A DNA stretch of 61,509 nt, filler included, from Basidioascus undulatus (Eukaryota), in NCBI GenBank assembly GCA_000826855.1. It is 7 parts of 7 records of this genome, joined end to end, with 100 filler letters (N's around TTAATTAATTAA, not from the genome) between each part and the next. Parts side by side here need not be neighbours in the genome. Positions count along the whole stretch, not along the records: positions 17,557 to 23,298 come from JTLS01001878.1; 6 more parts are not named here. One strand, 5' to 3'. The notes under the pieces were generated by a model that ran no database searches, was not told the DNA's origin, and worked only from the letters and a program-made list of their open reading frames with translations. Shown here piece after piece: positions 1 to 61,509 of the stretch. The stretch's first letter is position 1. The number at the start of each line of letters is the position of its first letter. The position numbers and the translations under genes were made by a program.

Positions 1-13
1 TAATACAACTATG

Positions 14-86
14 GGCCGCTTAACTCAGTTGGCAGAGTGTTTGCTTAACACGCAAAATGTCGCAGGATCGAGCCCTGCAGTGGTCA
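14..86 (+). tRNA. tRNA-Val(AAC), intronless
   Basis: Complete cloverleaf: acceptor GGCCGCT/AGTGGTC plus A73, D stem ACTC/GAGT, anticodon stem TTTGC/GCAAA with loop TT-AAC-AC, T stem GCAGG/CCTGC with loop ATCGAGC. Confidence 0.92.
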
Positions 87-535
87 ATTTGTATTTTGCC
101 GCATCGCTCTGTCTGTACCCTCTTGTCCAGCAGACCCATGGGTTCTTCTATTTTGGCCCGTTTGCATGCTTCTGCTCCCCATTTATATATCGGACCTCGA
201 CAACCTGCCCAATTTGTACCGTGTCATGCCCCGGTCGCAGAACCACAACTCCCCTACACCAGGACCACCATTCGGACACAAACCGCTGCGTTTTCTTTGA
301 CTTCTTTGTTTCATATGTTCAGACAGGGTAACCGCATTTGTTGGAGTGGATATTGATTCAACAAAAGCAGCGGCAGTCCATGTCGCCGCTCTTCCGTGGC
401 AGACGGCGTCGCTGGAAGTCGTCGGATACACAAAGGATCTTGACCCTTCAGTCAACCTTCCCCTTTAGCCTCTCTCTTCTCCTCCTTTCCCTTGTCTTTC
501 TTGTCTCTTCCCCACTTCCCCATGCACCCCCAACA

Positions 536-1220
536 ATGTCGGACAACCTCCCCCCGGATGCACGAGTCGTTCACGTGCGCTTTTCGATTCCTACTCTTTG
601 TAACAAGATCTTTGTCTTAATGATGGGGAGGGGTCATCGGTTAGATAAACAACTACCATTTAATTTTACCGAATGTCATGGTGTATCCCTTCGCCGTGGC
701 CCAGCAGGCCCTTCAGCAAGAGCAGCAACAGCAGCAGAACCAACCACAGCCGCAGCAGCAGCACAACGTACCGCCTCCTGTTCAACAGCAACGGCCGGGC
801 GTTCTCGGGAGCTCCCGGAATTTGAACGGTGAGAGCATGGGGGTGCAGAAGCAGAGCCCAGCGTCGCCGCAGGAGCAGCCCAAGCCTCCGCTGAAGAAGC
901 TCCCGCGTCCGTCGTACACTGTCGAGAGTGACCCGGAGGACGGGGAAGGCCGTCCGACGCCCAAGAGTTCCCATAGGGGAGGGTTCAAATCCACGGGAAA
1001 AAATCTGGTGCGTCCACTTCATCCGAGACTTCATGAACGTTGAGTTGGAGGTACTAGTGCTCTGACACGCTTCCCTCCTCACCCTTACAGTGAAGATGCG
1101 TCAGTGGTTCGAAGCAGAGCTCGAACTTCTTCTCGAGAACTGGCGCCTGCTTCTTGCTGCCACTGGATGGAACGCGGACCTCGTGTCCCGCGGCTGGTGT
1201 ACCGAAGATCGCAACAAGTG
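536..1220 (+). CDS. Hypothetical Q/P-rich protein (spliced; 3' structure uncertain)
   Basis: ATG at 536 follows a pyrimidine-rich leader. A GTGCGC...TAG intron (575-644) joins MSDNLPPDARVVH in frame to the poly-Q ORF 678-1043. A further acceptor at 1090 precedes WFEAELELLLENW...GW, which is weakly Myb/SANT-like, but I could not resolve the phase. Confidence 0.35.
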
Positions 1221-2663
1221 AGGCAAGCTCGAGGCGGTTTCGAGGCGGCGTCCGCGCACGATCCGCGCGTCCGCGCCTGCTCGGCGTCGGTGATCCGCGC
1301 CAGGGCATATAAGCCAGAGTTCGAGGAACTCCTCAAGGAGAGGATTACATCGGTGCGTATAGCATCTTGCGTCCACCGTTCGTGGACGGAAGCTGATATT
1401 TCGGTCTTGACTGTAGGTGTCCCCCACCTTCCGGGTCGAGGAGGCAGCCGGTAGGTCGGACACGATCTCTTTCTTTGACGGAGGCAGGGACACAATAAGG
1501 TCGTTCTGACGTGGAGCCTTTGGTTGTCCAGCGCCAGTCTAGCATCATCTCACTTTGAAAGCTCGCCGCAGTCTTGATGTTTTGGGTGTGATGGGTGATG
1601 CATGTCCATGGCGGTGCTTGTTGTGTCGTTGGAGCCTGGCGCAGTATAAACCTTGTGTCTGTGAGCCTTCCGAGCATGGTGAGGGCTGGACGTAAGGTGA
1701 CTTTTCGGGCGCACTTGAGCGGTATCGATGTCGACAGCCAGCAGCCTTGGGGAATGGATGCAGTACAGCTATGCTTTGATCGGGGTATATTCAGCCTTTC
1801 AGGAGTATTTCAAGTCCCAGCATACGCCTGATCCTCGCCATATTAGAGCGTCAGGCGCAGGTGCTCGCGTTGGGGCAAGTACTTTGAAGTACGCGCCAGT
1901 GCTTGAGAGTATCGCTCGCTGAGTGACTAAAAACCTTTCCTCACAAATAGAAGCACTAAACCCTGGTACGCATGATCTGGACCTAAGGTAGAGCGTCTCA
2001 TAGGACAGTGATTGAAAGCCAGAGCCATCAGCTGAGGAGGAGGTGAACGAGACATGTTCCGATTGGTCGCGGCCGCTCGACATCCCGCATTCCGAGCTGG
2101 ATTTACACCAGCACACATGCATGGGGAATTCTACAATAGCGGGTGGGTCATGTATGGGAAGAGGACATCAAACTACCACATACCTCGGGGACGATTAATC
2201 GGGCGTGGTACGAGGGGTGAACTTCAGTTGGCAAAGTCGAGCTGTAGCGGTCACGTTCAGTATACCGCTGGCCCTCTCCTACCACGGATAGTTCTAGGTA
2301 CTGATTTGTACTTAAATTGTTCAGATGTATGTAGGTGTAGATTGTGCATCCACTGAAAATTTGGAGGAGCAAGCCATGGAACGCGCTCCAATCGCTTAAA
2401 ATGACAAGCGCGTAAAGGCTGTCTGTCAGTCGCGTGTCCACCCCTCGACGCGACGGCGAATGGCCGGTTTGTTCTTGTCTCTGGACCACTCCTCTCGACC
2501 GGCCCCTTCAAAGGCGCTCAAGCAACCCGCGGTCATCCAGTCCATCTATCCACACATCTAATCCATCCCCAATCCACATACAAGACTCCCTAAGCGCGGC
2601 GCATACTCATCCAGTCCATCCCCCCGGTCACCCCCCTTGCATCCCCACTTCATCTCCAGCGCC

Positions 2664-5055
2664 ATGTCCGTCCAGGCGCTCCCGAGCCCCGCCCGCCGCG
2701 ATGTCCTCCTCTCCCGCAACCAAAACCTCCAGCAGGACGGCACGACGCGTACGACGCCGACGCGCAAGTCGCTCCGTCCGCCAGCAGGCGCCGGCGCCGG
2801 CGCGACCAAGACGACCCCGACGGGTACGGGCGCGAACGCGACGCGCTCCAAGCGCGCCGCCGCCGAAGCGAGCGCCGTCCCGCCGCCGCCCAGCAAGCGC
2901 AGCAAGTCTGAACGGCAGCAGATTGCGGACCGCAAGAAGGAGCTCGACGACTGGGTCGCAAAGTATTCCAAGGCGTTCAAGAACATGACCTTTCACTTCG
3001 ACTCGGCCGACCCTGGGCGCGAGGCGGAGATTACCAAGATGGCGCTGGCTCTGGGCGCTGTGAGTTGAAAGATTCCTTCTGCTGAATGGATCTGAGGATG
3101 CTGTGCTGGTGATCTGGGCATGGGCGGGTCCCGGGAGGGCAGACGGCGCGTTTACACGAGTAACTCCAACTGACATCCCGCTCCTCCTGCAGAAAGTCGA
3201 AACGTTCTTCTCCCGCAAAGTCACGCACGTCATCACCTCCCGCCCCATCCCCTCGGCAGCCGCCGTCGCAGCCGCCAAGTCTCCACCTCGCGCGCCTGCG
3301 AGCCCGCTCGCGAGCATTAAGTCGCCGCCGCGAGAGAAGGAGAACGTCCTGCGCGCGGCGCTGACTCCCACTCCGAAGCGCGCCACGCCCATCATGGGCC
3401 GTCCCGGCAAGGCGACGTCGACGTACATGTTCTTGGAGGGCACGAAGGGCAAGAGGTGCGTCTTTCTCGCCTTCATGGCAAGCCAATGCGTGCTGATAGC
3501 GGCGGACACTGATACTGCAGCATCACCGGCACGATGGGCGAGAACCCCTTCTTGGATGATACTGCGCCAAAGGATATCCTCTTCAAGGCGCTCGAGTTCG
3601 GGATGAAAGTGTGGACGACTGACAGTGCGTGACCGCCCCCACCGACTGTCCGCTCCGCACGCTGACATTCATCCGTCATGCAGAAATCTACAACATGCTT
3701 CTCCGCCTGCACGGCTTCGACCCTATGAACCCGCAGCAGGGCGGCGAGCCGTTCGGCGCGCCGAATGCGTCGCTCTCGCACATGCTCAAGGACGAGAAGC
3801 TGCACGGGCTGACGCGCGAGCGGGACGCGACCGTGCCGCGGCCGGACTACTACTACTTCCCGCGGAGCGTGTGCTTTCTGCTCGTCGAGGACGCGTCGGC
3901 CGAGCACCGCCCGATCATCACGCAGGAGTACGAGAAGCCGCCGCTGGGCGAGGAGCCCTCGTGGCCGACGCTCTTCGCCTCCCGCCAGGGGCGCAACCCC
4001 TTCGTCCGCTACCTCTCGGACGAGGAGCCCTTCATGGGCCGCCCTGAGCTCGTCCCCGGCTCGAAGCTCGCCGCGGCCGCGAGCGCGTCGGACAAGTTCG
4101 CCGCGAACCTCCGCAAGTCCGCCTCGCTCAACCATCTCGGCCGCTCGAAGCACGCGCACGCACACGGCGCTGCCTCGAATCCGACGGTCCCTACCGGTCC
4201 GCGCCACGCCCAAACGCCCTACATCGCCGCGTCCGGTAACTCGGTCGCCATCACGTCCGCGACGGCGACGTCGACCGCGGCGGGGATGAAAGGCCCCGCG
4301 GCGGGGATGTGGACGGACAAGCGCCTCGCGCAGCTCAACAAGCGCCAGCTCGCGTCTCGCCCGTCCGAGCACCCCGCCCTGCCGAGCACGACGTCGACGC
4401 GCAATTTGCGCGAGGCGGGCGAACAGATGGGCGAGGAGAGCCGCGCAGAGTGGGCGCGCGAGGGGCTCGGCCTCGGAGCTGCCCCCGCGGACGCGGCCAC
4501 AGGCGCAGGCGCGCAGGGCCTTGCTCCGCCCCCCCAGCAGCAGCAGCAGCAACCGTCGATCCGCCGGAGCCAGAGCACGGGCGCGATCGGCGACGCCGCC
4601 CTAAACGCCATGCTCGCCAAGGTCAACACGCAGCGGCTCCCGCGCCGTGAGGAGACCAAGAAGCCCGGGTACTGCGAAATCTGCCGTGTCAAGTTCGACG
4701 ACTTCCAGCAGGTGCGTCGTGCCCATCCTGCATTCACGCAAACACAGTCTCGGCTGACACAGCATCTCTCCCTCACCCGCAGCACATCATGCACCGCCGG
4801 CACCGCCGCTTCGCGACCGACTCGAAGCAGTGGGAGGCGCTCGACGCCGTCCTCGCGGACTGCGCCCGCCCGCGGCTGTTCTACGCGCAGGACTCGGAGG
4901 GCGAGGGGTATGGCGAGGACGACGCGTCTCAGTGGAGCGAGGACGACGGGCTGCGCGTCTTCCCTGTGCGGGACAGCCAGGAGCGCGAGGAGGAGGAGGA
5001 GGAGGGCGAGGACGACGACGCGGAGGGAGAGGAGGTCGAGGAGGGGGAGGACTGA
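2664..5055 (+). CDS. DBF4: Dbf4/Dfp1 regulatory subunit of the Cdc7/Hsk1 kinase (DDK)
   Basis: Exons approx. 2664-3059, 3193-3455, 3521-3624, 3684-4711 and 4783-5055 with GT-AG introns. Motif N/BRCT-like (ALGA-KVETFFSRKVTHVITSR), motif M (DYYYFPRSVCFLLVED), motif C zinc finger (KKPGYCEICRVKFDDFQQ-HIMHRRHRRFA) and an acidic tail. Confidence 0.92.
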
Positions 5056-5758
5056 ACGGACTGGCGGAGCCGGCGCGCTCCCGGACAGCAGGAGGACCTT
5101 TCGCGCCACTTTTCTTTCTCCATCGCTTCTTCATACAGCACGGTTCACCTTCTCGCGCTTCCCCGAGCGTGCGCTACTTCACACGCTCCTTCACCCCCTC
5201 CCTCCCTTTCCTACGTACCCTACCCCTCTTTTCTCTCGCCTCTCGCTACATGTCTCACGCCTCGGATTTTTCATGACCACTTGCTACTGTCTTTTCCCAT
5301 CATCATCACCGCATGTCGATACCGCCACCAACCTAGCATTCATTGTTGCACAGGACGGGACTACGCGTGCGGCTTGCATGTGGTCTCAGGCAGGCGGGCG
5401 AGAATGTTGGCAAGCGTGTGCACCTTTTTGTTATTTGTTCGATCGGCAGGCTTGTTCACTTTCAAAGTATGTTGGTCGAAAATTGAGCGCACAGGCAGCC
5501 GTTTCGAACCTAGTCAGTCAAGACTACCGCACAGTCGGAAGGCATCTTGCTAGCTTAGTGTTTCTAGCGTCTGCTCCGAGATTACTTCGAAGTAAGTTCC
5601 ATACTTGCTTTCTCCACTGACAGCTTTCGGGTGCTGGACGTGCCTTGGATGTGGGAGTTGAGGTTCGCAGATATCTCGTACCTCAGAGCATCAGACCGAG
5701 TACCTTGATTCCTCCCACAGGTTCTCCAAGCACTACGTCAAGACGGCCCCCCCCCCCC

Positions 5759-5858
5759 NNNNNNNNNNNNNNNNNNNNNNNNNNNNNNNNNNNNNNNNNN
5801 NNTTAATTAATTAANNNNNNNNNNNNNNNNNNNNNNNNNNNNNNNNNNNNNNNNNNNN
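5759..5858. other. Artificial contig linker
   Basis: N44-TTAATTAATTAA-N44, a six-frame stop spacer. Confidence 0.99.
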
Positions 5859-5962
5859 GGGCGTTGGCGAGAGTCTCTATGAGGTGGTGATGGCAGCGGG
5901 TAAGGAGACTCAAGCGGGTGGGAGAGTGAGGAAGCTGATCAGGAAGTGGGCTGGGGCTGCAG

Positions 5963-6779
5963 GAAACGTTGACGCGACACAAGCCTATGGTTGCGGAGTA
6001 CCTGGACACCAACTACGACCGAGTGCGTCCTTCCCTCCGCAACGCACATTCCAGCGGCCTTCTCAAATCTCCTTCCCAAGTCCATCATCTAACGCCCCTC
6101 CCCTTTCCCGTGCTCCCCGCCTCAGTTCTTCTCCACCGACCCCAAGCAGCCATCGTACACGACGCTGATCCAGTCGGAGAACTACGTGACGAAGCGGCAG
6201 TCGCTCAAGCTCCTCGGCGAGATCCTCCTCGACCGCGCAAACTTCAACGTCATGACGCGCTACATCGCTGTCGAGGCTAACCTCAAGATGATGATGAACC
6301 TCCTCCGCGACAAGAGCAGGAATATCCAGTTCGAGGCGTTCCATGTTTTCAAGGTGAGTGTTGGAGGGGTTCGTGCTGCGGAGCGGGCTGGAGGGGGTTG
6401 GAGATGGAAGGGAGGAGGAACGGTGAGGGATGAGGAGACTGACTGTGAAGGGTCGCGGGGGGAACGTGCAGGTCTTCGTCGCTAACCCGAAGAAGCCACC
6501 TCCGATCGAGGCCATCCTGCGGAGAAACAAGGACAAGCTCCTCGCGTTCTTGCGCGACTTTCACAACGACAAGGAGGGTGTGTCGTCGTCTCTGCCACCA
6601 TCTCTCGCCCATCAGTGAGCGAGTGCTGATCTGAGCTACGCTCGTGCCCACAGACGAGCAATTCAACGTGCGTTCTCCGTTTTCAAGACAGGGAGATGGC
6701 GCAGCTGCTGACTCGCGATTTTGTTCGCCAACGACAGGACGAGAAGCAGTTCCTGATCCAGCAGATCCTCGCGCTATGA
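5963..6779 (+). CDS. HYM1: MO25/Hym1 (CAB39) family protein, 3' part (5' end beyond the contig)
   Basis: Spliced translation [106 protein letters not shown] matches the MO25 C-terminal signature. Includes a 14-nt microexon at 6654-6667. Confidence 0.96.
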
Positions 6780-7262
6780 TCGCCTTCGCCCCGCCCGCCC
6801 TTCTACGCCCATCGTCCCCGTCCTTCCCTTCTCATCACCACTTCGGAACACCCATCCCCTATCCCCGCACCCCGCCGTAACTTACATCTCGCATTAATCT
6901 TTTCGCACTCCACACACCATCCCTCGCTTGCTCGCTCGCATCGACCGCCCGGCCCCGCATCGCTCCCGCAACCAGCTTACTTGCCCATCCATCCATCTTC
7001 GTTTTGCCAGATCGATCTTTGTTTCGGTTTGCTTTGTCCAGTACCCCCCCGTCTGTCGGAGCGGTCTCGTTCTTTCAGGTATCGATACAGAGTTCAGTAG
7101 TTACATAGCTCCTTCGTTCGATCGATCACTTCAACTTCGATTTGCCATCTCCCTTGCGTCAGTTGCGCCTTTCAGGTCTGGCTCTTATGCGTTCGCAGAC
7201 GTGTTATATATCATCGTCGCCTTCAGACAATGCGTAATCAAGACGTAACGCAATGCGACAGA

Positions 7263-10200
7263 TTAGGCATTGGGTGAAGGCGCTGCTCGGCTGCGGCGTG
7301 TTCGGTCGGAAGCCCATGCCCTGTTAAGTTGGTTGCAACGCATAGAGTGGCGCTCAGGAGGCTTGGTGCCTACACTGCTGGATCTGTTTTCAAGCGACCC
7401 ACAGGATCGGTTCGGGAGCAGTAGGTTGTTCGATTTCCGTTTGATACCGCAACGTGATTTTGCCGGATGCGCCGACGCGCAGAGCGGGAGGAGTATCATA
7501 TTGACATGGTATCGCAAGCTCGAAGCGTTTCGCAAGCTCAAAGGGAGGGTAAAACCAGCAAAACTGCCGCTTCGGAATTGGTGGAACGCAGGAAAAGCGC
7601 CTGTAAAGACTTGCAGGTGCTCCGGCGTGCCGGCTCGATGGGCATCCCATTCTTGCGCTCGATCGAGGTTCGGATCTGTCGGAGGCGAAGAATTAGATCG
7701 AGTGTTGTGAGGCTCTCCGAAATCCCAACTTACGGCGGCAAGTATTGCCCGGGCTCCACACAGAACGGCCGAGTCGCTGTCGGCGCAATCCCTCTCCAGG
7801 TCCACCATGACCTGCGCAAGGTGCAGCGTCCAAGGACTGTTGAGGAGGAGTCGAACTGGGAGATTCCCATGCGCACGTCAGAGGGAAACTTCAGCAAAGG
7901 TTTCCGAGTCCGTCCGTTCCAGAAGAACTCACTCGAGTCCTTGCTCATCCGGTCGAAAAGCGCAGTGCCCGCCTCGGCGATGAGCGTGAGGAGACGTCCG
8001 ACGAGCTCGCCCGGATGCTCGCGGCGGCAGGCGAGCACGAGCGCTGCGTCGCGGAGCCAGTCCCAGAATTGAAGCGCCAGACCAAAGTCTCTCAAAGTCT
8101 CGACACGCTGAATGAGGAAGACGGACAAAGCGCCTGCGAACAAAGTGACGTGAGATGCAGCTGGGGAGAAAGGCGATATAGGGTACGCACAAACGGCCGA
8201 GATTTGAGCACGGCTGTTCCGGATAGCTAAAAGAACTAGAGATTCGGACTGTTGGGAAGAGAGCGGAGCGACGTCTTGTCCTCCGGCCAGCGAAAGGAAG
8301 AGGAGCGCAGCATCAAGAATCGCAGGGACGAGTAGGTCTTGGTGGGCGGACAGCTGCTGGATGAGCACGTCGGTTACGGCATGGGCAGCTTTGCTGGCTG
8401 TGAAAAGGAAAAATCATCAGCGGTGAGCTGATGAAACGTACGGACGAGCGACTCACCCATCTGCTCGCTGCTACGGCTCAAAAGGCTCGCGAAGTGCAGA
8501 CAGTCTCGCAACGAGCGCAAAACATTGTCGGTCATGCCGTCCGTTCCCATCTCGAGCAATCTGGGCCGCCGAGAACGTTAGTCTCAAAGCCTTTCTCCGC
8601 ACCCATATGCTGCACTTCACCACTCACGCGGCGAGGCGGTCGGTGACTGAAAAGGAAAAGAATCTGTAAGTCGCAGCGGTCGCAAACCATCGCATGACGT
8701 CTCAGGACTGACCGCATTCGAGGTAATGCAGAAACTCGGCAGTCCCGCAGCTGAGCACGGCGTCGGAGCTGGTCACGCTGAGCGCCGAGCAGATAGCCTC
8801 TCTGGCGTCGTGGTCGGTCTCGTGGAGAAGGACGAATGCACGAATCCAGTCCAGCGCCAGCGAGTCGATCGAATGAACATTCTGCGCCCCTAGAGCGACC
8901 GTGGCTGCGGCTACTCGGTCGAAGACGTCTCTGTTCACGGTCGGTAGGCGCAACGAGAAGATCGGGACTGGCTCCGATTGCGGGGGGAGAAGCGAGCGCA
9001 GGACGCCCTAACGAAGAAGTGTAAGAGTCGGTCGCGGCCCTATGGTACGATGTGGGGACGCTTACGAGAAGAGCCCGAGCCGCTGGTGTATCATGCTCCA
9101 GAAGGATGCCAGAGAAAGAGGAGAAGGCTGAGCTTTGAGGAGAGTAGAGGTGGATGAGAGCGTTCTGTGTCTTCGCCATGTCGAACAAGGTGTGAGCTAA
9201 AGAAGACCGCTTCACTCAGCGTGGTTGAAGGGACGGACCAGAGCGACTACAGCGGTGTGGTTCTCGACGCCCTTCCAAAGCCAAGGCAGGAACCTTTCGT
9301 GCGCTCGAAGAAGGATGAGCAATGGAGCGGCCAAGGCACCGTCGCCGTCTCCGCACAGCGAGAGAACGAGGCTGAGAAGCTTGCTGCGTGTGTGCGGCCG
9401 ATAAGATGGGGAGGAGAGGTCGACCGATGCCTGTACCAAGCCCCAGGTAAGGTTTGAGCCTTAGGAAGAACTGAGATACTGACAGCGTAGAGGGTGACAA
9501 GCTGTGCAATGAGAATGTCGGCGGCAGACCCCGGCTGCTCGGGTCGGAAGCGCGAGATGAACGAGGTCAAGACCGCTTCGAGCTCTTCTTTACGAAAGCT
9601 ATAGGACGGTAATTAACTTCAGCGGACTCCCTCGCCCTGTAAGATGACTATTTTGACGGACCCAGACGCTTCCCACGCAGTCTCCCCCGAGTCGTCGCAA
9701 TCGAGAAGCGTGGGCGCGAGGACGAACGCCGCGTACAGAAGCTGAATCGCGACCTCCTGGATTTTCCGCTGCCGCTGTACGGAGCGCGGAGGAATGGTCG
9801 GCTGAGTGAACGCCGGCCGGAGGGTATCGACCAGGCCTCGGAAAGTGTCTGGATGAATCAGGTCAAGCGTCGACAGCCTTCCTGCCAAACACTGGCACGC
9901 ACGCGGAAGCGCCATCACAACTCGCAGAAGCTCGTCCTCAGGTAGATCCGTCCCTCCACTTTCGAGATCATCTGCCCCGCCGAGAAGCGCCGGAAGAGCT
10001 CGAACGAGAGATAGAATCGGCTTGTCGGCGAAGGTCACCCAGTCGCTCGAGACAAGGCCATGCTGGTCGGCGGCCAGTTCTCGGATGGCGTATCGAACTG
10101 AGAGCAGCGAGGAGAGAAGGTCGAAAGAGACTGTGAGTTCTCCGTCTGACCCTCAGTATCTGAACGGAGGCGCTTCTCCAAGCATAGCACATACCAACTC

Positions 10201-10605
10201 TGCCGAGAACCACAGAGGCTTCGGAGATTGGCTCAGCCGGATGAGGTAGCGGTGCAGCGGCTTGGAGAAAGTCGACGAGAACATATGCAGCCATGTTTGC
10301 GCGCTCTTGAACAGACTCGTCCTAAGTGAAGCCGCTATCAGCTGGTCCGACCGCAACCCAGCGAAATGCGGACTCGCCTCCAGGCCCTGCTCGACAACCG
10401 TCAGAATATCCGTCGCAGACCGCACGGCAGCCGATTCGAGCTTCCCCTTCCGGAAAGTGACGTCCTTATTCTGTTCCGGCTCTAAAAGTCCCAGATATTC
10501 AGAAGGGTGGATGCGTTTGCGAGAAGGTCGATGAAGAGGCGACCCGGAGTCTGTTGAGTGCGTGCGGGAAGAGGCGGATGAGAGCGGGCCCGGAGATGAA
10601 AGCAT
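7263..10605 (-). CDS. Large multi-exon hypothetical protein, Leu/Ala-rich (possibly helical-repeat)
   Basis: A chain of minus-strand ORFs (10153-10605, 9619-10038, 9212-9570, 8702-9215, 8374-8559, 7730-8368) with protein-like composition, separated by intron-like gaps. No family recognised and the 3' end is uncertain. Confidence 0.5.
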
Positions 10606-11612
10606 GTCGGAAACCGTGTCGGAGGAGAGTGTACAACAGATGCAGAGATAGGCCTAGCGCATTAAGAGAAAGGCACGGTGGGAGGAGCAGAAAGGCTAGC
10701 GGAGCGTCGAACGACGTCAACCAACCCGCAAGGACGGCCCGCTCGGGCTGTGCGTGCGCCGTCTCAGACACAACGAGTCGCAGTACCACTTTACATAATT
10801 ACCTTTTGGTTTAGAGCTTGTTTTATAAAGTTGTCAGGCCACGCCTTGGATGCTTTATGAACATTGATATCTGCACTGCTTACACTGGCACCACGCCTTC
10901 ACAACAAATCAGAACGAGACCTTCCTATGTTATCCATCGCCGGGATGTCCTAGAAGAATTCGGAGAGTCAATTACAGGATAAAGACTGCAACTTTCGTAT
11001 AGGTCAAGGCGATCTGCAATTGCCTGCTGTAGCGGTCGAGCGTACTCAGCTCGGTAAGACGACCACTTACAAGCCGAACCTGCCCAGTAGGTGAGTTTAC
11101 ATCCCAATATGCGTTCGGCAGCAGCTGTCTGGGTCTGAACAGAGTATTCTGCTTCACGACGGTATCTCGCAGCCGCTTTCCGCATTGCGCAGCCTGATTT
11201 GCACGGCGTCGGAGACACCATCATGGGGTACAGTTGGGCGCAGACAATCAAGGTGTCCGCGAGTGTTCGGCCAAAAATTTTCATAATGGGACCGGCTGGC
11301 GTGGTTTTTGCTGCTGGCTGCATAGTGATAGCGCAAGGTGAGACTATGTAGCGCCTGCAGATCTCCATCGCAAGATCCTAACCAACGAATTCCGTTGCTC
11401 CGTGATACATGTCAATACAGGGTTAGGGTTACACAATAGGCAAAATGAAATCAAGATGCGTTGACGGCACGAGGAGCAGTGCAACCCAAGGCCATCGCGC
11501 CGCCGCCGTGTGCAAGCAGGGACGGCGGCGACCGCGCTCAAAAATAAAGATGACAATGATGAGGTCAAGGACCTCGTTCAAGTTGTCAAACTTGAAAGAA
11601 CAGATACTACAC

Positions 11613-11712
11613 NNNNNNNNNNNNNNNNNNNNNNNNNNNNNNNNNNNNNNNNNNNNTTAATTAATTAANNNNNNNNNNNNNNNNNNNNNNNNNNNNNNNN
11701 NNNNNNNNNNNN
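11613..11712. other. Artificial contig linker
   Basis: N44-TTAATTAATTAA-N44. Confidence 0.99.
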
Positions 11713-13851
11713 CCAAGGGAAGCGGTGTGAGATGAGGGGAGGAGGGAGGGGAGGAGGGAGGGAAGAAGGAGGGAAAGGGGACTCACTGACGAATTTCCGG
11801 GTCAAGTAGAGCCCGTAGAAGAGGTATTAAGTTCGAAAGGCCGCTGCCATCTGTCCTCCCGACGCGTCAGTCTCCCTGCGGAAACTTACCGCCCGCCCTC
11901 CACGCACCTAAAGAATCCCTTCGTCGTCCCCATCTTATACCCCACAACAATCCTGCTCTCCCTGCTGCCCTCAACCTCATACACCTCGACGACCGGCCCG
12001 CTCCGGACTGCGACCTGACGCAGCATGCGCTCCTATATCTCAAGCGTGCTGTCGCTCGCCTTCTCAAGAGCGGGTCCGACACCGCGCGGATGTCGATCGT
12101 CGTTGCGGTCTTGGACGTGTTCGAGCCGATGCGCTCTTCCGCTGACGCCCCGGACGCCGGCGCGGAAGGGAGTTCTTTTAAGCAATAAGCAGCTGATTGA
12201 GGAAAGGTTGCTTTCATGCATGCCGCGAAGGCCGGACACGACACTCGTTCTGTTCGGCTCGGTCCGATGCGCCTTGCTGGCAAGGTAGTACTATAATCCG
12301 CGTCAACCCGACAATCAACCCGACAACGGACGACAAGGAAGGTGGAGGAAATCGGCAATCTCGACGGTATTTACAGCTTGCAGTCGCAGTTCGGAGTTGC
12401 ATGGAGAATGATGTCCGCCGAGGCGGCAAGCGTGAAGAAAATGCTGAAAGCGAATAGTGATGACGCGGGACAGCAGGACCCTCGTCAACAGAGAGGCAAC
12501 GGCGCCGCCTGGAGAGTGTTCCACTTGTCAGCAATGTCCCCACGTTGATAGGACACAAGCAAAGTCCCTTACCGAAGCCGTCTAAGGAACCATTGGCTCG
12601 GGAGACTGAAAAAGGAAGTGCACCATATTGTCAATGCGCCACGAGCCGAAGATCACCCATGCGACGCACCTCAGGAACAATGACATTTGCAAGGCCAGCT
12701 GACGCTCCTTGGGTATGAATTTTAGCTAGTCGTTTCATAACATGAGGTCATTGTTCAACGTACCTGCGTCAAGAAGGTGTGTCAGACTTCCGTTGCGAAG
12801 GCAGCGGACAGCAGCGCGACGAAGTGGAAGATCGCCGCCAAGAAGAGGAGCGGTTTGAAGCTGAAATGACGCCTGCCCGCCCAGAAAAAAGACTACACCG
12901 TTCATAACCTTCACATTTCGTCAAAGACCAAGGTTAGCGAAGGCAGTGAAAGAGGCCGAGGCGAGGGCAGCGCAGCGGGACATACGAAGCCCAGCAAAGC
13001 CCCCACTAAAGCGAGCGTATTAGCGGGGGAATACCGATACATGCCACGCATATACCTGAAGTAAAACATTCATGAGTATGTCGATAAACTCGAGGCCTCA
13101 GACGACTTCGGTGACGCACTCGTAGAAGACACCCCAGATGAGCGCATAGCCCATAGTGGGGATGGCCAGCACGAAACAGCACCCGACAACCACCCAGCCT
13201 AATATTTGGAAGTCCTTAGTCCCCAACTCTTGCAGAAGAAAAAAAAAACAAGGCTTGCAACTCCGTATCCACCATCCGGCAGACCGTGGACCACCCCCGC
13301 AACGGGCTGTTGCCCTCGCTCCTCACTGGCTTCGGACGAGATACCCATGTCAGGTTTCGGCCATGGCGGATGATGGTGTTGTTTAACTAAAAGCCGCCAT
13401 GTGATGAGCGTGAAAAGCCTCACAATACCTCGCTTGCGGTGTCGACGAAGATGATGTCGGGACAGTGACAGCAGTGCCCGGCAACGACTTTGACCTTTGC
13501 GCCTCTAAAACGTGACCTTTCGCAAGGCTCTTCTTTTCGGAAATTTTCGAGCACGCTACGCGCTCGCGGCCTTCCAACGCTGCCGATGCAAGACTCTTGC
13601 GTGCTGACGGGCGACGGGTGCGCTGTCGAGTCGGTCCGATCCGCCCTCCGGGCACATGGCCGGGTCAGCTACGAGTGCGGGCACGACTGGGCATAAGCTC
13701 GCATAGATACGACCCTCTGCTCACCCTCTTGGTAAAAAGAACATCTCGCTAAACAAGCTCCAAGACGTTGCGCCCATACCTCCTAAACGCTTATCCCCTT
13801 CTCCGTTTGCACGCCACGGGTCCGATGCTCTCGTCTTTTTGACTCTTCGCC

Positions 13852-15243
13852 ATGTCGCCTGTCGTACACCCTCTGGAAGTCACTACCAACTTGATTTATG
13901 GCGCTCCGCACCGCCAAGCCCCCGAGACCGTTGTCGGCGCTCGAGGAGCGTAATTGGAGCTGGAGGACGGTAGGCTGTGAGTACACAACGTTGGTGTCCT
14001 CGCGATAACGCATGGTAAAGCTTCTGACGATCGAAAACAAACTCAGCACTCTCGACTGATGTGTCGGTGCGGCAGTCGCCAGCATCGGACACGGCGACCA
14101 ACGCATTGTCAATGCGGTCGACAAGCAACTCACCACCCTTCATACCACTACACTTCTCGTCTCACGGACCTTATGCGTCTTTCCCTCAGGATTCAAGAGT
14201 ACCTGCCTTGTACTGACTGCCGCAATAGGCCGCCGAAGAGCTTGGTCGGAAGCTCGTGGGTGACCGTCCGGGCGGCCTTTCGCACGCCATCTTCCTGTCA
14301 TACGGGTCGGAAGCCAACGAGTCCGTCATCAAGCTCGCTCAGCAGTACTTCTGCGAGATTGGACAGTCCGAACACGTTCACATAGTCCCTCTGCACAACA
14401 GCTACCACGGCAACTCGATCGGCTGTGTTTCGCTTACCGGCATCCCTGTGCGTCTTCATCATCCCAAATTGGCTTCCTGTTCAGAACGCGTAACTGACAG
14501 CCTCCTGCACAATGCCCTTCTGAATTATGGAGCCGTCGGAAGCACTTCGAGCCCATCCTCATCCGACCACTTCTCGCGTGTTGTGTCGCCCTGCTACACC
14601 TACCACTACAAGCTCGAGGGCGAGAGCGATGCCCTACGCCGAGTGGCTCGCGGCTGCGCTCGATGCCGAGCTCGTTCGGGTCGGACCCCACACCGTGGCA
14701 GCGTTTTTCGCAGAGACAGGCCAGCCTCCTTCTATTTCTCTAGACTGTTACACCAGGGTGACTGACCTAAATGCATATTGTTATGCAGTCGGCGGCGCAG
14801 CAGCCGGGAACCTGACGCCTGTGCCCGGCTACTTCAAGGCCATTCGGCACGTGTGACAACTGCGGCGTACGGCTCCTCCTATACGAGATCATGTGTGGCA
14901 TGGGGCGGGCGGGCAAGTTCCTTGCTTAGGAGGGGGAGGGTGAATCGACTACACGGATCGAACCCGCTGCTCTGAAGCATCCCCGCTGACGTTTCCGATA
15001 CTGCTCTAGGCGTCGATCCGGACATCCAAACAATCGGCAAGGGCCTCAATGGAGGCTATCAGCCGCTCTCAGCCATGCTCATGCAGCAGAAGATCGTCGA
15101 CGGGCTGCGCTCGGGGTCGGGCGCGTTCGCGAATTGCCAGACTTTCGAATGCCACCCCGCTGCTGCCGTTGCCGGACTCGCCGTCCTCAACATATTCGAG
15201 AGCCACAATGCCATAAACAACTGCTCTAAGCGCGGCAAGGAGG
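13852..15243 (+). pseudogene. Class-III PLP aminotransferase pseudogene
   Basis: Motifs GAAVASIGHG, GSEANESVIKLAQQY, SYHGNSIG, VAAFFAET-VGGAAAG..PGYFKAIR, EIMCGMGRAG and PDIQTIGKGLNGGYQPLS (PLP lysine). Lesions: in-frame TAA at 13951-13953, frameshifts near 14634 and 14854, DE changed to YE at the PLP-binding Asp, and no recognisable C-terminus. Confidence 0.85.
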
Positions 15244-17456
15244 TGAGAAATTTTATTTCTTAGATTTTCTCCTGCACCGGCGAATGCTGACAAAATGCCT
15301 ACCGTACAGATGTACGCCGCTCTACCCGCACGTTGAGGAGATCCGGTAAGCTCTAGCTGCTCCTTCTTATCACTTCTAGCTATCACCCCTTGTGTGCTGT
15401 GTCGGCTGATAAAGTAATTTCCTTCCCTCCTTCGTCTTCCCTCGCAGCGGGCGCCGAGGACACTTTAGGATCTTACATGACATCCGGTGCTTATCTGATT
15501 CAGACGTTTTCGCAGTGCATGTGTTGTTCCGACTTTCGGTTCGCCTGCTTGCACTGCAGCCTTTCTGAATCACTCTCTGCGCTCGCACCTCAGTTTCGGC
15601 GCACAAGCCTGTGGCGTTGACTGAACTTTTATCCCACTGAACAATCAGATTAAGCATACATGTATCAGAGTCGGCTTACAGCACTCTCGCCTTCGCAAAC
15701 CAGGAATGGCGATCAAGTCGCATTGGCTGCCCCGCTGCCAGCAGCGCATGACCCTTCCAAGATACAGCCACACGGCACTCCCATTTACTCCCTCTTGGGC
15801 GCTTCCTCTGGAAGTCCCTACACCTCCCCCTTCCCCGGGGGCTTCGGACCCCCACCCACCATCTCCCCCAGCCTCAGCGCCCTTGCGTACACCCCGGCTG
15901 TAATGAGCATGAACACGCCGCCGTCAACTGCCTGTCCTCCCCCATCCCTTCCCCTCTATCAGCACTGTTCTCCTCCCTTCCCATCCCATACAGGACCCCG
16001 ATACGCACCTGGTACACCAGCAGCGCCACCGCCCCAGCAAGCACGTGCCACACGACCCGGAGAACCAAGCTCCTGTGTGGGCGGGTCCCCACCAGGAACG
16101 AGAGGGGGCACTCGAGCGCGAGGGTACTTAGCCCCAAGAGAAGCGTGAGGAGCTGGAGGAGGGGGACGGTCTCGGTGATGGTGAGGAAGGGGGCGGTGGA
16201 GGGGGGCGGGTTGGGGGAAGAGCGGAGTGAGTGCAACGGAAGGGCAGGGGAGCAAAGGATGAGAAGTACATGAGACCCGCGGAACCGAGCGTCGCCTCGA
16301 CCATGTCCCAGAAGAATTTGCGGAAGAATAGTCCCCCTTGTTCCAGGTGGATCAGCGGACGAGGGGAACAAGGCAGAGAGAGAAGTGTACAGAGGGCAGC
16401 CCACGCGATGTCTGTCCTTCCGAAACCATCAGCGCTTTTAACAGAATTTCAGATTCTAGTGGGTTGAGCGAACACGCACAAGCCCCGGAAGAGAGCGCAA
16501 GGAGACGTCCCCACTCGTGCCAGACGAGGTTGCCCATTGCGGATCGGTAGAGATGGCGGAGATGGCGGAGAAGTGAGAAGTGGAAGAGAATCAAGGCGGA
16601 CCTGTCGCAGAGGATTGAAGAAGGAGAAAACGAAAGATGATGATGGGCAGAAGGAGTCGGACAGGCAAGGAAGCGAGTGAGATCGCCGACTGGCAGGCAG
16701 AACGCTGCGTTTCGTCCTCCCCTTTCACAGGCGGCAGTCGTCAAGGAGCGCCAAGGAGCGCTGGTTTGGGCGAGTTTGGGCGAGTCCACTCCTTTCGCAT
16801 GGGCTCTGAACTTACAGTGCCGGGTCTAGATAAACATATCTCCAACAGTCCGGGTCTGGTCTGCACTTGATTCTGTATGAATGTGCAACGCAGTGTTGAT
16901 GGTAGCGACAGGCAGCGACACTGCTGTTGAAGAATGATCTACCGTGCGTGGAAGCCTCGGACGACCGAAAATTGAATGATGAAGCGACCGCTGTGCCTCC
17001 TTTGCTTCACCGTTATGGTACCATGTCCTTCATGTTGCAACCCCCTCAGCATATGTTGTGTCAAAAAGAAGAACGTCCACACGAACGTGTACTACGCAAG
17101 CTGCCGGTCAAAATGCGAGCAGACTGGCAAACCTACGCAAATTGATCGCACGTGAAAATCTCCGGTGCGGGCCGATATCGGGATTTCGGGTGCGGCGGCC
17201 TCGCCCATGCCGCCACCTCGCATTCGGCGTTCTCTTCAAGCTCGCCATCAATCATCCCAGGCTATATCCTTCTTGTCTTCATCCCCTCACCTTCTCTCTT
17301 CCACCCGACCCATCCCAGAGTTCTCTAGCGGGCCCAATTTTTTTTTTAATATCCAGGGCAGCTAGCTGGGAAACCTGCTCCCTGTCTACCCTGCATCAGC
17401 CATGAGCGCGCCCACTTCGTCTCCCGCGCCCCGTTTGACCCCTCCCCTCCCCGGGC

Positions 17457-17556
17457 NNNNNNNNNNNNNNNNNNNNNNNNNNNNNNNNNNNNNNNNNNNN
17501 TTAATTAATTAANNNNNNNNNNNNNNNNNNNNNNNNNNNNNNNNNNNNNNNNNNNN
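17457..17556. other. Artificial contig linker
   Basis: N44-TTAATTAATTAA-N44. Confidence 0.99.
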
Positions 17557-17559
17557 AAG

Positions 17560-17595
17560 TCGTAGTCAGATACTCTACCATTGAGCCAGCCGGCC
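17560..17595 (-). tRNA. tRNA-Arg(ACG) 5' half (positions 1-37)
   Basis: Minus strand GGCCGGC TG GCTC AATGGTA GAGT A TCTGA CT ACG A, followed by CTT and the contig end. Confidence 0.9.
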
Positions 17596-17596
17596 A

Positions 17597-17632
17597 TGAC
17601 CGACGCAGGGATCGAACCTGCAACCCCCTGAT
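17597..17632 (-). tRNA. tRNA-Arg(ACG) 3' half (positions 38-73), located upstream of the 5' half
   Basis: Minus strand A TCAGG GGGTT GCAGG TTCGATC CCTGC GTCGGTC A. It completes the acceptor stem (GGCCGGC/GTCGGTC) and anticodon stem (TCTGA/TCAGG) with the 5' half at 17560-17595. Confidence 0.88.
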
Positions 17633-19144
17633 CTCGACTCCCACTCGCTTACGCTGAGTGGTGGTCGTTGCAGGTGCTGAAAATAATATGTGTCAAAAGC
17701 GTTGCCTACACATTCATGCACAACAGCGGTAAAGATCATACTAAGAATTTATAGTCATAGTACATAATGATACCACAATCAATGATATCTGCCTGGGGAG
17801 CCCTGTAAGTTTGCCTGAGAACGGCTTGTATGCGGTGTTCAACCGAAGCGCAGCAACACGCAGCAACACGAACCGCTTTCAAGACTAAACTTACCGACAC
17901 CTCTCACATGTATAATTCGATGCATTTATTGTCACCGCAGTGTTGATAAAAGAGCAGCACACGGAGTGAACGCACTGCAACAGGCTGAGATGTCATTGAA
18001 CAGTGTCACATTTTCAGGCTTTGTTACTAGGGAGGCTTGAATCACAGCAAGTAACCTCGAGAGTAAGGGTCTCATATCCAGACCTGATCCCCCGAGACTA
18101 TCTCGACAACGTTCCTGATCTCCTCATACCCGTCTTCTTGGCTTACCGAAGTCAGGATCCCATTCGCATGCCGCATGTCTTCCTCAGCCCCCTTCGAGGC
18201 CATGGCCAACTTGACGGTTCCAGCCTGCTCCACGTTCGAAGAAAGGTCCCGAAAAAATCATACCCATCGGGTCGGCTGAGGATCGCTTCCTCAAAGCAGA
18301 AGTGAAGAGTCAGGTGGCGCAGAGGAAGGTGTCGAGGAAGATCAATGAGCGTATCACCCTGCCAGGTGTAACCGCGACATCCCACCTCGAGCTATATGAG
18401 GCGAGTCCATGTACAAATCAGTGATTCGAATTGAGCGTCATCGAAGCGGGGAAGCGAGGCAGAGTGCGGGCTGACGCGGTGAAGCGCAGCGACGTGTTTC
18501 GGACCGATCCCGAAGTACTCTTTCAGCACGAGATGATCGACTGGGCCGCAAGCAATGATGATTCCCTCGAAGAGAGATGAATCGTTATCAAAGGAATAGG
18601 AGGACATGGCGCTTGGCCGCACCGCGGCGCCGAGATGAGGGCTGGCCGTGAAGACATTCAGAAGCTTCCTCGTGCTTTGGTCCGCTATTACGAAGCTGAA
18701 GGACGGTCGACTATCATCCGAACCTGGGGTTTTTCCCTGTATGCCCGCATCTTGCCTGCAAAAAAAAGCGGCCTCACCCGCGAGCGAATGCCAGATGAGG
18801 CGGAACGCAAGGCGTTCCTGCTGGGGCAGGATGTCGAGCGTGAAGGCGAGGATGTGGGGCTCGAGCTCGAGCTGAAGAACTGGCTGTTGCAGGAGGGTGA
18901 CACATTGCTGTCAACGACAGGTGGACCAAGGTGGACATAAGCCTGGCCATTGCCGCGCCCATCCCAGCCCTGCAAGGGGAGTGTGGGCGACTCACTATCG
19001 GAGAGTCGGTCATAGCGAAGAAGGGGGACAAATTTGAGCCGCGCTGGGGTGAGTGAGGAGTTGGGATCTTGAATGTGTTTTCGCGAAAGAGCGAGATGGT
19101 GGCAAGAGGGTGACAAGAGGGCAAGTGAACGCGACGCATTCCGA

Positions 19145-19176
19145 AACGACCAACGACCAACGACCAACGACCAACG
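19145..19176. repeat. Heptanucleotide tandem repeat (AACGACC)x4.6
   Basis: aacgaccaacgaccaacgaccaacgaccaacg read directly. Confidence 0.9.
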
Positions 19177-20858
19177 CAGCGTGCATCTGGAAGGTGCATT
19201 GACCCGTAGCCCTGCATTCTGGACTACGGATGTTCTGTGCAATAGAATATATCGTAACTGCAGACTTGCCGTCCAGAGGCATCGTTGCATCTGATTCCGC
19301 CTTTCCAGCAACCTTGTTGCGCACCAAATAACCTTTCGCTCAGCCGGAAGTCTCTCCATTTTAAGTGAAGTGACTTCTGCGCCGAATCTCACCTGGACGT
19401 CTAACATCGTCAATGCGCCGCGCAGCACCCCCTGGCTTCGCACCGTCGTGGAAGGGCCGAGTCCCGCGAAGAAGGAAACCGAACGCAGGTCATCATCTGC
19501 GGCCGCTTGATTTTATCGATGATACCCGCAGGATAGAAAGGAATCTCATGCGCATGTAATGGACCTTCGCGCTCACGCTGCTGGACGAGGAGGGGAAGCC
19601 AAAGGAGCGGCAGGCGACGCTGGAGCATGCTTTTCCCGAGGTCGCGCACAGCTGCATGTTCGAGGGTATTGACCCAGTCTATGCAGCCCGCAATGCACCA
19701 GTAGTTGGGTTCCCTGAGACCTAGTACGGGTGATGCGGCGACTAGGTCCCCGAGCCTCTCGTTCTGAAGAGGGTTGGGGAAGGGACTTCGTAAGCTTGTG
19801 CGATTACTTCGGACAGGCCGGATGATTATTGGGTCTGAGGTGCTCCTTCGCAGTGTCGCAACCTACACTCTCACCATTCCTCCCGACCTCCCGCTTGACA
19901 TCCTCCAGAGCACCAAGGAGTTCATGCTGGTTTTCACCCTCCCGCCCAATATCCGACACTGCTAGCACACCTGTCCAAGGTACGGCACAAATTTACACTG
20001 CTTTCGTTGCATGCATACAGAAGAAACATCCCACAACAAGGCCATTGAGTCAGACATACTTCTCTAGTCCAGGCAACTTGTGCGTCTTTTAACGCTGCTG
20101 TAGACGTCCCAATACAAACCCCTTCGTTCTTCAGGCTGCATTTCGGCGAGGACCCACACCTGTACACAGCTCCCGGCTCCCTCACTCGCCCTATCTCGCT
20201 CGAGTGCGTCAGGACAGACGAGATACGGAGCACCGCGAAAGTCCGGCTCCCTCGGGCGGCTAGCAGGCTGGGCCTCACAGCCCCGAGCGAGGACGACAAG
20301 CGGGTGCACACGCTCAAGGCAGTCAATCAATACACCCACGATGGTTGCGCGAGGGTGATCCTGCGCTTGTACAATGATGTGAACACCGCCTCAACCCTGT
20401 CGGGCAGGCTGCACCCGTTCTTTGGGCCCGACGAACTCATCGACAATCGAAAGGCTTTCACTTTCTGCCCGTCTGCCTTACATCCTATCTGTGCTTCATG
20501 CATGCGTGTACTGAGCTATTTTCAAAGGCAAATGCGACTTCAGCCAAATATGCTGCGCTAGTCCCAGCTCACAATCTGCGCATGACGATTCGCGGGGGAT
20601 TGTTTGCGAAGAGCTCGCCGGAAATGAGCGGCATCCCGATACGCCAACGGACAGATCCGTAATGTGAGGATTCTGAGCAAGGCAACGTCGGTACGGAGCG
20701 TATTACACCCCATTCGTGCTCACCAGCACGGCCTTACCAGCGCCCCGCCCCGCCCTTTCGCGCTCGAGCAGCGCCGAGCCACTCCCCGTTCCTCGCGCAG
20801 CCGCCGTCGCGAACCGCCTAGTCAAAAGGAATCCCTATAGATACCTCGCCACCCCCCT

Positions 20859-22658
20859 CTAATGCGGCGTCGCCTCCGCCCCCATCCCTCCACCGCGCTC
20901 CATCTCCTCCACGCTAATTAGCACGCCGCTCGTCCGCAGCCGCTCGAGCTCCGCATCCCGCGGGCCGCCCTTCTCTTTCCTGTTCGATCCGCAACTCCAT
21001 CAGTTTTCTCGCACAACTCAGAGAGAAGCGGAGAGAAGAGAAGTGGGGACGAACGCTAGCAAGTCTACTACACCACGCAGCACTTCGCCCGCCCCCCACT
21101 CGACCTTCTCCGCGCCGTCGAGGTCATCCGCGCGTGTGGGGCCGACGTTGAGGAGCAGGACGGGCTTTTTGGATTCTACTGCTTGTTTTACTAGTCTGTG
21201 TGCGGGTAGAGCGCGCGGGCGTCAGCTGCCTGATGAGGGAGAGAAAAAAGAAGAGAGGGAAATGAGGAAGAACGCACCGAAAAGCAGAGTACGTAGCTAG
21301 ACTAGACCCAACGACGAGCACGCGCTCCGCTTGATCGACCATCTCTATGCTCCTCCCCTTCTGTTCCTCTACCCACCCTCCTCTAAATCAGCCTATCCCC
21401 CTCTCTCTCCCTCTCCTCCCGAAACGCACCGCTCAGACTTTGCCCAAAGAACACCACATCCGGCTTCCACCACGCGCCGCTCTGTCCCCTCAACCCCTCC
21501 GGCTCGGGAAACTGGAACGCAGCGTAGTTGAGCCCGCCAGGGAGCTCGACGTCCCCGTCCGGGTTCGTCTTGAACGTGGTGCGCGAGGCGAGGAAGTCGG
21601 CCCATGCGGGGTTGAGGGAGGCAAGCTGCGACTGGAAGGTGCTGCGTAGGAGGCGGGGGTAGGTCGGGTGGGAGGGGACGTGCACGTACTGGGTAGGAGG
21701 CGGAGGAGGGTGAGTGGGTGGAGATTGGGGAGAGGGGGGGGACGCACGTGCAGGGTGCCGTGTAGCTCGAGAATTGTGGAGTCGGGGGAGAGCGCGGAGG
21801 GAGTCGCTTTGTGGTGCAGGCGGTCGACGTTCTGCTTGCGCAAGGGCGGGATGATAAGCCGACCATGGGAAAGTAGGGAGACGCGAGGTTGGTAATGCAC
21901 CTGTGTTATCAACCCGTCCACCAAGCCGAGGTGCTGCAGCGCCGCTATAGAGAAGTGTGTGCGGTTGGGCTGCGCGCGCTGGACGGGCGCGTAGCCGAAG
22001 AAGGATCGGGCCCCTGTACGAGCATACAGTATGAGTTAAGCAACAGTATTGGTATATTGAGGAGATGCTGACAGTATCGTTGCCGGAAACGGAAGCCTTC
22101 TTTTGATTCTTCGGCGAACTGGCGGGGTGGCAGGGTGAGGGAGCAGGAAAGCTGCGGGAGAGAAGGGAGACGCACCTCGTGGTAGAAGATAGGGCGATAC
22201 TTCTTATGCAGCTCGTAGTGCCCTGCTCATTCCTACATTCAGCATTCCCCAAGTATGTGATGCCCAGAGCGCACTCCCACCTTGTTTCCCCCGATACGCA
22301 CGAATCCCACTGCCTCCCTCTCATCAGCCTCCCTCTCTCCCTTCATCACCTCTCCCACTCACCTCTCCACCGACACACCCGCCCCAGTAATCACAAGCGT
22401 CCCTCCCCGTGCCTCCTCCCCGCCGCCCTTGCCGCCCGTCAGAAACGCGGCGACGCGCGCGATGGCGGTGGGGAGGGTGTAGTTGTTGGGCGCGGCGGGC
22501 CGCTTGGGCGTCGGGATCGAGGGAATCTGGAGCCGCCTGCGCGGGAGCCGCTTCAGCGCTGTGGTTGCTGGTGCGGAGGAGGTGGATGCCATAGGAGGAT
22601 TGCGGGTGGCGGTGGGAGGAGAGGGTGTAAGGGAAGAGAGAAGACGCGTCGGGTGCAT
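20859..22658 (-). CDS. NAD+-dependent sirtuin, SIRT4-like (class II); possible mitochondrial presequence
   Basis: Spliced motifs ITGAGVSV..SGIRAYRG, YRPIFYHE, RQRY-WARSFFGY..AQPNRTH, GLITQ-NVDRLHHKA, ELHGTLH, LNPAW..NPDGDVEL, KPDVVFFG, VLVVGSSLATYSAFR-LVK and LLNVGPTRAD. Start is ATG 22658 (MHPTRLLSSL) or 22592; last exon inferred. Confidence 0.92.
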
Positions 22659-22925
22659 CAGGGCCCGACGATCGGCAGGCACTCTATCTGGCTTCTTTCC
22701 GTCTGATGTCCGCGGATGGTTTGGTCATCTCGCTGATTTCGTCACTTTCGCCCTCCACCTGGCACCGCTGCAAGCGAGCGAGCACCAACAACCACCTCCC
22801 TCCAGCTCGCTGCTTGTTCCCCAACGCCCATGCTCCCCCGCCTGCGCCTCCTCTCGCAGCACCTCCCCCGCACAACCACCCGAACTCTCCAGCACCCCCT
22901 CCGCGCCTTCTCTCAGTCCGCAATC

Positions 22926-23298
22926 ATGTCCGCTGCTGGCAACGCCGCGCGCGAGACCTCCGGGTTCAAGTTCAGTAGGTTGGCACGCGGGAGGCGGTGA
23001 TTGGCATACTTCCTTTGGGGGACGCTGGGGGGACAGGACGCTGATGTGTGGTGGTACGCGGCGGATAAGACCACACGATGCTCCGCATTAAAGACCCGAA
23101 GAAGAGTCTGGCGTTCTACCAGGATGTCATCGGTGCGTCTTCCTGCCATCTCATGCTGAGGTCCGGCGAGGCTGATATCCCACCGAACAGGCATGGAGCT
23201 GTTCGTCGCATACCAGTTCCCTTACCTAATCCACCTCTGACGATCCGGGACAAACGCACAGGATTGACAAGCACGACGGCGGCGACTTCACCCTTGTC
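22926..23298 (+). CDS. GLO1: Glyoxalase I (lactoylglutathione lyase), 5' part
   Basis: Spliced MSAAGNAARETSGFKF-NHTMLRIKDPKKSLAFYQDVI-GMEL-IDKHDGGDFTL, the GLO1 N-terminal signature. Truncated by the contig end. Confidence 0.9.
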
Positions 23299-23398
23299 NN
23301 NNNNNNNNNNNNNNNNNNNNNNNNNNNNNNNNNNNNNNNNNNTTAATTAATTAANNNNNNNNNNNNNNNNNNNNNNNNNNNNNNNNNNNNNNNNNNNN
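23299..23398. other. Artificial contig linker
   Basis: N44-TTAATTAATTAA-N44. Confidence 0.99.
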
Positions 23399-24656
23399 CC
23401 GGACTTGATGAGTGCGTTGGTGGAGGGGGGTTTCGGGCCGAGGAGGGAGGAGGGAGGGGAGAAGAAGGAGGGGGATGGAGGGGCCAGGGGGGATTACGAG
23501 AAGTTTTTGGAGGGGATGGAGGATTTGTTGTGAGGGTGAGCCTGGGGATGCACGTGCTGCTGGTGAGAGGCGCGAGATGAGCGTTGGAAGGAGCACTGAG
23601 CGGGTGGATGGTCAAATTCTACAGTCTACACGCAGGCGGTATGCGTTGTGCGCTTTCAGGAGGGTTTGCGGGGGTGCCCTCGCAATACCCAAGACTTGAA
23701 GGGAAAGGAGGGACGAAAGGGAGGAGGGGAGTTGAGGGCTCGTCGACTACGTGAAGGCAGTAAGGCGGGTCTCCTCTCGCCATCACCTTTCCCCTTGATG
23801 TACAGTATTCGCGTTACGATCAACGATCAACCACCGCCTACACCCAGCGAGGCATAACCACTCGCATGCTTCGCCCCTGCACTTGGCAGTCCGCTAGTTG
23901 CCTCGCTCTCCGAGGGTGCGGAGGCTGCTTGACGGCCCTCTCGATCAGGTTATCTAAATGTCAGAGTGGCACCTGGGTGCTCCCGGATGCGCTTTGAACA
24001 TGAAATACCATGGGAAGCCATCAGAAGTCTAGACGACATACTGGGCAGCAGGTTGTCAAGACATGAGCAAGAACGCGGCGGCCACTTGACCACTGCACAA
24101 GGATAGACACGGCTTGGAATTCCTCATGGGTTTCGCCGCACGAATGCATAGGTAGGGAACACTCAACGCACCCTTTCGTAGGGCACCCGCGTCACTCAAG
24201 GCGCCCGGCAGTTGGTCCATGCAACGACATGGCATGTACTCAGTGCGTCTGTCTACGCTGCACGGCGTCTCTCCGCTCTCCAAACGAGTTTGCACGTCGA
24301 CGTAGCGCATTCCTCCATCGCGACCTGGGCGCTGACCCGGTGCGAGGGGTCGACGACGAGGCGAATTTAATACGGAAAAGGGGAATGATTTGAAAAAAGT
24401 CACAGGAAATGCTTAGTGCCGGGGCTGGGCGGGGCTTACAGTTGCAGTCCCATTTCCATGTGCAGCCCGAGCAAGACTCGCATCGCCGCTGCATCTCCCA
24501 CGTCCTACAATGTCCTCAGTTTCATATTGGTCCCGCTCAGGGCAAACACCCGTCGCAGCCATATCTGACCACACGAGCCGTCAAGCACATACAACTCCAA
24601 CATCTCAAGATCTTTCCATTCTTCATTTCATAACCTCAACATCCCTCCCATCCCTC

Positions 24657-26982
24657 TCAAGCGACCTTCGCCGTCGCCCCCTGCGCGTCGTCGCCCTTGA
24701 ACCAGTTCATGTACTTGTCCGCGACGCGCTTGGTGATGCCAGGGGCCAGGGGGTCCGGCTCATCGCGGCCCTGGAGGTACAGCTTGATCGCGAGCTCCGC
24801 GTCCTCCTCGGTGTCGTAGCAGTAGGTGGAGAGAACCGTCTGCGGGTCGCCGTACAGGTTCGCCGAGCGGATAAACGGCTTGCCGGCCAGCTCGGATTGC
24901 ATTGTGCGGTCGCGGGCCTGCGTAGGACCGAAACTCCCAGTCGGTCAGCGAAAACGGCGCTAGAGGTGGAAGGACTGGCAAGGCGCACCTCTTGCTCGGG
25001 CCCGTCGGGGAGCTGCCACAGTGCGCCGTTGATGAACGAGACCTGCCAGCGTCCACTTCAGAACAAATTACATCAAAGAAAGAGACACGGTAAGGAAAAT
25101 CGTCTGACCTGCTGCTTCTCCGCGACCTTGGGCATCCGCGTCCGCTCGTACAGCTCGAGCGCCTCGGCGAGGGTCATCCGGCCCTGGACGACCTCGCGGA
25201 GTGCACGGCCGAGCCACGCACCGTCCTCCATCGCGGTAGCTGCGCCTTGACTGTTGAAATTGAAACAAATTATCAGCTATGATTCCCCCCGGGAAGGTGA
25301 AAGAAAACTCACGCCATGTGGTTCGTCATCGAGTGGGCGGCGTCCTGCCCGCAAATGTCAGTTTCGAAATCACCCCCACGAGAAAGAAAGACAAGACTAA
25401 CCCCGACTAGCACAGCGTTTCGCTTGGGAGAAAGCCAGCTCTTGAGTGGCCCCGTCACCATCAGAGGCCACCGCTTCGCTTCGGGCACCATTTGGCAGAT
25501 GCGGGCGATCCTGAACGTTGAGGGGCGTAGCCATTAGCACCTTGCATTGAGAGGGCGGAGAGAGGGGAGAGCTCACCTCGGGTCAAAGTCCTTGTATGTG
25601 TCCTTTAGCGTCGGGAGAACGTCTTCCTCCCACTGCTCCATGGGCGTGTGGCAGTGGTGCGCGAGGACCTGTGCGCGCAGGCCGTTTCAGGACCCTTGCC
25701 TTGACCAGACACGGAGAGCTCGAAACAAAACATACCATGTTAAACACCTCGCCGCCCGTGATAGGGTAGGAAATGATGTACCGCCCATCGCCCATCCACA
25801 CCTCCATGGTGAGCTTCTCCACCAGCTCCTTCGCGATCGGGTCCTCCCTGATTTCGGAGTAGGGCACGACAGCGCGGTAGGCGTAGCTGAAAAAGGTTAA
25901 GGATGAAAGTCAGGAGACTACGAGAATTTGAAGTTTCCTTAGGTGGAAAGGGAAATCGCAAACGCACTTGGGCGTCGGGCAGACTGGGTTGGTCCCAGGG
26001 AAGAGGGTGTTGCGGATGACGGACTTGACGCCGTCCGAACCGATAACGAGGTCGGCGGTGTACACCTGGTTTAAATTTGAATGTAAGTCATCACTGGAGC
26101 TAATTACACTGAAAATTCCTCGCTCACCTTGCCGTCCCAGGTCGTAACCTTTGCCTCCTGCTCCTCGTGCTCGAGCTTGTGGACCATGCTGGTGTTGCCC
26201 ATGCCGTTCAGGCTCCAGAGATTTCAATTTTCTGTATTTTGTTTTAGACTCACCTGTTAACATGAATATCGACTCCGTTCTGGCGTGCCACAGTGACGAG
26301 GCCCTCGTGCAGGTGGGCGCGGTGCACGACCCACCAGGGGTGGCCAGTCTGCTCTCGGATGTAGGGGATCATCTGGGTGTAGCCGACCTGAACGTACAAC
26401 ACCGATTTCAGTGGAAAAGTTGAGAAAAGAAGTCAGACAGGCGCTCGCCGCACCTTGGTCCCGTCCTTGCGTCGCATGTTGAGCTCCTCGAACTCAACGA
26501 GGTTCTTGCCGATGACCTTGTCTGCTCCCCACTTGATGAGCAGTCGGGAGACGTTCTGTAAAGTTTCCTCTATTCAGCCAAGGTTCCTCTATCGCTTCAC
26601 GCAAAAGAGCTGTTCCGACGCACAGGCGTCATCTGGATGCCGGCTCCAATCTGTTCCGTCGCCACAACTATTGAGCCCTGTGCCTTCAGGTTGAGCATGG
26701 TCCAGCAAGCGAAACGTACCTCTCCAAGCTCCTCCGCACCCTCAAGCAGTGTGACACTGCAGCCCTCCTTGGCCATAGAGATGGAGCTGTGAGAGCATCA
26801 AAGGCGTCAGAGAGATTGCGCGACTTTACTGTAACGATGCTTCGCTCACGCAGCAAGTCCACCGAAACCGGCGCCTACTATGACGACCCGAAGGTTCTTC
26901 TTGGGCTGGGAGGCCTGTGGCGAGTCGTCAACTCACTCAGTGCGTCGTTCAACAGAGTCAGGTTCCCGACACAGCGTACCAT
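24657..26982 (-). CDS. FAD-dependent monooxygenase, salicylate/hydroxybenzoate hydroxylase-like (group A flavoprotein)
   Basis: ATG-only first coding exon, then ASQPKKNLRVVIVGAGFGGLA (GxGxxG), IGAGIQMTP-NVSRLL, HRAHLH, ADLVIGSDGVKS (DG motif) and DAAHSMTNHMA-QGAATAMEDG (GD motif). Many GT-AG introns; stop at 24657. Confidence 0.92.
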
Positions 26983-27846
26983 TATGGATTTCTATGTAGG
27001 ACCGGGATGGAATCGAAGGCAGTGGAGATTGTATGCAGAATAGGCAGCGTAATAACTTGAATACGATGCTGGTGGGTTGATCGGTGCAAGAAAGAAGGTG
27101 CAGTGTGCGCAGTTGTATGAAACGGCCAACTCCTCCCCTCCACCTCGTGTCATGCCTCGCTGCAAGGCTTGCGCTGCGATTAGCGTGCGCGTGACCACCG
27201 GCTGTGGCTCCGGCAGAGCAACAACCAACTGTAAGGATGCACCAAGGTGGAAGATAATGGCTCGGCCGACGAGTATGCGTGACTTTAATACCTGAAGGTC
27301 CCTCCGACGACCGAGAGCGAGCTCGACTGCGCGGCGGTGAAGGGTGGCATCTGTGGGGGCTCATGATCAGTCGCTCGTTCCTTATCCGAGGTGTCCAAGA
27401 ACCAGAATAGAATCGTGGTATACGTGCTTTAAAGACAGAGGACCAGGAATGTATTTGCACTAATCCAAAACACGACTTGTGTCGGCCGTCGGTTGGCCGT
27501 GCATGATGGACTTCGTTGCATCCGACTGCTTGCTTCGAATATGAAGAATGGAACGTTCTCTTTCTAAGAGAGCTTGAATGACTTGATCTCCCGACGGCTT
27601 GAGGCCCGTAAATACCACTTGGGGATGCTGCGCCGCGTCCCCCACGAGCAGTCGCGGATGCCTCAGTTGGAAGTTGGCCGAAGTTGGCCCTTCGCTCAGT
27701 CGACGCTGCTGTCGCGCCCGGGGGGCGGGTTCTTGCATGACCGACTCTGAGAGACGACGAGGTCCAACAGATTTTTTTTATCAAGCAGTGTTCTTCTCAA
27801 AAAACTATTGATATCTGGACCATTCTCAGCACTGCCTCGAAGAACA

Positions 27847-28745
27847 CTACGCCACCTGCAGCCACCCACACGGTTCCACCCCGACCACCAGACATGCCCG
27901 GCGAAGCCCCGACAGCATCGACGTACTCTCCACAGAACAGATCCCGAGGGTCTTGAGCGCTGGAACGACGGTGCCCTTATTTTCGAGGAGCTCCATAAGC
28001 TGGTCGAAGACGTCGGCGGAGGACGGACGAAGCCAGTCCGAGAACTCCAGTGCGGGCGGGAGCGTGTCTATGGGGCCTGTAGGAAACGCTGAAGCTGTTT
28101 CGACGGAGGGCGCTTCTTCATCTGCCTCTGGGCTTCCGATAACTATTTTCGAGCACGACGGTGAGGTGGCGCAAGACCGAGTATTCGCGCAGCTGCGGAC
28201 CTTGGAGGACGGGACCGTCCACCAGGTCGAGATGCGTAAGCGTTGTTCTCGAGTCGAAAAGAGCGGCATGCAGGGCGTCGGAGTCGAGATCGGCATACGA
28301 TTCGCGATCGCAAGACCATGTGAGGGACCCATCGAACGTCAGGCGGTTGAGCACCCTCGGGACGCAGAGGATCGCCAGGAGCGCGTCGTAGTTCGGCAGG
28401 ACGTCGCACGTGAGATTGAGGTTAGTGACACTCGACGTGCCGCGCGCAACGGACAGCGCATGCCCGTCGCTCTCGGTGCAGTGGCTCAGGTTGAGCATTT
28501 GTACCTCGATCGGGCGCAAAGACGGAAGTGAGAGCCAGCATGTCGCCCAGGTCGAAGATGATGGAACCACTGCTGCATTCCATGGAGAGAGTGCGCAGAG
28601 GGCCGAGTCCCTGCGCAATACAGAAAGGGCTCTGCCAGGAGGTGGAGCCCCAGAAAACGAGCGAGAGCTGAGTTAAGTCCGCGGGGTGAGCGTACGAGGC
28701 GATTTGGGCGAGCAGTTCGTGCGGGAGGTTGGTGAGTCTGGCCAT
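27847..28745 (-). pseudogene. F-box/LRR-like protein, frameshifted
   Basis: MARLTNLPHELLAQIASYAHPADLTQLSLV is F-box-like. The expected continuation LHLLAEPFLY is in another frame, and LRR-like segments (LTHLDL, LRHLTV) are spread over overlapping frames. Confidence 0.55.
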
Positions 28746-29137
28746 GATCAACAAAGCGGAGCGTGGATTTGATCGATCGATCGTTTGTGCTGTGACTTTC
28801 CGCAGAGGTGGTAGGCTCGTTACTGGGCCAGTCTACGAAGGGTAGGTGCTGGTCCGGGAAGAAGGTGTGATGGAGAACGAGCGCAGCGCCCGCGACCCTT
28901 CAGCTCGTGCTTCGCTCGTCGGGCTTCGGGCGGTACCTTCTCATGGGAACGTCAAGGAACGTCCAGGAAAGGCAGTGATACAAAAATTTGAAACATTTCC
29001 TTGGAAAATGATGTAGAGAAACAATATTACTCCATTCTCTACATTTGGCGCTTACTACAGACACCGCATACTCTGCGGCCACCTTCCGTATCATGATGAA
29101 AGCGCATCAGGCTCCTGCGAAACAACATTCCAAAACT

Positions 29138-29237
29138 NNNNNNNNNNNNNNNNNNNNNNNNNNNNNNNNNNNNNNNNNNNNTTAATTAATTAANNNNNNN
29201 NNNNNNNNNNNNNNNNNNNNNNNNNNNNNNNNNNNNN
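29138..29237. other. Artificial contig linker
   Basis: N44-TTAATTAATTAA-N44. Confidence 0.99.
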
Positions 29238-31036
29238 CCAGCCCTACACCGTCGACGAGATTGAGATTTATGCCGCACAACGGTACTCCTTCGTTGTCAG
29301 TTGTTTCCTTTCAAGTGTCGTCCCGCCGTCCCATTCTGACCTATATCACTTGAATCCCTTCAGCTTGAAGCAAATCAGCCCGTGGGCAACTACTGGATCA
29401 CCGCGCCCATGGAAGTCAAAGGCGCAAGTCGGAACCGCAACCGCAAGTAGTGTTCCACCTGCCCTTTTCTGTTGCTTATGACGGGACACTTACCCACCTC
29501 AACACTCCTTTTTTATGGCTCATAGTCGACAAAGACCGTGTACTTGCAATCCTGCGCTACGAAGGGGCTGCGGACGCCGAACCAACCACTCGGCCAAACA
29601 TTCCGAACACTGATGCGAGTCTTAATTCTACCCTTTCTCCTGATGAAGTTCTGAGGGAAAGAGAGTAACGCCATACCCCAAATAACACTTCAGGCGCGCT
29701 CTTCCGATATCTTGGAAAACGCGGAAATAGAGTTTGATGCTGTTCGAGCTACCTTGGTCGAGCAAGGTGCAAGTTCGGAGATTCTCTTGGCGCACGACTC
29801 GCTTGAGGCAGCCCTCAAATCAAGCGAAGAAGAAGACGGGGAGTGTGATGAGGACACCCACGATGTGCCTCTGCCGCCCCCTTCGTTCGAGAACGCTGAT
29901 GTAGGCCTTTCATTCCTCCTCTGGTGGCCATCAACTGGCCTCTTTTGCCACGCTGACTGAAGTTTTTCTTAGCCTGCGACCGTCGCCGTCATTGTTGAGG
30001 TTGAACGTCAGCTCAAGGACGTTGAAGCGGCGCTGGTTGAAGAAAACGCGGACGAGGAAGTGATCGCGACCCAGCGCAAAATTCTTGCCGGCTTGGATGC
30101 CATTCGTGCTGGGACATCTGAAACATTCACATGTAACAGTGACAACAGCAGCTTTGTCAGTCTCAAAGAATACAAGCTCGTACCTCTCATCGATCCCGGC
30201 CCGCCCGGTGGTGCCGGTCCTGCCGACCACGTTGTCGAGCTCGATTTTGATCGGTAAAGCCCTTTGGGCAGTGCCTCCATGCTTATCATCACTGGCTGAT
30301 CACTCTCTCCAAAACAAGTTCTACCGATGAACAGGGCAGAGTTGCTTGGCGCATTAATGGCATCCGGTTTGTTTCTTCGCATCAGCTAGCCTTGCTTTTC
30401 TGATCCTGCAACTTACTTAAATCAATCGTCCCCAGATACAGGCCTCCGAGCGTCCCGACTCTGCTCAAAATTCTCGCCAATAATGCGACGGTGCAGGAGG
30501 ACTTTAGTCGTGCTGAGAATTCAATCATTTTAAGACGTGGCGAAATCGTGGAGCTCCGTATCAAGGGTTCCAATCATGGCATATAGTGCGTCAACGAGCT
30601 AACCCTTTTTCATGTCTCCAGTTGTTATGAAGCTGACTAAATATGTTCCTTCTGCTCAGCCACCCATTCCACCTCCACGGTCATGCATTCGATGTCATCC
30701 AGGGCAAAGATGGACCGCCGAACTACGTGAACCCCCCGAGGAGGGACGTCGTTGCCGTCGGTGGGGGCGGTGTGATTATTCGCTTTGCAGCCGACAACCC
30801 TGGCCCGTGGTTCCTTCACTGGTGCGCCCACCAGCGCGGTTCCTTTTCTCTATAAACCATTCGAATGCCACCATGACATTTTCCTTTCTTGCAGCCACAT
30901 CGACTGGCATCTCGACGCCGGCTTGGCCGTCGTCTTCGCCGAGGACCCTGCCGGCACACGCGGCAGAGTCAACCCGAACGACAACTGGTTTAATCTCTGC
31001 CCGGCTTACGATGCCTTGGACCCCGCTTTGCAATAG
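29238..31036 (+). CDS. Laccase (multicopper oxidase, AA1), 3' part with a linker insertion
   Basis: [50 protein letters not shown]3 [25 protein letters not shown]4 [31 protein letters not shown] (axial Leu) and C-terminus [16 protein letters not shown]. Confidence 0.95.
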
Positions 31037-32650
31037 TTGACATTCTTTTCTTTGCGCGCCGTCAAATTTGGACCTCTGCCTGATCCCCCGTAGAATCTCC
31101 TTGCGCAGACCTACCTTCCCCGCCTCGAGCAAATCTTTGTCCTGTTCGCCCTTCGGTACCGGCCCAGACTGTTTTATTCCTGTCCTCCCATTCAGCCTCC
31201 TACTTGACATTTACCTCATAGCATCCACTGCGGCGTCACATTCAGATTTCTTTATAGCAAAATTCAGGATAATCGTGCAGGCCAAAAGGTCGACTCCTCC
31301 GCAAAGTCACCACAAACAGAAGGTCCTCCGCCAGCTTCAGAGCGTAGAGACGTTAAGCCAGGGGCCTCGATCACTTTCTTTACGTATTGGACAGTACTTG
31401 ACGCCGGGACCGGACCTAGCTTTCGCCACAACAGAAGCTTCTTTCTATCTTTGGTGACCTCCGCATACAGTGGAGTCTCAACTTGAACGGCTATCCTGAA
31501 TATCTGAATATTGCTGTAATGCCTATCCCAACGACGGTGCCCATTGACGCGGCGTTTCCCCGGATCGCTCACGGGCCCTATGAGGTTGTGCCGCACTTCA
31601 GGATGAATACCGCACGGGAGATCATCTCGCGCACCAGAGGACGATGACGGTGAGGAGAGACACCGGAGGCTGGTGAACAATCCCGGGGGTTGAAGAGGCT
31701 TAATGAAGTAGAGGCGACTGGATCAGAGCACAGATGCTTGGATGTGATCGACTGAGCGCACTAGATATCGTGCCGGCTCTTCTGGGAGGGCTGCCTGTAC
31801 GCGGCCTCAACGAGGTCTGTTTTCTCAAGCTTCCTTCAGTGCACATCAGGGCAGTCCGCCCACCCTCTGATTGCTCAAGAGGACATAATGTTATATGTTT
31901 GCTGCCATTTGACCTGGCTTTTCCCCGACGGAGACGGCTCTTTCTTTGAACACACAGGACGTCAAGCCCCGCTTTCGCTCGACTGTGCCGCAAAAGAAAA
32001 ATGCAAGGGACTGTATAATTCCTTGCATCACGGGAAGGTCGGATCGCCCCGTCCAGTCCCCAATGCCCAGCCAGTTACACCGTCTCCTTCGACCTCTTGC
32101 CGCTTCTGAATGCCGAAGCATCGCATAATATGTTACGCCAGCAGAGTAGACGATTTAAAGAGTCCAATCAAGAGCAATGTCTACTAACGAACCTAAACGA
32201 CCAGGCTCCTCTGCCATCCACCCAAAAAGCCCAAGCGACCTCAAACCCACCAAACAGGTAGATGCAGCGCGAAGTGCAATGTAGCAAAAATCTTCAGCTT
32301 CAGTGAGGATACCGATGCCTTATATGAAGCAACTTGCTCGGGTAGGCTGGGGTTCGAAGCGCTCTGCGGGGAAGACACCCGACTCAAGACACTACTAAGC
32401 CACTGATTATATCCACGGAGCATGCATTGTCTAAGGGTTCATGGCCACCAGACTTCCAGTTCTCAACCTGCGTGCACTGTCTTGTAAAGCCGAAATAGTC
32501 GCTCACGCACTCTGAAACCTCAACAGCAAATCAGTGCGTAATCAGAGAACTAAAATACATATAAGTCGCGCTCGGTCATCAAGCCCCAAGCCGGTTCATC
32601 AATCACATCATCTCGAGGTCGCGTCACAACTCCTCTGTCCACCTCCGAAC

Positions 32651-35416
32651 TCAGAGCGCCGACTTGCGCTGGAGGCCGGGGTCGAGGAGGGGCATGAGGT
32701 CTGTGAAGGAAAAGGGGAGGTGGGAGTCAGCACGAGGTTGGGAGCGGGGTGGGAAGGAGGGGAGGGAGATGGGTTGATGGGGAGGCAGGAAAGTGGGGAA
32801 TGAAGACGTAGGGAAGTAAAGAGGGGAGCCGGGAAGTGCCGAGGGAGAGGGAGGCAGGTGGGAGGTGAAGGGGAGGAGACTCGACGCACCTGAAGTGAGG
32901 AAGTCGCTCGGCCACTCCTTCCTAACCTGGTCGAGAAGATACTTGGCCGCGGTGTCGACCAACTTGGCGTCGACGCCCTTGACCTTGGGCGACTCCTCCT
33001 TGACGTAGGCCTCGATCAGGGACGGGTCGATCTTCTTGCCCGAGTCCTGCATCCCCACAAACACCAAGTCAGGATTTGTTTCGGGAGATGGAGATGGGCA
33101 AGAGAAAGGAGCGGGAGGTTAGGGAGGGCGGACGCACAGTCTTCGTCCCGTACTTGACCCACTGCCACAGCTGCACGCGCGCAATCTCCGCAGTTGCAGC
33201 GTCCTCCTGTTCACGCCCCGCCAATCCTAGTCAGTCATCGCATTCTCAACAGTACAACGATCCAGCAAAGTAACAGGGAAAGAGCAACATAAGGAAAGGC
33301 GGAGCGAAAGGGGAAAAGGAGGCAGAGGGAACGCCTGACGAACCATAAGGTTGTTAATCGGCACGCAGCCGTTGCCCGAAATCCATGCGGAGCAGTAGCT
33401 CAGCGCAGCCGCAACGTTCTCGCGCACACCATTGTCGGTGGTCTTGCCAGGGATCTTGTTGTTCAGCAGGTCGGACGCCTTGACGGAGACGTCGGGGCGG
33501 CGGACGTGGTACTGTTCGGTGTTCCCTTCGTCAGTCTCAGCAAGGGGAGAGGGGGAAGGACGACGAACCTGGTTCGCGCCGAGCATGTGCTGGTCGAAAA
33601 TCTCGAGCGCGATCTTGACGAGCGCGGGGTGAGCGACCCAGGTGCCTGTTCCCCACATCCAATCATCAGCCGCCCTGTCCGCACAATCGGGAGAATGGAA
33701 AGAAGGGTGGACCCACCGTCGTGCCCAGCCTTGACCTCGCGCAGCTTGTCGTTCCGGACCTTGTCCATCGCGGCGTTGTTGGCCTTCTCGTCGTTCTTGA
33801 TCGGGATTTGGGCACTGCGACGCGCACAGGCCAGAATGTCAGATTCGGTGGAAGGAAGGAACGGTGGGAGAAAGGGGGGAAGGGAGAGGACATACGACAT
33901 GCCGCCCATCGCAGCGACCTGGCGCTTGTGGCACGTCTGGATGAGGAGGCGGACGTAGGCGTCCATGAAGGGGACAGTCATGGTGACGCTGTTCAACCAC
34001 CACTAATGATCAGCAACTTCTTCGCGCATCCGACATCCTCAATCAAGAGAAGAGAAAGGGAGTGGCAAACGCACTCGGAGCGGTCAGGCAGCACCATCCC
34101 CTTGTTGGCCCGCTGCTTCTTGATGAAGCTAAAGATGTAGTCCCAGCGGCCGCAGTTGAGCCCAGACGAGTGCTCGCGCAGCTCATACAGGATCTCCTCC
34201 ATCTCGAACGCGGCGTTGATCGTCTCGATGAGGACCGTCCCACGGATCGTGCCGCGCGGGATCGAAATGTAGTCTTGGCCGAAGTTGAAGATGTCGTTCC
34301 AGAGGCTGGTAAAAAGTGGCGGATATGTCAGTAAGAGTATGGGGAGGGAGAGTTGGGCGGAGAGGGAGAGTTGAGGCTGGAAAGGGCAGGGCGTACCGAG
34401 CCTCGAGGTGCGACTCCATCTTGGGCAGGTAGAAGTAGGGGCCGAAGCCGCGCTGTATGATTCACAGAATCAGTGAGCTCGAAGCTCTAAAATGGAAAGA
34501 GGAGGGAAGAACAAAGAGAAGGAGGGAGCACAAACGCACGTTGATGAGCTCCTTCGCATTGTGGAAGAAGTAGAGCGCAAAGTCGAAGATGCCGCCCGAG
34601 ACGGCCTCGCCGTCGACGAGCACGCGGGGCTCGTCGAGGTGCCAGCCACGGGGGCGGACGATGAGCACGGCCGGGTTCTCGACGAGCTTGTAGTCCTTGC
34701 CGGACTTCGGGTCCTTGTAGTCGATCACACGCCGGATCGCGTCCCGCAGGTTCACCTGCCCGTTCAGCAGGTTCGCCCAGGTCGGGGAGTTGGAGTCTAG
34801 AGTAGCAGAAAGAGTGTCAGTTCTTATCTTTGGGATGTGGGAAAGCAAAGAGTGGACCCACCCTCAAAGTCCGCCATGAACGTCTTGGCGCCAGAGCCGA
34901 GCGCGTTGATAACCCTGCGTCCGACCCAGAACGTGAGCATCGCCTGTGGCAATGCGCATTGAAGGCTCATCAACTCACATCTTGCGGTCGGTGGGGCCCG
35001 TGATCTCCACGCGGCGGTCGCGGAGGCCGGGCGCGGGCGGGGCGCAGACCCACGCAGGGTCCTCGCGGACGTGGGCGGTCTCCTTGAGGAAGTCGAGCTT
35101 GAGGCGGCCAGAGTCGAGTTCCTGTGTCCACCCATCGGATCAGAGACCCAGAATCTAAACGCAAAGGGCAAAGAGGCAATGGACGCACCTTCTGCTTCAG
35201 CTGGCGCTTGGCGAGGAGGTCCTTGCGGGTGGAGTTGAACGTGCGGTGCAGGGCGGCAAGGAACGCGACGGCCTCGGCGGTGAGGATCTCGTTGTGGTTG
35301 CCCTCGACCTTGCCTGTTTGCACCGCGGTAAGGAGCTGTTCCTCGTCCCCAAGCTCCAGTGGGAAACTGATCGACGCACCGAGGATCTGAACACCGGGGA
35401 CGGAGGGGCCGGGCAT
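32651..35416 (-). CDS. MLS1: Malate synthase (glyoxylate cycle)
   Basis: [152 protein letters not shown]-terminus -RKSAL. Confidence 0.97.
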
Positions 35417-37228
35417 AATTACTTTTGTGGGAATGGACTAGGGTCTGTGGGTGGGTGTAGGTGTGTGGGTCGTTTAAATGCTGTAGAATGCTACAGAGAT
35501 GGAAGTGGTTGATGGGAAAGAAGCAGAGGGATGGATGGCTGCCAGAAGAGGTCATCCCTCTCGAACTGCTTCGGGCGGGGTCGCTCGGCGCTCCGCCAGC
35601 CCGGCTACTTCGCGACTTCCTCCTCGCAACGGACGCCCGGTCAGACTATCGGCGTTTCGGTTTGCCGCCTCGTTCGCTCGCCTGTATATCCAATTTTGTT
35701 ACATTTACGGCATCTATACGGCGGTGTACAATTTATTTCGCCCTCTATGCATACCGAAGCGAGCGAGAAGACCACATTCCTTCGCACAGGCAGCCAGCGC
35801 GGAAGCAATTCATGCTTCTTATCGAGACGTCATTTTCTTGCCTACGCCTTTCACATGATTTTCCTGCTTCCCGACCTGCGCCGCGAGCGCGTCCCTCCAC
35901 CCATTTCCGAACGCAGCACAACCGGCCTTTCTAGCACTGAATTCCCACATTTCCCTTCCTTTTGGGTAAAATATGTCATAGCGCTCGTGCGGAGTCGGAC
36001 ATGCGTAAAGCCAGCATCTCCGAGGAGGTTGGGCGACGTTCCACAGCACCCGGTGAACCGGCTCGGTTAAAGCCGAAGCGAGAAGACACCCCTCTCCGCT
36101 GAGGTCCACACCGACCTCATCCAAGAGCGACGCACTCGCAGAAGCAATATTGTTTTTGCGAGGAAGTGTACAGAAGCGACGGTGTGTGTGAGATACGCGG
36201 CCCAGCCTACTTTCACCTGAACTTGATATACACGCTGTTTGAAGCTGTCGACTTTTACCTGCCTGTGGCCCCACGTTCAACGCCACATTCAGGCTCGCCT
36301 GCACCGTCTGACTTCGAAACGCAGAAAGATGAAAAATTGCCTGCGTTGCACACTGACTATTGAAGCACAGCGGTATCCTGTTCGCTTGACATTCAGATCC
36401 CGGGTCAGATCCCGGGCGCATCCACGACCGACAAGATCGGCCCGCGGACACGTAGAACCGCTTTCGGCTTAGACACAGAGTCTGGGACTGTATACAGTGT
36501 GGATTATTATTATGATAATGCCTAAAATCCTAAGCTCGACACAAGTCCCACCTCTGTCAAGTGCGGCTTAAACTGAGTCAGCCGCATTCACTCCGACAGC
36601 GCGAGCTTCAACCCCTACTTACACCTCGGCTCCGTCCTTTCCGACTTGGGCCTCAGTAGGGCGGAAGGGTCTGCACAACCAAAAATTCACCTTCCTTGAG
36701 AGCGGCTCTCTCACTGGAAACGGCCCTGTCAACATCCGTGAAGCTGCATCGCGCGCGCTATGGAGTCTCTGCGTCCCTCTCGCGGATCTATAAATTGCTG
36801 TGAACGCATGCGGTGCAGGCGTAGACGATCGAGACGTCCAGGCTGTTTATGGTTTCCGGCCTGATTCTCACGTTAAACAAACTGTTATAATAGACAGCTC
36901 GGGGACGTCCTTAATCGCAATAATGCGAGACTGCCATGGCGAACAGCGGTAGGGCTGCGGCCCAATTCCAGTTTCCATGCGCTGAACAGGGAATGCGGAG
37001 AATTTTCGACCTCTGAAACCCAGTGTTTAACCTGCGACTGCCCTTAGAGGCGAACAGCAGCATGGTACTTGTCCGCGTCCTTGACAGCGCGTGCAATCAA
37101 TCCGCTCGGGCAAGCTCTCCAGGCCGCAAAGGATGGCCTTGCGGGCTAACCACTGTGTTGGCGAAGAGAGAGAAATCAAAATCCTCGTTCGTCCATAGTC
37201 CGCGCTCGTGGTACCTCAGGTCCGTGCG

Positions 37229-38438
37229 TCAGAACCCATCCCTATCCCGCAGCACCTGCAGAATCTCAACCCGCTTGACCTGCGCCTCTTTCGCGTCCTC
37301 CCCATGCCGAGCGGTATACCAGCCCAGCCACCCGTCCCTCGAGTCTCTTTGCTTAAGCAGAAATTCAACCCTGCTCATGTTGGGGTTGTTCGTCAACCTC
37401 CGTGCAGGACAACAACGTGAGGCGCAGTGTCGAGATGGGAACGTCGCACCCAGGCACTCCTCTCCTGATGTCTCCGCCGAGCAAGAGACAGCGTGGACTG
37501 CGCTGTCCATCGGAGTTCCAAAGCTTAAGCACATTGAAAATGCCCTCGTCTATACCAGTCTTGTCTCGCATGCCCGTATGAAGCAGCACCAAGGAAGCCG
37601 ACGCTTCGCAGACAGCCTCATCGAGACCGAATCCAGCTCCGCGGCGAATTTAAGCATCTTGCCAGCTGGGCATGATATGGGAATGGCCCTGAACATGATG
37701 TCGTGGTGCATACCTATAGCATGCGGAGCGACAATGACGAGCGTCGATACCCGTTCCGCCGCATGCTCGTGCTTGCGAATGTATTCGAGGAACATGTCGC
37801 ACTTCGAGAAGCTGGTGAGGCACACACTACGCTCGTAATGTTAAAGTGCAAGGGGACACAGGCGCTTGCAGATGAAGAGCCACCCCTACAGCGGGCCTTT
37901 ACCTCCTCGCGGACCCTGGGTGCAGTAGCCCCGAGCGAGCTGGCCAGGCTGCCCCACCGTAGGGCTGCTGCGAGACTTGCCTTGCAGTACCTGAGTGCCT
38001 ACTACGGAGTGTCCCTAAGTGAAGCAGAGCTCTCCTCACTAGCTGCGCTGCTTGCGTACGAGCCGTCAAGGTCGGACACGCCGCCACGCACAAGCAGGGT
38101 ATGGCGGCACGGGACATGAGGTGGCTGGCGACACTAGCAGTGGGACACTTCAGCCTGATACGTGGCATGGCTAAGGACTCCAGATCGGCGCGGTGGACCA
38201 CCCCGGACACTGTCTTGGAGGCCATGACATTCGCCTCCTTCTACAGACTCCTTGGGTTTTGAAAATCACAATCCATCCGAATAAGAGATAAAGTGCAAGG
38301 GGATACAGGCGCTCCAAGAGAATGGCACCGTTCCGAGAGCGGGCACAGATTGCGCCCAGTTCGAATCGTCCGTCTGAAGTACGCTTCGAAAATAATTTCG
38401 GAAAGTATCTCGTCCAGAAGATCCAAGATGTGAGTCAT
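37229..38438 (-). pseudogene. Degenerate F-box-like gene
   Basis: MTHILDLLDEILSEIIFEAY is F-box-like. Downstream YERSVCLTS...FLEYIRKHEHAAERVSTLVI resembles the region that follows basidiomycete F-boxes. Frames are discontinuous. Confidence 0.3.
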
Positions 38439-41400
38439 AATGGAGCAAATGAGTTCAAACGCTGTTATTGCTCGGTGAAGAGGAGAATGGTGTTGGTAGG
38501 AAGCGAAGAGAGACCCGGGGACGGAACACCACCCTTGTCTCTCGCCGCGTGTTGCACGATATTCCGGTGCCTGCCGCAAAACCCGACCTACTTTATGAAT
38601 TGCCGCCCTGGCAATCATCATGTCATACAATTCTCATCACGGCTGCGGTTGTATCTTTGAGGCCGGGCGCGCCGTCCACCTTGCTGGTCCCGCTATCTTC
38701 CCTTGTGTGCCGTGAGGTTCCGTTGGACGAGTACCACTGACAAACATCTTCACAGCTGTCACTAACAGCGCAGAAGATACTCTAACATGGCTCTGGAATG
38801 AGTCTTCATAGCCCAACGAGCAACACAGGAAGCGTCGCGTGACGCGGACACTTTTAGTATGTCTTGCAGATTGACGGCCTTGTAGTTGTATTCTATCATT
38901 CTTTATACATCACAAAGGCCTCAGTTATTGATAACACTAAGGACGCAAGGACGAGGATGTCATGAGCAGCAAGCATCGGCCTCGCGTGGCCCTGTCATAG
39001 CGGTAGAATGCCTGGTCGTCCAGCTTTCATTGATGCATCCCATAAACCTTGGTATTTCATTAAAAACGGCGGTATCTTGAGACTCATCGTTGAACGGGGA
39101 GGCACCCTCCTGCCGGCATCCAGCATTCATCGTGAAGAAATCGCAGTCATCATCCGACCATCGACCACTCACATTACACAACCTTCTCAGGCGCTTTCAG
39201 CATTTCGGGGGCTGAAGGACCAGGTATGTGGGGTACTTAAATTTATTGACGTCCAATGTTTTCCCACCGACCGCCAGCGTCATCGCGCGGATGTTTTCAA
39301 GTCCGACGCCGACTGGGGTCGGTTCATAACATGCAGAGATGGCGAGCCGTCCGCCTCTCACTGAGGAGAGACCATCCGAGCATAACCACCCTGTTTTACC
39401 AGTGTCAGCTTCATAAAATACGGTGCCCATCTTCCCGTCTTCCAGTACACAAGCTGCGAACCTCTTCGGCAGCCCTTGCTTCCCACATCCTGCTACCCGC
39501 CGCGGCCATCGATGACACACAATAGACAGCCTACGGATCATTCTCCCGTACAAGTAGGCTCTCTCGCCTTTCTTTCCTCCATCGTTGGGTTGGGGAGGCC
39601 TGTTGAGGCTCACGAGGCACCTGCGCTCGCAGGCTCCATACGACCCACCACCCAAGCTTGTCTATAAAGGGTACGGCACCCTGGATGACGGGTACGCCTG
39701 CTTCATAACCGGATATATTGATTTTCTGAATATCAAGCTGGCCACCTTCCATCTCCAGCCCGTTCAAGTTCAGTCGCCCTCCCACTGCTCGACGTGTGCG
39801 ACGGCAACGCGTCAAGATGACCCTCCCGCCCCTCCCTCCGCTGCGCTTGAATGTCGATGATGATTCGAAGGACGATGCTGTAGCTGTCGTTCTTTCCCGC
39901 TTTGTGCCTTCTCGTTCCAATTCGGGTGCGGCTTCCCAATGAAATGGTTGGCCCCACAATTGCTGTGAATGAATTGAATGAACATGGACAGCAGGCTGCG
40001 CAGCCTTCATGAGAACCCCTTTCCTGGGGCCATACGAGGCCCGGTGTCATCCAACGCCTCTTGGAATAGAGAATATATCGGTTCAGTTCCGCACTTCAGA
40101 CGGACACATGAGAGCCTTAGAGCGCTTCAGGGCACGCTTTGCCGAATTGGCCTTTCTGCGGCAGCCCCAGCGTCTAGTCATTGCCAGTTCATTGATTGGC
40201 CCTGATCTCATAAAGATGACTATACATGAGCAGCAATTGCAAATTTCATATATACTTGGAGATGCGTTGGCGCGCGATGCGCTAGGCGCCGCGAGCCAAC
40301 GCCCCCTGCTGCGAGGGAGAACCTCCCCAAAGCGAGAGGCAGGAGCGGACATTTTTCTGTTGAAAATACACCAGCCTCTCCGAATGTTTTTTCATCAAAA
40401 CGAGAAGCTCCAAGACCATGTCCTTGACGTGGAATGAGCTAGATTGGCGCTGCGTGGGGGCTGTGCAGCGGATGGCCATGAGCTCGCTCGTGCGTCGACT
40501 GATGGACTGTAGGTACACTCTCTAGGTTAACGAGGTTGTGTAATCATGATTGTACTTACTCAGTCAACTGTTTGTTCCCAAGCGTGCCTTGCTTCTCTGA
40601 AAGCGGACGCGTTCTTGGCTCCCCAAGGCTCCCTTCACGCGCTGCCGCGTCCGGTTCCGAGCGTTCAAGCAAATATTCAACTCTAGCCAAAGCAATTTCG
40701 CCAACAGCCCATGTACACAATCAGCAACTTTGGATGAACAGGCATGGTATACATGAAAGACAGCGATAGGGATGTAGAGCAGATACAAATCGGAAGTACC
40801 CTCGAGCAGGACGGCCGGTCTTGTATCCAGCCATCGGTCTCCCCGCGCAGGGAAGAGCGTTGCCCGTGAATACAATATTGCAGGCTAACGCAGCGTAGCG
40901 CGGGTCTTAGTTTTGATAGATAGAATTGGAGAAAAAGAGGAGGTTGCGATGGAAGACGCAAAGAAATACCCCGTGAGAGACCGGCCCTGAAGTGCTGGGC
41001 CATGCGGGGCTCATGAGCCCGGGCCGAACGGGGCCTGGGCGGGGCCTGGGCGGGGCCGTTGAAGGTGAGAAGTCGTCTCGCCTACAACACTTCAATCTCA
41101 TTTTCACAAGAATTTTGGCCTGCTGGTATACTGTTGAAGAGCTTTCTGAAGATGAAAAGTTCCAGGACAGTCAAGAACACGCATGTAGGAGCAGCCGAAG
41201 GAAAGCAAGAGCCACGTTTATGCCATCTGTGAAAGGCTGAAATCTCGACAATGACTGTATTCATAACTGAAACACCTCAGAGTCTGATTCAGTCATAGAA
41301 GGTGCTTTCACGAGAAGACGTTGCTGGTGCCCAAGTTTCTGAGTGGGGAAGAGCACTCCCGAAAGCGTCCGTGGCAACGTCAGCGGCTAGAAGATCAGAG

Positions 41401-41599
41401 GTTCATCGTGAACTTCTTAAGCGAGCTATAGCCCAACCATCAAAAATAGCAGACAAAAACGGTCGCGTGCAGCAATATAAATCTCAGCACTTCGAATACC
41501 CACCCTGCACATCAAAACTACGCCTATTGAGCAGACCGTCCCATCAACGATTCTGTCGTGGAACCACGATCCCTGGCGGATCGGGGCAAAGACCCAGGG

Positions 41600-42358
41600 G
41601 ACAGTGAGCGTCTGAAAGCCTTGAACGTTCGACATGGCCTGAATCTCGGCCACCAAGTTCGCATGCTCCTGAGGGGGGAACTGTACTAAGCTGCTCATAC
41701 CGAAGGCTACTTTGCGCAGCGACGTCGATTGCAGGAGGATTTGAATTCCCTCCATCCTCCGCGCAAAACTCCGAGATTGGTGTTCAGGAACACGATGTGA
41801 GTCAGGTTGGGCATCGCCGCAGCCTCTGCGCTGCAGCGTCGTCATCGAAACGGATCTTGGTGATAGCCAGGCGTTCGATCGAAGGTGCGAGTTGCGGCGA
41901 GGCGCTCGTGGAGTCCTTCTTGTAGAAAATGAACTCCTTGAGGCCGGGGGTGTGTGATGCGAAGGGACGAGACGTCGAAGTGAAGTTGCCGAAGCGAGAC
42001 GGCGTACAGACCCCACCCAGATTGACGCGCTCGAGGCGCGGCATCCGAGAGATAATCGCGGATATTATGCCCAAGGGCAAGCTGTTCGGCATCTGTACCG
42101 GCAGCGAGAGAGCCTTGGTGATCTGAAGGAGCTCGGGGCTCTGCGTTGCCGTCCGGAAAAGAGCTTGGAGCTGAGGCTCCGTCGAGAGCACGATAGAGCG
42201 GTAGCGCTCCTTTCGGACAAGCTCGTGGAAAGTTTGCGAAAGGAGAGCGAGTGCGGAGAGCGTGACTTGGTCCAGTGAGTATGCGAGAGGATGCTGGTTG
42301 AGGACGGCCGCTCGGGCAACGATGCCTCGAGGATGTCCTCCGAAAGCTCGACGGGCAT
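41600..42358 (-). pseudogene. F-box/LRR-like protein, frameshifted
   Basis: MPVELSEDILE in one frame, then TLSALALLSQTFHELVRKERYRSIVLSTEPQLQALFRTATQSPELL...MPRLERVNL...TPGLKEF...SIERLAI in another. Typical of expanded basidiomycete F-box/RNI-like genes. Confidence 0.5.
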
Positions 42359-43581
42359 AGCGGATGGGACGAAGTGATCGAAGCGCGCTTATCGGATCGA
42401 AACGATGAGACGAAGAAGTGGATGCTGTGAAGTACGATCGGACTGCAACCTGATGGTGGATGGAGATTCGAGAAGAAAGGTGCTGGTTCGAAAACAAGAG
42501 GGCAGGCTAACGCCGGAGGTGCGTGGCACAGGACCCCCGAATGTGCGGGTAGAGATTCGCGACCAAAAACTGACAGAATCGGCCTCAGAATCGCCGACTC
42601 TTCGCGACAGAAACTGATAAGGGGGAGTAGGGCGCCTAGGTTCGCGAAAAAACTGACAATTGTCTCGCGATAGAGAACACACAACGAATGCACGTTGGCT
42701 GTGCGATGGGCTTTCACTCGGTTGCAGGATCGATCCTTGGGCTTAAATTTTTTTATTTGACTTTTTTACAGTCCATTTGAGTCGCAAGGGCCTTGAATAG
42801 AGGGAAGGGTCATGTCCTGAGGGGGTGAGGAAGCGTGAAACCAGGTGAAAAGGGACCAGGGCTTCAACTTTCCGAAGCTACCCGCCCTCTTACACCTTGA
42901 CAAGGTGCAGAAAAGCTCTGAAGAGACTTGAGGGGGTTTCACAGGGCAAAGCAGCGAGTTGAAGGCCATTTCCGACGCTCTGAAGGCCCACTGAGGTTCG
43001 CGACAGAAACTGACAAGGCCGCCGAGCACCTTCGCGACGCAAAAACTGACATAAGTGCCAAAAAGGGGCCTTTTCTGTGGCGAACCTCTGCTAGGACTTT
43101 CGGGGATCTTCGTGGCACGCATACCTTCGCTGCTTACATAATCATGAGCCTGCCAAGGGAGTCGTTCTCTCTTCAAGAGTATATTTGCGGCTGTGCTTCT
43201 GCACTGGATGGAAGAAATAAACAAGACCTTCAAGACTTCGCCAGAGGATAGATACGAGAGGTGTCTTCGGCGTGCCGAAGCTGGCGCCCAAGACCTCACG
43301 TGTGGCACCCAGCTGATGTCCTCCACTCTCTTGGAAAAGCAGGCTAGCATACTGTGATCGCTGTCACAGATACATGGGCAGTATGGTCTGCATTATCCGT
43401 TGAATCACGGTTGGTGCTTCCCGATACGTGTTCTGGCGTGTCTGGAGAAGCCGAGCCGAGTGCAACGAGGCCTGCTGTTCCTTGTTCTCCTCTTAATATC
43501 CTCCCATCTCGAACGAACTTGTCTTCTCCGTACTAGCTGACCCCGTATTAAAATCCACTCCACTACTTTAGATCTCTGGTC

Positions 43582-45607
43582 ATGTCTGTTGAGGTACCGA
43601 AGACATGTAAAGCAGCGGTCTGCGTGGTGCGTGTGCTTCTGCGCTTCTGTACGCGTAGTTCCACTGATACGACGATCGGTATCTTGGGGAATTGTGGATG
43701 CAGAACCGCGGTACAAACTACCACATTGAATGCAAATACGACTATCCCGTGCCCACGCCTGGGAGGGGTGAGCTCTTGCTCCGCCTCAACGTTACGGGGT
43801 TGTGCATGTCCGACGTCCGTACGTTGTTCGCGGTCTACTTGTGTATTGATGTATGCTGACAGATGCATCACCAAACAGACTTCATGAAAGGTCTGTTTGT
43901 AAGAAGAAACAGTATTCCGTGTGCTTGTCTGACCCATCCCTTACAGGCGACTGGGGCGTGCTCATGCAGCCCGGTGTCGACTGCGCTGGGCACGAGGGAG
44001 CCGGTACGGTTGTGGCTCTTGGTGAGGGGGTGGACCCGAGCAAGTGGAAGATCGGCGACCGGCACGTCCCATTCTTCCCAGCAATCGTGTTCACTCTATC
44101 TGATCGTGTCGTCCTCAGCGCTGGCCTGAAGCCCATCTACGACACCTGGTCCGTTCCCTCTTCTTCCTTATTTAATGAGAGCCTAGCTAAACAGGGTTGC
44201 TTCACAGTGGAGAATGCTAGCTTTGCCGTAACGGCAAGGAGACTTACTGTGATCACTCTCTTTCGACCGGTTGTCAAAAACAGGTACGCATAGTGCAATC
44301 GGACGAGTCGCAGCTCGACTGACTTGCCGTACACCCTATAGGGAACTTACTGCAGTACGGTTTTGTATTATCTGTCTTGGGAGTCAACCAGCAACTAAGC
44401 CTCTGCGGTGCAGTACGTGCTGTCCCCGGCCAAGTACACGTCTCGTTTCCCCGACGGCGTTCCGGACGAGATTGCTGGACCCGTCAGTAAGTATCAGACA
44501 ATCTTTGAAAAAGAAGCAGCATTCTTGAGAAGTTTCGCCGGTAGTGTGCAGCGGTGCGACCGTCTACGCAGCTTTGAAGGCGTCTGAAGCTCGGGCGGGT
44601 CAATGGTGCGTCCGAATTGAAGACGCTGCACATCCAACATGCTCACGCTGGTGCTTAGGGTTGCCATTCCTGGTGCTGGCGTTGGGGTTGGGCACATGGT
44701 GATACCACCGAAACTGGGCCCGCAGTGTTCCCTTACTCCATACCACCTCAATGCAGGCCGTGCAATATGCGGTCGCCCTCGGTCTCCGCGTCGTCGCCAT
44801 TGACACCACCGACAGTAAGCGCCAGCTCTGCAGTGCGCTAGGTGCGATGCTTCTTCAAAACCTGAAATCTCTCTCCATACTGAACTCCTCGGGGATCTGC
44901 AGGCGCTGAGGCGTTCATCGACTTTGCCACCACGACGGACATCAAGGAGGAGGTGCTGAAGATTACCGGCGGGGGTGCACACGCTGTCGTAAGTTTCACC
45001 TGAAGCGGCTGTTTAGTAACCTCACCTGCCTTGACGTCGCAGGTCGTCACCGGTGGAACAGGCAAAGCGTACGAAGGCGCCCACGGTCTGCTTCGCAAGT
45101 GCGGCGCCATGGTCTGCCTTGGACTGCGTACGCAAACACTTGATTCTCATATATCCGTTGAATAGTCATGCTGACCAGTCGCTCTATGAAGCTTCTCGCG
45201 GGACGGCGTTCGCGGGAGGGGACCCGTTCGACATGTGCTTCGCGAACCTCCGGATAGTCGGCAGCCTTGTCGCTGGGATGGACGATGTCGACGAGGCGTT
45301 GCGCTTTGCCGCCCGCGGCCTTATACGCCCAAGTGTGTAATTCTCTTCAAAGGCTATGGATATCACGGATGCTGATTTTGCTTCGGTTGCAGGATCAACG
45401 ACGTACGCCGCTCACACTGAATCAGCTGCTTGGCCCGTAGCTCACAGTGTACATTTCCACAGTTTACTTTCGAAGAGCTTCCTGAGGCCGTTAAGCTTTT
45501 GGTAACCTGGCATATTCTTGAACGTCGCCTGGGGAAGCACTCACGCGGGAGGGGAACAGACGCAAAGCAAGATCACCGGCCGCGCCGTCGTGAGCTTCGA
45601 CAAGTGA
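43582..45607 (+). pseudogene. Zn-dependent medium-chain alcohol dehydrogenase with one in-frame TAG (pseudogene or null allele)
   Basis: ELLLRLNVTGLCMSD, CAGHEGAGTVVALG, structural-Zn C-GEC*LCRNGKETYC (TAG at 44218-44220), CSGATVYAALK, AIPGAGVGVGHM-AVQYA, IVGSLVAG..VDEALRFAARG and ITGRAVVSFDK*. Many short exons. Confidence 0.85.
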
Positions 45608-46221
45608 TAGGCCTTCGAACCTGTAAATGCGCCGCCGTCCCGTATCAGAATTGACAAAGCTATGAGGGTTGAAGGGAAACGAACAGCTTATGATGCGGGA
45701 TGTATGGGCTGCCTGACATACCACATGCGCCAATGCATACACTATTATGTATCTCTGCTGGTTGAGTTGGCAACTGCCGCGGTTTACCTGCAGTCCAAAT
45801 ATTTTCAGTGATCACATTATGAATCACACAGAGACAGCCTGAGGGACTGAAACGTGTAAAACGTTTTAAAGCGAACGTGTGGCGAGTCTCGCACATAATC
45901 TGTGCAGCCGTCCTCTCCTCTCCCGACCACGCTCACCCTCCTTCGTTGCAGGACAACCTTGAGTCTTTCCGTAGATTTGGAGAGTAAAGACTCCACCGGC
46001 GAGCCAAAGTGATCGTCAGGGAGGCACGTCGCGCCCAGAATACTTGCAACAAGTTCAAGTCAAGCTCGTCGACGGACACAGCAGACCGCATGATAATAAT
46101 CGTGGCTGGGTAATACTGAGTGAGATAGACGTTGCATTCGCATTCCGGTAATCCCTCGAGCACCTCAAGAGCAAAGGAAAGAAATCAAAAGTCAGGATGT
46201 GGAAAAGAAGTCCCATCCAAT

Positions 46222-52219
<5,998 letters not shown>

Positions 52220-55200
52220 TTAGTGAGAAAGGCGGTCGGTGTGAGTCGAGCGCTGCCCTGCCCTGTCTTCTGCTTGCGCTCGGCCCGAAGAGCGAGTTAA
52301 AGTCAACAAGCCTCTTTTCGCCAAGGCACATCGGCCGATAGCTTCCGCGTCCACACCGGTCAACTGTCTGCGTTTTATTTCAACACTTTTGCATAGTTAT
52401 CAGCGCATTATCAATGCATTCTCCTTCGCTGTAACCCAGTCGTTTCAACACCATGCACACCTTTCACAGCGAACACAGTCCCATTGGCCTAACTCTGTCC
52501 ATCACGGCTCAACGGATGCTTCCCACCCCGATCACTGGAACCTCGCGGCCCGGAGACGGCCATCGCCAGCCCACGACGGTAGCAAGTGGGTGCAAGACCG
52601 ATCCGCAGGTGCTGATAAACGTGGGAGCGTGATCGTGATCTGCCTCTCAGGCTGACTGATGAGTTCCGTCGCTGCTCCTGCCGCTGCGATTGGGACCCGC
52701 TGCGTGAACCCGGATGCATGCGTCTTGGAAAAAAATTGCGTTTCCTATTTTAGCAAGAGACGGAAAGAGACGGGAACGGTATGCGCATGGGAGGGGTACT
52801 CGGTAGCATCGTGATCCAAGGTCACTGAGGTCGCCCACCGCACCGACCAACTCAGATCAACTCAGCTTCGGCTTCACGAAGCAAGTGCAAACCGGGACGT
52901 AGGTGCTCATGGATGAAGAGGCAGATGCAGGTCTGCTCTGACCTGAAAGGGTCCCTGGTGAAACTAGCCGGTCATTCACCTCGAAGTAGGCAGGCTGGCG
53001 CAGGCCCAACCAGCCCATCGCGAGGGCTGGTTTACCACGCCCGATCCACAATCGTTTCTAAGAAAATAGGGTTTCATATTGCAGATGGAAATGTGGGTGG
53101 TACGGCAGCCCGCCTGTATCTATTGTGGACGAAAGGGCGTTTGAGCCGGTTACATTCAAAAAGACGGTGTGGTCTCTGTAGCCGCCGAACAACGATGGTC
53201 AAGGCTATACACTCTTGACCAAACCTAGTAATAATAAAGGACATAAATAAGCTCAAAGATGTCGAGCTGGGCACTGACTGAACTTGTTGTCCGTATCCGA
53301 GAGACTGGTCAAGTTGGGTTCGGCGAAGCATCCAAGGCGACTCTGCTAATCTGCTGCACGCAGAACCGGCTCGTATTGCAGGAAGAACCTCCCGAGCTCT
53401 GGTGAAGCTTGGATTCCGTCTTTCCCTCATCCACCATCCAGCGCACACGGCACTTCAGAAGTGCCAGCCCGCTTCCGGGGCTGGGTCCTCCATGAGAGAC
53501 TGAGCGCGCCTGCTCACTGTACGAGCAGGAATCGACAACACTTTTACCAAATTAAAAAGCACACGAAGAGGCACAAAGGTTATACGATAGCTTTCGAGAG
53601 GGTGATCAAGTCAGATCATGCGTCCTAGACTACTATCCTGAAGGCTTTTCCCCATCTCTCAACAGCGAGCAGACCTTCCTGTTCGGAAAGAGTCCGAAAC
53701 CCCTCAGTTCACATGCAGCCTTCTTTAAGGTCACACAGAGCACACAGCACTTCAGAACTGGCAGTTCCCTTCCGGGGCTGGGTCGTCCCTGTTCACGTAT
53801 CTCAGGGCCCAAAGCAAGAATGACAATAATCTCTGTCAAATTCGTTGTATCCATAGAGCCCCATGTTTCTCAGGTCCTAAGTGGAGTAAGATGCAGACAG
53901 TACCGATCCAGAGAAACTGGTAACCCGCTGGCTCACCAGACATTCCAGAGACGGCATTCGATGGGAACTGTTGAGCGCAGCGATGTGGCTCATGCATCCC
54001 GCTTTAACAATCACGTTTCTCCCCCACGCACTTGTATCTAAAGGCAAACCGTTTTCTTCCCGAAGGGACGACGGTCAAGATGAAGCGAAGCGATAGAGCA
54101 ATGGGCTGCACCCTGAACTTGTGGGACCTTCGCACTGGCACCTGTCCCCAATCCTTCGGGCTTGACAAACGTGGAGAGGGTTTCACACGTGGTCATGAGG
54201 TCATTTTGAAGCCCTTTCTTTTGACGTACATGGTCTTTGCATGGTCACGAGCGTGCTTGCACGTTGGTCTTTCACGTTTCGATTCGCAGTTGCGGATGCT
54301 TGTACCATTGGGGGTGCCTGTCCAGCTAATGGCTCACGCAACAACATTGCGTAGAGTGAACAAGCGGACCAAATGCCGAATGGACGTTCAAGAAGTATGC
54401 ATGTCTGTTTCGCATACTTTTGAGCAGCAAACTTCCCGTTGATAAGCAGGCCAACCCGAAGTAGATAGCAGCAAGAGTGTCTTTTGGCCCTACTCGACCC
54501 GTGACGGACGGTCCGCTCGGGTTGTCCCACTGATCAGGGAGCTCTAGTCGAAGCCATCGAAGCTCTTTGAAAACCCCGAGTTGAGACAGTGTCTCCCAAT
54601 TGGCGACCCGAAAGACAATCCCAGACGAGTGACAGAGTGAGCGTTGTGGACGACCAGAGCACCAATGGTTGCAGGCAAAGCGACACTGCTGTATTCGATC
54701 GAGACGATCTCGAGGTTGCGAGTATACTGCTTAGGGTTCTGGATGAGATAACTCCAGAGGCACTGCCGAACTCGAGGGATCGAATGTAACGAGCAGGTCG
54801 AAGCCCTGCGAGGTCCCGCGCGAGGAGATGGCGTTCGAAAGCTCGTTCCCCTCCGTACCGGTGCGGCGGTAGCGATGAGGCTCCGATAGTTTTTACAAAA
54901 CTCATGATATATCAATGAGCACCCCTAGTGGCTCAAGCATGGAGAACGACTTACGTTCCAAGCTCTGCAGACTAGCGAAAGGGCGGTAGCCTGCCCTAAG
55001 TCCATGCCTATCGTGCCACACGCTTTCGTAACTTCATAAGGCTCCTGCAAAATTTCATATCCTTGTAATGTGTGCTTGAAAATCAACGAGGGATACGGAG
55101 TTCCACCGCTCCTTTGCTGCTATGCACGCATGGACGCTGCGAGTGGGCGGCAAAAGGAGGGAACGCCGACCCACAACGTTGAGAAGTAAGGATAAGGCTA

Positions 55201-55672
55201 AAACCCTACAGATTGTAAAATAACTATTTACTTCCTAAAGGGGTACCAAGGGCAGTTAGGAGTGTAAAACGACTGTCAAGCGGACGTAGACACTGTGGCA
55301 CGCACAGAACTACCCACGTCTTGTTGTCTTACTTGTAGCAGAGCACTTGTTAAGGGTGGGAATATTACGGGGAGTCAAATTTATCAACACTGTAACATAG
55401 AGTGCTGTTCGAGCAGGAAGTGAGCGTTGCGTTGGCGGCCCGTGCACCATCCGTCGGTTTCTTCTCCCACAGCAGTGCGGTACGGGTCACACTTGCTGCT
55501 TTAGATGAATTAGAAAACCAGGTTAGAAAAATATGAAAACAAGAAACGCAAGGGTGTTGGGCTTCCCAGAACATGTTTGGCGACGCGCGCACCTCACCTC
55601 CCCCATCCAAGCCTTTCGGTCCTGCGCATTCCATTCTCGGCGCACTCACCTCGCGGTCTTCTCCCTTCACCT

Positions 55673-55772
55673 NNNNNNNNNNNNNNNNNNNNNNNNNNNN
55701 NNNNNNNNNNNNNNNNTTAATTAATTAANNNNNNNNNNNNNNNNNNNNNNNNNNNNNNNNNNNNNNNNNNNN
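55673..55772. other. Artificial contig linker
   Basis: N44-TTAATTAATTAA-N44. Confidence 0.99.
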
Positions 55773-56560
55773 TCTCTGCTACGTTCATGGAATGGAATGT
55801 CAGCGGGGTGAGGGCGCGCAAGGGTGTTAGGTGAGGGGGAGGGGAGGAGGAGGGGTGAAGGGAGACACACGGGAGCTCGTCTGGGTCCATGTACTTGTAT
55901 CGCGGCGGCGCGGGCTCGCGGTATTTGAGAGGCTGCTCGCGGCGAGGTCCGCGGCGGTGGCGCCCGTATTCGTCTTGCCATTCGACAATCTCGTTCTGTA
56001 GAGCGCGGAGGTTCAGGGAGCTAAATGAGCTGGTCGATGTAGGAGGCAGGATGGAGAGGACGCACGAGGTACTCTTCGTCTTCGGTTTCCTCGTCGCTGC
56101 TCATCTCCTCGTAGCGCCGGCGATCGAACTGTCCCCCCAGACCCAAAACGTGTTAGCCCTTCCCCCCTCACGTTCACGGCAAGAAAAGGACAAGGAAACG
56201 CACATCGACTAGCGCCCCCTCCTGCAGCTTATCGCTCACGCCCTCCGTCTCGCCCCTCCTAAGCTTCTCATAGATCTCCGCCTTGCGCTCCATCGCCTCG
56301 CGGTGGACGTCCGAATATCCCAAGCGCGCAGCGAACTCGACGCGGTGACGCGTCTCATCCTTCTTGGCGCGCGCCGCCGTGCCCCGGTTCGCACGCAGGA
56401 AGGACGTCGTCCCGCCCACGGAGGAGGACGCCTTGGGCTTCGCGGACGGTTTCGAGCCACCCGCGCCGCCGCCGGCCTTGCGCGCGGCCAGGTCCGCGCG
56501 CAGGGCGAGGAGAGAGGAGGAGGAGATTGTGCTGCTGAAATCGGATTTCTGGTTGGACAT
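55773..56560 (-). CDS. CCDC174/DUF4078-like protein, 5' part
   Basis: SSSSLLALRADL..NRGTAARAKKDE..MERKAEIYEKLRRGE..ALVD-FDRR..EIVEWQDEYGRHR resembles the conserved CCDC174 N-terminal blocks. Truncated by the contig end. Confidence 0.75.
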
Positions 56561-56919
56561 GTTGCTGGAGGGAGGTGGGGGTGAGGAGATGATGGCGGTT
56601 GTACGGCGAGTGCCGCCTGCTTCTGTACTGACTTCCCGCACGCTGTGCAGGCTGTCTCAACAAACACTTTGGCTAGCTCACATTGAGCTTACTCCACTTG
56701 TACGTGTTCAAATTACTCATCTCAGCCGCCTCTCAAATCAAAGGACAGCGTTCGTGAAAAGAAACATCGCCACGTCCCAACCGGGATTCGAACTGTTGCC
56801 CTGCCAGTGTACCTTACGTAACGAACGCCCTCACATCTCAACGCCATATCACGCTCTCGCTCTCGCCTCCCTACCCTCATCAGCTCCCCACTTATACCCC
56901 TTCTGTTCACTCATCCAGG

Positions 56920-58086
56920 ATGGCGAGCGCGTCCTCGTCCTCATCCTCCGCGCCCAAAGTGCCCGATGTACCCGACTCGGGCGTGTCCGCCGCGGAGCTC
57001 GCCGAGCTCGACAAGCTCCTCTCACGCGAGGCGGCCCAGTTCAACCGCGAGCTCGAGATCGAGCGGATCGTCAAGGCGTGTGAGCATGCTTTCCTCCCCT
57101 ATGCAAATCTGGCCTGGGAAACTGACTGGGAAACTGAGGGGTAGTCAAGTTGAAGTGCGTTGACGACGATGCAGACACGTGGGGCGGGTCGGTGAGCTGA
57201 TGCGATGGGGTGGGTAGCCCGTATGATGTCCTTGATATCGAGCATGGCGCGGACGAGAAGACTGTGAAAGCCGTCTATCGCAAGAAGTCTCTCTGTGCAT
57301 ACCATCTTCCCCTCCCTTACCCCTCCCCTCCCCCCATCTCACCTTCTCCCACGTCCAGTAATCCATCCCGACAAAGTAAAGCACGAGCGCGCTGTCGAAG
57401 CGTTCGACCTCCTCAAGAAGGTATCTCCTCCCCTCCCGTCCCATCCCTCTCCCGCGTCTCTGACCCCCTCCCCTCGCAGGCCGAAGCGGAGCTGATGGAC
57501 CCCGAAAGGCGGTCCGTCGTCGACGACGCCGTGTCCGACGCGCGCCTCCTCGTCCTCCGCGAGCTCAAGCTCCCCCCGACAACGCCCGACGACCACCCCA
57601 CGCTGCTCGCGCTCCAGCCGCCGCTTGCGCAGCAGGTCCGCCAGAAGACGCGCGAGGTGCTCATTGATTCGGAGTTGCGGAGACGGAGGTGCGTTGCGAG
57701 AGGGGCGAGGGGGATGGTCTGTTGTGGGACGGGGAAAGCTGATTGGAGTGGCGTGGAACGACAGGGCGATTAAGAACCAGATGGCATATGAGGGGATGGA
57801 GGCCAAAAAGAAGGAGGACGAGGTGACGGCGAAGAAGCGGAAAGCGGAGGAGGCGAAGGAGTGGGAGGGTGCGTGTTTCCTTCTTCCCTCTTCCCTCCAT
57901 CCTTTCCCCCTACCGATCCTCCCGCTCGCCCTTGTCCCTCCATTCTCGCACAGCAGTAGCTAACCAACGGTGGTGGTGGTGGCGCGCACAGAACGACGAG
58001 ACGACCGCGTCTCGGACTGGCGGTCGTTCCAGAAGGAGGGGCTCGCGAAGAAGAAGAAAAAGAAGAAACTCGAGGTGCTCGGTTGA
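56920..58086 (+). CDS. SPF31: J-domain protein, Spf31/DNAJC8 family
   Basis: ELEIERIVKA-FKL-NPYDVLD..YRKKSL-IHPDK..AFDLLKK-AEAEL..ELRRR..KEWE..RDDRVSDWRSFQ..KKKKKKKLEVLG*. HPD motif present; 10-nt microexon at 57145-57154. Confidence 0.92.
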
Positions 58087-58999
58087 TGCGTGGCCGTCGC
58101 GACAGACAGGAGGGACTGGTAGATGTCCGGGACCGCAGGGCTGGTGGGGAGTGGTAGGGCACGAGTTGCATTCGTACTTGCGCTATGTAAGAGGGGCAGG
58201 GAGGCTTGTTTGTTGTACTTGACGTGCTTGCGGGATGTCAATGATGTCAAACTAGCGAAGGATATCTGGCTCAGAAAGATGTTATGGGTATGGCGGTGAT
58301 TGGTGCTGGAAAATGTCACGCTGGAGACGCAGCCTGCTTTCAAGGGCAAGGATTCATGGCGGGACTCCCACCGCTCCTCGCCAATTGAGGGCCTAACATG
58401 CTGACAGTATACGAACTAAGAGGCTATCCGACGGCGAGGGATTGAAGCCAGAACTTGAAGTACGGACTTCAGAGTTGAAACGGTGCCCTTTCCGCTGTTA
58501 CTTTGCCGCTCACAGTCCGGGCGCGCACTCGTATCCTTGGCCAACAGTTGGCCTATCTCTTATTATCAATTCAAGAAAACTGAGCAACACATGGATTGTT
58601 TTCAAGCTGTAAAGGTCTCGTCCAGCTTCACACCCTTCCAGTCGCCTCCTCTAGCGCTCCAGCTTCACACTCTTTGAATCCCCTCTCCAGTGCTCCAGCT
58701 TCACACCCTTCCATTTGCCTCCTCCGGCTTCACCTGACGGTTGGGGAAAAGGGGACGGTACGCATTTTTTTTCGCCCTGCCAGTGCCTGATCCCGGTGTC
58801 CTCCCTGCTCCAATCGGCCTCATGCTGCCAAGGAGAGCGGCACGGACGGGATTCCACGCAAGCTAGACGGGACGGGCACGGCGTGGCTTTTGCCCCTTTC
58901 CACTCGCAAACCGCAGCTTTGGAGACCATTTGGTGAAGGAAGTACTCTGTAGGCTGCGGGCGATTTCCTAGGCCGAGTCCAATGCACTCGTGTTAGCAA

Positions 59000-60181
59000 A
59001 AAGTTGATCTGCACACTTGAAACGGGCACTGTGCCGAGTTGCGGTCACATACTCGTGTATGTATTTCAACGTTCTAATCCACTTCGCGCGATTTGCGTCG
59101 AAAATCGTGAAACTGTATGGCAACGGCCCGCATCAGAACGCATGCATACAAGCAAAGAGAACTCGCCCCAACGCCCCAAACCCGGTTGTTACTCACCCGC
59201 CATCTGCACCAGCCTACTCACATTCTCGCGATCCAAAGCACTGTACGGAATGTCCTGTCGAGCTCTTCCTGCAGATATATGGTACTCGGCAACACCCGCA
59301 AATCCGGTCGGGCTGTGGACTACGCAAAAGACGCGGGTGCGAGCATAGGATGCCACCTGGGAATATCTTGATCGGAACTTGCATCCCCCACCTGCTCACA
59401 TTCACCCGCCGACTCCAATACGCCTTTTCGAAGAGATTGCGGGTCCTGCAACGCTTCATGCTCTCGCAACACACAACAGTCATGCGCTTACTTTCTTGAA
59501 GCTCTCTGTTGACGCGGGAGCACCCGAGGCCCTCAGCTTCCTTGTCCTTTCAAGAACTCACGTGACTTACTGCTGAAAATCGTCAATCTAGAGCTTCACC
59601 TTCCTATGCAATCATTCGCCGTTCTTCAAAGTTTCGACCTGCCAAAGTTCTGCTGTTCCGCAATCCACAGCGCTCCACCCTATTGACATGAGCTTGAGAA
59701 ATGTCTTGCTGGATGTGACTCTTCCCTCTTTGGACAAAGCTACTTTCGGCACCAGGTCTCGAGGTGCAGCGCTACTCATTTTGCGAGCTCATGGTGCCCG
59801 ACTCCGCAAACTCCGCCTTTTCCTCCACCAAGAAGCGGAACACCTGTTACTCGATATTATCTCGCTTTGTCCTCGCCTCCAAAGTTTCGACTCGATTCTC
59901 CTAGACCCAAACGTAGTCAGTCCGCTTGTTCGAGCGCTCCCACCGTCGATTACAATGATCTCTATTCGAGGACAAGACGACCCGGTCATTGCAATGCTTC
60001 AAGAGCTGAATCGGCACCCAAGTCACTTGGGTTCTTTGAAACGCATAGATTTTCATTGCTACTCCTTAAGGATTCGCTCGACTTCGAAACTCAAGTTCGT
60101 CTGTTGATCGGGCAGCTCGCTGCAAGAGGCATGGAGGTGATGGCATATTATGGCATGTCTGGCTCCTTGTTACACCTTTAA
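59000..60181 (+). pseudogene. Degenerate LRR (RNI-like)/F-box-like gene
   Basis: ORF 59688-60107 has LRKLRL, IISLCPRLQSFD, LPPSITMISI and LGSLKRIDF. Upstream frames are broken. Confidence 0.3.
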
Positions 60182-61243
60182 TAAGCCCTCCAAGACAGGA
60201 CGTTTGTTGCTCGAAGCCTTTATCGTTAAATGCTGCCACTTGTGTGCTCTGCAACCGATGTGTGTTTGGGCACCGCGAAATGGAGTACTCGGCTACGGCT
60301 ATGAAACTCCTTCTTCTTGCCTAAAACCCCGATTCGTGGATCCTACATTGCTACGGCCGGACCAGCACCGGCCAGCAACGCAACGCACCCCTTCGGCCTT
60401 TTCCTCCCACACTTTCCTGGCCTACCATCACCGGGCTCTGGTCGCCACATGCTTGCTGAATAAGGATGTCCTTTCTTCAAAACTGCTGTTCTGGTGACTG
60501 AAGACATGCTGCACCGAAGCCGCATACATGTGTAGGTCCCGTCGTACACATGCGCGCCTGACCTCGACTCGCCTGAGCGTGCCTGCTTCTCGGTATAACT
60601 GGAAACACCGGCCTGATACTTCTCGGCATGTATTCTAGGATCCGACTCACCAATTCTGGCTAGCAAACGGGAAAGTAGGACCGCAAGACACGAAATACTT
60701 CCATTGCGGCTTAAGTGGCCATGATCTGAGAGTTTCCAGCGTACTTCATTAATTTCAGTACGAGACAGCTGTGCTTGTTGGGTCATGACGGTACGGTATA
60801 CATCTCTGAGCGTCGTCCTCCTTGGGCAACAAAGCCAGACCGGACGATGGAGACTCAGCGTGGCGTGACGCCTCAGTGCTGCCTGCGATCGTGGCCAGCC
60901 TGCGGGGATGGGGTTTAAAGTTCTCTTTTGAGTCTTGTTATCAAACATTGTTTCTAAGGTGCCTCTGCCCGTGATGGGCATCTGCATGCCCTCTGCCCCT
61001 TGCAGCTGTACTCCGCATTCGCGACATCGTTGATGTCGTGCGCAGGCTGCAGGTTGCATGGTGACACAGCCCGATCTCCTTCCTCTTCTGATATTAGGCC
61101 ATTAGAATGCGATCTTTAAAAAGGGTTGACCTTCGGGCGCTCGTACTGCTGGACCGCTTTCAAACATCGCAGAGTGCCCTCGCGAAGAGTGTGGAGTAGG
61201 CATATCGCTCGTAACGTTGGACACCCTAGCAGAAGATCAGTTT

Positions 61244-61509
61244 TCAATCAGAGAGTTCAATGACCTCCCCCGTCCCCTGGCCCGTCCGTGCCGCACCCGC
61301 CCTCCCTTCACCTGCACCCACGCCTCTTCGCCGCCCAACCACCTCCTCCGTCCCATCAGGCTCATCACTATCAACGCCCACCACCGTCCTCCGCGCCTGC
61401 ACCTGCGTCTTCGTGACAGGCTGCGACGACGCAGCCTCGAGCGCGTCGAGCTGCGCGGCGAAGAGCGGGTCGTCGAAGAACGAGTCGTCGTCGTCGGAGA
61501 TTGAGGGGG
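61244..61509 (-). CDS. C-terminus of an unidentified protein (gene extends beyond the window)
   Basis: GC3-rich frame ..SISDDDDSFFDDPLFAAQLDALEAASSQ...GEVIELSD* with TGA at 61244-61246. Confidence 0.6.
   Translation of the reverse strand, partial: PSISDDDDSFFDDPLFAAQLDALEAASSQPVTKTQVQARRTVVGVDSDEPDGTEEVVGRRRGVGAGEGRAGAARTGQGTGEVIELSD

Follow-up and report, generated by a model that had tools for sequence, protein, structure and literature searches.

Circularly permuted tRNA genes are summarised, in the available text of two papers (PMC3978253; PMC13578239), as a peculiarity of a small number of unicellular algae, a nucleomorph and certain archaea, and are tied there to TFIIIC-independent transcription from upstream promoters and to endonucleases that read bulge-helix-bulge motifs. 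The algal genes are described as an upstream TATA-like box followed by the tRNA's 3' half, a short intervening sequence, the 5' half and a T-stretch, with the junction between positions 37 and 38 (PMC3978253, in the part available). With such a layout, the RNA has to be cut, circularised and re-opened to give a working tRNA. We found no fungal permuted tRNA gene in the full-text literature searched, which leaves most subscription journals outside, and the preliminary description of the locus studied here knew of none either. In fungi, the expected machinery comprises TFIIIC, with the A box ahead of the B box, and a ruler-type Sen endonuclease.

The window, i.e., the whole stretch of DNA analysed, is 61,509 nt long and consists of seven contigs with N44-TTAATTAATTAA-N44 spacers between them. 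Near the end of one of these, a 5.7-kb contig of a basidiomycete, the two halves of a tRNA-Arg(ACG) are encoded in reversed order on the minus strand. A leader (...GAGTCGAG, 3' end at 17633) is followed on this strand by the 3' half (positions 38-73, 36 nt; 17597..17632), a single T (17596..17596) and the 5' half (positions 1-37, 36 nt; 17560..17595), and the sequence at these coordinates confirms the order given in the preliminary description. The 3' half contains the 3' strand of the anticodon stem, the variable loop, the T arm, the 3' strand of the acceptor stem and the discriminator A73. The 5' half contains the 5' strand of the acceptor stem, the D arm, the 5' strand of the anticodon stem and C32 U33 A34 C35 G36 A37, with the anticodon ACG at 17561..17563 (minus strand). 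The intervening sequence is thus 1 nt long and connects the acceptor ends A73 and G1. Behind A37 lies the trailer CTT (17557..17559, minus strand), with a predicted 5' cleavage site at A37 / C. The trailer is ended by the contig: an N-run adjoins 17557, which is a genuine contig end because the contigs of the window are separated by the spacers mentioned above. The halves, the intervening T and the anticodon were assigned with ARAGORN (for the halves, on their rejoined form and together with the swap control given below), and all of these, like the leader and the trailer, were also read from the sequence itself.

The internal promoter motifs follow the order of the halves. A B-box-like GGTTCGATCC in the T stem and loop (17609..17618, minus strand; from a motif scan and the sequence) lies upstream of an A-box-like TGGCTCAATGGTAGAG (positions 8-24 of the tRNA; 17573..17588, minus strand; from the sequence and the D arm of the ARAGORN cloverleaf). 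This is the reverse of the order in TFIIIC-dependent fungal tRNA genes and counts against a permuted gene. The AT-rich tract reported upstream in the preliminary description was found as CATATTATTTT at 17690-17680 (17680..17690, minus strand), 48-58 nt upstream of the 3' half; it is TATA-like and a candidate upstream Pol III promoter element. The B-box motif scan gave five matches in the window, with a tRNA context only at this locus. One of them, at 14963, was considered as a further permuted tRNA and rejected, its sequence looking like ordinary non-tRNA.

When the halves were rejoined by script, ARAGORN called a tRNA-Arg(acg) of 72 nt with an acceptor stem of 7 bp (including two G-U pairs), a D stem of 4 bp, an anticodon stem of 5 bp and a T stem of 5 bp. 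The two 36-nt halves therefore do make one complete cloverleaf split exactly at 37/38, as had been claimed. In the native order, ARAGORN called no tRNA at the locus, and allowing for introns gave no gene there either. As read by eye, the conserved nucleotides U8, G18 G19, U33, T54-T55-C56, A58 and G53-C61 are in place in the rejoined cloverleaf, and no pseudogene-like decay was seen in the window copy. We then applied the same 36+1+36 swap at all N-free positions of both strands. It produced 12 calls, every one offset from the locus by at most 3 nt, and none among the 120,808 other window positions; the arrangement of the halves is therefore not due to chance. The 21-nt junction word occurs once in the window and was matched in none of 100 shuffles. 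The only other tRNA gene of the window is a Val(AAC). The observation that was first made on this sequence, a 3' part upstream of a 5' part on the same strand that gives one full cloverleaf when rejoined, is thus confirmed.

The sequences around the halves can pair with each other. The last leader segment, GAGUCGAG (17633..17640, minus strand), pairs with C32-A37 and the trailer according to the folds and the duplex energy, and ends at the predicted 3' cleavage site, G-1 / A38. The pairing of CGACTT with the leader GAGTCG that had been pointed out earlier is supported: the predicted duplex energy is -7.3 kcal/mol, a value that 33 of 5000 random 12-mers of the same contig attain, i.e., the helix outdoes 99.3% of them. 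Further upstream, a leader hairpin (CCACUC...GAGUGG; 17641..17661, minus strand) is present in both the minimum free energy (MFE) fold and the cloverleaf-constrained fold. The paralogues described below have the leader in common as far as about 17651-17656. Enforcing the cloverleaf costs only 0.8 kcal/mol (-43.0 vs -43.8 kcal/mol for the MFE fold; z = -2.85 vs shuffles) and retains the leader-trailer helix. In the predicted folds, the acceptor stem is 6 bp long and capped by a tetraloop of C72-A73-U-G1, and C32 is able to pair with G-3 or G-1. If drawn as a canonical bulge-helix-bulge, the 4 bp of the central helix would include one U-C mismatch, with 3 nt of trailer available, and the MFE fold has instead a near-continuous helix with two 1-nt bulges; both count against a permuted gene.

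We searched for other copies in public reads from three DNA-type runs of two studies (X1, X2 and X3), using contigs built from 31-letter words. Runs X1 and X2 are not independent of the window, because both may be its source data. The evidence on paralogues consists of 30-letter consensus strings of loose ends (some with an agreement of only 0.58-0.67) and of contig coordinates. From each of X1 and X2, 61 contigs matched the stretch, and several span the junction. Two contigs, 4,220 and 18,542 nt long, extend over 17560-17635 (5 differences), and short ones over 17571/17574-17626 (1 difference), the latter at X1 word depths of 175 and 298 vs 19 for the single-copy flank. Junction-crossing contigs and raised depth indicate that the permuted junction is real, multi-copy DNA. 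The X1 word depth summed over the element is 75-180 times that of the single-copy flank, a value that is not a copy number. For a single tRNA family, such a depth would be high, and it agrees equally well with a repeat element, which counts against a permuted gene.

The other loci have the same junction (3' half, T, 5' half) within different flanks. The three distinct downstream flanks listed all carry A-runs on the plus strand (6, 13 and 5 A's) beside the 5' half, which correspond on the tRNA strand to T6, T13 and T5 starting 0-3 nt after A37. These runs look like Pol III terminators. Of the two transcription signals expected around such a gene, a candidate AT-rich box is present at the window locus itself, and a T-stretch is seen in these three paralogue flanks, the contig of the window locus ending 3 nt after A37. 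Upstream, the loose ends part at 17645-17656, with around 13-24 nt of leader common to the paralogues, which a requirement for the leader in processing would predict. Among the eight upstream strings listed, five carry GGTGA followed by A/T-rich letters (plus strand), the clearest having GAAAATAAT directly after GGTG.

The locus most resembles the type II (37/38) permuted nuclear genes of the green algae Ostreococcus and Micromonas and of Cyanidioschyzon merolae (Soma et al. 2007, Maruyama et al. 2010, via PMC3978253), with the 3' half first and the junction at 37/38. As far as these genes are described in the available part of that source, the resemblance extends to a short 73-to-1 intervening sequence, the lack of an encoded CCA, an upstream AT-rich box, a leader and trailer that can pair around the cut sites and, here in the paralogues, a T-stretch directly downstream (PMC3978253). 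The differences lie in the host, which is a basidiomycete and thus an opisthokont, in the isoacceptor, Arg(ACG) being absent from Table 1 of the same paper, in the length of the intervening sequence (1 nt vs 5-74 bp in the eukaryotic cases) and in the apparently many copies, whereas the algal genes are given as single except for two Gly(CCC) genes (PMC3978253). A point against a permuted gene is the 1-nt intervening sequence, for which the sole precedent that we found is the permuted tRNA-Tyr(GTA) of Thermofilum pendens (Chan, Cozen and Lowe 2011, via PMC3978253, in the part available), which differs in being crenarchaeal, in its junction at 59/60, in its encoded CCA and in an extra 37/38 intron. 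Fungal tRNA genes of the ordinary kind, with an intron at 37/38, are the probable ancestors; they are also cut after 37 and before 38, and their anticodon region also pairs with the sequence to be removed. In contrast to them, the exon order is reversed here and leader and trailer would be removed instead of an internal intron; ligation would therefore make a circle.

We consider it probable, from the sequence and the read-built contigs, that the locus belongs to a multi-copy family of functional nuclear tRNA-Arg(ACG) genes of a basidiomycete with a type II (37/38) permutation. A circularly permuted tRNA-Arg(ACG) gene had been proposed in the preliminary description, and this proposal is supported by the missing upstream 5' exon, the same junction at other loci and the T-runs after the 5' half there. 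Pol III would start downstream of the AT-rich box and stop at the T-run just behind the 5' half, and the transcript would comprise leader, 3' half, U, 5' half and trailer. The halves are predicted to fold into a normal tRNA body with the acceptor stem capped by the tetraloop, and the end of the leader to pair with C32-A37 and the trailer in an intron-like manner. The tRNA splicing endonuclease would cut after A37 and before A38, and a fungal Trl1-type ligase would join A37 to A38 into a 73-nt circle. RNase P could then cut 5' of G1, the single U would be trimmed and CCA added, and A34 would be deaminated to inosine afterwards. The origin of the arrangement was probably an intron-containing Arg(ACG) gene. 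More tentatively, and with some doubt, the whole tRNA-Arg(ACG) family (at least 10 loci) may be permuted with a 1-nt linker, in which case the major arginine decoder would be made only via circular RNA, by the usual fungal Sen endonuclease, Trl1 ligase and RNase P. This would be the first such case in fungi and opisthokonts and the first permuted gene multiplied into a family. A possible route of this multiplication is that Pol III transcripts of the gene were retroposed.

The multiplication could also be that of a dispersed repeat or pseudogene family, an explanation that we find unlikely and that survives best among the alternatives. A unit of around 100 nt, derived from a permuted or circularised tRNA-Arg and possibly transcribed by Pol III, would have spread by reverse transcription in a SINE-like manner and yield no functional tRNA, with tRNA-Arg(ICG) coming from ordinary genes elsewhere. 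The occurrence of the unit in many contigs with differing flanks, at the summed depth given above, is consistent with this, and its common part runs from a fixed point of the leader to the T-run, as copies of a Pol III transcript would. A hint of rearranged derivatives comes from a 93-letter X3 contig, which closes on itself after 63 letters. However, the window copy has a flawless cloverleaf, with the conserved tertiary-contact nucleotides as read from it, and retains the leader-trailer pairing. There is also little sign of decay, since identity to the window element is 99% or more in 28 of the 61 contigs from X1. No poly(A) or LINE-like tail was seen, and the box order (B then A), together with a paralogue tail that is a T-run, makes for a poor fit to a classical tRNA-derived SINE.

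The preliminary description had set a strong alternative beside the permuted gene, a tandem of intron-containing tRNA-Arg genes in which the first is truncated on its 5' side and the second runs into the contig end. In the form considered here, 1 nt would separate the two Arg(ACG) genes, the first would have lost its 5' exon, the leader would be the 3' end of one intron and CTT the start of another. We now regard this as quite improbable. Upstream of the 3' half, no 5' exon was found, and neither the contig nor the window gave a second match to the 5' half. The element matched only itself in the whole window (blastn-short; runner-up match of 17 nt, E 0.1), and the local alignment of the 5' half with the 168 nt upstream gave a score of 12, equalled or beaten by 1440 of 2000 shuffles; the claim that no 5' half precedes the 3' half thus holds for the 5.7-kb contig. 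The ACGA with an intron-like hairpin in the leader, which had been put forward as a remnant of a 5' exon, is rejected, since this alignment is no better than chance. In favour of the tandem genes, the pairing of the leader with the anticodon region is what tRNA introns do, and green algae have tandem repeats of intron-containing tRNA genes, which are regarded as forerunners of permuted ones (PMC3978253, in the part available). The contig end 3 nt past A37 leaves room for a downstream intron and 3' exon at this locus, and an X3 contig (record 17, 874 nt) that corresponds to 17557-17589 with 0 differences extends 841 nt past it. In the paralogue flanks listed, however, a run of T5-T13 begins directly behind the 5' half, 0-3 nt after A37. 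At such a run, Pol III would stop while still within the supposed intron, and the run cannot open a tRNA intron. The remainder of those downstream loose ends (median length 255) matches nothing in the stretch, and thus no 3' half follows close behind in those paralogues. Even with a second gene downstream, the upstream unit could not yield a tRNA by the normal route.

It is very improbable that the element is a tRNA-like non-coding RNA other than a decoder, with the topology of YrlA or Y RNAs (T arm, closed acceptor-like hairpin and D arm on a stem). YrlA (RF02553) was the sole Rfam match (31.2 bits, E 1.1e-4, over 17553-17641), owing to the common tRNA-like topology, but the score lies far below the gathering score of 69 and outside YrlA membership. 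In the element, the anticodon stem is retained with its two strands and the loop is complete (C-U-A-C-G-A/A), with the split exactly at 37/38, whereas YrlA is a bacterial family without an anticodon loop. An assembly artefact, in which two tRNA-Arg gene copies were chimerically joined at a repeat, is scarcely credible: the element does lie at a contig end and inside repeated sequence, but the 31-letter-word contigs that span the junction, which speak against the misassembly considered in the preliminary description, come from three runs and two studies, some being deep and some within contigs of 4-18 kb.

If the loci do form a fungal family of permuted genes, such genes can be matured by an opisthokont's ruler-type Sen complex, Trl1 and RNase P, and fungal Pol III transcription is possible with the boxes in reversed order, B then A. 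The permuted layout could then arise and multiply independently. Standard tRNA finders would call tRNA-Arg(ACG) missing in such genomes, as ARAGORN misses it here. Fungi are genetically tractable, so that the formation of the circle, the removal of the 1-nt linker and the subcellular order of the steps could then be tested.

The host is a basidiomycete fungus, and the fungal origin given in the preliminary description is supported by sequence comparisons. The closest named AROM match is from Wallemia, with 59% identity. A Pfam search on 11 ORFs of the contig gave no families, and for one ORF piece there is a weak sirtuin-like match, with a protein from an ascomycete (35% identity, E 1e-6). A scan of metagenomes with the pattern GGTTCGATCC-N20-24-GCTCAATGGTAGAG returned 16 loci, none of them like the fungal element and none an orthologue, which counts against a permuted gene. 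By eye, these are mostly colinear tRNA genes a few nucleotides apart, and two of them (L007 and L013) have a T arm, a hairpin and a D arm in that order.

The contig at 17557-23298 carries at its low-coordinate end, read on the minus strand, the two halves of a tRNA-Arg(ACG) in reverse order: a leader ending in GAGTCGAG at 17633 is followed by the 36-nt 3' half (17632-17597), a single T (17596), the 36-nt 5' half (17595-17560; anticodon ACG, 17563-17561) and a trailer CTT (17559-17557), where the contig ends. In this native order, ARAGORN reported no tRNA, with introns allowed or not. When a script placed the 5' half before the 3' half, it called a 72-nt tRNA-Arg(acg), with stems of 7 bp (acceptor, two G-U pairs), 4 bp (D), 5 bp (anticodon) and 5 bp (T). 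U8, G18 G19, U33, T54 T55 C56, A58 and the G53-C61 pair are all present, and no signs of decay were found on reading the conserved positions. The same 36+1+36 swap, applied at 120,808 N-free positions on both strands, gave 12 ARAGORN calls, all at most 3 nt from the element and none elsewhere in the window. A search with the 21-nt junction word returned a single site in the window, and none of 100 shuffles contained it. The permuted arrangement is not due to chance, and the 3'-half-T-5'-half order of the preliminary description stands.

Three public DNA read runs from two studies contain the contig (X1, X2 and X3, the last two from one sample). X1 and X2 include 0.99 of the contig's words and are possibly its source; what follows on paralogues rests on contig coordinates and 30-letter strings, and the data may depend on the window's assembly. 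Matches to 17557-18600 were found in 61 of 24,453 read-derived contigs of X1 (28 at at least 99% identity, 19 at 95-99% and 14 at 90-95%), 61 of 16,194 of X2 and 4 of 36,764 of X3. They lie almost all on 17557-17661, and depth in X1 drops past 17662 to the single-copy value of 19. Positions 17560-17635 are covered with 5 differences and no gaps by a 4,220-nt contig (X1) and an 18,542-nt contig (X2), and short contigs over 17571/17574-17626 carry one difference (word depth: X1, 175 and 298; X2, 473). Since both long and short contigs cross it, the 3'-half-T-5'-half junction is real DNA, present at several loci. Summed depth over the element is 75-180 times that of the flank in X1, a ratio that is not a copy number; contigs of this kind share 30-letter overlaps. 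Judging by the different flanks and by how deeply the short contigs are covered, we put the family at ten to a few tens of loci. In X1, a contig of depth 18.3 passes from 17660 straight to 18288, leaving out 627 bases; it shows 10 differences over 18288-18371 and looks like a diverged duplicate of the element's upstream flank with a 627-bp indel. In X3, the first 30 letters of a 93-letter contig equal its last 30, giving a 63-letter self-closing path (17575-17637). The path takes in 5 leader nucleotides, then the 3' half, the T and 21 nt from the start of the 5' half before it re-enters the leader; a tandem mini-repeat, a derivative formed by deletion or an artefact of the graph could account for it.

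Among the matches listed, distinct downstream loose ends of these loci start at 17558 (2 contigs), 17560 (3, agreement 0.67) and, in X3, 17560 (1). In 3 of the 3 downstream strings listed, the 5' half adjoins runs of 6, 13 or 5 A on the plus strand, i.e., T6 (after ACGACTG), T13 and T5 on the tRNA strand, 0-3 nt behind A37; by their sequence, these look like Pol III terminators. The rest of the loose ends (median length 255) matches nothing further in 17557-18600, so that no 3' half lies nearby downstream. Upstream, the eight strings among the matches listed differ from each other and depart from the window at 17627 (one), 17645 (one) and 17651-17656 (six); most loci thus share a leader of about 19-24 nt before their own flank. 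GGTGA stands within the first 12 letters of five of these eight, with A/T-rich sequence behind it. The clearest has GAAAATAAT immediately after GGTGA; in the window this word is found about 15 nt farther from the element, which suggests a small insertion in the leader of the window copy. The repeated unit appears to consist of an AT-rich box, a short leader, the 3' half, T, the 5' half and a T-run; ordinary colinear copies may occur among another 13 loose ends and 107 pieces beyond those listed.

We lean towards a functional permuted tRNA gene. A repeat descended from a permuted or circular tRNA, non-functional or SINE-like, would also agree with the copy number and with a unit shaped like a transcript; it is possible but doubtful, as a cloverleaf without flaws and the abundance of nearly identical copies suit it less well. 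Tandem intron-containing tRNA genes, the alternative offered in the preliminary description, are unlikely and survive only through the contig end at 17557. They would make the leader an intron's 3' end and call for a 5' exon upstream, whose absence argues against them: as that description had it, no 5' half precedes the 3' half, and a blastn-short search of the whole window with the element as query returned only itself (second match 17 nt, E 0.1). Aligned locally with the 5' half, the 168 nt upstream scored 12, a value equalled or beaten in 1440 of 2000 shuffles, and we rejected the upstream ACGA as the remnant of a truncated first gene's 5' exon. To our knowledge, a tRNA intron cannot begin with T-runs of the Pol III terminator type. 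A YrlA-like RNA is very improbable, the Rfam YrlA match reaching 31.2 bits against a threshold of 69, and a misassembly can be dismissed, being contradicted by the read-derived contigs that cross the junction. The permuted-gene reading gains support from the rejoined cloverleaf, the upstream sequence free of a 5' exon, the further loci and the T-runs behind their 5' halves. Two metagenome loci matched by pattern scan (L007, 401-448, and L013, 401-446, both minus) show a T arm, then a closed hairpin, then a D arm, and lack a visible anticodon arm; to judge from sequence, these modules look YrlA-type or like anticodon-less permuted tRNAs.

Folded as the putative precursor of the permuted gene, the 107-nt stretch 17663-17557 has a minimum free energy of -43.8 kcal/mol (z = -2.85; 3 of 200 shuffles as stable), or -43.0 kcal/mol with the cloverleaf pairs enforced. 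The enforced fold is predicted to contain a leader hairpin and a tRNA body whose acceptor stem is capped by the tetraloop C72-A73-U-G1, with the leader end GAGUCGAG in a helix with C32-A37 plus CUU. The proposed pairing of the 5'-half end and trailer with the leader was recovered at -7.3 kcal/mol, a value that 33 out of 5000 randomly drawn 12-mers of the contig also reached. A canonical bulge-helix-bulge with one mismatch can be drawn (C32:G-3, U33xC-4, A34:U-5, C35:G-6; bulges G36-A37-C+1 and A-2-G-1-A38). Yeast-type endonuclease requires position 32 to pair with the removed sequence, and such a pair would be available here.

Transcription of the gene by Pol III would begin near the AT-rich box and end at the T-run, the Sen endonuclease would cut after A37 and before A38, and a Trl1-type ligase would join the two ends into a 73-nt circle. 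RNase P would open it 5' of G1, and removal of the single U, CCA addition and deamination of A34 to inosine would follow; were RNase P to act first, a stem-held two-piece intermediate would do equally well. Fungi use a Trl1-type ligase and most Basidiomycota lack RtcB (PMC3400036), and budding yeast has its endonuclease on mitochondria and end-processing in the nucleus (PMC3978253). The scheme would have to accommodate the B-then-A box order (reversed for TFIIIC), the 1-nt linker and the cellular site of the steps.

The type II genes (junction at 37/38) of Ostreococcus, Micromonas and Cyanidioschyzon, as described in PMC3978253, have a TATA-like box upstream, a T-stretch downstream and a leader that can pair with the trailer; the layout here corresponds to theirs, with an AT-rich box as candidate promoter element, T-stretches behind the 5' halves of paralogues and a predicted leader-trailer helix. 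The element differs from the algal genes in its fungal host and multiple copies. That paper's permuted-gene table lacks Arg(ACG), and gives intervening sequences of 5-74 bp in eukaryotes, against 1 nt here and otherwise only in Thermofilum tRNA-Tyr. A 2026 review still confines permuted genes to certain unicellular algae and archaea (PMC13578239). We found no fungal case in the full-text literature searched; most subscription journals fall outside its coverage, so this absence from print is provisional.

Given its sequence context, we assign the element to the nuclear DNA of a basidiomycete that has no close relative among the named genomes in the protein collection. A pentafunctional AROM of the shikimate pathway is encoded by several ORFs at 46290-52379 (minus), split by short introns or frame changes; its best named full-length relative is from Wallemia mellicola (59% identity), followed by many Agaricomycetes (47-54%), and shorter database fragments agree. 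The tRNA contig has a GC content of 0.58 (vs 0.57-0.60) and a tetranucleotide correlation with the AROM contig of 0.87 (0.87-0.92 for the other five). It also carries an exon-like piece (21386-21700, minus) with weak sirtuin-family (PF02146) similarity to an ascomycete protein (35% identity, E 1e-6), its single named match thus being fungal; Pfam gave no family for the piece itself. These observations underlie the assignment. The window joins seven contigs (one of 26.4 kb, the others about 5.74 kb each) by N44-TTAATTAATTAA-N44 spacers (5759-5858, 11613-11712, 17457-17556, 23299-23398, 29138-29237 and 55673-55772); it is not one molecule, and inference across spacers is therefore impossible. 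A colinear, intron-less tRNA-Val(AAC) lies at 14-86 (plus), preceded by the opening 13 nt of the first contig and followed by ATTTGTATTTTG, so that normal tRNA genes are present in this genome, likewise at contig ends.
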